Source: Dehalococcoidia bacterium
Lineage (GTDB): Bacteria; Chloroflexota; Dehalococcoidia; SM23-28-2; RBG-16-64-32
NCBI GenBank assembly: GCA_963665775.2
Contig: CAXXTF010000002.1
Span: 1,344,001 to 1,408,000 of the forward strand
Length of the DNA stretch: 64,000 nt
Reading direction: 5' to 3'
Position numbers and translations under genes: made by a program. Positions 1-64,000 of the stretch are shown here, piece by piece. A model generated the notes under the pieces. The model saw nothing but the letters and a program-made list of their open reading frames with translations. It was not told the origin of the DNA and made no database searches. The first letter of the stretch is position 1. Each line of letters opens with the position of its first letter.

Positions 1-218
1 TGGCGAAATGCGACGTCTGCGGTAAAGGCACCAGCTTCGGCCGCAACATCCGGCACAAGCACTCAGGTCGCTGGGAGCGCAAGGCGCCCCGGACGAACCG
101 CACGTTCAAGGCGAACATTCAGAAGAGGAACGTCATCGTTGGCGGCGTGCCCGTGCGCCTGAGCATCTGCACCCGCTGCCTGCGCACCTCCCTCAAGACG
201 ACCAAGACGACGGCCTAG
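1..218 (+). CDS. rpmB: 50S ribosomal protein L28 (first base of start codon lies outside the window)
   Basis: Manual translation (M)AKCDVCGKGTSFGRNIRHKHSGRWERKAPRTNRTFKANIQKRNVIVGGVPVRLSICTRCLRTSLKTTKTTA*, stop TAG 216-218; CxxCGK...CTRCL pattern of zinc-type L28. Not in ORF track. Confidence 0.93.
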   Translation, partial: AKCDVCGKGTSFGRNIRHKHSGRWERKAPRTNRTFKANIQKRNVIVGGVPVRLSICTRCLRTSLKTTKTTA

Positions 219-226
219 GGGCGACC

Positions 227-910
227 TTACACCCCCCGCTCGACCCGCGCCAGCGCCTCCTGCAGGCGCACCATATTGTCGGCCACAGACGCACGGTCGT
301 TGAACACGGCCGAGGCCGCCACCAGCACGTTGGCCCCCGCCGCCGAGCAGCGGGGCGCGACCTCCGGGGTCACCCCCCCGTCCACCTCGATCTCGGCCCC
401 CAGGCCCCCCTCATCGATGAGCTGTCGCAGGCGTCGCACCTTCTCCAGCGCCCCCTCGATGAACCGCTGGCCGGACCAGCCGGGGTTCACGCTCATCACC
501 ATCACCTGGTCCACCTCCGGCAGGATCCCCTCCAAGGCGCCGACCGGCGTCCCCGGGTTCAGACAGATCCCCGCCCGCTTGCCGCGGGCCCGCACCTCCT
601 GAGCGATGCGGTGGGGGTGAACGGTCGCTTCCACGTGCACGTTGATGATGTCGCCACCGGCGTCCATGAACGCCCCCATGTGGCGCTCTGGCTCCACCAC
701 CATCAGGTGGATGTCCAGGGTCAGCGAGGTGACCCGCCGCACCGCCTCCACGACGGGCGTGCCCATGGAGATGACGGGTACGAACCGCCCGTCCATCACA
801 TCGATGTGGATGTACGCCGCCCCCGCGGCCTCTGCCTCGCGCACCTGCTCCCCCAGCCGCCCGAAGTCCGCCGAGAGGATGGAGGGGGCGAGCTTAACGC
901 CGTTCGTCAT
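227..910 (-). CDS. rpe: Ribulose-phosphate 3-epimerase
   Basis: LAPSILSADF, HIDVMDG, DIHLMV, MSVNPG, EVDGG motifs; start trimmed to MTNGVKL, overlapping argH stop (ATGA). Confidence 0.95.
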   Translation of the reverse strand: MTNGVKLAPSILSADFGRLGEQVREAEAAGAAYIHIDVMDGRFVPVISMGTPVVEAVRRVTSLTLDIHLMVVEPERHMGAFMDAGGDIINVHVEATVHPHRIAQEVRARGKRAGICLNPGTPVGALEGILPEVDQVMVMSVNPGWSGQRFIEGALEKVRRLRQLIDEGGLGAEIEVDGGVTPEVAPRCSAAGANVLVAASAVFNDRASVADNMVRLQEALARVERGV

Positions 911-2292
911 TGCGCTGTCTCCAGCCGCTGTCGGGCCCGCTTGAGGGCCGCCGCCACCTGCCTCGATGACGTGCCGCCGGGCGCGTCCCGGGCCTCGATG
1001 GCCGACCACACGTCCAGCCGCAGCACGTCCTCCTCGAACAGGGGCGAGAAACCTCGGTACTCCTCCAGAGTCAGCTCGTTCAGCGCCTTGCCTTCAGACT
1101 CAGCCTTCCGCACCAGCTCAGCCACCGCCTGGTGCGCCTCCCGGAAGGGCACCCCTTTGCGGACCAGGTAATCTGCCACGTCGGTCGCCACGGTATAGGA
1201 GCCAGCGGCAGCAGCCTCTGCCCTGGCGGCGTTCACGCGCAGCGCCGGCAACAGCGCCGCCAGCACCTCCAGGCTCGGAAGCAGCGTATCCACCGTGTCG
1301 AACAGCGGCTCCTTATCCTCCTGCAGGTCGCGATTGTAGGCCAGGGGCAGCCCCTTGAGCGTCGTCAGGATCGCCATCAGGTTTCCGTAAACACGGCCGG
1401 TGCGGCCGCGGGCCAGCTCGGCCACGTCCGGGTTCCGCTTCTGAGGCATGATGCTCGATCCGGTGGCGAACTCCCTCGGCAGCTCGATGAATCCGAACTC
1501 GCCGCTCGACCACAAGACGATCTCCTCCGCCAGCCGCGAGAGGTGCATCATCGTGATCGCCGCCGCCGCCTGGAACTCCACCACGAAGTCGCGGTCGGCC
1601 ACGGCGTCCACGCTGTTCTCGGCGATGCGCGAGAACCCCAGTTCCCGCGCCACGAACTCGCGATCGATCGGGTATGGCACGCCGGCCAGGGCACCTGAGC
1701 CAAGGGGCAGCTCATCGGCTCGGCCACGGCAGTCGGCGAACCGCCCGGCGTCCCTCTCCAGCATCTGGAAGTAGGCCAGCAGGTGATGGGCCAGCAGCAG
1801 GGGCTGTGCCCGCTGCAAGTGGGTGTAGCCGGGCACTACCGTCTCCTGGCTGACCTCCGCCAGCTTCAGCAGGGCCGCCAGCAGCCCCGTGAGCCCCGCT
1901 ATCGCACCGTCACAGGCCTCCATGACGAACAGACGCACATCCGTGGCCACCTGGTCGTTGCGGGAGCGCGCTGTAGGCAGCCGGCCGGCCGCCTCGCCGA
2001 TCTTCTCGCGCAGGCGCGCCTCGATGTTCAGATGGATGTCCTCCAGCTCCTGGAGGAAGGAAAATTCGCCCCGCTCGATCTCCTGGCCTATCTCCTCCAA
2101 ACCTCGCTCGATGGCTTCAGCATCGGCGGCAGGGATGATCCCCTGCCGGGCGAGCATGCGGGCGTGCGCTATGGAGCCGGCGATGTCGTGCCGGTACAGC
2201 CGACGGTCAAATGCGACGGACGCCGTGTAGGCCAGGGCCAGCCGGTTCAGGCCGCTGGCGGTAGGGCTTTCGACAGGGTTACGTTCGGACAT
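907..2292 (-). CDS. argH: Argininosuccinate lyase
   Basis: SRNDQ, PGYTHLQRAQP, GSSIMPQKRNPD, YNRDLQEDKE; start trimmed to MSERNP downstream of TATAAT. Confidence 0.96.
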   Translation of the reverse strand: MSERNPVESPTASGLNRLALAYTASVAFDRRLYRHDIAGSIAHARMLARQGIIPAADAEAIERGLEEIGQEIERGEFSFLQELEDIHLNIEARLREKIGEAAGRLPTARSRNDQVATDVRLFVMEACDGAIAGLTGLLAALLKLAEVSQETVVPGYTHLQRAQPLLLAHHLLAYFQMLERDAGRFADCRGRADELPLGSGALAGVPYPIDREFVARELGFSRIAENSVDAVADRDFVVEFQAAAAITMMHLSRLAEEIVLWSSGEFGFIELPREFATGSSIMPQKRNPDVAELARGRTGRVYGNLMAILTTLKGLPLAYNRDLQEDKEPLFDTVDTLLPSLEVLAALLPALRVNAARAEAAAAGSYTVATDVADYLVRKGVPFREAHQAVAELVRKAESEGKALNELTLEEYRGFSPLFEEDVLRLDVWSAIEARDAPGGTSSRQVAAALKRARQRLETAQ

Positions 2293-2353
2293 TGCGGGCT
2301 CATTATACGCCACGACGCCGCACGGGCCTTATACGAAGCCTTGCCGCCAGCAC

Positions 2354-3130
2354 CTAGCCAAAGATGGGCAGGCCCTTCAGATCGCTAAGCGTTTCGATGA
2401 CGTAGTCGGGAACGACGGACGCCGGCGGCTCCGGCCTGTCCTCCGTCTCCCGCGCGTCTTCCCTGGGCGCGGGAGACCGCCACACGGCGGTCATCCGCAG
2501 CGCCTGCGCCCCCTCCACGTCGCCCCGCAGGCTGTCACCCACCATGACCGCCGCCTCCGGCTCGATCCCCATATGGTCGAGGGCGTGCTGGAAGATGCGG
2601 GGATGCGGCTTCAGGTACCCCACCTGACAGGACATGGCAACGACTTCGAACAGCTCCGCCAGCCCCAACTCCCGCATCTCCTGCTGGAAGCGCAGTCCAT
2701 CCCAACCCCGGTTCGTCACCGAACCCAGCCGGTAGCCCCTCTCCTTGAGCCAGCGCAGGGTCTCCAGGACATCCGGGAAGAGCGTTCGCCCCACGAAGGC
2801 GCCTTCCAGGTTCCAGGCCTCCCATAGCTCCTCCGACTGCTCCGGCGTCAGCGCCAAGCCGTGCCCAGCGGAGACGCGGCGGCAAACGTCCGGATAGCCG
2901 GGGTCCCGGCAGTCGCCGTGAAAGGCCTCTCCCGTTGCCTCCTCCGTGGCCGCCCGGATATCGCGAGCCAGGAAGAAGCGCTCCGGCGTCACCTCGAACC
3001 CCCAACGCCTCAGGAGACCGAAGATGCGCCGCCGCGTCTCCGCCGCCACCACATCCTGAGGCGGCCGGTCCGGGAAATGCCACAACGTGTTGCCCAGGTC
3101 GAAGAGGACAGCAATGATCCGAGCGGTCAT
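2354..3130 (-). CDS. HAD-superfamily hydrolase
   Basis: FDLGNTL (motif I variant), VTN, KPHPRIF, MVGDSLRGDVEGA. Confidence 0.88.
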   Translation of the reverse strand: MTARIIAVLFDLGNTLWHFPDRPPQDVVAAETRRRIFGLLRRWGFEVTPERFFLARDIRAATEEATGEAFHGDCRDPGYPDVCRRVSAGHGLALTPEQSEELWEAWNLEGAFVGRTLFPDVLETLRWLKERGYRLGSVTNRGWDGLRFQQEMRELGLAELFEVVAMSCQVGYLKPHPRIFQHALDHMGIEPEAAVMVGDSLRGDVEGAQALRMTAVWRSPAPREDARETEDRPEPPASVVPDYVIETLSDLKGLPIFG

Positions 3131-3252
3131 GACGCCCGGATGAAGGTGACCACCTGGCGCGCCAAATCGACCTGAGCGAACGATAGGATAACGGTCCCCT
3201 CCGTCCGCGCGGAATCACCCAGGAACTTGGCCAAGGGGCCGTATTTAGGCAT
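3127..3252 (-). CDS. 41-aa small ORF, possibly an internally deleted remnant
   Basis: Manual translation MPKYGPLAKFLGDSARTEGTVILSFAQVDLARQVVTFIRAS*; stop overlaps HAD start (ATGA). Confidence 0.45.
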   Translation of the reverse strand: MPKYGPLAKFLGDSARTEGTVILSFAQVDLARQVVTFIRAS

Positions 3253-3306
3253 CACCGCCCGCCTTGCGGACACCTAACACAAACGGTACGGTGGCGACGG
3301 TCGGAG

Positions 3307-4515
3307 TCACTTCTCTTCCTCCTCCAGCATCTGCGCCCTGGCTTGCACGCGCACCGGCAGTCCCCAGATGTGTATGAAGCCGGGCGCCGCCGTCCGGTCG
3401 AAGGCGTCCTCCTTATCGTACGTCGCCAGGGAGAAATCGTACAGGCTCCGGGGCGACTTCCGTCCCACCACCGTCGCGCTCCCCTTGTGTAGCCTCACCC
3501 GCACCAGCCCGCTGACGTGCCGCTGGCTGGACTGCACGTAGGCCGCCATGTCCTGATGATGCGCCGTGAACCACAGCCCGTTGTAGATCAGCTCCGCGTA
3601 TTCCTGGGCGATACGCGCCTTCAGCCGTATCTGATCCTTAGACAGCGTCAGCGCCTCCAGCCCCTCGTGGGCGGCCAGCAGGGTCACCGCCGCCGGCGCC
3701 TCGTATATCTCGCGCGACTTGATCCCCACCAGCCGGTCCTCCACCATGTCCACCCTTCCCACCCCGTGCTCGCCGGCCAGTTCGTTCAGCCCCTTCACCA
3801 GTGACACGGCATCGATCTCCCGACCGTCCAATGAGACCGGCAGCCCGCGCTCGAAGCCGATCTCCACGTAGGCCGGCTTCTCCGGCGCCTCCACCGGCGA
3901 CTTCGTCCAGGCGTAGATCTCGGCCGGCGGCTCCTGCCAGGGGTCCTCCAGCCGCCCGCACTCGATGCTGCGCCCCCACAGGTTCTCGTCGATGCTGTAC
4001 GGGCTCGCCTTCGTCACCGACACGGGGATGGCATGCTCCTGGGCATAGACGATCTCCCCCTCGCGATCCATATCCCATTCCCGCAGCGGCGCCACGATCT
4101 GTAGCTCCGGCGCCAGCGCCTGCACTGACACGTCCAAGCGCACCTGATCATTCCCCTTGCCGGTGCAGCCGTGGGCCACCGCCGTTGCCCCCTCCGCCTT
4201 CGCCGCCGCCACCATCTCCCGAGCGATGAGGGGCCGCGACAGGGCCGTGGCCAGAGGGTAGTGCCCTTCGTAGCGAGCCCCCGCCGCCAGGGCCGGGAAG
4301 GCGAAGTGCCGCAGGAACGTCTCCTGAGTGTCCTGCCACAGACACTTGGCCGCCCCCGCCGCCATCGCCCGCGAACGCAGCGCCTCCCGCTCCCGGTCCA
4401 TCCCGACGTCCACCGTAAGGGCGACAACGTCGTAGCCCCGCTCCTCCTTCAGCCAGCGGATGGCCACGGAGGTGTCGAGGCCGCCGGAATAGGCCAGCAC
4501 TATCTTCTCAGACAT
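3307..4515 (-). CDS. argG: Argininosuccinate synthase
   Basis: LAYSGGLDTS, HGCTGKGNDQVR, YSIDENLWG, GIKSREIYE. Confidence 0.97.
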   Translation of the reverse strand: MSEKIVLAYSGGLDTSVAIRWLKEERGYDVVALTVDVGMDREREALRSRAMAAGAAKCLWQDTQETFLRHFAFPALAAGARYEGHYPLATALSRPLIAREMVAAAKAEGATAVAHGCTGKGNDQVRLDVSVQALAPELQIVAPLREWDMDREGEIVYAQEHAIPVSVTKASPYSIDENLWGRSIECGRLEDPWQEPPAEIYAWTKSPVEAPEKPAYVEIGFERGLPVSLDGREIDAVSLVKGLNELAGEHGVGRVDMVEDRLVGIKSREIYEAPAAVTLLAAHEGLEALTLSKDQIRLKARIAQEYAELIYNGLWFTAHHQDMAAYVQSSQRHVSGLVRVRLHKGSATVVGRKSPRSLYDFSLATYDKEDAFDRTAAPGFIHIWGLPVRVQARAQMLEEEEK

Positions 4516-4524
4516 ATCTCACCC

Positions 4525-5727
4525 TCACTTCGATGCGTCAGCCTCGATGCCGGCCAGCACCCGGTCCAGGATCTCCACCGCCTGATCGATCTCGCCCTCG
4601 CTCACCGTCAGGGGCGGCATCAGCCGCAGGGCCGTGGGCTTCACGTTGTTGGCCAGCAACCCGCCCGCCAGGCAGAGACGCACCGCCTCCTCCGCCGCCT
4701 CGCGGCCCAGCTCGACGGCCCACAGCAGCCCCCTGCCCCGCACCTCCGTCACGATCGGATGCCGGTCCGCCAGCGAGTGCAGCCGTCGCTCCAGATGCTC
4801 GCCCTTGCGGGCCACCTGGGCCGAAAGATCATGCTCGATGACGTACTTCACGACCGCGTATCCGACCGCCGTGGCCAGCGGGTTACCGCCGAAGGTGGTG
4901 CCATGCTCCCCCACGCCCAGCGCGGAGCAGTGCTCCTTGACCAGGAAGGCGCCGATAGGGAAGCCGCCGCCTAGCCCCTTGGCCAACGCCATCACGTCCG
5001 GCTCTACCCCGTAGAGCTGGTGCGCGAACAGCTTCCCTGTGCGCCCGATCCCCGTCTGCACCTCGTCCAGCATCAGGAGGAGCCCCGCCTCGTCGCACCA
5101 GGCTCGGACCTGGCGCAGATAGCCGTCGGCGGGCACGTTGACGCCGCCCTCGCCCTGAATCGGCTCCAGGAGGACGGCCGCCGTCCTCTCCGTCGTCGCC
5201 TTCCTGATCGCCTCCGCATCGTTGAAGGGCACCCGCACGAACCCCTCGGGCAACGGCGTAAAAGGGGCCCGATACTTCTCCGTACTGCCGGCCGTCAGCG
5301 TAGCCAGCGTACGGCCGTGAAAGGAACCCTCCGCCACGATGATCTCGGAGGCGCCGTCGCGCTTCTCCTTCCCCCACTTGCGGGCCAGCTTGATGCAGCC
5401 CTCCACCGCCTCCGCGCCGCTATTGCAGAAGAACGCCTTATCCAGGCAGCTGTTCTCGCACAGGAGCTGGGCCAGCTTGAGCTGCGGGATCGTGTAGTAG
5501 ATGTTGGAGACCTGCATCAGCTCCCGCGCCTGCTCCGTCACCGCCTTCACCACCGCTGGATGGCTATGACCGAGGCTCACCACCGCGATTCCGGCCACAA
5601 AGTCCAGATATTCGCGGCCCGCGTCGTCCCAGACGCGGCTGCCCTCACCTCGCACCAGCGTCACCGGCAGCCGCTTACCGGTAGGGAGAAAGTAACGACT
5701 CTCCAGCTCGATCCAGTTCTCGCCCAT
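4525..5727 (-). CDS. argD: Acetylornithine aminotransferase
   Basis: FCNSGAEA, SFHGRT, EPIQGEGG, DEVQTGIGRTG, LAKGLGGG, GTTFGGNP; arg operon context. Confidence 0.93.
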   Translation of the reverse strand: MGENWIELESRYFLPTGKRLPVTLVRGEGSRVWDDAGREYLDFVAGIAVVSLGHSHPAVVKAVTEQARELMQVSNIYYTIPQLKLAQLLCENSCLDKAFFCNSGAEAVEGCIKLARKWGKEKRDGASEIIVAEGSFHGRTLATLTAGSTEKYRAPFTPLPEGFVRVPFNDAEAIRKATTERTAAVLLEPIQGEGGVNVPADGYLRQVRAWCDEAGLLLMLDEVQTGIGRTGKLFAHQLYGVEPDVMALAKGLGGGFPIGAFLVKEHCSALGVGEHGTTFGGNPLATAVGYAVVKYVIEHDLSAQVARKGEHLERRLHSLADRHPIVTEVRGRGLLWAVELGREAAEEAVRLCLAGGLLANNVKPTALRLMPPLTVSEGEIDQAVEILDRVLAGIEADASK

Positions 5728-5740
5728 CCTTACTCCCCCT

Positions 5741-6517
5741 TCATCCTACGATGGTCCCTGCCGGCTCGCCCTCCACAAGGGAGAGCAGGGCGTGCTCGTG
5801 GCGGCCATCGGCGATCACGCTGAGGCTCCCCGACCGGGCCGCCTGCAGACAGGCCTCCACCTTGGGGATCATGCCCCCCTCCACGACACCGGAATCGATA
5901 AGCCGGGCCGCTTCCTCGACCGAGAGGCGGGCAGCAGTCTGACCGTCGTCGGAGCGGACGCCTTCCACATCGGTCAGAAAGGCCAGCCAGCGCGCCCCCA
6001 GCGCCGCGGCCACGGCACCGGCCGCGGTGTCGGCGTTCGTGTTCAGAAGCTGATCCGTGGGCCGCTCCCCCTCCCACTGCGCGGCCACCGGCGCCACCAC
6101 CGGCACGTATCCGTCGTCCAGCAGCCGCAGGAGAGGACGGCTATCCACCATGTCCACATCCCCCACGAAACCCAGCCTCTCATCGCGAATGTGGGCCCGC
6201 AGCAGCCCGCCGTCCGCCCCCGAAAGGCCGACGGCGCGTCCCCCCAGGGCCGCCAGAGATGCCACCAGCGTCTTATTAACCAGCCCGGCCAGCACGGCCA
6301 CCACAACCTCCAGCGACTCGCCGTCCGTAACGCGCAGGCCCCGCTCGAACCGAGTAGGCACGTTATGTCTAGACAGCCACTCGCTGATGAGGGCGCCCCC
6401 TCCGTGCACCACCACCGGTCGCAGCCCTCGACGCTGGAGCGCCACCAGATCCTCCAGCGCCGTGTCGTGGCTGCCCAGGGTGGAGCCGCCTATCTTCACC
6501 ACCAGAATGTCAGACAT
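5741..6517 (-). CDS. argB: Acetylglutamate kinase
   Basis: VVKIGGS, VVHGGG, GLRVTD, NTNAD, GGMIPKV. Confidence 0.95.
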   Translation of the reverse strand: MSDILVVKIGGSTLGSHDTALEDLVALQRRGLRPVVVHGGGALISEWLSRHNVPTRFERGLRVTDGESLEVVVAVLAGLVNKTLVASLAALGGRAVGLSGADGGLLRAHIRDERLGFVGDVDMVDSRPLLRLLDDGYVPVVAPVAAQWEGERPTDQLLNTNADTAAGAVAAALGARWLAFLTDVEGVRSDDGQTAARLSVEEAARLIDSGVVEGGMIPKVEACLQAARSGSLSVIADGRHEHALLSLVEGEPAGTIVG

Positions 6518-6645
6518 GCCTTCCCATCCTGGCATCTCCTCCGCCGCACCCTCTGGGCTGCGGCATCAATTCGCATTTGCCTGACCCGGCCTTCAGGCTG
6601 GGGTGGTCGCACAAGAACCCGTGTCCCATCTGTGCCCTGCTATCG

Positions 6646-7866
6646 CTAAGTAGTGTAAAGACTGTTCAGGCGCACGTACTCCTCCGTGATGTCCGAGCCC
6701 CAAGCCGTGGCCTCCGCCTCCCCCAGCCCCAGGCCCACCCGGATGCGCACCTCGCGCGGCGCCAGGCAGTCCGCCGCCTGTGCCTTGTCGTAGGGTTGCG
6801 GCGACCCGTCCCGAAACAGGCACAGCTCGCCGCCGTCAGGGGTGCCCAGATACAGCGCCACGCTCTCCTCCCCCATCTCGGCGCCGCTGTTCCCGACCGC
6901 CGCCAGGATACGGCCCCAGTTGGGGTCGCGCCCGTACACCGCCGTCTTCACGGCCAGCGAGCGTACCACCTCCCGCGCCGCCTTACGGGCGTCCGCCAGC
7001 GAGCGAGCGCCACCCACCTTCGCCTCGATCACCTTAGTCGAACCCTCAGCATCGGCCACGATGGCCCCGGCCAGATAGGTGCAGACCTGGGCCAGCGCCG
7101 AGGCGAAGGCGTCCGACCGGAGCTGTCCCCGGTCGATAGCCTCACCGCCACCCTGACCGTTGGCCAGCACCACCACCATGTCGTTCGTGCTGGTATCGCT
7201 GTCCACATCGATCATGTTGAAGGAGGCCGCCACCGCCTCCCCGAGGGTCTCTGCCAGGAACGCCGAGGCCACTGGCGCGTCGGTCGTGATGAAGGAGAGC
7301 ATCGTGGCCATGTTGGGATGGATCATGCCCGCCCCCTTGACCACGCCGCCCACCGTATACGCTCCGAATCGCACCGCGACACGCTTGGGCCGCGTGTCCG
7401 TAGTCATGATGGCGCGGGCGAAGTCCAGGCCACCCGCCGCCGAGAGCTCTATCCGCTCGACGCCGCGACGGATGCGATCCATGGGGAGGTAGGGGAGGCC
7501 GATGATCCCGGTTGAGGCCACCACCACGTCGTACGGGTCGACGTTCAACTTACTTGCGGCCAGCGCTGCCATCTCCACCGCATCCTGCATCCCCTGCTGG
7601 CCGGTAGCGGCGTTGGCGCAGCCACTGTTGGCGATGACCGCCTGCCCGCGGCCGCCAGCCAGGTGCTTCTGGGTGATCAGCAGAGGCGCCGCCTTCAGCC
7701 GGTTACTGGTGTAGACCCCGGCGGCCGTACAGGGCGTCTCCGAATAGAGGAGGCCCAGATCGAGCCTCTCAGCGTCCGGCCGGATATCGACCCTGGCGGC
7801 TCCGGCCAGGAAGCCAGCGGGCGTCGTTACGTCGCCATCCGCTATCAGTTCCGTATCTTCGACCAT
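6646..7866 (-). CDS. argJ: Ornithine acetyltransferase / N-acetylglutamate synthase
   Basis: NSGCANA, ASTGIIG, KGAGMIHPNMATML, DSDTSTND, DPNWGR. Confidence 0.96.
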   Translation of the reverse strand: MVEDTELIADGDVTTPAGFLAGAARVDIRPDAERLDLGLLYSETPCTAAGVYTSNRLKAAPLLITQKHLAGGRGQAVIANSGCANAATGQQGMQDAVEMAALAASKLNVDPYDVVVASTGIIGLPYLPMDRIRRGVERIELSAAGGLDFARAIMTTDTRPKRVAVRFGAYTVGGVVKGAGMIHPNMATMLSFITTDAPVASAFLAETLGEAVAASFNMIDVDSDTSTNDMVVVLANGQGGGEAIDRGQLRSDAFASALAQVCTYLAGAIVADAEGSTKVIEAKVGGARSLADARKAAREVVRSLAVKTAVYGRDPNWGRILAAVGNSGAEMGEESVALYLGTPDGGELCLFRDGSPQPYDKAQAADCLAPREVRIRVGLGLGEAEATAWGSDITEEYVRLNSLYTT

Positions 7867-7903
7867 CTTTTCAGACCCCCCTCAGGATACAGGCCGGCAG
7901 AGC

Positions 7904-8956
7904 CTACGGGTAGACGGACGGGGCCTCCAGCCCCATGGTCTCCGGAAGGCCCAGCACCAGGTTCATATTCTGGATCGCCTGCCCAGCCGCCCCCTTCACC
8001 AGGTTATCGACGACGCTGACCACCACCAACCGCTCCGTGCGCGTATCCACTGTGGGATAGAGCAGGCACACGTTGCTGCCCTGCGTCTGCTTGGTGGAGG
8101 GCGGCCTGTCCACCACCCGCACGAACGGCTCCCCCTGATAGTAGTACCGGTACAGCTCCCGCACCGCCTCCTTGGCCGCCTCGCCTGCCGGCAGGCGGCC
8201 CTCCATCAGGGTCGCGTAGCAGGTGGAGAGGATGCCCCGCGTCATGGGGATCAGATGGGGCGTGAACGTCACCCGGGGCCACGACGGCTGTGACCCCGCC
8301 GAGAGCGGCCACATCCGCGCCAGCTCCTGGACGATCTCCGGCAGGTGCCGGTGCCCGTCCAGGCCGTAGGCGGAGACGCTCTCGTCCGCCTCGGCAAAGT
8401 GATAGGTCAGGTCCAGGGTACGCCCGGCGCCAGATATGCCCGATTTGGAGTCCACAATGATCTCCGTGCCGACGATCCCCGCCTTCACCGCCGGCGCCAG
8501 ACCCAGGAGGGCGCTCTCCGGATAGCAGCCCGGGTTAGCGATGAGCCTGGAGGCGCGCACCGCCTCCCGGTTCAGCTCCGTCAGGCCGTAGGTCGCCCGG
8601 AGCAGGAGGTCCGGCGCTGGATGCTCCGCGCCGTACCAGGCGGCGTACTCCTGGGGATCGCGCAGGCGAAAATCGGCGCTCATATCGACGATCGGCAGGC
8701 CGGCGCGGGCCAACGGCGCCACCGCCTCAGCGCTGGCCACGTGAGGCAGGGCCGAGAAGACGAAGTCCACCTCGCCCATCTCCGGCTCCACCACCAGATC
8801 GTAGCAGGCCAGGTGGGGAAAGACCTCGGCCAGGGTCTTACCGGCGGCGCTGCGACCGCTGACGCTGGTCAATCGGGCCTCCGGGTGGGTGTACAGCAGC
8901 CGGGCCAGCTCGGCCCCGGCGTAACCTGTCACATTAATGATCCCTACCCTGACCAT
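7904..8956 (-). CDS. argC: N-acetyl-gamma-glutamyl-phosphate reductase
   Basis: TGYAG, SADFRL, ANPGCY, SGISGAG, DNLVKGAAGQAIQNMN; RBS GGAGGAG at 8967-8961. Confidence 0.96.
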   Translation of the reverse strand: MVRVGIINVTGYAGAELARLLYTHPEARLTSVSGRSAAGKTLAEVFPHLACYDLVVEPEMGEVDFVFSALPHVASAEAVAPLARAGLPIVDMSADFRLRDPQEYAAWYGAEHPAPDLLLRATYGLTELNREAVRASRLIANPGCYPESALLGLAPAVKAGIVGTEIIVDSKSGISGAGRTLDLTYHFAEADESVSAYGLDGHRHLPEIVQELARMWPLSAGSQPSWPRVTFTPHLIPMTRGILSTCYATLMEGRLPAGEAAKEAVRELYRYYYQGEPFVRVVDRPPSTKQTQGSNVCLLYPTVDTRTERLVVVSVVDNLVKGAAGQAIQNMNLVLGLPETMGLEAPSVYP

Positions 8957-8967
8957 GGCGCTCCTCC

Positions 8968-9006
8968 AAAAAGTAAACCGCCCCACCACTGTTCAGCGGT
9001 GGGGCG
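8968..9006 (-). terminator. Intrinsic terminator (attenuator) directly upstream of the argC RBS
   Basis: Minus strand CGCCCCACCGCTG-AA-CAGTGGTGGGGCG followed by GTTTACTTTTT. Confidence 0.8.
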
Positions 9007-9041
9007 TCTTCGTCTCCCTGTGTGCTTCTGCCGCTGGGCGT

Positions 9042-9128
9042 CTACCCGCTGGCACACCAAAGCCCACCGCTCCTCGAGCCAAGTCGAGGTCGTCGCTGGG
9101 CGATCCTGACGCCTGCCTGCGTTGCCAT
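9042..9128 (-). CDS. Putative arg-operon leader peptide (28 aa)
   Basis: MATQAGVRIAQRRPRLGSRSGGLWCASG*; Arg codons AGG, CGA, CGA, CGA, AGG; lies between promoter and terminator. Confidence 0.68.
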   Translation of the reverse strand: MATQAGVRIAQRRPRLGSRSGGLWCASG

Positions 9129-9138
9129 GTCAGTGCCC

Positions 9139-9168
9139 ACGATAGCCAGCCACCCCTCGTGCTGTCAA
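9139..9168 (-). promoter_or_regulatory. Sigma70-type promoter of the arg leader/operon
   Basis: TTGACA (9168-9163), 18-nt spacer, TATCGT (9144-9139), 10 nt before the leader ATG. Confidence 0.7.
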
Positions 9169-9203
9169 GGCCTACCAACCTGCCTGGGGAGTAGCCCTCC
9201 CCT

Positions 9204-9293
9204 GGATTACTCGCTCCACTCAGAATGACAGCCGCACGGCCCGTCACCCTGAGCCCTTCGGCTACGCTCAGGATAAACTCCGTGAACGGTCTC
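9204..9293. repeat. Cluster of degenerate REP-like palindromes
   Basis: Minus strand TGTCATTCTGAGTGGAGCGAGTAATCC (9230-9204); plus strand GTCACCCTGAGC-CCTTCGGCTACGCTCAGGATAAAC, sharing CCTGAGC / CCTTCG..GCTCAGG words with the copies at 42955 and 46890. Confidence 0.6.
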
Positions 9294-9370
9294 TAATCCG
9301 GGAGGCGCCTCGGGTCGTGAGGCCGCGTCGCCGCCGGCGCCTACCGATACCTATCGCGGCCGATCCGGGG

Positions 9371-9399
9371 TTGCCGGCGGCGACGTTGGCCGCTAGTAT
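9371..9399 (+). promoter_or_regulatory. Promoter of TetR-men operon
   Basis: TTGCCG-17 nt-TAGTAT. Confidence 0.6.
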
Positions 9400-9401
9400 G
9401 G

Positions 9402-9427
9402 AAACCAACCGACGCGTCGGTTGGTTT
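9402..9427. promoter_or_regulatory. Putative TetR operator
   Basis: Perfect 26-bp palindrome AAACCAACCGACGCGTCGGTTGGTTT between -10 box and ATG. Confidence 0.75.
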
Positions 9428-9432
9428 TGAGC

Positions 9433-10056
9433 ATGACGACACAGCAACCTCGGGCCCAGGAACGGCGACATCGCATTCTGGACGCGGCCCTGCGCACCTT
9501 CTCCCGCAGAGGATATCGTGACACTAGCGTGGATGAGATCGCAGAGGGGTCCCGCACCTCCAAGGGCGGCGTCTACTTCCACTTCCCCAATAAGGAGGCG
9601 ATCTTCCTCGCCCTCCTCAACAGATCCACAGCCCACCTGTTGGAGAGGATCGAGACGGCGATGGCCGCCCAGGAGGACCCCATCGCCAAGGCCGACGCCG
9701 CCCTGCTCACCGTTCTCCGCACCTTCGCCAATCACCGCGCCCTCGCCCGCTTATTCATGCTGGAGGCCCTGGGGGCCGGCCGCGACTTTCACCAACGCAT
9801 GTCGGAGATCCGCAGCGAGTTCGCCGCAATCATCCAGAGGCAGCTGGACGACGCAGTCCGGCAGGGCATCCTCCAGCCTCTCGACACGGAGGTCGCCGGC
9901 CGCGCCTGGTTCGGGGCTCTGGCCGAGATCACAACGAACTGGGTCTTCTCCGGCCAGCCGGAACGACTGGAGGACGCCTTCACCGCCCTCAGGCCGCTCC
10001 TGATGCGAAGCGTGGGGCTCACCAGCAACTCTCATCTCGAGATTCGACAGCGATGA
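9433..10056 (+). CDS. TetR/AcrR family regulator
   Basis: ILDAALRTFSRRGYRDTSVDEIA...SKGGVYFHFPNKEAIF HTH. Confidence 0.93.
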   Translation: MTTQQPRAQERRHRILDAALRTFSRRGYRDTSVDEIAEGSRTSKGGVYFHFPNKEAIFLALLNRSTAHLLERIETAMAAQEDPIAKADAALLTVLRTFANHRALARLFMLEALGAGRDFHQRMSEIRSEFAAIIQRQLDDAVRQGILQPLDTEVAGRAWFGALAEITTNWVFSGQPERLEDAFTALRPLLMRSVGLTSNSHLEIRQR

Positions 10057-11471
10057 GCACGCCCGATCTGTACACGGCCCTGGCGGAGAGGCTGCGCCCC
10101 CTTATGGAGAGAGGCCTGAGCGAGGCCTCACGCCGCGGCGAGTCGATCCTCGTCAGCACGGCGGCGGCGATACCATCTAACGACCCGATACGCCTGTTCC
10201 AGCGAGCCGAGGCGCAGGAGCGGGCACTGTGGGAGCAGCCCAGCGAGGGGTTCTCCATGGTGGCCGTGGGCGCGGCGGCGCGGCTGACCGGGAGCGGAGG
10301 CAACCCGTTCCCGGATGTGACCGCCGCCTGGCGCCGTCTCACCTCGGACGCCCTGATAGAGTCCGGGGACGGCCTCCCCCTCGCCTTGCCTATCGGCCTG
10401 GGCGGCTTCGCCTTCGACCCCGTTCGCCCACGCGACCCCTGCTGGAAGGAGTTCTCGGACGCCCTCCTCATCGTTCCCCGGCTCCTTTTCGTCTCCCACC
10501 GCGGCTCCTCCTGGCTCAGCATCAGCCTCATGGCGACCCCCGGCGACGACGCCATCGCCGCCTCCGAGGGCGCCGTGGCCGAGCTCCGCCGCCTCCTATC
10601 CCACCGCGACACTGAAGAGAGGCGAAATCCATCCGCAGGCGACCCGACGCTGGAAGAGGAGGTCACGCCGCAAGCCTGGAGGGGTGCGGTAAGCCAGATC
10701 CTGCGGAACATCCACCAGGGCGATATGGAGAAGGCGGTGCTGGGTCGCAGGCTGCGCCTCCGCAGTGCGGCGCCGCTGGACCCCGGCCCGGTCCTGGACC
10801 GGCTCCGCCCCGCTTACAGCAGCTGCACTATCTTCGCCTTCACCCTCGGCGCCAGCACTTTCCTGGGAGCGACCCCCGAACGACTGATCCGGCTGCATGG
10901 GCAGAGCGTGCGCGCCGACTGCCTGGCCGGATCGACGGCCCGAGGGGCCAGCGAGCAGGAGGACCGATCGCTGGGGGCGGCGCTCCTGGCAGACGCCAAG
11001 GAGCGGCATGAGCACGCCCTGGTGGTCCGCGCCGCCCGCGACACGCTGGGGCCCCTCTGCTCGCAGCTCAGCCTGCCAGAGACGCCGGCCGTCCTGCGGG
11101 TGCCCACCGTCCAACACCTGCACACGCCCGTGGAGGGCCTGTTGCGTGGCCAGACCCACATCCTCGATCTGGTGGAACAGCTCCACCCCACGCCGGCCTC
11201 CGGCGGCCTCCCGCGCGAGGCTGCCCTGCCCCTCATCCGGGGGCACGAAGCCTTCGATCGGGGGTGGTACGCCGGCCCCGTGGGCTGGGTAGACGGGAGC
11301 GGCGGCGGCGAGTTCGTGGTCGCGATCCGATCCGCCCTGCTACACGAGCGTGAAGCCCTGCTCTACGCCGGCTGCGGCATCGTGGCCGGCTCCAACCCCG
11401 ACCACGAGTACCAGGAATCCTGCCTGAAGCTGCGAGCGATGCTATGGGCGCTGAACGGCAAGCGGACGTAG
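10053..11471 (+). CDS. menF: Isochorismate synthase
   Basis: KAVLGR, FLGATPERL, LAGS, KERHEH, QHLHT, LHPTPA, RGWYAG, AIRSA, YAGCGIV; men context. Confidence 0.9.
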   Translation: MSTPDLYTALAERLRPLMERGLSEASRRGESILVSTAAAIPSNDPIRLFQRAEAQERALWEQPSEGFSMVAVGAAARLTGSGGNPFPDVTAAWRRLTSDALIESGDGLPLALPIGLGGFAFDPVRPRDPCWKEFSDALLIVPRLLFVSHRGSSWLSISLMATPGDDAIAASEGAVAELRRLLSHRDTEERRNPSAGDPTLEEEVTPQAWRGAVSQILRNIHQGDMEKAVLGRRLRLRSAAPLDPGPVLDRLRPAYSSCTIFAFTLGASTFLGATPERLIRLHGQSVRADCLAGSTARGASEQEDRSLGAALLADAKERHEHALVVRAARDTLGPLCSQLSLPETPAVLRVPTVQHLHTPVEGLLRGQTHILDLVEQLHPTPASGGLPREAALPLIRGHEAFDRGWYAGPVGWVDGSGGGEFVVAIRSALLHEREALLYAGCGIVAGSNPDHEYQESCLKLRAMLWALNGKRT

Positions 11472-13246
11472 CGCCGGGCCAGCTCCTCCAGCAGTTCGTC
11501 GGCGCTTTCGTCAACGAGCTCGTGCACTCGGGGGTGACGCACGTCTGCCTCTGCCCTGGCTCCCGCTCCACACCCCTCGCCCTCCTCCTGCGCCGGCACC
11601 CAGCCATCCGGGTGTGGAGCCACCTGGATGAGCGCTCGGCCGCTTACTTCGCCCTCGGGATGGCCAAGGCGCTGCGGCAGCCGGTAGCCCTGGTCTCGAC
11701 ATCGGGCACCGCGGCGGTCAACTTCGCGCCGGCGGTGGTAGAGGCGCGATACTCGCGCGTCCCCCTGCTGGTGCTCACGGCGGACCGCCCGCCGGAGCTG
11801 CGAGAAGTCGGCGCCAACCAGACGATCGACCAGACACACCTGTACGGGCGGCACGCCAAGTGGTTCGCGGAGATGCTCCTGCCAGAGACCTCGGAGGCAG
11901 CGATACGCTACGCCCGTACGATGGCCTGCCGGGCGGTGGCCACTGCCCGCTCCAGCCCCCCCGGCCCCGTCCACATTAACTTCCCCTTCCGCGAGCCCCT
12001 GATACCGGCGATACCGGCGACAGGGAGCACCGACGACGCCGAGACCGACGGCCAGACCCCTTTCGTCGCCGTCCAGCAGGCACCGCGACGGCCGGCCCCG
12101 GCCGACCTCACTGCGCTGGCGGTGGCACTGCGGGCCGCCCGCCGGGGGCTCATCGTCTGCGGGCCGCAGGATGATCCGGCTCTCCCCGAAGCGGTGGCAG
12201 GGCTGGCCGAGGAGCTGAACTTCCCGCTTCTGGCGGACCCCCTATCCCAGGTGCGCTGCGGCCCTCATCATGGCCCCCGCGTTATCGACAACTACGACGC
12301 CTTCCTGCGAGACGAGGCTACAGCCCAGTCCCTGGCGCCCGACCTGGTGTTGCGGTTCGGCGCCACGCCCGTCTCCCGAGCCCTCCTGCTCTACCTCGAA
12401 CGCAACCCTCTGGCCCGCCAGGTCGTCGCCGGCGAGGGCGGCTGGAACGATCCGGCGCTCGTCGCCAGCCAGCTAATCGACGCCGACCCACCTTCCCTGT
12501 GCCAGGCCCTCCTGGAGGCCCTCCGCTTGGAAGGCCCGCGCCCACCTGCGTCCGATTGGCCTCTACACTGGCAGCGGACGGCCGGACAGACCCGCGCCGC
12601 CCTCCAGGGCTGCCTCGCGGCCCAGCCAGGCCTGTCGGAGCCAGCCGTCATCCTCGATCTCGCGGAGACGCTGCCGGCAGGGGCTACCCTCTTTGCCGGC
12701 AACAGCATGCCGGTGCGGGACCTGGACACCCTCTTCCCCGGCGGAGACCGCCCGCTCCGCTTCCTGGCCAATCGGGGCGCCAGCGGCATCGACGGCGTGG
12801 TCTCGACGGCGCTAGGGGCGAGCGCCGTCAGCCCAGAGCCCCTGGTGCTGGTCATCGGCGATATCTCCTTCTACCACGACATGAACGGGCTGCTGGCTGC
12901 CAAGCGGTACGGCCTCAACGCCACCATCGTCCTGCTACACAACGACGGCGGCGGCGTCTTCTCCCTGCTGCCGCCGGCCGACGACCCTGAGCACTTCGAG
13001 GAGCTGTTCGGCACCCCTCACGGCCTCGACTTCCGACCCGTGGCCGAGATGTACGGCCTCACCTACCGGCAGGTCCAGGGCCGCCAGGAGTTCCGCGCCG
13101 CGGCACGGGAATCGATCTCCGCCGCCGGGACCACTATCATCGAGCTGCGCACGGACCGGGCGGCCAACGCCCGCCTGCACCGCGACCTATGGGAGGCGAC
13201 CTCCTCTGCCGTCCGAGAACCCGCCGCCCGGGGGACAGGGCGGTGA
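11444..13246 (+). CDS. menD: SEPHCHC synthase
   Basis: CPGSRSTPL, DERSAAYFALG, TSGTA, TADRPPEL, ANRGASGIDG, GDISFYHDMNGL. Confidence 0.96.
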   Translation: MGAERQADVAPGQLLQQFVGAFVNELVHSGVTHVCLCPGSRSTPLALLLRRHPAIRVWSHLDERSAAYFALGMAKALRQPVALVSTSGTAAVNFAPAVVEARYSRVPLLVLTADRPPELREVGANQTIDQTHLYGRHAKWFAEMLLPETSEAAIRYARTMACRAVATARSSPPGPVHINFPFREPLIPAIPATGSTDDAETDGQTPFVAVQQAPRRPAPADLTALAVALRAARRGLIVCGPQDDPALPEAVAGLAEELNFPLLADPLSQVRCGPHHGPRVIDNYDAFLRDEATAQSLAPDLVLRFGATPVSRALLLYLERNPLARQVVAGEGGWNDPALVASQLIDADPPSLCQALLEALRLEGPRPPASDWPLHWQRTAGQTRAALQGCLAAQPGLSEPAVILDLAETLPAGATLFAGNSMPVRDLDTLFPGGDRPLRFLANRGASGIDGVVSTALGASAVSPEPLVLVIGDISFYHDMNGLLAAKRYGLNATIVLLHNDGGGVFSLLPPADDPEHFEELFGTPHGLDFRPVAEMYGLTYRQVQGRQEFRAAARESISAAGTTIIELRTDRAANARLHRDLWEATSSAVREPAARGTGR

Positions 13247-14115
13247 GCCGAATCGCTGTCAACGGCGTCCAGCTCAACGTGGAGGTACGGGGCGAGGGCC
13301 CGGCCCTGCTCCTGCTCCACGGCTTCACCGGCAGCGCTGCCACCTGGACACCCTTCCTGGACGCCTGGCAGGGGTTCACCACCATCGCCGTGGACCTCCT
13401 GGGGCACGGCACCTCGGACTCCCCGCCCCAGCCCGATCGCTACCGAATGGAGCGCTGCCTGGATGACCTCGTGACGCTCCTCGACCGACTAGGCTTAGGG
13501 CAGGCCGCCGTTCTAGGCTACTCGATGGGCGGACGCATCGCCCTGCGACTCGCCCTCCAGGCGCCGGCACAGCTCCGGGCCCTCGTCCTGGAGAGCACGT
13601 CGCCGGGGATAGACGACGCCACTGAGCGCGAGGCGCGCCTTCGCAGCGACGGCTCCCTGGCGGAGGCCGTCGAGCGGGACGGGATCGAGCCGTTCGTGGA
13701 GCGCTGGGAGGCGCAACCCCTCTTCGCCAGCCAGGCCCGGCTGCCACCCGCCCTACGGGATGGGTTGCGGCGGCAGCGGCTGGCCAACGACCCGCAGGGG
13801 CTGGCCCAAAGCCTGCGCGGCATTGGCGCCGGCCTCCAGGAGCCGGTGCTGAAGCGGCTGGGCGCACTGCGGCTGCCGACGCTGCTGCTGGCCGGTGCCC
13901 TGGACGAGCGGTACAGCGGTCTGGCCCGGCGCCTGGCAGCGGCCCTGCCCGGCGCCCGCCTGGAGATCGTGGCCCAGGCCGGACACGCGATCCATCTGGA
14001 GCAGCCGCAGCGCTTTTCGAAGCTGGTTAGGGGTTTCCTGGGCGAACTCCTACAGGAGACCACAGAGAGGAAGGTGGATCATGCCGGTAGCCTGGCGACC
14101 GACAAAGAGCTATGA
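13243..14115 (+). CDS. menH: SHCHC synthase
   Basis: [35 protein letters not shown]; GTG start overlaps menD stop. Confidence 0.92.
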
Positions 14116-14899
14116 GGACATCATCTACGAGCAGGCGGAGGGGATAGCGAAGATCACCATCAACCGGCCGCAGGTGAGGAACGCCTTTCGGCCCACGACG
14201 TTGTTCGAGATCCAGGACGCTCTGGCGGAGGCCAGGGAGAACAGCGATGTCGGCGTTGTGGTCCTGACGGGAGCCGGCGAGCAGGCGTTCTGCTCCGGCG
14301 GCGACCAGCGGGTCCGGGGCGACGGGGGATACGTGGGCGAGGACAGGGTGCCCCGGCTCAACGCCCTGGACGTACAGCGCCAGATCCGCTACCTGCCCAA
14401 GCCGGTCATCGCTATGGTGGCGGGATACTGCATCGGTGGCGGCAACGTCCTGGCCCTGGTCTGCGACCTCACCATCGCGGCCGATAACGCCATCTTCGGA
14501 CAGACCGGACCCAGGGTCGGCAGCTTCGACGCCGGCTACGGGGCGACCATCATGGCCCGCATCGTCGGCCACAAGAAGGCACGCGAGATCTGGTACCTCT
14601 GCCGGCAGTATACGGCCCAGGAAGCGCTGGCGATGGGGCTGGTCAACGCCGTCGTCCCCCTGGCGCAGCTGGAGGAGGAGACGGTGCGCTGGGCCCAGGA
14701 GATCCTGGAGAAGAGCCCCATCGCCATCCGGGTGCTGAAGGCGGCCTTCAACGCCGATACCGACGGCCTGGCCGGCCTCCAGCAGCTGGCCGGAGACGCG
14801 ACGATGCTGTTCTACATGACGGACGAGGCCAAAGAGGGCCGCGACTCCTTCCTGGAGAAGCGCAAGCCGGACTTCTCCCGGTTCCCGCGTCTCCCCTGA
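14081..14899 (+). CDS. menB: 1,4-dihydroxy-2-naphthoyl-CoA synthase
   Basis: [45 protein letters not shown]. Confidence 0.97.
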
Positions 14900-14909
14900 G
14901 GACGAACGA

Positions 14910-15809
14910 GTGATCGATAGCCAGCTCTCCTCCTCGATCGGCCCCTGGGCGAAATGGCTCCTGGCCATCCGGCCTGCCACCCTGTCAGCAGCGGTGGCCC
15001 CCGTGCTCGTCGGCACCGCCGCCGCGACCAACGAGCGGTTCCGCCTGGAGCTCTTCGTGGCTACCCTGACCGCCGCCCTACTCATCCAGATCGGCACCAA
15101 CCTGACCAACGACCTGTTCGACTACCAGCGGGGAGCGGACAGGCCGGACCGGCTGGGGCCCCCGCGGGTCACCCAGAGCGGCCTCATAACCCAGACTCAG
15201 GTGCGGAACGCCGCCTACCTCGCCTTCGGTGCGGCGGCCGCCATTGGCCTCTACCTCGTGTACGAGGGCGGCTGGCCCATCCTAGCTATAGGCATCGCCT
15301 GCCTCGTCGCCGCCGTCGCCTACACCGGGGGACCCTGGCCCCTGGGCTACCACTCCCTGGGCGAGGCGGCCTGCTTCCTCACCTTCGGCCTCGCCGCTGT
15401 CATCGGCACCTACTACCTTCAGGCCGAGGAGGTCCGCCTGGTGGCCATAGTGGCCGCCCTGCCCGTGGGGCTGTTGGTAACGGCTATACTCGTCGTCAAC
15501 AACCTGCGGGATATCGAGACCGATCGCAACGCTAGCAAGGTGACCCTGGCGGTACGGCTGGGGGCCAAGGCCACCCGCCTGGAGTACGTCTCCTTCGTCC
15601 TGGGCCCATACGCCCTGCTGCCGCTCTTGCTGCTGGCGGACGTGGAGGCCTGGTCCCTGCTCCCCTGGCTGACCCTGCCCCTAGCGCTCCGCCTCAGCCG
15701 AACGGTGCTGTCCGGCAGCGACGGACGCGCCCTCAACCCCGTCCTCAAACGGACGGCCCAGCTCCACCTCGCCTTCGGCTCCCTGCTGGCCGTGGGGCTG
15801 CTGCTATGA
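14910..15809 (+). CDS. menA: DHNA prenyltransferase
   Basis: AIRPATL, NLTNDLFDY, YTGGP, NNLRDIETD, KVTLAVRLG. Confidence 0.94.
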   Translation: MIDSQLSSSIGPWAKWLLAIRPATLSAAVAPVLVGTAAATNERFRLELFVATLTAALLIQIGTNLTNDLFDYQRGADRPDRLGPPRVTQSGLITQTQVRNAAYLAFGAAAAIGLYLVYEGGWPILAIGIACLVAAVAYTGGPWPLGYHSLGEAACFLTFGLAAVIGTYYLQAEEVRLVAIVAALPVGLLVTAILVVNNLRDIETDRNASKVTLAVRLGAKATRLEYVSFVLGPYALLPLLLLADVEAWSLLPWLTLPLALRLSRTVLSGSDGRALNPVLKRTAQLHLAFGSLLAVGLLL

Positions 15810-16906
15810 AGGTGATCGGGCTCACCTGGACGGCCTTCCGGCTACCGTTCCGAGAGGCCTTTCACACGGCCGGCGGTAGCTTAACGCAGCGCCAGGGGCT
15901 GCTCCTACGCCTGGCCACCGATGCCGGCTTCGAGGGGCTAGGGGAGGCATCGCCTCATCCGGCGCTGGGCCCGCTGGCCCTACGGGATGTCCAGGAGGCG
16001 CTGGAGCGCCTGGGGCCACGCCTCCTGGAGACGGAGGTGGCCGATATCGAGTCCCTCAACGTGGACATCCCACCGGCGCTCGCCTGCGCCCTGGATGTCG
16101 CCGCCTGCGACGCCCTAGCACGGGCCCGAGGCATCGGCATCGCCCGCCTCCTGAGCGAACAGCTCCAGCCTACCGTGCCCGTGAACGCCCTCATCGGCGC
16201 CGAGACCGTCGCTCAAGCGGCGTTCGAGGCAGCCGCCGCCCGCAGGAACGGCTTTCGCTGCGTCAAGCTCAAGGTGGGCACGGCCATGACCCCAACCGCC
16301 GAGGCGGAGCGGGTCGCCGCCGTGCGCCGGGCGCTGGGGCCGCACATCGAGCTACGGTTGGACGCCAACGGCGCCTGGGGCCCGGAGCAGGCGATCGTCA
16401 CGATCAGAGCCCTGGCCGGATTCGACCTGGAACTGATTGAGCAGCCGGTGGCGGCCGCCGACCTCGATGGGCTGGCCCGCCTGCGGGCGGCGGTGAACGT
16501 CCCCATCGCCGCCGACGAAGCCGTGGCAAGCCTGGAGGCGGCCCGGCGAGTCCTGGAGACGGATGCCGCCGATGTTCTGGTGGTCAAGCCGATGGTGGTG
16601 GGAGGGCTTCGCCCCGCCCGTCGCATCATCGAGCTGGCCGCGGCGGCCGGCGCGGAGGCGATTGTGACCACCACCATCGATTCGGGAGTGGGGACAGCCG
16701 CCGCCCTCCATCTGGCGGCCACGCTGCCCCCCGGCTCCCGGGCCTGCGGACTGGCCACCGGCACCCTCCTGGCCGGGGATCTGGTGAGGAACCCGCCCCT
16801 AACGCGGGCCGGAGAGATGGATCTGCCGGACGGACCTGGCCTGGGCGTCGACCTGGACGACGAGCTCCTCGCTCGGTTCACCGTCAAACAGGGGGCGCTG
16901 GCGTGA
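15806..16906 (+). CDS. menC: o-succinylbenzoate synthase
   Basis: Enolase superfamily KLKVG, RLDANGAW, EQP, AADE, VKP; men context. Confidence 0.9.
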   Translation: MKVIGLTWTAFRLPFREAFHTAGGSLTQRQGLLLRLATDAGFEGLGEASPHPALGPLALRDVQEALERLGPRLLETEVADIESLNVDIPPALACALDVAACDALARARGIGIARLLSEQLQPTVPVNALIGAETVAQAAFEAAAARRNGFRCVKLKVGTAMTPTAEAERVAAVRRALGPHIELRLDANGAWGPEQAIVTIRALAGFDLELIEQPVAAADLDGLARLRAAVNVPIAADEAVASLEAARRVLETDAADVLVVKPMVVGGLRPARRIIELAAAAGAEAIVTTTIDSGVGTAAALHLAATLPPGSRACGLATGTLLAGDLVRNPPLTRAGEMDLPDGPGLGVDLDDELLARFTVKQGALA

Positions 16907-18423
16907 CGGTCGGCTCCGGCGGCCTCGACAGCCCTATCCCCGAGTGGCTGGGGCAGCGCGCCCTGCTCTCGCCGCAGCGACTGGCCCTCATCTTCGGGGC
17001 CGAGCGCTGGACCTTCGCCGAGCTGAACCAGCGCGTGGCGGCGGCGGCCCGCTCCCTCGCCGGCCTGGGCATCGAGCCGGGCCACCGGGCGGCCCTACTC
17101 GTGCCTAACACGCCTCGCTTCGTGGAGATGGTGCATGCCATCCCTCGCCTCGGTGCGGTTGCCGTCCCCCTTAACACGCGGCTAACCGCGCCCGAGCTCC
17201 GCTGGCAGATGGAGGACGTGAGCGCGACCGCCCTTCTGTACGACGACCGCCACGGCGAGACGGCGCTGGCGCTGGCTGACGCCCTGCCCGGTCCGCTCAC
17301 GGTATCCCTCTCAGAGCTGGCTCCAGGGGTGGAGGCGCTGCCACCCGAGTCGCGCCCGGCGCCCATCGATTTGTCAGCCGTCCACACCATCATCTACACC
17401 TCCGGCACCAGCGGGCGGCCCAAAGGGGCGATGCTCACCTTCGGCAACCACCTCTGGAGCGCGGTGGGCTCGGCCCTCAACCTGGGCCTGCACAGCGACG
17501 ACCGCTGGCTGGCCTGCCTGCCCCTCTTCCACGTGGGCGGCCTGTCCATCCTCCTGCGTAGCGTCATCTACGGCATCCCCGTACTCCTCCAGAACGAGTT
17601 CGATCCAGCGGCGGTAAACCGGGCCATCGACGACGAGGGCGTCACCATCGTGTCGGTGGTGGCGAACATGCTCCAACGGATGCTGGAGGCCAGGGGAGAT
17701 CGCCCGTATCCGCCGACGCTCCGCTGCGCGCTGCTGGGGGGCGGTCCGGCGCCCAGGCCCCTCCTGGAGGAGTGCGCCCGGAGGCAGGTGCCCGTGGTCC
17801 AGACCTACGGCCTCACCGAAGCGGCCTCCCAGGTGGCGACCCTGGCGCCGGAGGATGCCCTGCGCAAGCTGGGCTCAGCCGGCAAGCCGCTCCTACCCAC
17901 GGAACTGCGCATCGTCGGTGACGACGACGGGCCCCTTCCCCCCGAAGAGGCGGGCGAGATCGTGCTCCGGGGGCCCACCGTTACACCCGGCTACTTCAAC
18001 CGACCAGAGGAGACAGAGCGCAAGCTGCGCGACGGCTGGCTGCACACCGGCGACATCGGCTACCTGGACGGGGAGGGCTACCTGCACGTGCTGGACCGGA
18101 GCGACGACCTCATCGTCTCCGGCGGCGAGAACGTCTACCCAGCCGAGATCGAAGAGGTGCTCCGCTCTCATCCTGATGTCCTCGACGCGGCTACGATAGG
18201 GTTACCGGACGATCGTTGGGGCCAGATGGTGGTCGCCATCGTGAGCCTCCGGGAGGAAGCGACGGTAGGGCAGGAGGAGCTGCTCCAGTTCTGCCGAGAG
18301 AGGATCGCTCCCTACAAGCTACCCAAGCGAGTGCGGTTCGCCCAGGCGCTGCCCCGCAACGCGGCCGGCAAGCTCCTGCGGCAGGCCCTACGTGAGGAGT
18401 GGCTAGGAGAGACCGCCTCCTGA
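16903..18423 (+). CDS. menE: o-succinylbenzoate-CoA ligase
   Basis: YTSGTSGRPKG, LPLFHVGG, LLGGG, YGLTE, TGDIG, SGGENVYP, GK. Confidence 0.94.
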   Translation: MTVGSGGLDSPIPEWLGQRALLSPQRLALIFGAERWTFAELNQRVAAAARSLAGLGIEPGHRAALLVPNTPRFVEMVHAIPRLGAVAVPLNTRLTAPELRWQMEDVSATALLYDDRHGETALALADALPGPLTVSLSELAPGVEALPPESRPAPIDLSAVHTIIYTSGTSGRPKGAMLTFGNHLWSAVGSALNLGLHSDDRWLACLPLFHVGGLSILLRSVIYGIPVLLQNEFDPAAVNRAIDDEGVTIVSVVANMLQRMLEARGDRPYPPTLRCALLGGGPAPRPLLEECARRQVPVVQTYGLTEAASQVATLAPEDALRKLGSAGKPLLPTELRIVGDDDGPLPPEEAGEIVLRGPTVTPGYFNRPEETERKLRDGWLHTGDIGYLDGEGYLHVLDRSDDLIVSGGENVYPAEIEEVLRSHPDVLDAATIGLPDDRWGQMVVAIVSLREEATVGQEELLQFCRERIAPYKLPKRVRFAQALPRNAAGKLLRQALREEWLGETAS

Positions 18424-18544
18424 GGCCGCGGCTCCTTCTCCCGGTACCGCCTGGCATGGCCCCAGGACACAACCGGCAGCCGGTATAGAGGAGGACAAAT
18501 CCGGCCACCGACCCTCGCTCGTAAGCGAGAACAGGAGGAGAAGC

Positions 18545-18946
18545 ATGGCATTTCGGGACGCCGGTTACGACGACGAGGGGTTCTGGGAGCAGGTGAACTC
18601 GGAGAACCCAACGTTCCTCGGCTTCTGGACACATACCTGAGGTAGCTGCCAAGTAATGGCCCCCGTGTTTGGGCGCCTCGCGAAGCACTACCGAAAGCGC
18701 ATCGAGTTCATAGCCGTAAACGCCTATGACCGCCCCGATATCGCCAAGCAGTTCGGCGTGAAGGGCACACCAACCTTCATCCTGACCCGTAAGGGGAAAT
18801 CCCTGCGCCACTTCTACGGCAACATCCCCGAGCCCTTGCTCAAGCAGCACCTGGCCTCATACGCCCCGCCCGCGCCGGTGGGCGAGCCGGAGGAGACCGA
18901 GCCCAGCCTCTTCTCCCGCCTGCTGAAGGTATTCGGCCGGAATTAG
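18545..18946 (+). CDS. Thioredoxin-like selenoprotein (UxxC; in-frame TGA at 18638-18640)
   Basis: RBS AGGAGGAG then MAFRDAGYDDEGFWEQVNSENPTFLGFWTHT-U-GSCQVMAPVF...QFGVKGTPTFIL; ORF track shows only the part after the TGA. Confidence 0.85.
18658..18677 (+). promoter_or_regulatory. Candidate bacterial SECIS hairpin
   Basis: GGCCCCC-GTGTTT-GGGCGCC; apical loop begins with G about 24 nt after the UGA. Confidence 0.55.
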
Positions 18947-19246
18947 GCCACCGCCTTCACCAGGGCTGAGCCGGCGAGGTCAAGTGGCCGGCGGCGCCGT
19001 CGGCCTTCGTCCGAGACAGCGGCCTGACCCGCGCTCGTTGCTCAGAGCAACACTCCTACGCTAATATGCCCTCGTGAAGGCACGGCCGGGCCCACACCGG
19101 TGATCGGTCAAGTCGGCCCTGCCACTCTCTGCTGGCTCCCCTTATGACAGAGGCACCCCCTGACACATTCTCCAGTACCGACGCGTACACAGTGCTGACG
19201 GGCGCGGCAGGCCGCCTTCCGGGCTGCCGAAACAAGGCGTCCTGAG

Positions 19247-20689
19247 ATGGACTCAGACCTTAGGAAGTACCTACTCTTCGGCCTCCTCGGCTTGGCCAGT
19301 CTCCTCTCGGTGATGCAGTTCTCGATGATCGCCATCACCCTCCCCGTTATCGAGGACGATCTCAACGCACCGCTGGGCCCGCTGAGCTGGGTGATCACCA
19401 TCTACATGCTCACCCAGGCGGTGGCGCTGCCCACCATGGGCAAGCTGGCCGACCGGTTCGGACCCCGCACCCTCTTCACCAGCGGTCTAACCCTCTTCGC
19501 CCTCGCCTCTCTGGCCGGCGCCCTCGCCCCTAACATCTATCTCCTCATCCTCGCCCGGGGGCTCCAGGGGCTGGCCGGGAGCAGCCTCATGCCGTCCTCC
19601 ATGACGATAGTCGGGGATGTCTTCGCCAGCAACCGTGCTCGCATCATCGGCCTCCTCGGCTCCATCGGGCCTGCCGGCACCATCGTCGGACCGACCCTGG
19701 GAGGCGCCATCGTGGAGCATCTCGGCTGGCGCTGGACGCTGGCCATCAACGTGCCGGCTGGGCTGTTCATCGTGGCGGCTGCCTTCTTCCTCATACGCCC
19801 CAGTGCCAGCAAGGGCTCGGCGCGCATCGACTTCACGAGTGTAGCCTTGCTCAGCCTCGCTCTATCCTCGCTCATATTCTCCCTGACCGAACTGTCCAAG
19901 AGAGACAGTGACCCTAACCTGCTTATCGTCGCTATCGGTGTCATCCTGGCCGCCGCTGGAGCGGTAACCTTCTGGCGCCGGGAGTCGAGCTCAACCAAGC
20001 CTCTCCTGGACCGCGACCTGCTGAAGCGGAGGGAGTTCCGCTTCATCTTCGCCCTGAGCTTCTTTTACGGAGCCATCATCTTCGGCGCTACCTCGTTCGT
20101 ACCGTTGTACGCGCAGGAAGCGTACGGCTTCACGACCGGCCAGAGCGGCTCTCTCCTGACGGCGAGAGCGATTACGATGGTCATCGCCGCCGCGCTAGCC
20201 GCCCTATTGCTGCCGCGCACCGGCTACCGGGTACCGATCGCCCTCAGCCTCCTATCGATAGGAGCCGTCCTGGCAGTCATGTCCCTCGGCATCGAAGAGC
20301 CGGAGATCGCCGGCAGCCGACTCTCCAACTTCCTTTACCTGACCATCCTTATCGCTATGACCGGGGCCGCTCTGGGGATCTTCAACCCGGCGGCAAGCAA
20401 TGCCGGCATCGACGTCGCCCCCGACCGTATAGCGGCTGTCACTAGCCTGCGCGGTATGTTCCTTTTCCTGGGAGGCAGCATCGGTACCCCGATCATGGTC
20501 CTCGTCACCTCCCGAGCCTCCTCGCAGGCGAAGGGGCTGGAGCTGGCCTTCCTGGGCCTGGCCGTGGTCTCCTGGCTAACCATCCTCCTGGTCTGGGGTA
20601 TTCCGGAGATGGTCAGGAAGGGCGCCAAGGCCCGGGACGGCCAGACGGCTACGGAAGGCCGGGCCCTCGACGCCAGGGAGGGCAAATAG
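19247..20689 (+). CDS. MFS transporter, DHA2-like (14 TM)
   Basis: GKLADRFG, ARGLQGLAG, GPTLGG, WRWTLAINVP; hydrophobic throughout. Confidence 0.9.
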   Translation: MDSDLRKYLLFGLLGLASLLSVMQFSMIAITLPVIEDDLNAPLGPLSWVITIYMLTQAVALPTMGKLADRFGPRTLFTSGLTLFALASLAGALAPNIYLLILARGLQGLAGSSLMPSSMTIVGDVFASNRARIIGLLGSIGPAGTIVGPTLGGAIVEHLGWRWTLAINVPAGLFIVAAAFFLIRPSASKGSARIDFTSVALLSLALSSLIFSLTELSKRDSDPNLLIVAIGVILAAAGAVTFWRRESSSTKPLLDRDLLKRREFRFIFALSFFYGAIIFGATSFVPLYAQEAYGFTTGQSGSLLTARAITMVIAAALAALLLPRTGYRVPIALSLLSIGAVLAVMSLGIEEPEIAGSRLSNFLYLTILIAMTGAALGIFNPAASNAGIDVAPDRIAAVTSLRGMFLFLGGSIGTPIMVLVTSRASSQAKGLELAFLGLAVVSWLTILLVWGIPEMVRKGAKARDGQTATEGRALDAREGK

Positions 20690-20921
20690 CAGGTCGGTGC
20701 GGTGCTGGTTGGCTATCTCGACGAGGCGGGCCTCCTGGGCCACATAATAGAGATGCAAGAGTCCAGCCCCGACTTGAGAAAAGAGTTGGAAGAGAGCAAC
20801 GCCTTCCTGGCCTACGTGAAGCTCACTTCACCAGAGCTCTGCGCCCAGACGAACGCTCACAGTTATCGCCGTGGCGCCGGTGCCGGCCTCACGGCGGCTC
20901 CTTTTCTGGGACCCCGCGCGG

Positions 20922-22256
20922 TCATACCGGCTTCGTGCCGGCAGCGCAATGGTATGGCGTCGCGATGAAGAACGTGTTGTCGCCTTCAGAGCGGGCAACT
21001 GCGTCCCGCCACTCCTCGGCTTCCTCCGCGTTCAGCGTGCCCAGAACGAAGCCCTGAACCAGCTGCATGTAGGGCTGATCGGCGGCGGTGACGACTCCAT
21101 ACTGCGGGAACATCTTCACCGGCGCCAGTCCGGCCTCATAAAAGCGGCGGTAGAGGCTGATGTCCCCGCAACCACTCTCCTCGACGCCGCCAAACCGGGC
21201 CGACGCCGCCTTCGCCTTCAGCGCCTCGCTCAACTCAAAGTTAGGCAGCAGCGGCATATCCACCGCCCGCACTATCACCCCAACTCTCCCCCCCGGCCGG
21301 GTCACGCGAACCAGCTCAGCCATCATCCGGTCCGCATCCAACTCCTCCATCACCGTAGACGACATCACCACATCGAAACTGCCGTCCGGGAACGGAATGT
21401 CTTCGGCATTCCCTTGACGCAGCTCCACCTGCCCCTCAAGACCTTCCTTCTGAACCAGAGCCGTTCCCTCTCGAAGCAGATAGCGGTTGATGTCCACCCC
21501 GACGATGCGGTTCGCCCCAGCCGTGCGACGGGCCAGCCAGCGGTCCAGGACCCCCGTTCCGCAGCCCACCTCCAGCACATTCTCCCCGGGCTTCAGCTGC
21601 ACCTCCCGCACCAGCCGCTCCACCACTCCCAGGTATCCGGCCTGGCGGCCCCGTCTCTCCAGGATATGGGCCATGCCCAGCTCCGTGCCGCCGATGGTGA
21701 TGGTGGCGTAGCGCTCAGCGAGTTGGGGCACAATTGGCTCCCACTGAGAGGGAGCGAAGCCCAAGGGAAACAGCAGGAGAGGCGGACCGAAGCCCTGTAT
21801 CCGGTAGGAGACGCCGACAACCTCGCCCTCGCCTTCCTCCAGGGGAGACGCCGTCTCCTCTTCCTCCCGATCGATGCGGCCCAGGTGGTCAATCATGGCG
21901 GCGCTTATAACCTCCCCGCGCTCCGCTACCATGTCAGTCGTGTAGGACACGGAGTAGTCGGCGAGCGTAACAAGCGTAGCTCCCGGAAGGTTCGCCACGC
22001 CGCGACGGATGCCCTCGGTGCCCGCCCCCTGCTCCGGGGCGAAGATCAACACCCGAGAGGAGATGGGGCCAAGCACGCCCACGTTGAGGCCGCCCGGGCA
22101 TACGAGAGTCAACGAGGAGATCATCTCCGGATGCGCGGCGATGAAGCTTTCCCAGTCCATCGGGCCCCTTGCGGCGAGGTGCACCCGCTCGATCCCCAGG
22201 TGACGGAGAAGCTGGCACAGACGCTCCTCCACAGTTAACGACGTCTCTCGCACCAT
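20922..22256 (-). CDS. Class I SAM methyltransferase with N-terminal alpha/beta-hydrolase-like region
   Basis: C-terminal VLEVGCGTG, GVDIN, GNAEDIPFPDGSFDVV, RVTRPGG; N-terminal LLRHLGIERVHL and SYRIQGFGPPLLL. Confidence 0.8.
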   Translation of the reverse strand: MVRETSLTVEERLCQLLRHLGIERVHLAARGPMDWESFIAAHPEMISSLTLVCPGGLNVGVLGPISSRVLIFAPEQGAGTEGIRRGVANLPGATLVTLADYSVSYTTDMVAERGEVISAAMIDHLGRIDREEEETASPLEEGEGEVVGVSYRIQGFGPPLLLFPLGFAPSQWEPIVPQLAERYATITIGGTELGMAHILERRGRQAGYLGVVERLVREVQLKPGENVLEVGCGTGVLDRWLARRTAGANRIVGVDINRYLLREGTALVQKEGLEGQVELRQGNAEDIPFPDGSFDVVMSSTVMEELDADRMMAELVRVTRPGGRVGVIVRAVDMPLLPNFELSEALKAKAASARFGGVEESGCGDISLYRRFYEAGLAPVKMFPQYGVVTAADQPYMQLVQGFVLGTLNAEEAEEWRDAVARSEGDNTFFIATPYHCAAGTKPV

Positions 22257-22268
22257 TTCAGCCCCCTT

Positions 22269-23003
22269 CTATTCGTCCTCCTCATCGGACGGTGGGACTG
22301 GGCGGGGGAACCCGAACGAGTCCAGGGCAGCGATGAGCAGCCTCGACACGCCCCGGAAAAAGTCTAGCTTCGTATCCTTGATTACCGCCTCGGAGTATTT
22401 AGGCACCCACATGATCACATTATCTCGCACGAACTCGTCCCGTATTTCGATGAAGTGACCGGCATCGCCGCCCCCTTCCTGCACCTCGGCAATCCTCTGG
22501 CACAGCAGCGACAGAAAAGAGAGCTCCACGCCGATATAAGTCGGATTCTCGCTATTGGGGGCAGAGAAATCCAGCTCCTCGAAGAACCTGTTCAACCTGC
22601 CCATGTCCCCTTGCGAAGGAGCCTTCCAGGTCATCCCGTAGGGAGGGGGTGGCCCATAGCCGCGAGCTATGCCCCGCACCAGGCGTGTGCGCTCGATCCC
22701 CAAGTCCGTCTGGACAGTCTCCAGTGGCACACCCTTGCACGCCTCTGCATGCTGTTCAATATCCGCCAGCCCGTCTCTCATCAGATCTGCCGCTGTGGGC
22801 ATGTCGACGAGCAAGTTAATCGCTGCCGGCTGGGCCGTCGGGATGGGGACGATCTCCTCTATGGCATCGAAGCCAGCAGCCGTGACGTAGCGACCCTCCG
22901 CTATCGCCTTCGCGAGGTCAAGGTCGGGCAGCTTTAGAAAGATGGCGGCGAAGTTCCCGAAAATATCCGCCCGTAGTCGCTCCAAACGTACACCTGTCTC
23001 CAT
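22269..23003 (-). CDS. TorD/DmsD-family chaperone-like protein
   Basis: PPPYG, ENPTYIGVELSFLSLL, WVPKY, FFRGV pattern. Confidence 0.65.
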   Translation of the reverse strand: METGVRLERLRADIFGNFAAIFLKLPDLDLAKAIAEGRYVTAAGFDAIEEIVPIPTAQPAAINLLVDMPTAADLMRDGLADIEQHAEACKGVPLETVQTDLGIERTRLVRGIARGYGPPPPYGMTWKAPSQGDMGRLNRFFEELDFSAPNSENPTYIGVELSFLSLLCQRIAEVQEGGGDAGHFIEIRDEFVRDNVIMWVPKYSEAVIKDTKLDFFRGVSRLLIAALDSFGFPRPVPPSDEEDE

Positions 23004-23178
23004 TTAGCGCCTCTCCTGTCTGGCGTCTTGCCCCTCATGGCGCGCCATGCTCCAGCGAGTCGGCCGCAACGCAGGCGTTCTCGAGGGGTCGTACAGCCGC
23101 TGGCCGTCTACGCCGCTAAATATAGCGTACTTTGACACCTGATAGCCAACTATAGCGCTCCTCGCTACTGCCCTCAGT

Positions 23179-24273
23179 CTAGCCTTCCGACCGCTCCAGG
23201 GAGCCCTCGACACCCTCCAGGATCAGCCGCGCCATAATCTTCCCCGTGATCGGCGCCAGAAGGACACCGTTGCGGAAGTGACCCGTGGCGATGAAGACGT
23301 TCTCCTTGCCGGGCAAGGCGCCGATCATCGGCTGGCCATCGGGCGAGCCGGGCCGTAGCCCGGCCCAGGCGCTGGCCACCTCAGCCCGCCGCAGTGCCGG
23401 CACCATGGCCGCCGCCGTTCGGCGCAGCGATGCCTCGCCGCGACGGGTGGTCCGGGGCCGGAACCCCACGTCCTCCACCGTGGCACCGGCGAAGAGAAAG
23501 CCACCGGCCTTGGGCACCAGATAGCCACCCTCACCCCACAGGATGTGGCGAACAGCCGTGGAGCGGTAGGCCAATATCTGGCCCCGAATGGGGCGGGTAG
23601 CGATATCGACGCCCAGGCGGCGGGCCAGATGCCGCGTCCAGGGCCCGGCGGCCAGCACGACACGGTCCGCCGCGATCCTCTCTCCGTCGCTGGTGCGGAC
23701 GCCGGACACGCGGGAGCCGGCGGTCAGGAAATCGACGACCGCTGTCCCCCGCCGCAGCACAGCCCCTCGGTGGCCGGCGGCCCGGGCCAGGGCCTGGGTC
23801 AGGAGGCCGGGATTCAGATGGCATTCCGCGGGCGAGTAGGCCGCTCCTAGCACGGTGTCGGAGAGGGCAGGCTCCAGACCACGCAGGGGGCCGCCCTCCA
23901 CCCATTCCAGGCGGCCCCCCAGCTCGAGGCCGCCGCGACACACGGCCCGCAGCTCTTCGGCCCTACCCTCTGTCTGCGCCACCAGGAGAAGGCCAGAGGC
24001 CCGATACTGAAGATCGAGGCCGGTCTCCTCTTGCAGCAGTTCTACGAGGGACGGGTACAGCTCCTGGCTGGCCCGACAGAGATCACGAAAGGGAGCCGAC
24101 GAGGCCTCCTCCAGGGACGGGACGAGCATCCCGGCCGCCGCTCCCGAAGCCTGCCCGGCCAGCTCGCCCCCTTCCAGAAGGGTGACGCTGGCGCCGGCCT
24201 TCGCCAGGTAGTAGGCGATGGCGCAGCCGATGACGCCGCCGCCGACGATCAGGACATCCGGATTCCGTTGCAC
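23179..24273 (-). CDS. thiO: Glycine oxidase
   Basis: GGGVIG, ASGAAAGML, AAGPW, PIRGQ, WAGLRP, GHFRNGVLLAP; thi context. Confidence 0.9.
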   Translation of the reverse strand: MQRNPDVLIVGGGVIGCAIAYYLAKAGASVTLLEGGELAGQASGAAAGMLVPSLEEASSAPFRDLCRASQELYPSLVELLQEETGLDLQYRASGLLLVAQTEGRAEELRAVCRGGLELGGRLEWVEGGPLRGLEPALSDTVLGAAYSPAECHLNPGLLTQALARAAGHRGAVLRRGTAVVDFLTAGSRVSGVRTSDGERIAADRVVLAAGPWTRHLARRLGVDIATRPIRGQILAYRSTAVRHILWGEGGYLVPKAGGFLFAGATVEDVGFRPRTTRRGEASLRRTAAAMVPALRRAEVASAWAGLRPGSPDGQPMIGALPGKENVFIATGHFRNGVLLAPITGKIMARLILEGVEGSLERSEG

Positions 24274-24308
24274 GCTGCTAGTTTAGCTGATAGCGAGCGC
24301 TTCCTTCG

Positions 24309-25124
24309 TCACGCAGCTTGTTGGCCGCACTCGATAGTGATGGGTGCATCGAAGTCGCCATAAAGGCGAACGATAAGGGATCGCGACCCGAAGGGGTCAT
24401 TATCGCGCTGCTCCTGTCGAAGCAGAAGGAAGCTGTCCTTGGCAATCCATTCGGTACGCCATATCGTGAAGGCGCCCTCTTCGCCGACCGTACGGAACTC
24501 ATAGCTGATGACCCAGGCGGGTCGGCCCCCGTAATCTTCCTCTCTTTTTATTGCCACGTTAGTGGCCGCTGTAGCGAACTCTCTCAGCGCTTCTTCGACC
24601 CAAGCTAGACCACCAGCGGTTCGTTGTAAGGCTTCCGGAAAGATGTCCGGCCAGCTGAATGGCCGAGGCAACGGGTCCTTGCCTTCCCAAAGACCCCAAT
24701 TCCCGCTTTGATCGCGGCTCCGCTCCAAGTGAGCGATGCCGATGATGCAAGTCTCCCGACCGCCTTCTATGGGGTCTAAATAGATGAACCGGGCACGCTC
24801 TGCCGCCAAATACTCCTCAACGTGCTTGAAGACGGGAATGCCCGCGACGGATGGCCGGACATCGACGGTCACCCGCAGCGAGGTCAGTCCGTTCATCGCC
24901 TCATCCGAGCGGCTCAATATCTCCAAGGCAGTTGGCGGAGACGTCGGCTCTGGTGTTGGCGTCGGCGGTATGGTGGTCGGCGTCGGCGTGGGAGCGGCGG
25001 TAGGCTCTGCGGTAACTATTGGGGTCGGCGTGACGGGTGGCTCCGTAGCTGTGGGCTGCGTGTTCCCCCTGCCACAAGCGGCCAGGATCGCGACGAAGAA
25101 AGTGACGGCAAAGAGGACACGCAC
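24309..25124 (-). CDS. Hypothetical lipoprotein with Pro/Thr linker
   Basis: Signal peptide ending ILAAC, PT-rich tract; lower GC than flanks; own TATAAT at 25147-25142. Confidence 0.75.
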   Translation of the reverse strand: MRVLFAVTFFVAILAACGRGNTQPTATEPPVTPTPIVTAEPTAAPTPTPTTIPPTPTPEPTSPPTALEILSRSDEAMNGLTSLRVTVDVRPSVAGIPVFKHVEEYLAAERARFIYLDPIEGGRETCIIGIAHLERSRDQSGNWGLWEGKDPLPRPFSWPDIFPEALQRTAGGLAWVEEALREFATAATNVAIKREEDYGGRPAWVISYEFRTVGEEGAFTIWRTEWIAKDSFLLLRQEQRDNDPFGSRSLIVRLYGDFDAPITIECGQQAA

Positions 25125-25378
25125 GATGCTGACCCTCGAGCATTATACTCGCCCCAGTGTGTGGACGCGGCGAGACTGCCCCCACCCACGGCGCGAACCA
25201 CCTCCACCGTGTCGCCGTCCCCGATAGCGACCTCGGGCCAGCGGTCGCGGGGCAGCACGTCGCCGTTCAGGGCCACCGCCACCTGCCGGGGCGTTATGTC
25301 AAGCGAGCACAGGAGGTCGGCGATCGTCACCGGCCCCGCGATCTCGCGAGGCTTCCCGTTGAGGGTGACGATCATCAC
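25016..25378 (-). CDS. thiS: Sulfur carrier ThiS (core ends 25178) with 53-aa C-terminal extension
   Basis: IVTLNGK...VAVALNG...GDTVEVVRAVGGG then no stop until 25016. Confidence 0.85.
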   Translation of the reverse strand: MMIVTLNGKPREIAGPVTIADLLCSLDITPRQVAVALNGDVLPRDRWPEVAIGDGDTVEVVRAVGGGSLAASTHWGEYNARGSASCVSSLPSLSSSRSWPLVAGGTRSPQLRSHPSRRPQ

Positions 25379-26016
25379 GGGCGGGCGACCCGCTCGCCAG
25401 CGGCGGCGGCCTTCAGGGCGCCACGGAGATCGCGGGCGGCCTCGCCCGACGAGGGCGCGGCCAGGACGGCGGAGATGACGGCGACGCCGGCCGCCCCGGC
25501 ACGGATCACCTCCGCCACCCGCTCAGCGGTGACGCCGCCGATGGCGAGGATCGGCGTGCGCACGGCACCGGCGACCGCCGCGATGAGCGCGGGGCCGGCA
25601 GGCTCGGCACTGGGATGGGAACGAGTGGCGTACACCGGGCCGGCGATAACGTAGTCGGCGCCCTCGGCCTCGGCGCGGCGGGCGGCATCCGGCGAGTGGA
25701 CGGAGCGGCCCACCAGGAACTGCGCCGGGGGCCGCTCGATGGCCGGGGCCGCCTCCGGCAGGTGAAGGCCGTCGGCCCCGCAGGCCAGAGCAGCCTCCAG
25801 CGAGCCGTTGACGATGAGGAGGGCCCGCCCCTGCGTGACGGGTCGCAGGCGGCAGGCAAGAGCCAGAAGCTCGCCGGGCGGCAGCTCCTTCTCCCGAAGC
25901 TGGACGGCGTCCACGCCGCCGCGGATAGCGTCCACCACAGCATCCACCAGGCCATTCGGCCCGCCGCAGAGGGCGCGGTCGGTGACCAGCATGAGGTGGG
26001 GAACGGGCAGGGGCAT
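25375..26016 (-). CDS. thiE: Thiamine-phosphate synthase (ThiE/TenI family)
   Basis: VQLREK, ADGLHL, GRSVHS, ADYVIAGPVYATRSH, AIGGV. Confidence 0.85.
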   Translation of the reverse strand: MPLPVPHLMLVTDRALCGGPNGLVDAVVDAIRGGVDAVQLREKELPPGELLALACRLRPVTQGRALLIVNGSLEAALACGADGLHLPEAAPAIERPPAQFLVGRSVHSPDAARRAEAEGADYVIAGPVYATRSHPSAEPAGPALIAAVAGAVRTPILAIGGVTAERVAEVIRAGAAGVAVISAVLAAPSSGEAARDLRGALKAAAAGERVARP

Positions 26017-26798
26017 CAGGTGGGTCGAGCGACGCCCTCGACGGGGCTGGATGCCTCGGCCAGCTCCTTCCGGGGGATGCGCCCGGCCAGGTAGGCCCGG
26101 CGGCCCGCCTCGACACCCAGCCGGAACCCCTCGGCCATCGCCACCGGGTCTTCGGCCTGGGCGATGGCGCTGTTGACCAGGACGGCATCGGCGCCGATCT
26201 CCAGGGCCAGGGAAGCGTCGGAGGGGGCGCCCAGTCCGGCGTCGACGACGACGGGGACGCGGGCGTTCTCGATGATGATCTCGATCTCCTCCCGGGTGAA
26301 GATGCCGCGGCCGGAGCCGATGGGCGAGCCCAGGGGCATGACGGTGGCGCAGCCGATCTCCTCCAGGCGACGGGCCAGGATGGGGTCAGCGTGAATGTAG
26401 GGGAGGACGACGAACCCCTCGTCGATGAGTTGGCGGGCGGCCTCCAGGGTGCCCACGGGGTCCGGCAGGAGGTACTTGGGGTCCGGGATCACCTCCAGCT
26501 TGAGCCAGGTGGAGCCGGTCAGCTCGCGGGCCAGGCGAGCGGTAAAGACGGCCTCCTCCGGGGTGCGGCAACCCGCCGTGTTGGGGAGGATCGTGTAGCG
26601 AGACCAGTCCAGGTGGTCCATCAGGTTGGGCTCGTCGGGGCGGTCCAGGGGCAGGCGGCGGATGGCCACGGTGATGATCTCGGCGCCGGAGGCGTCGATG
26701 GCGTCGCGCTGCTCCTCCATGCTGCGGTACTTGCCAGTGCCGGCGATGAGGCGGGAGCGAAAGCGCTTGCCGGCGATAGTGAGCGAGTCCTCGGTCAT
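26016..26798 (-). CDS. thiG: Thiazole synthase
   Basis: [36 protein letters not shown]. Confidence 0.97.
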
Positions 26799-26807
26799 TG
26801 GCTGTCC

Positions 26808-28346
<1,539 letters not shown>

Positions 28347-28453
28347 TCACGTTGAACGTACCACCCGATGTTGGCCGTGTCAACGCGGGCACCGCGTCAG
28401 GGAGGGATCGGAGCCATCTTCTGAGGGTGATGCCGATGCTATACTGGGGCTCA

Positions 28454-29011
28454 ATGACACGACCCCCACTCGCCCTCTCACTCGCTGCTGCCCTTCTACT
28501 CGCCCTTGGCACGATCGCTGCGGCCTGCGGCGGAAGCAACCAGGAACTGACCCTCGAGGAGTACTTCCTGCGGTTCGAAGAGCTCGGTGATCGCACCGGC
28601 GAGCAGCTCGAGGCGCTACTGGCGAAGCTTGACGAGGAGCCGGAAACAGAGGAGGAGCGACTCGCTATTTTTCAGGACTGGTTCGCTGCATCCCTCCAGC
28701 TCCAGAGAGACTTCCTGGACGATCTCGACGACATCAATCCGCCGCTGGAGGTGGAAGACGCACACCGGCAACTTCTGGACACCAGAGGGGCACTCATGGA
28801 CACCTTCGCCGATCTATTCGGAGACCTGGAGTCGGCCTCCGAACTGATGGCGGTGTTTTTCGCCGCTCCTGACGGCGAGCTTGTGGCAGCCCGGGAGCGC
28901 AACTACGAGGCCTGTAGCAGGCTACAGGAGATCGCCGACGCCAACGGCTTCGATGTGAGCGTGCGGGATTATTGCGGTCAAGACGAGGCCGGAGACATCA
29001 CGGGCCAGTGA
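28454..29011 (+). CDS. Hypothetical acidic helical lipoprotein
   Basis: MTRPPLALSLAAALLLALGTIAAACGGS lipobox; TGcTATACT 8 nt upstream. Confidence 0.75.
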   Translation: MTRPPLALSLAAALLLALGTIAAACGGSNQELTLEEYFLRFEELGDRTGEQLEALLAKLDEEPETEEERLAIFQDWFAASLQLQRDFLDDLDDINPPLEVEDAHRQLLDTRGALMDTFADLFGDLESASELMAVFFAAPDGELVAARERNYEACSRLQEIADANGFDVSVRDYCGQDEAGDITGQ

Positions 29012-29047
29012 CCTGGCCGCATCGTTGAGCAGCAGACAGCCAAGGGG

Positions 29048-30091
29048 TTATTCGTCGCTGTCCACCGGGAGCGGCGCTCCCGCGAAGCGATAGGGAGCGA
29101 CTGGCAGGTCGCGCATGGAGAGGAGGCCGCTGACCTCATTGCGCACCACGGCCGGAATGCAGTTGATCATGATGGCAGCGGTGGAGAGCTGGCCCGGAAG
29201 ACCGCCTGGGATGGACAGCTTGATCGGGGGCTTCCCATCGATGTCGATCTCGTCGCGGGGGTTCTCAGGGCTTAAGGACAACTCCAGCCCCAAACGGAGG
29301 ACCTGGCGCCCCGCCATAACACCGCTGACGACGTGGCGCAGACCCTGGACATACCCCTTGCCCACCACGTAGTAGTCGGTTCGCAGGCGGTTGCGGGCCA
29401 GGACTGGCTCCACCGTTTCGCTGATATCGTCCAGAGGCCAGCTCAGGGTATGAGCGATCATGAGGAGGGACTCCCGGAGACCGGGAAGACCGGTGCCACG
29501 GCTACCGAGGAGCTGCCGAAAACCCTCCGGACTCAGGCCGAGGCCCACCGTGTCGCGTAGCTCCAGCGCTCGCGGAGCGACATCCGCGACGCGCGTGACC
29601 CGCACGGCGCTGATCTGGTGACAGGCGGTGGCCAGAAGCAAGGGCAAGGTAGCCATGACGAAGCCGAGGTTAGCGCCGGTGCCCAGGACGGCGACCCCTG
29701 ACTCGCGGGCCAGCCTATCCAGTCGCTGCGAAATGTCGGGGTGTCGAAGCCAGGGGAAGACGAGTTCCGCGCAGTCGGAGATGACGTTCTTCCCGGCCGC
29801 GACGGCCTGGGCGATCTGGGGGTAAGCGGCGGTCAGGCCGGGCACGCCGGTGTGGAGAACGACATCAGCATCGACGCCGCTCAAGACCTGCTCCGGGTCG
29901 TAGGCGATGGTGCTGCCCAGCCTGCGGTCTAGGCCGGCTACTTCGCCCAGATCCCGACCCGCCTTCGCGGGATCGATGGCGGACACGCTATCGATGTGGG
30001 GTTGCTCCAGGACGAGACGCACCACTTCAGCGCCGATAGACCCAACACCGTAATGGATGGCCCGAATCCTTGCTCCCTTAGGGCTCCTCAC
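29048..30091 (-). CDS. NAD(P)-dependent dehydrogenase, DapB / 2,4-diaminopentanoate dehydrogenase-like
   Basis: YGVGSIG, AGKNVISDCAEL, VLGTGANLGFVM, C-terminal GLLSMRDLP. Confidence 0.75.
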   Translation of the reverse strand: MRSPKGARIRAIHYGVGSIGAEVVRLVLEQPHIDSVSAIDPAKAGRDLGEVAGLDRRLGSTIAYDPEQVLSGVDADVVLHTGVPGLTAAYPQIAQAVAAGKNVISDCAELVFPWLRHPDISQRLDRLARESGVAVLGTGANLGFVMATLPLLLATACHQISAVRVTRVADVAPRALELRDTVGLGLSPEGFRQLLGSRGTGLPGLRESLLMIAHTLSWPLDDISETVEPVLARNRLRTDYYVVGKGYVQGLRHVVSGVMAGRQVLRLGLELSLSPENPRDEIDIDGKPPIKLSIPGGLPGQLSTAAIMINCIPAVVRNEVSGLLSMRDLPVAPYRFAGAPLPVDSDE

Positions 30092-30241
30092 CTGTTTGCC
30101 TCAACCTTCTTAATGAGAGAAGTCGCTGCACATGTCGATACCCAATGCCGCTGCGCTATCCCCTAACGGCCAGCGAGAGACGCCCCGAAACACGGAGAGT
30201 CTGAGGGCCAACCGGGAGGGGCCGGCCGCTCTAGACACACT

Positions 30242-30829
30242 CTAGGCACTCTGGAAACGGACGACCGGCCTGGAGCTGACATCGAAATCGAGCCCGGACG
30301 CCCGATAGGCCTCAATGGATTCCCGGTCCACACCCTGGCTCAGCAGCTCCTCAAGGAAAGCCTGAGCCTCATCATCGCTATCGAAAGAGTCGACTTTGAG
30401 CCCGTCACGCTCGTCGTGGTGAACGAGCAAGATGGTCCGGCCGCGCGTCTCAGAATCGGGACTGCGGTCGAGAACCGCATCCGAAAGGCTAGGCGAGAGC
30501 TCCTGCTCGTGGGGATCGCCCAGGCGTCCTACCGACTCGGCCAGGCGCTCGATGTCACTTCCGAGAGTCACGCTTGCGGGCAGGCTCTCTCCATGGCCAT
30601 TGGCGCTAGATACCATACCAGAATCTCCTTCCTCGAGGCCGTCCGTCTCGGCAGCCTGGGCCTCAGCGCTACCCCATTCAGGATGAACGTCAGAGCACCC
30701 ATGGGTGCCGGGACCGCTGGGAATCTCTATCTCGAAACTCCTCGCGTCTCCCACGTCACCGTTGCGCCGATTCTCATCCTTGCCGAACAACATTTGGAAT
30801 CCCCCTTTGCTAACACGGTCTGCTTGCAT
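30242..30829 (-). CDS. Hypothetical acidic protein
   Basis: 195-aa ORF; start may be MLFGKDE after a GGGGG RBS-like tract. Confidence 0.55.
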   Translation of the reverse strand: MQADRVSKGGFQMLFGKDENRRNGDVGDARSFEIEIPSGPGTHGCSDVHPEWGSAEAQAAETDGLEEGDSGMVSSANGHGESLPASVTLGSDIERLAESVGRLGDPHEQELSPSLSDAVLDRSPDSETRGRTILLVHHDERDGLKVDSFDSDDEAQAFLEELLSQGVDRESIEAYRASGLDFDVSSRPVVRFQSA

Positions 30830-30931
30830 GTTTTATTATCGGGGGGCTAAGGACAGAAATCAGTTAACTGAACCTAAACCAGGGTGAACATCGGGTAAAT
30901 ATCCGGGTTCGCCGTATCGCTCGGCCGGCCT

Positions 30932-31723
30932 TTATCCCCCCCAGAAACGGTAGAAGTGATGGACGGGGCCGTGACCCTGGCCGATAGGGTAGGAATGGCG
31001 TAGCGCCTCCGTCAGATACTCCTTCGCCCGGCCAACGGCCTCGGGCAGCGGCTCGCCCCGCGCCAGAAAGGCGGCGATAGCGGAGGCGAAGGTGCAGCCG
31101 GTGCCGTGAGTGCCGCTCGTCTGGATGCGAGAGACGGTGTACTCGCGGAAACGCCGTCCGTCGTAGAGAAGGTCCACGGCCGTATCGCCTTCCAGGTGAC
31201 CACCCTTAATCACTACGGCCCGGGCACCCAGGGCCACGATCTCCCTCGCCGCCAGGCGGCGATCAGCCTCTGACGCCACGTCGTGGTCCGTGAGGACGGA
31301 AGCCTCGGGCAGGTTCGGCGTGACGACGTCGGCCAGGGGCAAGAGGAGGTCACGCAGAGCGACCACTGCATCCCCGCGCAGGAGAGAGTCGCCGCTCTCG
31401 GCCACCATTACCGGATCGACGACCAGGTTGGGCAGAGCGTGCTCCTTCACCTTCCGGGCGACCACCTCGATGATCGGAGCGCCGGCCAGCATCCCGGTCT
31501 TTACAGCGTCCGGCCGGATGTCGCTGACGACGGCGTCGATCTGGGCCGCCACGACCTCTGGCGGCAGCTCGTGAACGGCCGTAACGCCCAGGGTGTTCTG
31601 AGCGGTGACGACAGTGATAGCGGAGGTGCCGTAGACCCCCAGGGCGGCGAAGGTCTTGAGGTCGGCCTGAATGCCGGCGCCGGCACCAGAGTCGGAGCCG
31701 GCGATGGTGAGAACAGAGGGCAT
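30932..31723 (-). CDS. thiD: HMP/HMP-P kinase
   Basis: LTIAGSDSGAGAGIQADLKT, KTGML, DPVM, TPNLPEA, KGGH, HGTGCT; start trimmed to MPSVLT. Confidence 0.96.
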   Translation of the reverse strand: MPSVLTIAGSDSGAGAGIQADLKTFAALGVYGTSAITVVTAQNTLGVTAVHELPPEVVAAQIDAVVSDIRPDAVKTGMLAGAPIIEVVARKVKEHALPNLVVDPVMVAESGDSLLRGDAVVALRDLLLPLADVVTPNLPEASVLTDHDVASEADRRLAAREIVALGARAVVIKGGHLEGDTAVDLLYDGRRFREYTVSRIQTSGTHGTGCTFASAIAAFLARGEPLPEAVGRAKEYLTEALRHSYPIGQGHGPVHHFYRFWGG

Positions 31724-31894
31724 CGCTACTCCAACGTAGGCGGGCCGGGTTTCGCGGTCAAGCCCGCCGCAGCGGAGTCGCCAGGGCCCTGTTCGCGCCG
31801 CCCATGAATGAGACTGCTGGGCTATAATAGGGCGCTGAAGGAGGCTCAATGTGATCGAGCGACGCCAATTCGCCACGGGAACCCGGAAGAGGAG

Positions 31895-33169
31895 ATGACA
31901 CAGGCGCTTGAGGGGATCCGCGTCCTTGATCTGACCATCTGGCAGCAAGGGCCGGTGGCCACGACGATGCTGGCGGACTGGGGCGCCGACGTCATCAAGA
32001 TCGAGGGGCCGGACTCGCCGGACCCGGGCCGCTCCATGGTCCGCTATGAGGTTACGCCGGGCGGCCCCAACGCCTACTTCGAGACCCACAACCGGAACAA
32101 GCGGGGCATCGTCCTCGACCTGAAGAGCGACGGCGGCCGCCAGGTGCTCTACCGGCTGGTGGAGGACGCCGACGTGGTGGTCCAGAACTTCCGGCCGGGG
32201 GTCAACGACCGTCTGGGCATCGACTACGAGACCCTCTCCCGACTGAATCCCCGGCTGATCTACTGCTCGGCCTCGGGGTTCGGGCTGAAGGGGCCGGACG
32301 CGGGGCAGCCGGCGCTGGACCCCCTGGCGCAGGCCCGTGGCGGCGTTATGAGCGTGACCGGAGAGCCGGAGGCGCCACCCACCCGGACGTTCAACGGTTT
32401 CGCCGACCAGGTGAGCGCCTTCCTCCTGGCCTACGGCATCGCGCTGGCCCTCTTTCATCGGGAGCGCACGGGCCAGGGGCAGGTAGTGGAAGGCTCCCTC
32501 CTACAGGCGACGATGGCGGCCCAGTCCTTCAACATATCTAGCTACCTCATGTGCGGCACCTATGCCGGCGCCCCCATCCCTAGAATCTCGCGAAGGCTCA
32601 CCAGCCCCCTGTTCAACCACTACAAGACATCAGATGGGAAGTGGGTCATGCTGACCATGGCCCAGGTCGGGCGCTACTGGCCGCCCTTCCGCCAGGCGAT
32701 GCAGGAGGCGACAGGCGAGGCCCTCCAGCCGGAGGAGATGACCATCGACTGGCTCGGCAGTCATTTCGGGGAGCTCATGCAGCTCATCACCAAGCTGGAC
32801 GCCCTGTTCGCCACGCGGAAGGCTGAGGAGTGGTTGGCGCTGTGCCGCCGCCACGACCTGCTCATCGAGGTGGTGCAGGACTACAAGGAGCTGGCTTCCG
32901 ACCCGCAGGTGGTGGAGAACGGCATGATCGCTACTTTGGAGCACCCGGCCTACGGGCCACTTCGCATGGTGGCGCCGGCGGTGAACCTGAGCGTCACGCC
33001 GGGGCGGCTGGAGAGGCCGGCGCCGGAGTTCGGGCAGCACACGGAGGAGGTGCTGCTGGAGACCGGCTTCACCTGGGAGGAGATTGAGGCGCTGCGGAGC
33101 GGCGGCGATATCGGCCCGCGGGCAGCCATCCCTCCTGCTGCCCAGGAGCAGAACCCTCCCTCATCATAG
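31895..33169 (+). CDS. CaiB/BaiF family CoA transferase
   Basis: LEGIRVLDLT, GADVIKIE, NRNKRG, NFRPG, APEFGQHT. Confidence 0.93.
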   Translation: MTQALEGIRVLDLTIWQQGPVATTMLADWGADVIKIEGPDSPDPGRSMVRYEVTPGGPNAYFETHNRNKRGIVLDLKSDGGRQVLYRLVEDADVVVQNFRPGVNDRLGIDYETLSRLNPRLIYCSASGFGLKGPDAGQPALDPLAQARGGVMSVTGEPEAPPTRTFNGFADQVSAFLLAYGIALALFHRERTGQGQVVEGSLLQATMAAQSFNISSYLMCGTYAGAPIPRISRRLTSPLFNHYKTSDGKWVMLTMAQVGRYWPPFRQAMQEATGEALQPEEMTIDWLGSHFGELMQLITKLDALFATRKAEEWLALCRRHDLLIEVVQDYKELASDPQVVENGMIATLEHPAYGPLRMVAPAVNLSVTPGRLERPAPEFGQHTEEVLLETGFTWEEIEALRSGGDIGPRAAIPPAAQEQNPPSS

Positions 33170-33208
33170 ACGCTTCGCTCCGAAATGGGGTGAGAGAGCG
33201 AACCGCCC

Positions 33209-33245
33209 TGTCATTAAGAGGCCGCCTTAGGCGGACGAAGAATCT
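33209..33245 (+). repeat. Degenerate REP-like element between convergent genes
   Basis: TGTCATTAAGAG-GCCGCCTTAGGCGG-ACGAAGAATCT; same TGTCATT..GAG...CGA..AATC frame as 9230-9204. Confidence 0.5.
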
Positions 33246-33321
33246 AAGCCAAGGATTGTGCCCATCACTCGGGGCCAGACGGCGGAATTAAGGGCACGCC
33301 TTCCCTCGGGAGCCTTGCTGA

Positions 33322-33888
33322 TCAGTCGCCGATCTTGGCGGTAACCATCTTTCGCAGCTTGCGCAGGGTGCGGAAGAGGATAACCCGCACGTTGACCTCA
33401 CTTAGGCCCACGACCTGAGCGATCTCGCTGTTGCTGAGACCGGCGTCGAACCTGAGGGCGACGATATCTTGCTCGCGCTGGGGGAACTCCCTAAGGCAGG
33501 CGACCACGGCGCCCACCTCATCGCGGACAATGATGTCGTTCTCCAAGGAGGCTCTGACGGGGGCGATGGCGTGCAGGAGGACAGGGTCGACAACGATCTC
33601 GCGGCCGCTCTTGCGCCTGTGACTTGTGACGACGTTGCGGGCGATGGTGAACAGCCAGGTGGAGAAGGCCTCCTCCTTGCGAAGGGTAGAGGCCTTTGCG
33701 AAGGCCCGCTCGAAGACATCGGCGACGAGGTCCTCGGCCAGGTGGACGTTCTCGACGCGGCCGTAAACGTAGGCGAACACGCGAGGGAAGAACTCCTTGT
33801 ACGTCTCGGCGAACCGGTCCGGGCGACGGGCTACAGTCGCCCTGCCATCGGGCTTAGAAGAATCGAACAGCTTGGGAAGAGAAGGCAT
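33322..33888 (-). CDS. ECF sigma factor
   Basis: AEDLVADVF, FSTWLFTIARN, LSNSEIAQVVGLSEVNVRVILFR. Confidence 0.92.
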   Translation of the reverse strand: MPSLPKLFDSSKPDGRATVARRPDRFAETYKEFFPRVFAYVYGRVENVHLAEDLVADVFERAFAKASTLRKEEAFSTWLFTIARNVVTSHRRKSGREIVVDPVLLHAIAPVRASLENDIIVRDEVGAVVACLREFPQREQDIVALRFDAGLSNSEIAQVVGLSEVNVRVILFRTLRKLRKMVTAKIGD

Positions 33889-34053
33889 CTTCTTGGGAGT
33901 CTGGAAGAACGCTGGCGTGAGATCTAGTGGGGACTAGACGACGGCCAGCGGCACATGACGAACGATTTCTAACGCATTATCCTCTGCTTCTACAGTTGAT
34001 TGCTTTAACTATAGAGAGGAATTGTTCAGGCTGTCAATCCTTTGCATGACAAT

Positions 34054-34079
34054 AACACGATGAATAAACACGATGAATA
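34054..34079. repeat. 13-bp tandem direct repeat in AT-rich divergent promoter region
   Basis: AACACGATGAATA x2. Confidence 0.7.
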
Positions 34080-34127
34080 ATTCGTATAAAGAGGACGATC
34101 TAGGAAGGCCAATGCTATACTGGTTCG

Positions 34128-34973
34128 GTGACAACGGCAGACCCGCACAGCAGAAGAGACGTGAACGGGCACCGACCCTTGACCGTAGAGCTGCCGTGGA
34201 CGGCGCCGCGCATCGCCGTCCTTGAGATCACCGGCACTATAGGGACGACCGTGCGCGGACCGGAGATGGTGCGCACGATCAACGCGCTGGCCAACGACGC
34301 CCGCGTCCGGGCCGTGGTGGTGGAGGTGGACTCGCCTGGGGGCTCGGCCCCGGTGTCCGACGCCATCCACCGCTCGCTGCGCAAGCTATCTGCCCGCAAG
34401 CCCACCCTCGCCTACGTGCTGGGCTCCAGCCTCTCCGGCGGCTACCTTATCGCCTGCGGGGCGTCGCGGATCATCGCCCTGCCCACCTCGCTTGTGGGGT
34501 CCATAGGCGTGATCTTCCTGAGGCCGGTGGTGCAGGAGCTGATGGAGCGTTTGGGCGTGCGGATGGAGATGACCCACAAGGGTAGGCTGAAGGGAATGTT
34601 CCAGCCCTGGCGAGAGCCGACACCCGAAGAGCAGGAGAAGGTAGAGGCCCTGACGGAGGAGTACTACCAGTGGTTCGTCGATGCCGTGGCCACGGCGCGA
34701 GGGCTGGAACCGGAGGTCGTACAAGGGTACGCCACCGGTGAAGTGTTCCCCGCCCTGCGAGCCAAGGAGATGGGGCTCGTCGATGAGCTGGGAGACCTGG
34801 ACCTGGCGCTGGACATGGCCTGCGAGCTGGGTCGGGTGCCACGGCGGCTGCAATACGTTCGGCCGCGACGCCCGCTGCTGGAACGGCTGCTGTCGCGGGG
34901 CGGCGCCTCGATGGCGCAAGAGTTTCTGGCAGAGGCGGAAAGCTGGCTCCGCCCCAGAGTAGAGTTTCGATAA
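34128..34973 (+). CDS. sppA: Signal peptide peptidase SppA (S49), short form
   Basis: VDSPGGS, KP, LSGGYLIA, VGSIGV, GLVDELG. Confidence 0.88.
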   Translation: MTTADPHSRRDVNGHRPLTVELPWTAPRIAVLEITGTIGTTVRGPEMVRTINALANDARVRAVVVEVDSPGGSAPVSDAIHRSLRKLSARKPTLAYVLGSSLSGGYLIACGASRIIALPTSLVGSIGVIFLRPVVQELMERLGVRMEMTHKGRLKGMFQPWREPTPEEQEKVEALTEEYYQWFVDAVATARGLEPEVVQGYATGEVFPALRAKEMGLVDELGDLDLALDMACELGRVPRRLQYVRPRRPLLERLLSRGGASMAQEFLAEAESWLRPRVEFR

Positions 34974-35019
34974 GCCCCGGAGAGCGAGGAGCGCTCTAGA
35001 TTCCACGAGGTCAGCCCGA

Positions 35020-35048
35020 TTGACTTCACGAGCGGCTGAGATTAATGT
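35020..35048 (+). promoter_or_regulatory. Sigma70-type promoter
   Basis: TTGACT-17 nt-TAATGT. Confidence 0.5.
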
Positions 35049-35108
35049 GATGGAACCAGCTCTTCAGTGCCCTATCGCACTGGTAACGATCACCCGAGGA
35101 GGCGCCTA

Positions 35109-35708
35109 ATGGTGGACTCTGCCGCACGTGTGCCGCTCTTAAAGCGGGAAGAGGTCCCGGCCGAAGCTCAGGCCGCCTACGACCACGTCGCCGAGACGCG
35201 AGGCGGCGGGCAGCTGGGGAACGTCTTCAAGGCGCTGGCCAATAGCCCAGGAGCCTTAGAGAATGTGGCAGCGGTAGGCGAGTTCGTCCGCGGTGGAGTG
35301 GTTCAGGGAGAACGGTTTGGGTCAAGCTTGAGGCGCGGGCTTCAGGAGCTGGTGATCCTTACCGTAGCCCACGAAGTCCGTAACGTGTACGAGTGGACGG
35401 GCCACTGGCGCACCGTGGACGGCTTCGCGGAGCGGCTCCACCTCTCCCCGGAAGTCCTGCAGATGATCGGTAAGCCTGAGCTGGAGCAGCAGCCGGCCCC
35501 GGTTGGCGCCAGCGTCCGCTTCGCCCGCCTGGTGGCCCGCGGCCAGGAGGTCGACGAAGCCACCATCACCTCCCTCAAAGAGACGCTGGGCGATGCTGGA
35601 CTGGTCGACCTCACCGTCAATGTCACCTACTACCTGCTGCTGTCCCGACTAATCGACGTCCTCAAGGTACCGCTAGACGGCAGCGTGGAACCGCGGCCGT
35701 TCGAATGA
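35109..35708 (+). CDS. Carboxymuconolactone decarboxylase / AhpD-like protein
   Basis: NVFKALANSP, ELVILTVA...YEWTGH, LVDLT; RBS GAGGAGG. Confidence 0.8.
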   Translation: MVDSAARVPLLKREEVPAEAQAAYDHVAETRGGGQLGNVFKALANSPGALENVAAVGEFVRGGVVQGERFGSSLRRGLQELVILTVAHEVRNVYEWTGHWRTVDGFAERLHLSPEVLQMIGKPELEQQPAPVGASVRFARLVARGQEVDEATITSLKETLGDAGLVDLTVNVTYYLLLSRLIDVLKVPLDGSVEPRPFE

Positions 35709-35756
35709 TCACGCCCGCCACGTTACGATCTGTATTTGCAATGGAGGTTATCTATC

Positions 35757-36659
35757 ATGGCCACGTCTAAGGCCTTCGGTCTCTCTATGCCTGATGCTGC
35801 CCGGGCCATGGGGATAAAGTTCAGCGAGGACGCCCAACCCGAGGATAAGTTCCTGACCATCAACGACCTTCGCTTCCACTACCTTGACTGGGGCAAGGAG
35901 GGGAACCCGCCCCTAGTCCTCCTCCACGGGGGCGGGCAATCGTGCCACATGTGGGATTTCTTCTCCCTGGTGTTCAGAGACCAGTACCACATCTACGCGC
36001 TCGACCAGCGGAACCACGGCGATACTGACACTTCCGAGGATAATACCCTCGAGGTGAATATGGCCGACATCGGCGGCTTTCTGGACCATGTGGGCCTGGA
36101 GCGAGCCTACCTCATCGGCTTCTCCATGGGCGGCCGAAACTCCTTCTGCTACGCAGCCCTTAACCCCGATAGGGTTGAGGCCCTGATGGTCGTCGACGTA
36201 GGGCCTGATATGAAGTCGAGACCCGAGGGGGGGGACGGCATCCGCGATCCCAACCGGATTCAGACCTTCGCCTCGCTGGAAGAGATCGCGGGGCGCATTC
36301 GCAAGCACACGCCCCACCGCTCGCTGGAGCAGATCAAGGGCAGCCTCCAGCACACGGTCTACCAGAGGCCAGACGGCAGGTGGGGCTGGAAGAACCAGCG
36401 CGGCGGCGGGAGCCCCATCGCGGGCAACTGGGACAGCGAACTCATGTGGAAGTATATCGGCCAGGTTCAGTGCCCCACCCTCGTGGTTCGCGCCACTCGC
36501 AGCGAGGTCTTCCCCAGCGAAACAGCCGATAAGATGATCGACATCATGCCCAACGCTGTTCAGGCCGTCGTCGGCCGGTCAGGACACAGGGTGGCTGGCG
36601 ACAATCCCATCCAGTTCGAGCAGGTTATCCGCAGCTTTCTCGATAACCTGAGGAGATAA
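35757..36659 (+). CDS. Alpha/beta hydrolase
   Basis: LHGG, DQRNHG, GFSMGG, SGHRV. Confidence 0.9.
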   Translation: MATSKAFGLSMPDAARAMGIKFSEDAQPEDKFLTINDLRFHYLDWGKEGNPPLVLLHGGGQSCHMWDFFSLVFRDQYHIYALDQRNHGDTDTSEDNTLEVNMADIGGFLDHVGLERAYLIGFSMGGRNSFCYAALNPDRVEALMVVDVGPDMKSRPEGGDGIRDPNRIQTFASLEEIAGRIRKHTPHRSLEQIKGSLQHTVYQRPDGRWGWKNQRGGGSPIAGNWDSELMWKYIGQVQCPTLVVRATRSEVFPSETADKMIDIMPNAVQAVVGRSGHRVAGDNPIQFEQVIRSFLDNLRR

Positions 36660-36671
36660 GCTCAGACCGGC

Positions 36672-37100
36672 TCAGCGGAAAACAGTCTCGATCCTGGCCG
36701 AGGCGTCGAAGAAGTACTGGAAGCTCTGGTTACATCGGAAGAAGAGAGCACGCCCCTCGTCGTGATGGGCGCGGGCTAGCCTTTCGGGCTCCTCCAGGTC
36801 GATAGTGCTGAGGGTATGGTGAAGGTCCGCCTTATCGTTCGCCCGGATGTTCCGCAGCATCCCCTGCCAGCGCCCGTACGCTGCCTCCAGCCAGAAGTCT
36901 GTCTCCTCGACCTCGCTCTCACTCACCTCCGCAACCTCAGCCACCCCGAAGGACTCGAATGATAGGCGGTAGCACAGCCCGAGATCCGGGATCTTGACAC
37001 CGACCCGAGCCTCGCAGGCGCCGATGCGGCGATAGGCCTCGTCCCGGTTAACGATATCGCTGACGGCCTCAAACCACTCCAGTGCAGGGAAGGTAGGCAC
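36672..37100 (-). CDS. Hypothetical protein (possibly SCP2-like fold)
   Basis: FPALEWF N-terminus; abuts rhomboid gene. Confidence 0.65.
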   Translation of the reverse strand: MPTFPALEWFEAVSDIVNRDEAYRRIGACEARVGVKIPDLGLCYRLSFESFGVAEVAEVSESEVEETDFWLEAAYGRWQGMLRNIRANDKADLHHTLSTIDLEEPERLARAHHDEGRALFFRCNQSFQYFFDASARIETVFR

Positions 37101-37103
37101 GGC

Positions 37104-37829
37104 TCACCACATACGGAAGCCCCGTCTACGGACGGGCCTGGAGAGAGAACGGCGGGGTATGAAGGGCCGGAGCAGGAGGACGATGAGAAATCCGGCAGCG
37201 AAGCCGCCGACGTGGGCCCAGAAGGCGACACCGCCGGAGACGCCGGTGGCGTCACCGCCCAGGGAGGCCACGCCACTAAGCAGCTGTAGCAGGAACCAGA
37301 AGCCGATGAGGATCACGGCGGGCACCGGAAAGGGGCCGAAGAACCAGAGCCAGGGGATGAGCACTCCCACCATAGCCCTGGGATAGAGCACGAGATAGGC
37401 CCCGAGGACGCCGGCGATGGCGCCGCTCGCGCCCACCATCGGAACCGTGCCATCCGGATCGAGGGCCACCTGGAGGGCAACAGCACCCACGGCGGCTACC
37501 AAATAGAAGAGAAGGTAGCGGATGTGGCCCAGGGCGTCCTCCACGTTATCGCCGAACACCCAGAGGAAGAGCATGTTGCCGATGAGATGCAGCCAGCCGC
37601 CGTGGATGAAGGCGGCCGTGAGCACAGTCAGCGGCTCCTCCAGTCCGGCGGGACTCTCCACCCAATCGATAAGCCGGACCGGGACGACGCCGTGCTCCAA
37701 AAAGAGGCGGTTGATCTCGCCCGCAGACAGGGAGATCTCGTAGATGAAGAACAGGAGGTTGGCGAGGATGATCCCGACGGTGACATATGGGAACGTGCGG
37801 CTGCGAATGCTATCGCCGATGGGGATCAT
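37104..37829 (-). CDS. Rhomboid intramembrane serine protease
   Basis: FIHGGWLHLIGNM, GASGA, AFWAHVGG. Confidence 0.94.
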   Translation of the reverse strand: MIPIGDSIRSRTFPYVTVGIILANLLFFIYEISLSAGEINRLFLEHGVVPVRLIDWVESPAGLEEPLTVLTAAFIHGGWLHLIGNMLFLWVFGDNVEDALGHIRYLLFYLVAAVGAVALQVALDPDGTVPMVGASGAIAGVLGAYLVLYPRAMVGVLIPWLWFFGPFPVPAVILIGFWFLLQLLSGVASLGGDATGVSGGVAFWAHVGGFAAGFLIVLLLRPFIPRRSLSRPVRRRGFRMW

Positions 37830-37885
37830 ACGGTGTCAGCTTAGCGCATCGAAAGCGAGCGAGTCATCCGGCGGCCGCCGGATGA

Positions 37886-38461
37886 CTATCCCTGGCGCCA
37901 CGGCGTCTCGGCCTTGCCGGCGGCCTTGTTCACATAGCGGGACAGCACGAACAGGAGATCGGACAGGCGGTTGACATACTTGAGGATGGCCGGATTAACC
38001 GGCTCCTCGCTGGCCAGGCTCACGATGGCGCGCTCGGCGCGGCGGCAGACGGTACGCGCCAGATGGAGCAGCGCCCCCACCTGTGTCCCAGAGGGGAGGA
38101 TGAACGTGCTCAGGGGCGGCACTTTGGCGTCGTACTCATCGATGAGACGCTCGAGGGCGGCGATCCTGGCCTCGGGCTCCCGGAAGAGACGGCCGACCTC
38201 CGCCGCCCGCTTGGGGCTAGTCTCGGAACTCAGCTCGGAACCGATGTTGAACAGCTCGTTCTGGATGCCCTGCAGAACCGCTGTTAGGCGCCGCTGCCTC
38301 AGGAAGGAAACAGTCACGCCCAGGGTGGCGTTCAACTCGTCCACGCAGCCGTAGGCCTCGACGCGGGGGTGGTCCTTGGGCACACGGCCGCCGCCGAAGA
38401 GGGCGGTCTGGCCGGTGTCGCCGCTCTTGGTGTAGAGCCTGGACCGAGGCGGCTGCTTCAT
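37886..38461 (-). CDS. PduO-type cob(I)alamin adenosyltransferase
   Basis: YTKSGDTGQT, YGCVDELN, FILP, ARTVCRRAER, NRLSD. Confidence 0.94.
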   Translation of the reverse strand: MKQPPRSRLYTKSGDTGQTALFGGGRVPKDHPRVEAYGCVDELNATLGVTVSFLRQRRLTAVLQGIQNELFNIGSELSSETSPKRAAEVGRLFREPEARIAALERLIDEYDAKVPPLSTFILPSGTQVGALLHLARTVCRRAERAIVSLASEEPVNPAILKYVNRLSDLLFVLSRYVNKAAGKAETPWRQG

Positions 38462-38473
38462 GCCGCGATAAGT

Positions 38474-39331
38474 CTACCCCTCGTGGGGCTGCGGCGCCAC
38501 CACCGGCCGGCCGGTCTGCGGGTGGGGAAACACCTGCACCCGGGTCTCGTACACCCGCTCCAGGGTTTCCACGCGTAGAACCTCCTCCGGCATTCCCTGG
38601 GCCACCACCGTCCCCCGGTCCAGCATGACCAGCCGATGGCAATACTGGGCGGCCAGGGTGAGATCGTGGACGGCGGCCAGCACCGCCTTCCCATCGCCGC
38701 GACAGAACGCCCGCATCAGCTCCAGGACGGCCGCCTGATGACCGATATCCAGGTGGGCCGTGGGCTCGTCCAGGAGGAGTAGCTGCGCCTCCTGAGCCAG
38801 GGCCCGGGCCACCACCACCCGCTGTCGCTCGCCGCCGGACAGTTCGCCGATGCGGCGGTCGGCCAGGGCCCAGCTATCAGTGGCGACCATGGCGCGGCGG
38901 ACAACCTCCAGGTCCGCCGGGCCCTCCGCCTGGAGGAGGCGCAGGTGAGGCGTGCGACCCATGAGGACGGCCTCCAGGGCGGTGAACGCCTCCGGAAGCT
39001 GGGGGTTCTGGGGCACGACGGCGACCAGACGGGCCAGCTCTCGCTGGGGGAGCCCGGCCGTGTCCCAGCCGGCGATGCGAACCTCGCCGGCCAGCGCTGG
39101 CACCAGGGTGGTCACGGCGCGAAACAGGGTAGTCTTGCCGGAGCCGTTGGGTCCCACGAGCCCCAGCAGCTCCCCGGGCGCTAACTCCAGGCTGACGTCC
39201 CGCAGCGCCACTCTCGGACCGCGGGGTCCTGCCGGGTAGGCCACGGTGAGACCTCGAACCTGGAGGAGGGGGGCACCCTCTTCGTGGCCGGGGACGCCTC
39301 CCGATCTGCGGGCGAGAGGGAACGGCTTCAT
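38474..39331 (-). CDS. Cobalamin ABC transporter ATPase (BtuD-like)
   Basis: GPNGSGKT, LSGGERQR, LLLDEPT, VHDL. Confidence 0.9.
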   Translation of the reverse strand: MKPFPLARRSGGVPGHEEGAPLLQVRGLTVAYPAGPRGPRVALRDVSLELAPGELLGLVGPNGSGKTTLFRAVTTLVPALAGEVRIAGWDTAGLPQRELARLVAVVPQNPQLPEAFTALEAVLMGRTPHLRLLQAEGPADLEVVRRAMVATDSWALADRRIGELSGGERQRVVVARALAQEAQLLLLDEPTAHLDIGHQAAVLELMRAFCRGDGKAVLAAVHDLTLAAQYCHRLVMLDRGTVVAQGMPEEVLRVETLERVYETRVQVFPHPQTGRPVVAPQPHEG

Positions 39332-39332
39332 C

Positions 39333-40433
39333 TCAGTAGGCGGCTCCTCGCGCGCGGCGCAATAGGTAGAGGAAGAAGGGGACGCCGCAGAAGGCGGTGA
39401 TGATCCCCACCGGTATCTCAGAGGGCTGATCGATGGTGCGGGCCAGCAGGTCGGCCAGAATAAGGAAGGCGGCCCCCAGGACGATCGACATAGGCAGGAG
39501 CGTTCGGTGGTCAGGCCCCCAGAGCATGCGCACGGCGTGAGGCACGATCAACCCCACGAAGCCGATGGTGCCGCTGACGGAGACGGCGGCGGCCGTGGCC
39601 AGGGAGGCCGCGCCCAGAAGGAGAAGTTTCGTTCGCTCTACGTCCACGCCCAGGTGCCGCGCCTGCTCCTCGTCCAGGCTGAGGACGTTGAGGATACGAC
39701 CGTGGGCCAGGATGAGGACGGCGGCAGGAATGGCGTACGGGACCACCCAGATCAGCTTGGGCCAGGCGGCGGTGTTGAAGCCACCCAGAACCACAGAGAA
39801 AATCGTGAACATGTGCGTCGTGCTGCGCAGCATCAGGAAGGAGGTGACGGCCGTCGAGAGCGACGCCACGGCGACCCCGGCCAGAATCAGGGTGGTGGCG
39901 GGCACGGTGTTGCCCACACGGGCGACGCCGTACACGACGACAACCGAGACCATGGCGCCGGCGAAGGCGGCCAGGGGCAGGAGGCTGAGGCCGTGCCAGG
40001 AGACGGACAGGGAGGAGACGACAACGATGGTGGAGCCCAGGGCCGCCCCCGTGGCCACGCCTATGAGGTAGGGCTCTGCCAATGGGTTGCGGAAGACGCC
40101 CTGGTAAGTCGCGCCCGCCATGGCCAGGGTAGCCCCCACCAGACCGGCCAGCAGCACCCGGGGCACCCGTACCTCCCAGATGATGTCGCGCCAGGTGGTG
40201 GACAGACCGTCGGCCAGCTCCAGACCGGGTAGGCGGGAGAGAACGATGCGCGCAGTGGCATCGAGCGGAATGCTGGCCGGGCCCACGGCCAGCGCCACCA
40301 GGGCCACGATCAGGAGCAGAGCCAGCCCCAAGGCGAGGCGGGGCCACAGCGAACGCCGTAGGCCCGCCAGGGACAGCTCCCCGCTTGCCGGTGCCGCCAT
40401 GCCTGCCGCCACACCCCGCCGCAGGATGTTCAT
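39333..40433 (-). CDS. Cobalamin ABC transporter permease (BtuC/FecCD)
   Basis: RVPR, FRNPLAEP, IGFVGLIVPH, EIPVG. Confidence 0.92.
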   Translation of the reverse strand: MNILRRGVAAGMAAPASGELSLAGLRRSLWPRLALGLALLLIVALVALAVGPASIPLDATARIVLSRLPGLELADGLSTTWRDIIWEVRVPRVLLAGLVGATLAMAGATYQGVFRNPLAEPYLIGVATGAALGSTIVVVSSLSVSWHGLSLLPLAAFAGAMVSVVVVYGVARVGNTVPATTLILAGVAVASLSTAVTSFLMLRSTTHMFTIFSVVLGGFNTAAWPKLIWVVPYAIPAAVLILAHGRILNVLSLDEEQARHLGVDVERTKLLLLGAASLATAAAVSVSGTIGFVGLIVPHAVRMLWGPDHRTLLPMSIVLGAAFLILADLLARTIDQPSEIPVGIITAFCGVPFFLYLLRRARGAAY

Positions 40434-41413
40434 TGAAAGCGCTCCGGGTACAGGAAGCGGGCCAGGGTCTCCAGCGCTTCTACCAGCCGCGGGCCGGGGC
40501 GTTGGACGATGTCGGGGTCGACGACATGGACACGATCATCGATCACGGCGGAGATATTGCTCCAGCCGGGGCGGGCCTTCACTGACGTCACACTGACCGG
40601 TGGGTCATCGGCGAGGATAATGACCTCTGGGTCTTTAACGATTACAGTTTCAAGGTTCAGTTGGGGATAAGCCAGTCCCGTTTCGGCTGCGATGTTCTGA
40701 GCCTTGAGCAAATTGTATATGTCATTCTCGAAGCTACCGGAGCCAGCGGTGAACAGCATGGCGTCCAGCTCGTGGAAGATGCGCGGGCCCTGATCGACGT
40801 CGGTCAGCTTCTCGCTGACGGCGTCGATACCGTCCCTCATCTCGGCCGTGACGGTCTCTGCCTCGTCCTCGTGCCCCGTGACGCGGCCGAGAAGCTCGAT
40901 CTGGTCGAAAACCTCTTGCACCGAGGAGGGGGAGGCCAGGAAAAGGACGGGAATGCCGAGCCTTTCCAGCGCCTCCTGAAGGCCGCCCGGATCGAAGAAG
41001 ATGAGGACCAGGTCAGGATTCAGCACCGCAATACCCTCCACGCTGGGCGAGAAGGCATCGAGGTGCGGCAGGTCAGCCGCCGCGGACGGATAGTCGGAGA
41101 AGTTGTCCACCGCGGCGACAGAGTTACCAGCGCCGATGGCGAAGAGTATCTCCACGAAGGCGGGTGCCAGAGCCATGATCCTCTGAGGCGGGAGCTCCAC
41201 CCGCACTTCTCGTCCGTTGCTGTCCGTGACGGTGACAGGAAAGAGCTCAACTGGCGCGGGAGAGGGAGTTTCGGCGGCCGGGGCAATTGTCACGGCGGGC
41301 GTTTCGGTGGCCGCCGTGGTCTGGGGAGCGACCCCGTCGCCACCGCCGCCACAGGCGATGGCGGCCAGGGCCAGGACGGCCACTAAGATTAGGAGCGGAT
41401 TACGAGCGCTCAT
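40430..41413 (-). CDS. Cobalamin-binding lipoprotein (BtuF-like)
   Basis: LAAIACGG lipobox, PQRIMALAP, SDYP, RPGPR; RBS GGAGGT; downstream of B12 riboswitch. Confidence 0.9.
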   Translation of the reverse strand: MSARNPLLILVAVLALAAIACGGGGDGVAPQTTAATETPAVTIAPAAETPSPAPVELFPVTVTDSNGREVRVELPPQRIMALAPAFVEILFAIGAGNSVAAVDNFSDYPSAAADLPHLDAFSPSVEGIAVLNPDLVLIFFDPGGLQEALERLGIPVLFLASPSSVQEVFDQIELLGRVTGHEDEAETVTAEMRDGIDAVSEKLTDVDQGPRIFHELDAMLFTAGSGSFENDIYNLLKAQNIAAETGLAYPQLNLETVIVKDPEVIILADDPPVSVTSVKARPGWSNISAVIDDRVHVVDPDIVQRPGPRLVEALETLARFLYPERFQ

Positions 41414-41455
41414 ATGAGACACCTCCCGATTGCTGTCGGAAGGCAAGGGAGCAGC

Positions 41456-41489
41456 GAAAAAATAACCCCTGCCCGAGTTGGCAGGGGTC
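41456..41489 (-). terminator. Riboswitch expression-platform terminator
   Basis: Minus strand GACCCCTGCC-AACTCG-GGCAGGGGTT-ATTTTTT. Confidence 0.75.
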
Positions 41490-41542
41490 CGCGTTTCATC
41501 GCCTAGCCCAATGCCTTTCCTCGAAGGCTGGAACCCAGACGA

Positions 41543-41680
41543 TGGCAGGCGACCTGGCTCCCCCAGTATCGTCAGGAGGGGCGACCCGGGGATACAGTTG
41601 CGGGACAGCGCCGGCCTCTCACCGGCTTCGCTTTTGACCCCTGCCCTCCCGGCAACGAGAGGCCCGCTGCCGCAGGGTCG
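41543..41680 (-). ncRNA. Cobalamin riboswitch
   Basis: Minus strand AAAAGCGAAGCCGGTGAGAGGCCGGCGCTGTCCCGCAACTGT...GAGCCAGGTCGCCTGCC; ends approximate. Confidence 0.9.
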
Positions 41681-41820
41681 TGGGGACCACTGTCTTCGCT
41701 ATTCGGTTGTTGACCGCACTATAGCAGCCGCCCGCAAACCGAGTCAAGCTACCGTTGAACGGGGCGGCGCCAGGCCATACCATACGGGCACAGGCAGTTC
41801 AGCCAGCCACGAGGTGAGCG

Positions 41821-42612
41821 ATGGATCTGGGACTGAAAGGTAAGGTAGCCCTGGTAGGGGGGTCAAGCAAGGGGATCGGTCGGGCGGCGGCCACAGCCCT
41901 GGCCAGGGAAGGGTGCAAGGTCGCCATCTGCGCCCGCGGCGACACAGCCCTGACTGCCACCGCCCAGACGATCCGTCAGCAGACGATGGCCCAGGTCCTG
42001 CCCCTGGTCTGCGATATGGCCAGCTATGAGGACATCAAGCACGTCGTGGCGGAGACGGTGAAGACGTTCGGGCGGCTGGACATCGTGGTGAACAACGCCG
42101 GCGGGCCGCCCACAGGCTCCTTCGACGACTTCGCCGAGGAGAGTTGGCAGCAGGCCATAAGCCAGAACCTCCTCTCGGCCATTCGCACCACTCGCGAGGC
42201 GCTGCCTCACCTCCGTCGCTCCGGCTCCGGGCGGATCATCAACATCACATCCGTGTCCGTAAAGCAGCCGATCGACTACCTCATCCTCTCCAACACGACG
42301 CGGCTAGGCGTGGTGGGTATGGCCAAGACCCTATCGCGGGAGGTAGCCGCGGAAGGGATAACGGTAAACAACGTCTGCCCCGGCAACATCGCCACGGAGC
42401 GGCTGGTATCCCTCATCGAGGAGCGGGCCCAACGGCAGGGGATCCCCATGGAGCAGGCGATGGAGGTAGAGGAGGCACGGCTACCTATGGGCTTCCTGGG
42501 CGACCCGGGCGATGTGGCGAGCCTGGTGGTGTTCCTGGCCTCGGCCAAGGCCCGCTACATCACGGGCGCCACCATCCAGGTCGACGGCGGCAGCACCACA
42601 GCGATCTTTTAG
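41821..42612 (+). CDS. SDR oxidoreductase (FabG-like)
   Basis: GGSSKGIG, NNAGG, SNTTR variant of the active-site helix, VDGG. Confidence 0.92.
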   Translation: MDLGLKGKVALVGGSSKGIGRAAATALAREGCKVAICARGDTALTATAQTIRQQTMAQVLPLVCDMASYEDIKHVVAETVKTFGRLDIVVNNAGGPPTGSFDDFAEESWQQAISQNLLSAIRTTREALPHLRRSGSGRIINITSVSVKQPIDYLILSNTTRLGVVGMAKTLSREVAAEGITVNNVCPGNIATERLVSLIEERAQRQGIPMEQAMEVEEARLPMGFLGDPGDVASLVVFLASAKARYITGATIQVDGGSTTAIF

Positions 42613-42726
42613 GGACGCGCTAGCCCGTCATCGCACCGCCGCGTCACCCTCGTCCAGGGCGCGTTCCTCTCGGCCAGGCAGGCGGCACCACCATCTCCAA
42701 CGGTATAATATCCCCGAGGATTAACC

Positions 42727-42915
42727 ATGACCGCCATCAAGCTCGCGGGCCTTTCTCCACACCCCCCAATCATCGTCCAGGCCAGCGTCGTACGCGGCCC
42801 CCTCCTGCCCGACATCGAGGACAAGCGGCGGGTCGCCATCGCTAGACCGAAGGCCCTCAACCACCCCGATGACCCGGCCCAGCACAGCCGGTTCGCGGCA
42901 AAGCGATTCAGTTGA
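42727..42915 (+). pseudogene. N-terminal remnant of a LigB/MEMO-like protein
   Basis: TATAAT + GAGGA then MTAIKLAGLSPHPPIIV; similarity appears to end after about 17 aa. Confidence 0.45.
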
Positions 42916-42950
42916 CCACTCCCCCCAAGTCCCTCACCACCCTCGAATAC
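42913..42950 (+). repeat. 38-bp direct repeat, copy 1 (copy 2 at 43342-43379)
   Basis: TGACCACTCCCCCCAAGTCCCTCACCACCCTCGAATAC identical in both places. Confidence 0.95.
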
Positions 42951-43341
42951 CCCGCGCTCATCCTGAGCCTGTCGAAGGACGAGCACATGGAGCGTCTCCC
43001 GTGAGCTTCTACGTTTATATCCTCCGCTGCACCGACGGCTCCTACTATGCCGGCCACACGGATAATCTCGAAAAACGACTCGCCGCCCACCAGAGTGGGG
43101 AAATCCAAGGCTACACCTATTCTCGTCGGCCCGTTCGCGTCGTGTTTATGCAAGAATTCCCTTCGCGGGAAGATGCCTTCCTACGAGAGAGACAAATAAA
43201 GGGTTGGTCGAGGCGGAAGAAAGAAGCCCTGATCAGAGGGGGCTGGGAGTGCCTCAGACGGCTTTCCCGCGCTCATGGTTCGACAGGCTCGCCATGAGCG
43301 GCTTGATCCAAATCCGGAGTCGAGATTCCTGATCCGCCTGA
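42951..43341 (+). mobile_element. Candidate REP-GIY-YIG-REP cassette
   Basis: Inverted palindromes at 42955-42984 and 43270-43300 flank a lower-GC nuclease gene; whole unit sits between the 38-bp direct repeats. Confidence 0.6.
43001..43297 (+). CDS. Stand-alone GIY-YIG nuclease (UPF0213/YhbQ-like)
   Basis: FYVYILRCTDGSYYAGHTDNLEKRLAAH, YT..RRP, ERQIKGWSRRKKEALI. Confidence 0.93.
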   Translation: MSFYVYILRCTDGSYYAGHTDNLEKRLAAHQSGEIQGYTYSRRPVRVVFMQEFPSREDAFLRERQIKGWSRRKKEALIRGGWECLRRLSRAHGSTGSP

Positions 43342-45734
43342 TGACCACTCCCCCCAAGTCCCTCACCACCCTCGAATACGATAAGATCATCGGTCGCCTG
43401 GCCGGGCTCTGCGAGACCGCCGCCGCTCGCAGCCTCGCCCTCGATCTCACCCCTTCCTCCGACTATCGAGAGGTCCTCCACCGGCAGCGCCTCACGGCCG
43501 AGGCCCGCCGCCTGCTGGAGATGAAGCCCGGCCTCTCCCTGGCCCCCGCTCGCGACATCCGCGACCTCGTCCGGCAGGCCGCCCTGGGCCACATCCTGGC
43601 CGCCGCCGAGCTCCTGGACGTCCAGGCTACCCTTACCCTGGCCCGCTCCGTTCACGATACGATCAACCGGCTGCGGGTCCACCTCCCCTTCCTGGCCGAG
43701 ATCGCCGACGCCATCGCCGACCTCGCCGAGGTGACGGCGGCGATCGCCCGCTGCCTCAACCCCCGCGCCGAGGTGATCGACAGCGCCTCCCCCGTCCTCG
43801 CCCAGATCCGCCACGACAGCCGCCAAGCCCACGACCGCCTCTCCCATCGCCTGCAGCAGATCGTCAACTCATCGGCCCGCACGGCCCTCCAGGAGCCGAT
43901 CATAACCCTCCGCGACGGCCGCTACGTCGTCCCTGTCAAGGCCGAGCTGCGCTCCCATATCCCCGGCATCGTCCACGATGTCTCCTCCTCCGGCGCTACC
44001 GTCTTCCTGGAACCGCTGGCCACCGTCGAACTGGGAAACACCTGGCGCGAGATGCTGGCCGAGGAGCAGCGCGAGATCCAGCGCATCCTCCGCGATCTCT
44101 CCATCCTCGTCGGCGACCGCGCCGACGACATCGTCGCTACCGCCGGCGCCCTGGCCGAGATCGACCTCTCCCTGGCCAAGGGCCGCCTCGGCGACGCCCT
44201 CGGCGCCGGCGAGCTACCCCACGAGGGCCACGAGCAGCCCTGGCTGCTCCCCCACACCGACGAGCTGCGCCTGGTCAACGCCCGCCATCCGCTCCTCACC
44301 GGCGAGGTGATCCCGATCACCGTCTGGGCCGGCGCTCAGGGGCACGGCTTTAGCGTCCTTCTGATCACCGGCCCCAACACCGGCGGCAAGACCGTCGCCC
44401 TCAAGACCGTCGGACTGCTCTCGCTCATGGCCCAGGCCGGCCTCCCCATCCCCGCCGACGCCGACTCCCGCCTTCCCATCTTCGACGCCGTCTACGCCGA
44501 CATCGGCGACGAGCAGTCGATCGAGCAGTCGCTCTCCACCTTCAGCTCCCACATCGGAAACATCATCGCCATCATGGACGTCGCCACCGCCGACTCCCTC
44601 GTCCTTCTGGACGAGCTGGGCGCCGGCACCGACCCCGCCGAGGGGGCCGCCCTGGCCAAGGCGATCCTCTCCCACCTCCTACGCCGCGGCTGCCTCACCG
44701 TCGCCACCACGCACCACGGCGAGCTCAAGGCCTTCGCCCACGTCACGGAGGGCCTGGCCAACGCCTCCGTGGAGTTCGATCCGGAGAGCCTTTCCCCCAC
44801 CTTCCGCCTGCACATCGGCCTCCCCGGCCAGTCCAACGCCCTGGCCATCGCCCAGCGCCTGGGCATGCCCGCACCGATCCTCGATCAGGCGCGAGATAGC
44901 ATCGACCCCGACCGGCTGGCCGTCGAGTCGCTCATCGTCGACCTCCACCGCCAGCGGGAGGCCGGCGAGACGGCCCGCACAACCCAGGAGGCCGCCACCG
45001 AGGCCGCCCAGCGCGCCCGCGACCGCGTCACCCAGGAGCTGGCCGCCCTGGAGGCGAACCGCGACCGGCTGCTGGAGGGCACCCGCCGCGAGCTGGAGGA
45101 CGAGCTGAGCCAGGCCCGCGCTCGCCTCCGCGAAGCCGTCCGCGATCTGGAGCGGGCCGAGCGGCTCTCGGTCTTCGAGCGGATGACCGCCGTGGAGGCC
45201 GCCCAGGGGGAGGTCGACGATGTCCAGGAGACGGTCCGCAATCTGGAGCGCCGCCGCCGGCCCGTCCGTCGTGGCCCCCTGCCCGCCATCGAGCCCGGCG
45301 ACCGCCTCTACCTGCGCGACCTCCCCCTCCCCGGCGAGGCGATTGCCGCCCCCGACGCTCAGGGCGAGGTCGAGGTGAAGCTGGGCGCCCTCCACGCCCG
45401 CGTCTCCCTCCGGCAGATCGAGCGGGTGGAGAAACGGGGCCCAGAGCGCGAGCCGCCGCCCCTGCGCCCGTCTGCCACGCCGCCGCACGTCCCGCCGGAG
45501 CTGGGCCTGCGCGGCCTCTCCGTGGACGAGGCGCTCCCCCTGATCGACCAGCGGCTGGACGAGGCGTTCCGGGCCGGGGTGGAGAGCCTTCGCCTGATCC
45601 ACGGGAAGGGCACCGGCACCCTGCGCCGCGCCGTCCGCGACATGCTCTCCAAGCACCCCCTGGTGCGCTCCCACGCCCCCGCTCCACCCCGCGAGGGGGG
45701 CGACGGCGTAACGGTGGTAGAGATCGCAGTATAA
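43341..45734 (+). CDS. mutS2: MutS2 family ATPase/endonuclease
   Basis: ITGPNTGGKT, DIGDEQSIEQSLSTFS, LDELGAGTDP, TTH, Smr IHGKGTG. Confidence 0.96.
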   Translation: MTTPPKSLTTLEYDKIIGRLAGLCETAAARSLALDLTPSSDYREVLHRQRLTAEARRLLEMKPGLSLAPARDIRDLVRQAALGHILAAAELLDVQATLTLARSVHDTINRLRVHLPFLAEIADAIADLAEVTAAIARCLNPRAEVIDSASPVLAQIRHDSRQAHDRLSHRLQQIVNSSARTALQEPIITLRDGRYVVPVKAELRSHIPGIVHDVSSSGATVFLEPLATVELGNTWREMLAEEQREIQRILRDLSILVGDRADDIVATAGALAEIDLSLAKGRLGDALGAGELPHEGHEQPWLLPHTDELRLVNARHPLLTGEVIPITVWAGAQGHGFSVLLITGPNTGGKTVALKTVGLLSLMAQAGLPIPADADSRLPIFDAVYADIGDEQSIEQSLSTFSSHIGNIIAIMDVATADSLVLLDELGAGTDPAEGAALAKAILSHLLRRGCLTVATTHHGELKAFAHVTEGLANASVEFDPESLSPTFRLHIGLPGQSNALAIAQRLGMPAPILDQARDSIDPDRLAVESLIVDLHRQREAGETARTTQEAATEAAQRARDRVTQELAALEANRDRLLEGTRRELEDELSQARARLREAVRDLERAERLSVFERMTAVEAAQGEVDDVQETVRNLERRRRPVRRGPLPAIEPGDRLYLRDLPLPGEAIAAPDAQGEVEVKLGALHARVSLRQIERVEKRGPEREPPPLRPSATPPHVPPELGLRGLSVDEALPLIDQRLDEAFRAGVESLRLIHGKGTGTLRRAVRDMLSKHPLVRSHAPAPPREGGDGVTVVEIAV

Positions 45735-45744
45735 TTGCGGCGCT

Positions 45745-46875
45745 ATGGAAACCGTCGGCATCATCGTTGGGATAATCGCAGGGATCGTGGCCATCTTGGG
45801 CGGCGTAGTTGGCATGTGGTTTCGGCTGCGGCCCAGACCGGACAGTGAACGTTTAACCCTTGAGCTAATCGACGAGAGGGTTAAGCAGGCAGTAGCGGCT
45901 AGCTTCGATGAACTTCAGAAAGGGGCACTCACGCCACCCGCTGGCACAACGCCTGTTGACACTGACGCCCTGGCAGGGGCAGCCACCGAACGCACCGCCC
46001 AGCTCCTCGGCGAAGCCGTCGAACTACAGGGCCAGCACAGGGAGCGCGAGGCGATCGAACGGCTGCTGACCGCCTACGATATGGAGATACCACCCGTGGC
46101 CAAGGCCCAGCTTCACATCCTCGCCGGCAACGGCTTCCTGCGGCTTAGCGTACTCGAACAAGCCGAGGGCCATTACTACGATGCGCTGGTAGCTGCCGAG
46201 GAGACGGGCCATCAGCAAGGCCAGGCCGCCGCCCTCAGCGGCCTGGGCATCGTCTATCGCCAGCGCGGCGACCTGGACCGGGCCGAGGAGCACCACCAGA
46301 AGGCCCTCGCCATCGACGAGGAGATCGGCAACCGCCTGGGCCAGGCCAACCAGCTCGGCAACCTGGGCAACGTCTACCTGGAGCGCGGTGACCTGGACAG
46401 GGCCGAGGAGCACCACAAGAGGGCCCTCGACATCAGCAGGAAGATCGGAAACCGCCTGAGCGAGGCCCAGGACCTCGGCAACCTGGGCGGCGTCTACGCC
46501 CAACACGCCGACCTGGACCGGGCCGAGGAGCACCACAAGAGGGCCCTCGCCATCGACGAGGAGATCGACAACCGCCTGGGCCAGGCCAACCAGCTCGGCA
46601 ACCTGGGCAACGTCTACGCCGACCGCGGCGACCTGGACCGGGCGGAGGAGCACCACCAGAAGGCCCTCGACATCAGCAGGGAAATCGGCAACCGCCTGAG
46701 CGAGGCCCAGGACCTCGGCAACCTGGGCAACGTCTACTCCCGGCGCGGCAACCTGGACCGGGCCAAGGAGCACTACCAGAAAGCACTATCGCTTTTCCAG
46801 GAGGTTGGCGCTCAACCCCAGATCGCGCAGACGCAACGCCTCATCGACGAGCTAAGAACACCTCCCCAAGAATGA
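45745..46875 (+). CDS. Membrane-anchored TPR protein
   Basis: N-terminal TM, 40-aa repeats GNLGNVY..RGDLDRAEEHHQKAL. Confidence 0.9.
   Translation: METVGIIVGIIAGIVAILGGVVGMWFRLRPRPDSERLTLELIDERVKQAVAASFDELQKGALTPPAGTTPVDTDALAGAATERTAQLLGEAVELQGQHREREAIERLLTAYDMEIPPVAKAQLHILAGNGFLRLSVLEQAEGHYYDALVAAEETGHQQGQAAALSGLGIVYRQRGDLDRAEEHHQKALAIDEEIGNRLGQANQLGNLGNVYLERGDLDRAEEHHKRALDISRKIGNRLSEAQDLGNLGGVYAQHADLDRAEEHHKRALAIDEEIDNRLGQANQLGNLGNVYADRGDLDRAEEHHQKALDISREIGNRLSEAQDLGNLGNVYSRRGNLDRAKEHYQKALSLFQEVGAQPQIAQTQRLIDELRTPPQE
46265..46780 (+). repeat. Near-identical 120-bp intragenic tandem repeats (ABAB)
   Basis: ACCTGGAC(C/A)GGGC recurs at 46271, 46391, 46511, 46631, 46751. Confidence 0.9.
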
Positions 46876-46889
46876 TCACCGCCCGCGCC

Positions 46890-46922
46890 CGCTCGCCCTT
46901 CGACAGGCTCAGGGTGAGCGGG
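46890..46922. repeat. Solo REP-like palindrome
   Basis: CGCTCGCCC-TTCGACAGGCTCA-GGGTGAGCG. Confidence 0.85.
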
Positions 46923-46960
46923 CACTGTCCACTATCCACCGTCAACTGTAGACTAGCCCC

Positions 46961-47917
46961 ATGATCACCGTCCTGGCCGGCGGCGTCGGCGCCGCCCGCT
47001 TCCTCCAGGGCCTCCTCGCCGTCCACCCGCCCTCGGACGTCACCATCGTCTCCAACGTCGGCGACGACGCCCAGTTCTTCGGCCTCCACGTCTCCCCGGA
47101 CATCGACATCGTCCTCTACCACCTGGCCGGCCTGGCCGACGAGGAGCGCGGCTTCGGCCTCCGCGGCGACACCACACACACCATCGACGCCCTCGCCGGC
47201 TTCGGCTACGACCCCTGGTTCCGCCTGGGCGACCGCGACCTGGCCACCTGCATCGCCCGCACGGACCTCCTCCGTCGCGGCCACACCCTCTCCCAGGCCA
47301 CCGGCGAGATCGCCCGCGCCCTGGGCCTCCCCACCCGCCTCCTCCCCGCCACCGATGATCCCCTGCGCACGATGATCCGCACCGACGACGCCCTCCTGGA
47401 GTTCCAGGAGTACTTCGTGAAGCGCGGCGCCCAGGACCCCGTCCGCGAGGTGATCTTCCGGGGCGCGGAGACGGCCCGCCCCGCCCCCGGCGTCCTGGAG
47501 GCGATCCGCCAAGCGAAGGCCATCATCCTCGCCCCCTCCAACCCCCTCGTCAGCGTCGGGCCTATCCTGGCCGTCCCCGGCGTCCGGGAGGCGCTCCGGG
47601 AGACCCGGGCCGGAACACATCCTGAGCCACGTCGAAGGATCGTCGCCGTCAGCCCCATCGTCGGCGGCACCGCCCTCAAGGGGCCCGCCGCCCGCATGCT
47701 CCGCGAGCAGGGGTTGGCGGCCAGCGCCACCACCATCGCCCACCTCTACCGGGACTTCCTGGACGTGCTGGTCATCGACGACGTGGACGCCGACCTCCGC
47801 CCGGAGATCGAGGCGCTGGGCTTGGAAGTTACGGTCACCGATACGATAATGAGCTCGATGGAAAAGAAGGCCGCCCTGGCCCGCACCGTCCTCAGCGCCG
47901 CGCAGGCGTCGAGATGA
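46961..47917 (+). CDS. cofD: Phospholactate/PEP-guanylyl:FO transferase (F420 biosynthesis)
   Basis: LAGGVGAARF, NVGDD, GLHVSPDID, WFRLGDRD, FQEYFV, PSNP.VS, VSPI, KGPA. Confidence 0.95.
   Translation: MITVLAGGVGAARFLQGLLAVHPPSDVTIVSNVGDDAQFFGLHVSPDIDIVLYHLAGLADEERGFGLRGDTTHTIDALAGFGYDPWFRLGDRDLATCIARTDLLRRGHTLSQATGEIARALGLPTRLLPATDDPLRTMIRTDDALLEFQEYFVKRGAQDPVREVIFRGAETARPAPGVLEAIRQAKAIILAPSNPLVSVGPILAVPGVREALRETRAGTHPEPRRRIVAVSPIVGGTALKGPAARMLREQGLAASATTIAHLYRDFLDVLVIDDVDADLRPEIEALGLEVTVTDTIMSSMEKKAALARTVLSAAQASR
47618..47639 (+). repeat. REP-like copy inside cofD
   Basis: CATCCTGAGCCACGTCGAAGGA, read in frame as HPEPRRR. Confidence 0.7.
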
Positions 47918-48579
47918 TCGCCGCCCTCGTCCCCGCCAAGGCGCTCGACCAGGCGAAAGGCCGCCTCGCCGGCGTCCTCAGCGAGAGCGAACGGCGGCGG
48001 CTGGCCCTGGCCATGCTGGCGGACGTCCTTCGCACCCTCCAGGCCGTCCCCCGCCTCGACCTCATCGCCACCGTCAGCCCCGACACCGACGTCCTGGCTC
48101 GCGCCCAGGGCCTGGGCAGCGAGCCCATCGCCGAGCCACCTTCCGCCCGGGGCATCAACCGGGCCCTTACGCACGCCCTGGGCGTAATCTCGCCCCGCGG
48201 CATCGACACCCTCCTCGTCGTCGTGGCCGACGTGCCGGCCGTATCCCCCAGCGACATCGAGGCCGTCCTCGACGCCCTCTCCCCCCAGGGAGGCGCCGTC
48301 ATCTGCCCCTCCCTGGCTCAGGGCACCAGCGCCCTCGCCCTCCGCCCGCCGGACGCCATCCCCTTCCGCTTCGGCCCGCACTCCTTCGCCGCCCACAAGC
48401 GCGAGGCCGCTGCCCGTGACGTTTCGGCCCATATCCAGAGAATCGACTCCCTGGCCGCCGACATCGACGGCCCCGACGACCTCCTCGACCTCATCTCGCG
48501 GCCCGCCGACACCGCCACCCACCGCCTGCTCGATCAGATGCGCCTGCCCGAACGGCTCCAGGCCAGCCGCCACCGTTAA
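47914..48579 (+). CDS. cofC: Phospholactate/PEP guanylyltransferase
   Basis: VPAKALDQAKGRL, AMLADVL, ADVP, GTSAL, FGPHSF, DIDGPDDL. Confidence 0.92.
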   Translation: MIAALVPAKALDQAKGRLAGVLSESERRRLALAMLADVLRTLQAVPRLDLIATVSPDTDVLARAQGLGSEPIAEPPSARGINRALTHALGVISPRGIDTLLVVVADVPAVSPSDIEAVLDALSPQGGAVICPSLAQGTSALALRPPDAIPFRFGPHSFAAHKREAAARDVSAHIQRIDSLAADIDGPDDLLDLISRPADTATHRLLDQMRLPERLQASRHR

Positions 48580-48588
48580 GGAGCGCCT

Positions 48589-49221
48589 ATGCAATCGGAA
48601 GCCGAGCCAGTAGCGACGACAATCGCCTCTCGCCGCTCCATTCGCCGCTTCGACTCCCACCCCGTGCCTGCCGACGCCGTCCGCGACCTCATCGCCCTGG
48701 CCTGCACCGCCCCGGCCCCCCACGCCTCCCACCCCTGGCGCTTCGTCCACATCACCTCGCCGGAAGCGAAGGACAACCTGGCAGACGCGGCAGCGGACTC
48801 CTGGCGGGCGGACCTGGACCGCGCCGGGCAGAGCGTGCACACCATCCACAAGCTACTCTCCCGCTCCCGACGCCGGCTCATGGAGGCCCCGGTACTAATC
48901 CTGGCCTGCCTCAGCTTGAACGAGGCCCGCCCCTGGCCCGACCAGTCCCGCCGCCGCGCCGAGCGCGACATGTTCGTGCAGAGCCTGGGCGCCGCCCTCC
49001 AGAACCTCCTGCTCGCCGCCTACGCCCGCGGCCTTGCCGGCTACCTCAAGGGCGCCCCTCTCTTCTGCGCAAACGCCGTCCGCGAGGCCCTGGGACTTCC
49101 TGCGGACTGGGAGCCCGCCTCGTTCGTTCTCCTCGGCTATCCGAAGGGCGGGGTCGAACCTCTACCTCTACCGCGACCCCGATCGCCCCACGATGTCGAC
49201 GACTTCCTGACGACCCGCTGA
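48589..49221 (+). CDS. Nitroreductase-family protein resembling FbiB C-terminal domain (candidate dehydro-F420 reductase)
   Basis: RRSIRRF, TAPAPHASHPWRF, WRADL, GAALQNLLLAA, PLFC; follows cofC. Confidence 0.78.
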   Translation: MQSEAEPVATTIASRRSIRRFDSHPVPADAVRDLIALACTAPAPHASHPWRFVHITSPEAKDNLADAAADSWRADLDRAGQSVHTIHKLLSRSRRRLMEAPVLILACLSLNEARPWPDQSRRRAERDMFVQSLGAALQNLLLAAYARGLAGYLKGAPLFCANAVREALGLPADWEPASFVLLGYPKGGVEPLPLPRPRSPHDVDDFLTTR

Positions 49222-49327
49222 CAGGCCCCATCCGCCCGCCAGCTCACCCCTAGTCCGCCGAGCACGAACGCCGCATCGCCCACTCCTCTGTGCTAATCTG
49301 GGGCCAGACTAGAGAGAAGGAGGTCCC

Positions 49328-49936
49328 ATGGACGTCTTCGAAGCAATGCACAGCCAGCGGGCCATACGCCGCCTCAAGACCGATCCGGTCCCCGACGAGC
49401 TCATCTGGAAGGTGTTAGACGCCGCCATCCGCGCCCCCAGCGGCAGCAACCAGCAGCCCTGGAACTTCATCGTCATCCGCAATCCGGATACCAGGAAGCG
49501 GATCGGCGAGCTCTACCTCGAGGTCTGGAGCTCGTTCCGTAGCGGGCAGCCGCAGCAGACGGAGCCCGATCCCAAGACGGCCAAAATCCACGCCTCAGCC
49601 GATCACCTGGCCAACCACCTGGGTGAGGCGCCGGTCCTGATCCTTGTCACCTTCAACAACTCCATCTCCTCGTCGTCAGTGGTCGGCTCCTCCATCTTTC
49701 CCGCCGTCCAGAACCTGATGCTGGCCGCCCGGGCCCTGGGCCTGGGCAGCGTCCTCACCACGACTCACCGCGGCCGGGAGGCCCAGATCAAGGAACTGCT
49801 GGGCATCCCTGATGATGTCGACACGATGGCCCTCATCCCCCTGGGCTGGCCCCAGGGCCGCTTCGGCCCCACTGACCGCCACCCCGTCGATCAGGTCACC
49901 TACTGGGACAGGTGGGGAGAGACCAGCGAGCGCTGA
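49328..49936 (+). CDS. Nitroreductase family protein
   Basis: RAIRR, APSGSNQQPW, SIFPAVQNLMLAARALGLG. Confidence 0.92.
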   Translation: MDVFEAMHSQRAIRRLKTDPVPDELIWKVLDAAIRAPSGSNQQPWNFIVIRNPDTRKRIGELYLEVWSSFRSGQPQQTEPDPKTAKIHASADHLANHLGEAPVLILVTFNNSISSSSVVGSSIFPAVQNLMLAARALGLGSVLTTTHRGREAQIKELLGIPDDVDTMALIPLGWPQGRFGPTDRHPVDQVTYWDRWGETSER

Positions 49937-50062
49937 CTGGGTCGCCCTCGCGGCGGCGTCCTTTTTCCCCTTGCCCTTTTCCGCCCGCCCAAGTCCGCTG
50001 AGCGATCATCCGTGATCATCTGCGGCCAACCAGAGGGTCTGCCCCACATACCCTACCGGCGC

Positions 50063-50082
50063 TCGAACAAACATGCGATAAT
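50063..50082 (+). promoter_or_regulatory. Possible degenerate LexA box overlapping -10 of rarA
   Basis: TCGAAC-AAAC-ATGCGA overlapping GATAAT. Confidence 0.4.
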
Positions 50083-50091
50083 GTGGGCGTC

Positions 50092-51471
50092 ATGCTCGCC
50101 CCCCGGCGCTCCAAGGCCCCCGATATGTTCGCCCAGGCGGCCCAGCGCCGCGCCGACCGCCAGGCCCCCCTGGCCGCCCGCATGCGCCCCCGCACCCTCG
50201 ACGAGTTCGTCGGGCAGGAGCAGCTCGTCGGCCCCGACCACGTCCTGCGCAAGGCCATCGAGGCCGACGAGCTCCCCTCGATCGTCCTCTGGGGCCCGCC
50301 CGGCACCGGCAAGACCACCCTGGCCCGCATCATCGCCGCCCTCACTCGCTCCCACTTCGAGCCCATCTCCGCCGTCGCCGCCGGCGTCGCCGACCTCCGT
50401 CGCATCGTCGCCGAGGCCCGCGACCGGCTGGGGATACAGGAGCAGCGCACCATCCTCTTCATCGACGAGATACACCGCTTCAACAAGGCGCAACAGGACG
50501 TCATTCTCCCTTATGTCGAGGACGGCACCGTCACCCTCATCGGCGCCACCACGGAGAACCCCTCCTTCGAGGTCATCGCCGCCCTCCTCTCCCGCTGCCG
50601 CGTCTTCACCCTGGAGCCGCTGACGCCGGAGCAGGTGGAGCTCATCCTCCGCCGTGCCCTGGCCGACGAGGAGCGCGGCCTCGGCTCGACGCGATTCGAG
50701 GTCAGCGACGACGTCCTCGCCGCCCTGGCCGGCGCCGTCGGCGGCGACGCCCGCATCGCCCTCAACGCCCTGGAGCTGGCCGTCAACGCCGCTCATCCTG
50801 AGCCTGTCGAAGGACCCGATGCCAAAGGCGTACGTGTGGTCTCCCTCGAAGCCGTCGAGGAGGCTCTCCAGCACCGGGCCGCCCTCTACGACAAGGCCGG
50901 CGACTGGCACTACGACATCGTCTCCGCCCTCATCAAGTCGCTCCGCGGCTCCGACCCGGATGCCGCCCTCTACTGGCTGGCCCGCATGATCGAGGGCGGC
51001 GAGGACCCCCTGTTCATCGCCCGCCGCCTGGTCATCCTCGCCTCGGAGGAGGTGGGGCTGGCCGATCCCCAGGCCCTCCAGGTGGCGATCGCCGCCCAGC
51101 AGGCCGTCCACTTCGTCGGCATGCCGGAGGGGTTCTACCCCCTGGCCGAGGCGACGATCTACCTGGCCACGGCCCCAAAGTCCAACTCCGTGGACAGCGC
51201 CTACAAGCGCGCCCTCCAGGACGCCCAGGCCACCCTGAGCGAGCCGGTGCCCCTGCACCTGCGCAACCCGGTCACCGACCTGATGAAGGGGATGGGCTAC
51301 GGCCGCGACTACCAGTACGACCACTCCTCCCCCGGCCACTACTCCGGCCAGGAGCACCTGCCCGAAAAGCTACGCGGACGCCGCTACTACGAGCCCGGTG
51401 AGCAGGGCTACGAGCAGCCCATCCGCGAGTGGCTGGAGCGCCTGCGAGAGGGGAGGCGCGAGGGCGACTGA
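50092..51471 (+). CDS. rarA: Replication-associated recombination protein A
   Basis: [59 protein letters not shown]. Confidence 0.96.
50790..50815 (+). repeat. REP-like copy inside rarA
   Basis: CGCTCATCCTGAGCCTGTCGAAGGAC, identical to 42955-42980; read as AHPEPVEG. Confidence 0.9.
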
Positions 51472-51477
51472 TACCTC

Positions 51478-51930
51478 ATGAAACATTTCTTATCCTTAGC
51501 AGTATTTGCGCTATTCTTCGCCAGCTTGGGTGCTGGCGGGGCAGTGGGCGTTATGGTTTGGGAGCCTTGGGCTGATGATAGCGACGCGCCACAACTGGCC
51601 TCTACCCCAAAGCCGACTACCTCTACTCCAAAGCCAACGCCCTATGAGAGGAGGCTGACGGCGCCTGAAGCCGCAGCCATCGTGGAGTCCAGCGAGAATC
51701 AACGTTACGTCGACGCTTATCGTGCCCCTAGAGAGCCAAGCCAGGTGAGGTTGCTTATCCAGCTTGAAGGGTGCGAGACAGTGGATTTCAATGAGAGAAG
51801 CCGGGCCTGGATCGTCCAGTGCCTCGTTATGTTAAGGAACCTAGAAACCGGGCAGGAGTACGAGCCAGGCCTCCAGATATATCGTATTTACGATAGCACT
51901 GGCGTAATCGAGCCTGTGACCGGCCCATGA
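51478..51930 (+). CDS. Hypothetical exported/membrane-anchored protein
   Basis: Hydrophobic N-terminus, STPKPT x2 linker; lower GC than flanks. Confidence 0.7.
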   Translation: MKHFLSLAVFALFFASLGAGGAVGVMVWEPWADDSDAPQLASTPKPTTSTPKPTPYERRLTAPEAAAIVESSENQRYVDAYRAPREPSQVRLLIQLEGCETVDFNERSRAWIVQCLVMLRNLETGQEYEPGLQIYRIYDSTGVIEPVTGP

Positions 51931-52203
51931 GTCGGGAAGAACCGCTCATGACCGCTCACGACCTCCCCCACCGTCACCCCCTCGGACCCCGACGAGCCGC
52001 CGTCGCTGGAGCCCGATGCCGTTCACGAAGTTCAGATATCGGTCGCAGCCAGCAATGCCCAGCCCACCGAGATCAAGCTCTGGCTCTGCTACGATGGCAA
52101 TTTCGATTCACTACCGGACTCCCTGCAGATTTGGGCAATCACATGAGCCGCTCCTAGCCCCTTAACAAGAGGGCTCTCGTAGCGTATCATCATAAGCAGC
52201 ATT

Positions 52204-52249
52204 CTTCCCAAGCAGAGGGCCGTGGGTTCCAGTCCCAGCGCCCGCTTCA
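52204..52249 (+). pseudogene. Degenerate 3' half of tRNA-Gly(CCC)
   Basis: CTTCCCAAGC anticodon loop, GTGGGTTCCAGTCCC T-arm, CGCCCGCTTCA acceptor-like end; no matching 5' half. Confidence 0.6.
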
Positions 52250-52315
52250 GGCCCTCAATCCCCATATGAGCATCCCCTGCTGCCGAAGGCTGCTGGGCTA
52301 GAGAGGTTGGAACCT

Positions 52316-52759
52316 ATGGCAACTGTCCGACGCGCCGACGTAACATGGGAGGGTGACCTTGCTACCGGCAGTGGCACCGTTAGCGCCAGCACCAGTAACG
52401 TCTTCACAGCGCTGCCCGTATCCTGGGCCTCCCGCACGGAGACGCCCGACGGCCGCACCAGTCCTGAGGAGCTCGTCGCCGCTGCACATGCCAGTTGTTA
52501 CGCTATGGCGCTATCGGCCGGTCTGGGTCGCGCCGGCACGCCGCCCAGCAAGCTCCAGGTGAGCGCCACCGTGACTTTCGACCGCGTCGAAGGAGGATGG
52601 CGGGTTCTGTCAAGCGCCTTGACTGTTCTCGGCCAAGTAAGTGGCATCGACGAGTCCGCATTCCAGCAGGCGGCCGAAGACGCCAAAGAGAACTGCCCGA
52701 TCTCCCAGGCGCTCAAGGGGAACGTTGACTTGAGCGTGGACGCCAGCTTAGAACGCTGA
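52316..52759 (+). CDS. osmC: OsmC family peroxiredoxin
   Basis: WEGDL, SPEELVAAAHASCYAMALS, AKENCPISQAL. Confidence 0.93.
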   Translation: MATVRRADVTWEGDLATGSGTVSASTSNVFTALPVSWASRTETPDGRTSPEELVAAAHASCYAMALSAGLGRAGTPPSKLQVSATVTFDRVEGGWRVLSSALTVLGQVSGIDESAFQQAAEDAKENCPISQALKGNVDLSVDASLER

Positions 52760-52939
52760 TCACCGTATTGTCAGCGATCGGCTGGACCGCTAGGTTGGCA
52801 AGGTTGGACAGATCGGCGCCAGCCAATTCGGTAGGAACCTCTGTAAGTGGGCAGCCTCTTCCCGTACCATTAGCCTGATTAGTGTCCACTTCCTCGACGA
52901 ATCGCGGGACGACCAGCGATCTAGCCTAGGAGTCATTCG

Positions 52940-53080
52940 ATGGCTGAGAAAAGCAAGGACCTTCCGCTAATACTGAAAGTCCACAATGCGACTTGTCCTG
53001 CCTGGATTTTGCGAATTGGATTCTTGAAGAAAATCGAGCCAGGATGTCGAGCCGTCGAGAAGCGTCTCGCCGAGCCATAG
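52940..53080 (+). CDS. Candidate 46-aa small protein
   Basis: AGGAG RBS then MAEKSKDLPLILKVHNATCPAWILRIGFLKKIEPGCRAVEKRLAEP*. Confidence 0.35.
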   Translation: MAEKSKDLPLILKVHNATCPAWILRIGFLKKIEPGCRAVEKRLAEP

Positions 53081-53285
53081 GCCCGGTTGCGAAGGGTTGC
53101 GGCCTTCAGATTTCCAACGAGCCCGATGGCCGCGACCTACACGTGGCGGTTGGTTGTCTACACTTACGGTCCGGGCACTAAACCCGGAGGCCAATGGACA
53201 AGAGGCCAGCCGGCATCATCGTACTCCACCTACGGGCGAACCCGCCCACCAGTTACCGTCTAGATTTCGTATCTAGAAAAGCAAA

Positions 53286-53360
<75 letters not shown>

Positions 53361-53479
53361 TCTAGCCTTAATTATACCGTCCCCTGGCCGCCCTGCAACC
53401 GCAGGTGTCCGTCGTATTACCGCCTCTGGGGACGTCACCACCTTAAACGGCAACGGTTGCCTGACGCCGCGATGATTGC

Positions 53480-53508
53480 TTGACACCTACCATCGCCCAT
53501 ATTAGCCT
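53480..53508 (+). promoter_or_regulatory. Sigma70-type promoter
   Basis: TTGACA-17 nt-TAGCCT. Confidence 0.65.
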
Positions 53509-53543
53509 TCGAGATAGTCTGCTCACTTAGGAGGTGCCGCCTC

Positions 53544-53981
53544 ATGTCGCGCCTAGTGAAGTCCATCCAGATTGACGCCCCTCAGGACCAGGTCTTCAAC
53601 TATGCGGCTGACGTTGGGAAGCAGGCCGAGTGGATCGTTTTCATTAAGGAGATCGAGGTTACATCTGGCGATGGCCACAGCCGTGGCACCACCGACCGAT
53701 GTGTGACCAAGATGGGGCTCCGGAGTGAGGTGATGGAGGCGGAGTGGACTGAGTTCCAGCCTCCCGACTCTTTTGGGCGACGCATCACCAAAGGCATGAA
53801 GATGGAGGGTCGTATCGCCTTCAAGTCTGAGGATGACGGCACCCACGTTCAGTGGAACATCTCCTACCGGCCCCCGTATGGGATGCTGGGCCGCTTCATC
53901 GATATAGCCTTCATGAACCGCATCTTCCAGAACGAGGTCGAGGAGTCCCTGGATAACCTGAAAGCGGCGCTGGAGGGCTGA
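53544..53981 (+). CDS. SRPBCC / polyketide cyclase-like protein
   Basis: SIQIDAPQDQVFNYAAD...W, GTHVQW, LDNLKAALE; RBS AGGAGG. Confidence 0.87.
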   Translation: MSRLVKSIQIDAPQDQVFNYAADVGKQAEWIVFIKEIEVTSGDGHSRGTTDRCVTKMGLRSEVMEAEWTEFQPPDSFGRRITKGMKMEGRIAFKSEDDGTHVQWNISYRPPYGMLGRFIDIAFMNRIFQNEVEESLDNLKAALEG

Positions 53982-54030
53982 GACCTCCGGCCACGGGACG
54001 GCCCTTCGCCAGTCGCGCCTCACCGGCTCG

Positions 54031-54059
54031 TTGACACCCCCTGGGGCCGCCGCGATAAT
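54031..54059 (+). promoter_or_regulatory. Sigma70-type promoter of lpdA
   Basis: TTGACA-17 nt-GATAAT. Confidence 0.7.
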
Positions 54060-54152
54060 GCGGGCGGACGATATGCCCGTTTCTGTAGCTAAAGCTTTGA
54101 TCGATATCGCCTATCGGCGCGGCTAGCGGCGCCGCCAGCAGGAAGGCAGGTT

Positions 54153-55535
54153 GTGGACGAACTCGACTTAGTGGCGATCGGCGGCGGGAGCGGTGGCTAT
54201 ACGGCGGCCATCCGGGCCAGCCAGTTGGGCCTCACCGCAGCCATCATCGAGCGAGACCGAGTCGGCGGCACCTGCCTGCATAAGGGCTGCATACCGACCA
54301 AAGTCCTCCTGGAGACCGCCGAGACCCTATCCCTCGTTCGCAGAAGCGGCACGTTCGGCGTCCTCAGCGAAGGCGTCTCCCTGGACTACGCCACCGTGGC
54401 TGCCCGCAAGAGGCAGGTGGTGGACACCCTTCACAAGGGCCTGTGCTCCCTGATCCAGAAGCACAAAATCGAGGTAATACAGGGCCAGGCCCGGCTCCTC
54501 ACGCCCACACAGGTCGCCGTTGGTGACCGCCTGCTGGGGGCGAAGCAGATCGTCCTGGCAACAGGTTCCCGGCCGAAGGAGATCCCGGGCCTGGCCACCG
54601 ATGGGGAGCACATCCTCAACAGCGATCACCTTCTGGAGCGGGACGACCCGCCCTCCTCCATCGCGGTCGTTGGTGCCGGAGCCGTGGGCGTGGAGTTCGC
54701 CTCCTTCTACCTGGACATCGGCTGCGACGTCACCCTCATCGAGATGATGCCCAACCTTCTCCCCCTGGAGGACGCTGACCTGGGGAAAGCCCTGGGAAAG
54801 GCCCTCGCCGCCCGTGGCGCCAGGCTCCTCACATCCGGCCGCCTCTTGCCCGAGAGGACCAGCGCGTACGATAACGTCGTCGAGCTCACCGTCCAGCGCG
54901 GTGACGAAGAGACGACCGTAGCCGCTCAGCTGCTCCTCACCGCCGTGGGCCGCGAGGCGGTCACCGATGACCTCGGTCTGGAGAACACGCGTGTGCAGGT
55001 ACAGAACGGCTTTGTGTTAGTGGACGGGAGTTACCGCACGCACGAGCCGACGGTGTACGCTGTGGGGGACGCCATCGGTGGGTTGCTGCTGGCCCACGTC
55101 GCCGCCGCCGAGGGTTTCCTGGCGGCTGAGGCGATCGCCGGCCAGAGGGGCCCGCCCCTGGACTACAGCCGCGTCCCCCGTGTCGCTTACAGCCGACCCC
55201 AGGTGGCGGCCGTCGGGCTCAGCGAGCGGCAGGCGCGTGACGCCGGCCACAAAGTCAAGAGCCAGCGCTTCTCCTTCCGCTACAACGCTATGGCCCTCAT
55301 CCAGGATGAGACCGAGGGGTTCGCCAAGGTCGTTTACGATGGCGACTCCGGCCACCTCCTGGGCGCTCACATCATCGGCCACCGCGCCTCGGAGCTGATA
55401 TCTGAGGCTTCCCTGGCCCGCTTCCTGGGGGCGTCCGCACGAGGGGTGGGAGCCAACATCCACCCGCATCCTTCGCTGAGCGAGGTGCTGGGCGAGGCGG
55501 CCCAGCTCTCGGCGGACATCAGCATCTATTGGTGA
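54153..55535 (+). CDS. lpdA: Dihydrolipoyl dehydrogenase
   Basis: GGGSGGY, GGTCLHKGCIPTK, GAGAVGVEF, HPHPSLSE. Confidence 0.94.
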   Translation: MDELDLVAIGGGSGGYTAAIRASQLGLTAAIIERDRVGGTCLHKGCIPTKVLLETAETLSLVRRSGTFGVLSEGVSLDYATVAARKRQVVDTLHKGLCSLIQKHKIEVIQGQARLLTPTQVAVGDRLLGAKQIVLATGSRPKEIPGLATDGEHILNSDHLLERDDPPSSIAVVGAGAVGVEFASFYLDIGCDVTLIEMMPNLLPLEDADLGKALGKALAARGARLLTSGRLLPERTSAYDNVVELTVQRGDEETTVAAQLLLTAVGREAVTDDLGLENTRVQVQNGFVLVDGSYRTHEPTVYAVGDAIGGLLLAHVAAAEGFLAAEAIAGQRGPPLDYSRVPRVAYSRPQVAAVGLSERQARDAGHKVKSQRFSFRYNAMALIQDETEGFAKVVYDGDSGHLLGAHIIGHRASELISEASLARFLGASARGVGANIHPHPSLSEVLGEAAQLSADISIYW

Positions 55536-55577
55536 GCCGGTGACGGTAACGTCCAGCCTCGGCGAAGCAGAGGTCAT

Positions 55578-56366
55578 TTGATGGCGCCGCCGCTGTGCCG
55601 CGCCTCCTGGCTGGGCCGCGTCCCGTACGAGGAGGCCTGGCGTCTCCAGAGGGATCTCGCCGTCCGCTGCTCCGCTGGCCTCGCCCCTGATACACTCCTC
55701 CTTCTGGAGCACCCGCCGGTCTATACGACCGGCCGTCGTGGACGCGGCGACAACCTTCGCCCGTCGCCCGCGGTCCTGGGGGCGCCTCTCATCGAGAGCG
55801 ACCGCGGAGGCGCCATTACGTTCCACGGCCCCGGACAGCTCGTCGCTTATCCCATCGTCGACCTGCGAGCCACCGGGCTGGGCGTGACCGGGTATATCGG
55901 CAGGCTGGAGCAGGTGATCATCCGCACTCTGAGCTCGTACGGTATCGCCGGTGGGCGGGAGAGCGGCCTTACCGGCGTCTGGGTGGAAGGCGAGAAGATC
56001 GCGGCCATCGGGGTGCGGGTGAGCCGGCCCGCGGGCGCTGCCGGACGCTGGGTGACCAGCCACGGCCTCGCGATCAACGTGGACGTGGACCTGGGCTGGT
56101 TCCAGCGCATCATCCCCTGTGGCATCGCCGACCGTAGCGTCACCTCGATGGCGAGGCTCCTGGGCGAGGCCCCGCCTCTGCGCGATGTCGCCGATCGGCT
56201 GGCCGTTCATTTCGGTCAGGCGTTTCGGCGTGAGATTGCCGCCGTGCCAGCGCTCCCTCCGACTGAGGCCGCCTTGACCGGGCCGAGGGCCGAATCTACT
56301 ATCAGAGACAGTAAGGACGGCTTGTCTCAAGCAGGTGCCGAGGGAAGATCATTATCTCAGGGCTAG
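55578..56366 (+). CDS. lipB: Lipoyl(octanoyl) transferase
   Basis: LEHPPVYTTG, RGGAITFHGPGQ, KIAAIG, HGLAIN, IIPCG. Confidence 0.94.
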   Translation: MMAPPLCRASWLGRVPYEEAWRLQRDLAVRCSAGLAPDTLLLLEHPPVYTTGRRGRGDNLRPSPAVLGAPLIESDRGGAITFHGPGQLVAYPIVDLRATGLGVTGYIGRLEQVIIRTLSSYGIAGGRESGLTGVWVEGEKIAAIGVRVSRPAGAAGRWVTSHGLAINVDVDLGWFQRIIPCGIADRSVTSMARLLGEAPPLRDVADRLAVHFGQAFRREIAAVPALPPTEAALTGPRAESTIRDSKDGLSQAGAEGRSLSQG

Positions 56367-56524
56367 GGGTAACGCCGCCCCCGTGGTGGCGGGCCCCGGC
56401 CGGAATCAGGAACGGGCCGTGAACGCATTTCAAGAGCGTCCCATGTTGAAGAGCGCTGGAAGAGAGGCCGCAGTTGAGCGGGCGCACCGTTGATCAGCCG
56501 ATAGGAGCAGAGACCGAGGAGAGG

Positions 56525-57286
56525 ATGGCGGCGCCGGACAGCTCAGACGAGGCCATTATCCAGTCCGTTGACCTCGTCAAGACCTACGACACGGGCCGGG
56601 TGAAGGTGAACGCCCTCCGCGGGGTCAGCCTGACCATCCACCGTGGGGATATGGTCGCTATCATGGGCCCCTCCGGTTGTGACAAGACCACCCTCCTCAA
56701 CTGCCTCTCCGGCCTCGACGTGGTTGATAGCGAGCGCGTCTTCGTGGATCGGGTAGACATCGGCACCATGTCCGATGACGAGAAGACCGAGTACCGCGCC
56801 CGTCGCATGGGCTTCGTCTTCCAGTTCTACAACCTGCTACCCGTGCTCTCCGCCGTGGAGAACGTGGAGCTGCCGCTGCTCGTCTCAGGCGGCGTCTCCA
56901 CCGGCGAGGCCCGCCGGCGCGCCCTGGACAGCCTGGAGCGGGTGCGCCTGCAGGATTGAGCCGAGCACAGGCCGACCGAGCTCTCCGGTGGCCAGAGGCA
57001 GCGTGTGACCATCGCTCGCGCTCTGGTCAACGAGCCGGCCATCGTCTGGGGCGATGAACCCACGGGCGATCTGGACAGCACCACGGCCAACGAGGTCATG
57101 GACCTGCTCTGTGAACTCAATGAAATGAACGCCCAGACCTTCGTCCTGGTCACTCATGCCCAGGAGGTCGCCGATCGCACCGACCGCATCGTTAGGATGC
57201 AGGACGGCCGGATCATCAGCGACCAGCGCGTCCTCGATCGGGAGGCGCGGATCTGGGGGCCAGTCGTAGAGGTCGCGGGCACCTAG
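56525..57286 (+). pseudogene. LolD/MacB-type ABC ATPase, disrupted
   Basis: Two in-frame ORFs split by TGA at 56957-56959 just before LSGGQ; Walker A reads GPSGCDKT. Confidence 0.85.
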
Positions 57287-57295
57287 AGGCCGATA

Positions 57296-60200
57296 ATGGA
57301 GAGCCTGTTCGGCGTCCCCATGGGCACGCTGATGGTGATATTCCTCATCGCCTTCGTGGTTGTGGTGGGCGTGGTGGCCGCGCTGGCATTGCGTAACCGG
57401 GTCCTCCTCAGGCTGGCCCTCCGCGGCATCCCCCGTCGACGGGGTCGAACGATCCTCATCGTCCTGGGCCTGATGCTGGGAACGCTCATCATATCGGCCG
57501 CCTTCGGTACCGGCGATACCATGACCCATACGATCCGCTCCACGGTGCTAACCTCGCTGGGCAACATCGATGACGTGATCTCGGTAAAGGGTGCGGACAC
57601 CGGGAGCGCCTTCTTCGTCCAGGCCGAGGCCGACATCGAATACTTTGACGAGGCCCTGTTCGCCCAGGTCGAGGCTGAGATCGGCGGCTCCGAGCTCGTG
57701 GACGGGCTGGCCCCGGTCATCATCGAGCCGGTGGCCGTACAGGACCGGACCAGCCAGCAGAACGAGCCCCGGGTGACGCTGTTCGCCATCGACCCGGCCC
57801 ATATGGACGGCTTCGGCGAGATCAAGCAGGTAGGTGGCGGCACCGTCTCCCTGACCGCCCTGGCCGAGGGCGAGGTGTATCTGAACGACGTGGCGGCGGA
57901 CGAGTTGAACGCCAGCGCCGGCGACGAGCTGCTGGCCTTCGCCGCGGAGCGGATCATCGAGCTGAGGGTGAAGGCCGTGGTGAAGTACCAGGGCGGCGGC
58001 ACCGATGAAGCCGGCATGCTGATGGCCCTGGACGCTGCCCAGAGCCTTCTTGGCAAGGGTGGGCAGATCAAGCACATCATGGTGTCCAACCAGGGCGGTG
58101 CCCTGTCCGGGGTTAAACACACTGACGCGGTGATAGCCAGCCTGCAGCCCGTCCTGGATCCCCTGGGCCTGGAGGCGGACCCCACCAAGGAGGACGCCCT
58201 GGACTTCGCCAACGAGTTGGGCACGGTGTTCACGTCGTTCTTCATCACGTTCGGCACCTTCTCCATCGCCGCGGGCATCATGCTGATACTGCTGATCTTC
58301 GTCATGCTGGCGGCGGAACGGAAGCCGGAGATGGGCATGGCGCGGGCAGTGGGCACCAAGCGGCGCCACCTGGTCGAGATGTTCCTATTCGAGGGCATGG
58401 TCTACGATCTGCTGGCGGCCGGCGTCGGCGCCGTGCTGGGTCTGGCCGTGGCTTTCGGCATGGTGCTCCTGATGGCCAAGGCGTTCGCTACCTTCGGAGT
58501 GGACATACAGCACGACTTCCGGCTGCGCAGCCTCATCGTCGCCTACACCATGGGGATGCTGCTGACCTTCATCGTCGTCACCGTGTCGGCCTGGCGGGTG
58601 AGCGTCCTCAACATCGTGACCGCCATACGGGACCTGCCGGACCCGCTGATACTGCGCGGGCCTGAGTGGAAACGAGGGCGGCGATGGGCGATAGCGGGCA
58701 TCCTCCTCGCCCACCTTTACGTTCCGATGTCCATTCTGGCGTTCGTACTGAGCGGCGCTCGCCTGGGGGGACTGGGGGCCTGGCTGCGGCGGCAACGGCC
58801 GCCGGCCACATGGTTTCTGGGAGTCGCGGGCGTTGAGCTGGGAGTCATACTGACCATCTCGGGTCTGAGCGCCAGGCACGCGACCCTCTTCGGGATGGGG
58901 ATATCGTTCCTGATCATGGCGCTGGTGCCGCTCCTGCGGCGGCTGGGAGCGCCGGACCGGGTTGCCTTCACCCTCCCAGGTATCCTGCTTCTGGCCTGGT
59001 GGTTGCGCCCGTTCGACTCGCTGGACTTCATCCTGCCCGACATGTCGTCGGATGTCTCTATCTTCCTTCATCACCTCGGGGATCATGTTGGTCATCGGCG
59101 GCACCTGGACACTGATGTATAACTCCGATCTGCTGCTGGGGGCGATCATGGCTGTGTTTGGCCGCGTCCGGCGGCTAACGCCGGTGCTGAAGACCGCCAT
59201 CTCCTACCCCCTGACCAACCGCTTCCGCACTGGCATGACGGTGGCCATGTTCTCCCTGGTCGTGTTCACCTTGGTCGTGATGGCGACCCTGACCAACGCC
59301 TTCTCCCAGGTGCTCAACGACGAGGAGGCGTTCGGCGGCGGCTTCGACCTCCGGGCCCAGACATTGCGCATCAACCCCGTGGAAGATATGGCCACTGCCA
59401 TCCAGGGCGCGGAAACGTTGGACATCGATGACTTCCAGGTTGTGGCCAACCAGTCGATCCTGGCGCTGGCGGCGAAGCAGGTGAAGCCGGTGGACGAGAA
59501 GTTCGAGTCCTACCCGGTGCGGGGCTTCGACGATGAGTTCCTGGCGCATAACACGTACGAGTTCGCCATCATTGCGGAGGGCTATGGCTCAGCGCGGGAG
59601 GTCTGGCAGGCCCTGGCGGATACGCCCGGCCTGGCCGTAGTGGACCCTATCCCTGTTCCTACGCGCGACAACTTCGGCTTCCAGGCGGGCGTACCCGACT
59701 TCAAGCTGGAGGGGTTCTTCATAGAGGATAAGACGTTCCGCCCCGTGAAGGTCGAGGTGTTAGACGAGGCAACCGGCGAGACAGTCACCCTGACCATCAT
59801 CGGGGTGCTCAAGGAGACCTTCCCTCCCTTCATGTTCGGCCTCGGCACCTCTCAGAAGGCGCTGACCGACGCCTTCGGTGCCCAGGCGCAGCCCACTGTT
59901 CACTTCTTCGGGCTCGCGGAGAACGCGGACGTCGACGCTATCGCGGATGCCCTGGAGGTGACCTTCCTGATGAACGGCATGGAGGCTGACGTGCTTGCGG
60001 AGGAGTTGGATAAGCTGGTAGGCACGCAGCTAACGTTCAACTACATACTTCAGGGGTTCATGGGGCTAGGTCTGGTGGTGGGAGTGGCGGCGCTGGGGGT
60101 GATCAGCGCCCGCTCCGTGGTGGAGCGGCGCCAGCAGATAGGCGTGCTGCGGGCGATCGGGTTCCAGCGAGGGATGGTGCAGATCAGCTTCCTGCTGGAA

Positions 60201-60440
60201 TCGTCCCTTGTCGCTTTGCTCGGCATCGGCTTAGGTTCGATTTTGGGCCTGATACTCGCCTACAACATAATCCAGAACATCGCAACCGAAGGAAACCTCG
60301 AGAATATACAGTTCGCTGTCCCCTGGCTCAACCTGACCGTCATCTTCCTCATCGCCTACGGAGCCTCGTTGCTGACCACCTTCCTGCCTGCACGTCAGGC
60401 CTCGCGCGTATACCCGGCCCAGGCGCTGCGCTACGAGTAG
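57296..60440 (+). pseudogene. FtsX/MacB-type double-domain ABC permease, frameshifted near 59065
   Basis: 608-aa and 492-aa ORFs in different frames, each with ERxxxxGxxRAxG motif; junction ATCTTCCTTCATCACC restores SIFFIT if one C is removed. Confidence 0.8.
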
Positions 60441-60487
60441 CCGTCCGGCTGCGCGTTCTCCAACGCCTTCGCCGCAGCCCCATAGCC

Positions 60488-60527
60488 CTGACGATGCCCG
60501 CAGCACCTCCGGCGCGGGCATCGTCAG
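60488..60527. repeat. Perfect 14-bp inverted repeat
   Basis: CTGACGATGCCCGC-12 nt-GCGGGCATCGTCAG downstream of the permease. Confidence 0.8.
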
Positions 60528-60666
60528 TTCGGGAGAGTTCACGGCGGCACCGCTGGTGTCGGTACTGGAGAAGGCGGGGCTGAAGCCCGATGCCGTCGCT
60601 GTGTACGCCACGGCAGGCATCCGGGTGAAGTCCACCGACGAGGCCGGTCGCGTCAGCCACAGATAA
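60517..60666 (+). pseudogene. Sulfite-oxidase-family remnant
   Basis: GIVSSGEFTAAPLVSVLEKAGLKPDAVAV...IRVKSTDEAGRV*; no start codon context. Confidence 0.45.
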
Positions 60667-60766
60667 AATGGAACTTCATGCCCAAGCGGTTCGATCGGAC
60701 CGTCTCCGTGGACGTGGTGGCTAAATAGGACGAGAGAAGTTCGCTTGGGCAACTCTAGTCAAAGAG

Positions 60767-60843
60767 TGGCGCGCTCGGCGGGACTCGAACCCACGACCTC
60801 AGCCTCCGCAAGGCTGCGCTCTATCCAACTGAGCTACGAGCGC
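60767..60843 (-). tRNA. tRNA-Arg(GCG)
   Basis: GCGCTCGTAGCTCAGTTGGATAGAGCG-CAGCC-TTGCGGA-GGCTG-AGGTCGTGGGTTCGAGTCCCGCCGAGCGCGCCA. Confidence 0.95.
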
Positions 60844-60885
60844 GCAAAAGGGGATCGCTGCTGTGACCCCGGCGAGGGCACACGC

Positions 60886-60971
60886 TGGTGCCGAAGGTGG
60901 GATTTGAACCCACACGCCCTTTCGGACACTGCGCCCTGAACGCAGCGCGTCTGCCGTTCCGCCACTTCGGC
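60886..60971 (-). tRNA. tRNA-Leu(CAG)
   Basis: GCCGAAGTGGCGGAACGGCAGACGCG-CTGCG-TTCAGGG-CGCAG, long variable arm, CCA. Confidence 0.96.
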
Positions 60972-61132
60972 TCGCATACGGGACGCTGTGATAACTCTTG
61001 AGTGGAGGGCCGTACAGCATCTTAACGGCGCCCTCCTGCGTCTGAAGCATATCGCCCTGAGAGTTACGGCGTCAATACGGCGGGCCCTACCGGAACGCCG
61101 CGTTGCTGATCAGAGGGGCCGATACGAACCAG

Positions 61133-61207
61133 TGGTGGGCGGTGCAGGGATTGAACCTGCGACCTCTTGCGTGTGAAGCAAGCGCTCTTCCGCTGAGCTA
61201 ACCGCCC
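61133..61207 (-). tRNA. tRNA-Val(CAC)
   Basis: GGGCGGTTAGCTCAGCGGAAGAGCG-CTTGC-TTCACAC-GCAAG...CCGCCCACCA. Confidence 0.96.
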
Positions 61208-61300
61208 GTCTGCAAACGCGATTGTATTGCTGGTGCACAGGCCGCGTCAAGGCGATTCGCCGAGGAGTGACTGGCAGGCGAAATGGAGCAGTGTCGGGCG

Positions 61301-63289
61301 CTACTTGAGGTCGGGGTCCAGGTGGGTCGGCGCTTCCCAGGCCAGACCTGGTTTGGGTGGTGAGACCGGCGGCTTAGTGGGCTCATCGCCTTCCTGGGCT
61401 GCCGGCGTCCCCTCGGCCTGAGCCTCATCGCCACCTGTGGGCAGGGAAACAGCCTTCTTGTTGGGCTCCTCCGACATCAGCGCCGTCAGCGCGTCACCCT
61501 CTATCGTCTCTACCTCTAGCAGGGTGGCAACGATCTGGTCCAGCTTGCTGCGTCCCTCCGTGAGGAGCCGATCCGCCGTGTGGTAGGCTTGGTCGATGAT
61601 CTGGCGCACCTCGTCGTCGATCTCCTCGGCCACCTTCTCGCTGTAGTTCCGCTGCTCGGAGATCTCCCGGCCTAGGAAGATCATCTCCTCCTTGCGGCCA
61701 AAGGTGCGTGGGCCCAAGTCACTCATCCCCCACTGAGTCACCATTTGCCGGGCCAGCCGCGTGGCGCGCTCCAGGTCATCCTGGGGTCCCGTCGTATTCT
61801 CTCCGAATACGAGCTTCTCGGCCACCATGCCACCCATCATCGAGGCCAGCATGTCCTGGAACTGCGACTTAGAGTAGAGGTGACGGTCCTCTTCCGGCAG
61901 GAAGCGGGTGAAGCCACCGGCCATGCCCCGGGCCACTATGCTTATCTTGTAGGGCGGGTCGGCGTTCGGCAGAAGGTGCCCCGTCAGGGCGTGTCCCGCC
62001 TCGTGGTAGGCGATGATCTCCCGCTCCTTCTTGCTGATGACCCGGCTCTTGCGCTCCGGCCCGGCGATGACCCGGTCCACCGCCTCGTCGAACTCCGCCA
62101 TCATGATCTTCTTCTTGCCCCGGCGTGCGGCCAGGATCGCCGCCTCGTTCACCAGGTTGGCCAGGTCGGCACCAGAGAACCCCGGCGTCTGCTTGCCCAG
62201 GACGTCCAGCTTCACATCGCTGCCCAGGGGCTTCCCCTTGCTGTGTACCTCCAGGATCGCTTTTCGGCCCTTAATGTCCGGCCGGTCCAGCATGACCTGC
62301 CGGTCGAACCGCCCCGGCCTCAGTAGCGCCGGGTCCAGGATGTCCGGGCGGTTGGTGGCAGCCACCACGATCACGTTGGTGGCGGTTTCGAAACCGTCCA
62401 TCTCTACCAGGATCTGGTTCAAGGTCTGCTCCCGCTCGTCGTGGCTGCCGCCCAGTCCAGCCCCTCGCTGGCGGCCGACCGCGTCGATCTCGTCGATGAA
62501 GACGATGCAGGGGGAGTTGCGCTTCGCCTGTTCAAACAGGTCGCGCACCCGCGAGGCGCCCACGCCCACGAACATCTCTACGAACTCTGAGCCGCTGATG
62601 GAGTGGAAAGGCACACCCGCTTCTCCGGCCACAGCCTTTGCCAGCAGGGTCTTGCCCGTGCCCGGCGGGCCCACCAGCAGTACCCCCTTGGGGATGCGCG
62701 CGCCCAGCGCCACGAACTTCTCCGGGAACTTGAGGAACTCCACGACCTCCTCGAGCTCCTCCTTTGCTTCCTCCACTCCGGCCACATCCATGAAGGTAAC
62801 GCTTGGCCGGGTAGCATTAAACGTCTTGGCTCGGCTCTTACCAAAGCTCATGGCCTGGCTGTTTGATCCTTGCGCCTGGCGCAGGAAGAAGAAGAGTATC
62901 GCCACGATGATGATGATGGGCGCGAAACTGATGAGAAGTCGCCCCACGTTGTCCCAGGCGCTGGACCCCTTGACCTCGATTATCGGGAACCTCTCATCGC
63001 CGGGCTTAATGCCCGCGCCTTCGAGCACCTCGAACACGGTGAGGCCCTCCTCGATCCTCGCCTTGTAGATGAGATCCGTCTCGCCTGTATTTAGCTTATA
63101 CTCCAGATTATTGCCGTTTACGTCGACGCTGGTGATGTCTCCGGCTGTGGCCGCCGTCACAAAATCCGTGAGGGTCGCATCTACCTCTTTCGAACCGCTG
63201 TCAGGTAAGATCCAGAAGACGAGGATGAGCAAGATACCTGCAAAGATCAGTAGGTAAATGAAACTGCTGCGTAGCCAACGTCCGTTCAT
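61301..63289 (-). CDS. ftsH: ATP-dependent zinc metalloprotease FtsH
   Basis: Two TMs, [31 protein letters not shown]. Confidence 0.98.
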
Positions 63290-63448
63290 CTCGTTATACC
63301 AACCTAAGTTAAGGTCCTAAAGACTGTCAGCCTGTCTACGAGACCGGCTCTAATATATCAGTATACCAAACCCTCACCGGCCCCACTACTGTGCCTACTA
63401 TACTCATACTCAGGGACGGCTACAGCTGCCCCCCGTTACAGTGGTCCC

Positions 63449-63637
63449 TCATTCCGCATCTGAAGCCAGCTTGCCGGACTGGGCCCAGTTCTCTTTAGGG
63501 ATGTCATCAAAGATAACGATGGTGGCCTCCGGAGTGGTGTGCGCGATGTTCACCATAGCTTCCGTTAGCACCCGCGCCAGCTCCTGCTTCTGCGCGTGTG
63601 TCCGGCCTGTCCACATCTCCACTCGAACGATAGGCAT
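63449..63637 (-). CDS. 4-oxalocrotonate tautomerase family protein
   Basis: MPIVRVEMWTGRTHAQK with catalytic Pro1; RBS GGAGG. Confidence 0.92.
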   Translation of the reverse strand: MPIVRVEMWTGRTHAQKQELARVLTEAMVNIAHTTPEATIVIFDDIPKENWAQSGKLASDAE

Positions 63638-63880
63638 AGACACCTCCAAGAGAGTTACGCCCCCCTGGCAGGGGAGGGATTTGCTCTCAACTTAGTTGGC
63701 CGGGCGCGCGCTTGTCAATCGAGCCCAATGACGCCCTGATGGCCGCCGCCGGGGGCTCTCGTTAGCGGCACGTCTTACCAACTCCTTCTGTGGCTTCACT
63801 GAGAGAGCCTGGGCCGGACGGCGCGGCCTGTTGCCGGCCCTTTGACCCTTTGACCCTGTCGCCCTTACACTAACCCTGCT

Positions 63881-64000
63881 ATGGGTTCCACGATGTCCAA
63901 GAGCGACCGCGTATTTGCCGCCCTGCGTGGCGAGGAGCTGGATCGTGTCCCGGTCTCCGCCTGGTGGCACGACTTCCTGCGCGAATGGTCTGCCGAGGGT
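63881..64000 (+). CDS. Uroporphyrinogen decarboxylase / MtaA-family protein, 5' part (runs off window)
   Basis: [32 protein letters not shown]; TACACT 9 nt upstream. Confidence 0.7.

Follow-up and report, generated by a model that had tools for sequence, protein, structure and literature searches.

A conserved candidate arginine-sensing attenuator ahead of argC in an order of Dehalococcoidia

In an uncultured bacterium of the Dehalococcoidia, a short leader precedes the operon for arginine synthesis. We read it as an arginine-sensing transcription attenuator of the classical, ribosome-mediated kind known from trp, his and leu, with an ORF that is leaderless or nearly so (probability roughly 0.8). 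The operon would most likely be switched on when charged arginine tRNA is short. This reading draws on the anatomy of the leader, its conservation, its coding signature, its complementarities and its codon bias, all of which were observed directly in the sequences and are given below. The window was the whole stretch of 64,000 nucleotides that was analysed, and all positions are numbered within it.

Genes were assigned from Pfam matches, and argB and argD were named from context. The following genes lie behind the leader.

7904..8956, minus strand: argC (N-acetyl-gamma-glutamyl-phosphate reductase), with its ATG at 8956; Semialdhyde_dh and Semialdhyde_dhC_1
6646..7866, minus strand: argJ; ArgJ, E = 6e-136
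5741..6535, minus strand: argB (acetylglutamate kinase); AA_kinase
4525..5727, minus strand: argD (acetylornithine aminotransferase); Aminotran_3
3307..4515, minus strand: argG (argininosuccinate synthase); Arginosuc_synth and Arginosuc_syn_C
2354-3130: HAD-hydrolase gene between argG and argH; HAD families
907..2313, minus strand: argH (argininosuccinate lyase); Lyase_1 and ASL_C2

The gene argH stands on the same strand as argCJBDG, behind the HAD-hydrolase gene, and may share their transcript, and the operon under the leader is probably argCJBDG, extending through argH.

The leader itself consists of a promoter, a short ORF, four pairing regions and a predicted intrinsic terminator, as listed here in the order of transcription.

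9163..9168, minus strand: -35 hexamer TTGACA, found as a motif; TTGAC is invariant in 27/27 aligned leaders
9139..9144, minus strand: -10 hexamer TATCGT, separated from the -35 hexamer by an 18-nt spacer; TAnnnT occurs at 17–18 nt in 27/27 relatives
9042..9128, minus strand: leader ORF of 28 codons plus TAG, without a Shine-Dalgarno sequence; its ATG at 9128 is 10 nt past the -10 box
9084..9101, minus strand: region 1, the 5' arm of the 1:2 (anti-antiterminator) hairpin in MFE folds, which holds the Arg cluster
9084..9095, minus strand: Arg cluster CGA CGA CCT CGA (codons 12–15), seen in the sequence and proposed as the stall site; relatives keep R-(R/P)-x-R-(P)
9062..9077, minus strand: region 2, in the folds the 3' arm of the 1:2 hairpin and the 5' antiterminator strand, with the core AGCGGTGGG at 9071-9063; the G-run is in the same place in 27/27 relatives
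8995..9006, minus strand: region 3, the terminator 5' arm and the partner of region 2 in the antiterminator; 2:3 duplex -20.8 kcal/mol
8979..8990, minus strand: region 4, the terminator 3' arm; terminator hairpin -25.6 kcal/mol
8968..8977, minus strand: terminator T tract TTTACTTTTT, seen in the sequence
8961..8967, minus strand: argC ribosome-binding site GGAGGAG, seen in the sequence immediately 3' of the T tract

Every element was located where the original prediction had placed it, base for base on the minus strand. A promoter scan identified TTGACA/TATCGT as the sole sigma-70-like site in 8000-10500, with 0.3 expected. The 28 codons of the ORF encode MATQAGVRIAQRRPRLGSRSGGLWCASG and end in a TAG stop at 9044-9042. 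All five Arg codons that had been listed are present, namely AGG (codon 8), CGA at 9095-9093, 9092-9090 and 9086-9084, and AGG (codon 19); the CGA run proved to be conserved in the relatives and the two AGG codons did not, and the proposed sensing cluster is the CGA run. The hairpin described as CCTCGA (9089-9084) with TCGAGG (9077-9072) is present in the predicted fold, where it only caps a longer 1:2 helix that joins 9101-9084 to 9077-9062 at -23.1 kcal/mol (MFE).

Regions 1:2, 2:3 and 3:4 are complementary, and the exact antiterminator match noticed earlier held over its 9 nt, AGCGGTGGG at 9071-9063 being the complement of CCCACCGCT at 9003-8995. The terminator stem (9006-8979) is GC-rich, has 12 pairs and is followed by GTTTACTTTTT, and the predicted terminator ends 12 nt ahead of the argC start. 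As the ribosome-binding site abuts the T tract, there is no space for a second promoter. Counting both strands, the whole window is expected to contain this 9-mer 1.33 times, which comes to about one chance in 1000 for a given 100-nt stretch of one strand. The 186-nt leader folded with z = -3.7, and none of 200 shuffles folded as well. The generic terminator pattern was not above shuffles in a 2.5-kb scan (1 found, 0.8 expected).

For the comparative analysis, argC was located in 39 of 41 related genomes and 30 loci were fetched. Promoter, short Arg-rich ORF, G-run and terminator precede argC in 27 of these 30, and the same layout was present in all 16 further argC loci examined. When 65 genomes of the order were searched with a covariance model (R1), 52 gave one copy each, and the window's own genome gave a single credible copy. 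ArgC identity across the order is only 63–81%. The terminator core GCCCCACC/GGTGGGGC was kept in 26/26 folded sequences: seven pairs are fully conserved, another has one C-to-U change that leaves it paired, and the outermost G-C is disrupted in 3/26. In 18/27 loci no more than 14 nt separate the terminator, its 12-nt tail included, from the argC start; with the terminator so tight against argC and the T tract abutting the ribosome-binding site, argC would be expressed only by read-through.

In samples of Dehalococcoidia outside the order and of the rest of the phylum, R1 detected nothing real. Two weak matches outside the order were false, G109 being the 3' end of a permease gene and G209 sitting within an open reading frame. 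A scan of the own genome for promoter, leaderless short ORF and terminator gave five matches, among which the arg leader alone was credible; MLRQAEMLLLLQY, considered as a leucine leader, was rejected because it adjoins an integrase-like gene in AT-rich DNA. A genome-wide search for CGA-x-CGA-x-CGA was uninformative, as nearly all of its 617 sites were out-of-frame within genes.

Within the order, the element was absent from genus g22 (0/10), genus g19 (0/1) and two other genomes, and is thus dispensable. Its absence from these eleven genomes of g22 and g19 would suit an element that is real and does not respond to arginine, either a constitutive partial terminator or an ORF that serves a small protein or ribosome loading. 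The richness in Arg could also come in part from GC-rich, CG-rich sequence that pairs with the G-run. A constitutive terminator, however, requires no linkage, spacing, CGA enrichment or exclusive helices, and all four were found: the element is linked to argC wherever the neighbouring gene was examined and has one credible copy in its own genome, the first Arg codon of the cluster lies 18–28 nt before region 2 in 27/27 loci, the rare codon CGA is enriched inside the cluster only, and the mutually exclusive helices are conserved. A leader indifferent to arginine is therefore highly unlikely in our judgement.

The coding signature of the ORF was evaluated in the aligned leaders, where the ORFs have 21–44 codons. 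The start codon is 6–10 nt past the -10 box in 27/27 and exactly 9 nt past it in 21/27. With the start so near the -10 box the mRNA is probably leaderless, and the ORF would probably have either no 5' UTR or one of up to about 3 nt. In 26/26 sequences an invariant CG column keeps the frame of the start codon, at six distances (27, 30, 33, 36, 42 and 48 nt), and the third base of this Arg codon takes all four bases (CGA 16, CGC 6, CGG 2, CGT 2). The peptides of the 27 leaders are 22% Arg, with 3–9 Arg each, and a dense R(R/P)xR(P) cluster occurs in 27/27 of them and in 16/16 of the further leaders. The openness of the frame was weakly informative, since frame +2 is also open in 23/27.

Separately, long ORFs near promoter-like sites were counted by the size of the gap; a 9-nt gap occurred at 6 sites, compared with about 2 at most others, a signal too weak to indicate that leaderless genes are common.

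The same data were weighed against a protein- or ligand-dependent attenuator of the PyrR/TRAP or riboswitch type, in which arginine or a factor would bind CGAC/CCCGACC and GGTGGGG and the ORF would be incidental. The constant distance between -10 box and start codon, the Arg codon held in frame over six distances with a free third base, and the Arg content of the peptides all argue against an incidental ORF, even if the open frame +2 means that openness proves little. A binding site could account for GCCCCACC and GGTGGGG being almost invariant, beyond what pairing needs, while ArgC has diverged as described; a simpler cause of this invariance is that each of the strands has two partners. Equilibrium folding without a clean ribosome-dependent switch (see below) is also in its favour. 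Searching 8800-9500 with Rfam cmscan at E up to 10 gave no leader, T-box or riboswitch family, so the T-box or riboswitch that had been named as another explanation of the terminator found no match. The four chance-level matches that were returned, which included a human lncRNA model and a Caulobacter sRNA model on a TetR-operator palindrome, were discarded. We regard binding by a protein or ligand as very unlikely, although it comes first among the alternatives considered.

Codon choice within the cluster is distinctive. Inside the cluster, 67 of 100 Arg codons are CGA; in the rest of these ORFs the count is 5 of 54, and in the argC genes at the 27 loci the share of CGA among Arg codons is 6.1%. 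Across 291 long ORFs from the own genome, CGA was 9.8% of Arg codons and CGC plus CGG 67%, in agreement with the earlier remark that the leader avoids the dominant codons. This bias is confounded, because the last codon of the cluster lies in CCCGACC, which mimics the terminator arm CCCCACC with one mismatch, and RNA pairing may itself be selecting that codon. With ARAGORN, tRNA-Arg genes with the anticodons CCT, CCG, TCT, TCG and GCG were identified, and none with ACG was found; the genome appears to be without both tRNA-Arg(ACG) and the TadA deaminase. By the wobble rules, which were used to assign the reading of CGA, the lack of an ACG tRNA leaves tRNA-Arg(UCG) as the only reader of this codon.

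To this was added a search for the arginine repressor, which the original prediction had proposed as a check. The C-terminal domain of ArgR (PF02863) was detected in 0/41 genomes of the order and in 8/14 control genomes. Neither PF02863 nor PF01316 matched anything in the window's own genome (91% complete), and ArgR was also not found in the six of the 13 element-less genomes that were searched. A more far-reaching proposal can be framed from these data, one that we hold only tentatively and think somewhat less probable than an even chance: arginine synthesis in this order would be run without a repressor, a leaderless pioneer ribosome would read the charging of tRNA-Arg(UCG), and the element would be the first classical-type attenuator of the arginine pathway. 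Under such repressor-less control, the lack of tRNA-Arg(ACG) and TadA would make CGA the private codon of tRNA-Arg(UCG), hence its concentration in the sensing cluster, and the element would be an isoacceptor-specific sensor of arginine that is independent of ArgR.

Pairing between the regions was assessed by comparing cognate with non-cognate duplexes among the leaders. Cognate 2:3 duplexes averaged -23.85 kcal/mol against -21.66 kcal/mol for non-cognate ones, and cognate 1:2 duplexes -27.0 against -24.58 kcal/mol; 1 of 5000 permutations was as good in the first case and 0 of 5000 in the second, figures that overstate the support because the sequences are kin. The 1:3 control gave no difference between cognate and non-cognate duplexes. 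Duplex energies were used for 1:2 because its register differs among clades, only 62% of 1:2 cells pairing on the MAFFT alignment.

Alignment A4 has 74.6% of its 2:3 cells paired, a value that 0/500 shuffles reached and that fell to 42–57% in slid registers. In 21 cells both sides had changed, and the compensatory changes are in the flanks; the helix cores (CCCCACC, GGTGGGG) show almost no covariation, as they hardly vary. MAFFT with RNAalifold recovered the terminator core alone, without compensatory pairs. Aligning the regions upstream of argC, as had been suggested at the outset, thus brought out a conserved uORF, in-frame Arg codons and covarying antiterminator flanks.

Switch geometry was then modelled with ribosome footprints. 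When the RNA was cut before region 4 and a footprint placed on the first Arg codon of the cluster, 2:3 paired in 27/27 leaders; the same cut RNA with no ribosome formed 2:3 in 8/27. With other footprints it formed in 18/27 (initiation, the control), 11/27 (stop codon) and 13/27 (last Arg). Equilibrium folding of the full leader gave no clean switch. The terminator core was in the MFE of 26/27 free RNAs and was kept in 23/27, 26/27 and 26/27 under masks at the first Arg, last Arg and stop codon respectively, the first and last Arg positions having been picked by script and being wrong in some loci. Since the terminator persists at equilibrium, the decision between on and off would have to be kinetic.

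The median distance from region 2 to the stop codon downstream of it is 20 nt (range 3–49 nt), with 12 nt or less in 4/27 only. A terminating ribosome about 20 nt beyond region 2 would leave that region uncovered, unlike in trpL. The concern voiced earlier about the off state was justified in that the stop truly lies beyond the antiterminator strand; it is answered by refolding of 1:2, which would sequester region 2.

The mechanism that we infer from these sequences is as follows. Transcription would begin at the AUG at 9128 or a few bases before it, and a 70S ribosome would start on the ORF while the leader is still being transcribed. When arginine is plentiful, the ribosome would pass the CGA cluster and region 2, and region 1 would re-pair with region 2 behind it; region 3, left without a partner, would pair with region 4, and the resulting terminator would stop transcription 12 nt before argC. 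The off state would thus come from 1:2 refolding behind the ribosome and would not need region 2 to be covered by a ribosome that has reached the stop codon. When charged tRNA-Arg (the UCG isoacceptor) is scarce, the ribosome would stall with an early CGA codon in its A site, covering region 1 and not region 2, which starts 18–28 nt downstream. Free region 2 would then form the antiterminator with region 3, no terminator would arise, and argCJBDG, probably through argH, would be transcribed.

Stalling could in principle have another cause. Ligand-sensing arrest peptides are known for arginine, tryptophan and ornithine, for example the fungal arginine attenuator peptide, TnaC and SpeFL, and an R-R-x-R-P...G-G nascent chain might sense high free arginine and arrest the ribosome over region 2, favouring the terminator. 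This would give repression at high arginine, and R(R/P)xRP with the following Gly codons does recur in the 43 leader peptides examined. Conservation, however, falls exactly on the residues whose codons must pair in regions 1 and 2. Arrest peptides keep the residues beside the arrest site, whereas the N- and C-terminal parts vary freely here, as does the position of the stop, 3–49 nt past region 2; nor would a synonymous bias to CGA have any meaning at the level of the peptide. We consider an arrest peptide the least probable of the alternatives, and extremely so.

For attenuation by tRNA charging, the wider setting is that arginine biosynthesis is the textbook case of control by the ArgR repressor; for attenuation, the standard examples are trp, his, leu, thr, phe and ilv. 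Full-text literature searches found no leader-peptide attenuator for arginine biosynthesis. The broad comparative survey of attenuators by Lopatovskaya et al. 2010 may bear on novelty. Seliverstov et al. 2005 (PMC1262725) name T-boxes for arginine and report no conserved RNA element before actinobacterial arginine operons, and the uORF motifs listed by Brewer et al. 2021 (PMC8632094) include none for arginine.

An arginine attenuator conserved across a lineage in which ArgR was sought and not found would extend attenuation to a further amino acid and carry it into a poorly known uncultured group (Dehalococcoidia, Chloroflexota). It would combine three features, namely leaderless initiation, a sensing cluster built on one rare codon and a single tRNA, and an off state based on refolding. 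It also offers an annotation marker, one covariance model covering 52/65 genomes of the order. The familiarity of the mechanism limits the weight of the finding.

Among known systems, the polycysteine leaderless short ORFs of mycobacteria, as presented by Canestrari et al. (bioRxiv 10.1101/834739), form the first cistron of a biosynthetic operon, and stalling in them remodels the downstream RNA. The leader described here resembles them in having a short, probably leaderless ORF with codons for the regulated amino acid, and differs in that the competing structure is a predicted intrinsic terminator, in the use of Arg and not Cys, and in belonging to another phylum. In the speF leader of Salmonella, according to Ben-Zvi et al. 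2019 (PMC6386406), low arginine makes the ribosome pause at consecutive Arg codons of orf34, and an alternative mRNA structure results. The 34 codons of this ORF include two for Arg, and its leader is a normal one. Its target is ornithine decarboxylase (polyamine synthesis), unlike the arginine biosynthesis genes here, and it is read out through RNase G sensitivity, Rho termination and RBS unmasking, where our leader has a predicted intrinsic terminator. The Arg T-box acts on the same pathway and also senses tRNA-Arg charging through a choice between terminator and antiterminator; here the sensing would go through a translating ribosome.

Enterobacterial leaders have a similar design. The present leader differs from them in its predicted response to arginine, in showing no sequence or Rfam relationship to them, in its ORF being without a Shine-Dalgarno sequence and probably leaderless, and in that this ORF continues through region 2 to a stop that is usually about 20 nt farther on, so that the off state needs 1:2 refolding. 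Rare codons are used in enterobacterial leaders too, for example CUA in leuL. In common with trpL, hisL, leuL, thrL, pheL and ilvL, it has a short ORF with clustered codons of the regulated amino acid; as in the enterobacterial attenuators, four regions give the 1:2, 2:3 and 3:4 helices with the regulatory codons inside region 1, and an intrinsic terminator (predicted here) stands just ahead of the first biosynthetic gene.

The minus-strand layout laid out before argC in the original prediction matched the window sequence exactly, with the following features:

9168-9163 (-), -35 hexamer TTGACA
9144-9139 (-), -10 hexamer TATCGT, 18 nt after TTGACA
9128 (-), ATG of the leader ORF, ten bases past the -10 box
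9095-9084 (-), arginine cluster CGA CGA CCT CGA
9071-9063 (-), antiterminator strand AGCGGTGGG, exact complement of CCCACCGCT
9044-9042 (-), stop codon TAG of the 28-codon leader ORF MATQAGVRIAQRRPRLGSRSGGLWCASG
9006-8979 (-), 12-bp terminator hairpin, followed by GTTTACTTTTT and a GGAGGAG ribosome-binding site
9003-8995 (-), CCCACCGCT, within the 5' arm of the terminator hairpin
8956 (-), argC start, after the GGAGGAG ribosome-binding site

Three helices compete in the window: region 1 (9101-9084, holding the Arg cluster) with region 2 (9077-9062; anti-antiterminator, -23.1 kcal/mol), region 2 with region 3 (antiterminator, -20.8 kcal/mol) and region 3 with region 4 (terminator, -25.6 kcal/mol). 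The CCTCGA/TCGAGG hairpin noticed earlier exists, but is only the tip of the longer 1:2 helix. None of 200 shuffles folded as stably as the 186-nt leader (z = -3.7). In a consensus scan of 2.5 kb, the promoter was the sole match (0.3 expected); the terminator was also the sole match, but 0.8 were found in shuffles, so that it is not significant alone. The antiterminator 9-mer has 1.33 expected occurrences in the whole 64-kb window, both strands. On the same strand, argC, argJ, argB, argD, argG, a HAD hydrolase gene and argH follow in this order. From its sequence and comparative evidence, the argC leader is predicted, with a probability of roughly 80%, to work like a classical leader-peptide attenuator.

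argC was present in 39/41 related genomes, and 30 argC loci were fetched for leader comparison. Comparison of the upstream regions, proposed as a check in the original prediction, gave the same layout in 27 of them: TTGACA, a TAnnnT hexamer 17-18 nt further, a start codon, a leader ORF of 21-44 codons, 3-9 of them for Arg, then a G-run, and lastly a CCCCACC...GGTGGGG hairpin followed by a T tract. The layout was absent from L020, L029 and L030. It recurred at 16/16 additional loci, from 15 further genomes and one named MAG, which shares its leader peptide, residue for residue, with one of the 15. A covariance model (R1) built from the 27 leaders found one copy in 52/65 genomes of the order and none in genus g22 (0/10), genus g19 (0/1) or two incomplete genomes of the window's own family. 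In the window's genome (2.35 Mb, two contigs, 63% G+C, 91% complete), R1 matched the argC leader and nothing else credibly. Every true match in a 151-genome sample of the class lay within this order, and the single weak match outside it was to the 3'-terminal part of a permease gene; a 151-genome sample of the phylum gave one weak match, located inside a coding frame. R1 thus linked the leader to nothing outside the order in either sample. Wherever the adjacent gene was checked, the leader preceded argC, and strong matches never exceeded one per genome. Judged from these R1 and locus results, the argC leader is an order-wide sequence family. The nearest named ArgC sequences are from uncultured Dehalococcoidia (phylum Chloroflexota).

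An open frame is itself little evidence of coding here, because the DNA is 63% G+C and frame +2 of the leader is also open in 23/27. Selection on the translated codon is instead indicated by the cluster, whose two invariant bases CG occupy codon positions 1-2, in frame with the start in 26/26 sequences. The start-to-CG distance takes six values (27, 30, 33, 36, 42 and 48 nt), and therefore all length changes are multiples of three. The third base varies (A 16, C 6, G 2, T 2); that such change keeps Arg is, at sequence level, a signature of this selection. The start codon lies 6-10 nt past the -10 hexamer in 27/27 leaders, and exactly 9 nt in 21/27. About 9 nt leaves no room for a Shine-Dalgarno sequence, and the usual start-site distance from a -10 box gives a 5' UTR of 0-3 nt, for which reasons we infer a leaderless or near-leaderless mRNA. 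Genome-wide, long ORFs placed likewise after promoter-like sites showed a weak excess only.

Arg makes up 22% of the leader peptides. CGA accounted for 67/100 Arg codons within the cluster versus 5/54 elsewhere in the same ORFs, for 6.1% in argC of the same loci and for 9.8% in 291 long ORFs of the window's genome. There, ARAGORN identified tRNA-Arg anticodons CCT, CCG, TCT, TCG and GCG (the GCG gene within the window, 60767-60843 (-)), and none with ACG in this 91% complete genome. TadA was counted as not found because ribD was the only cytidine-deaminase-fold gene, its absence being unproven at this completeness. With neither found, CGA would by wobble rules be decoded solely by tRNA-Arg(UCG). 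On this gene content the tRNA set is an archaeal-style decoding of the CGN box, which is unusual for a bacterium. In a sensitive attenuator, rare codons of a minor isoacceptor are expected from theory and from the leu leader. The last cluster CGA sits in CCCGACC, one mismatch from the terminator arm CCCCACC, and selection for RNA pairing may thus act on it as well; the two pressures are inseparable here.

Helix cores are near-invariant among relatives, as expected where each strand has two partners, so that almost no covariation is seen except in the flanks, which covary. Cognate duplexes were more stable than non-cognate ones for 2:3 (-23.85 vs -21.66 kcal/mol; 1/5000 permutations as good) and 1:2 (-27.0 vs -24.58 kcal/mol; 0/5000), with no difference for 1:3 controls. 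On the leader alignment A4, 74.6% of 2:3 cells were paired versus 42-57% in slid registers, a value reached by 0/500 shuffles, and both sides had changed in 21 cells. The 1:2 score was lower (62%) because its register varies between clades. The leaders are kin, and these permutation and pairing numbers overstate independent support.

The first cluster Arg lies 18-28 nt from region 2 in 27/27 leaders, and the last 9-18 nt. Assuming protection of about 12 nt past the first base of the A site, a ribosome stalled at the first cluster codons would mask region 1, with region 2 still exposed. When RNA cut just 5' of region 4 was folded under footprint masks, 2:3 pairing formed in 8/27 free RNAs and in 27/27, 22/27, 13/27 and 11/27 with the footprint on the first, middle and last Arg and the stop codon, respectively, but also in 18/27 with a control footprint at initiation. 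Complete leaders kept the terminator in the minimum-energy fold under every mask (23-26 of 27). Given these last two results, equilibrium folding is compatible with the switch and no proof of it; the choice between helices would have to be kinetic, as in known attenuators. Since the stop codon follows region 2 at a median distance of 20 nt (no more than 12 nt in just 4/27 leaders), the off state would require the 1:2 helix to form again in the wake of the ribosome before transcription reaches region 3, 47-81 nt further on.

The leader matched none of the Rfam families, T-boxes and riboswitches included, so that the fold named beforehand as a refutation of the attenuator was not encountered. 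The suggested argR search returned no ArgR in the window's genome and 0/41 across genomes of the order, with 8/14 control genomes positive. Control of the terminator by a protein or ligand bound to the leader is improbable, since it leaves unexplained an in-frame, wobble-varying, CGA-biased Arg cluster at a fixed distance to region 2. The same cluster stands against a constitutive terminator, which is marginally less probable still, and against a nascent peptide that itself senses a ligand, the least credible of the three.

Several neighbouring features were recorded. The HAD-family hydrolase gene (2354-3130 (-)) interrupts the arg string between argG and argH. Upstream of the leader lies a divergent TetR-family gene (ORF 9421-10056 (+), probable ATG 9433), followed by a chorismate-binding enzyme gene (10053-11471). 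A perfect 26-nt palindrome, AAACCAACCGACGCGTCGGTTGGTTT (9402-9427), just 5' of this ATG, looks like the TetR-family protein's own operator, and produced a weak Rfam CC1840 match near the leader, which was rejected. GC-rich inverted repeats (about 9205-9275 (-)) separate the arg promoter from the TetR gene:

9272-9248 (-), inverted repeat CCTGAGC...GCTCAGG
9229-9205 (-), inverted repeat GTCATTCTGAGTGGAGCGAGTAATC

A similar GAGCGCAGCGAAGG repeat is located between terminator and argC in L028, and all look like dispersed intergenic repeat elements. In g22 (L029, L030; 0/10 genomes) and g19 (L020), a plain TATACT-type promoter precedes argC and there is no attenuator; in L020 argC apparently starts at CATCATG, 9 nt past the hexamer, placed as leader ORFs are. 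The terminator-to-argC distance is 60-109 nt in L021, L028 and L008, with a TATAGT-like hexamer in between in L021 and L028; this may represent a bypass promoter and an intermediate on the way to losing the element. At C2:639374 (-), beyond the window, a 13-codon ORF close to a promoter, MLRQAEMLLLLQY, precedes a hairpin; it was rejected as a leucine leader for its AT-rich setting and adjoining integrase-like gene, and probably belongs to a mobile element.

No leader-peptide attenuator for arginine biosynthesis was found in the full-text literature searched, whose coverage is incomplete. Seliverstov et al. 2005 (PMC1262725) report no RNA element preceding arginine operons in Actinobacteria and name T-boxes as RNA control for arginine. 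The argC leader would be a clean, well-conserved example filling a gap in the textbook picture, with a familiar mechanism. Closest in mechanism are the enterobacterial leaders, the leaderless polycysteine short ORFs in mycobacteria, reported to act on a ribosome-binding site and not on a terminator (10.1101/834739), and Salmonella speF orf34, in which a pause at two Arg codons is reported to remodel an mRNA that serves polyamine synthesis (PMC6386406), whereas the argC leader precedes genes of arginine synthesis.
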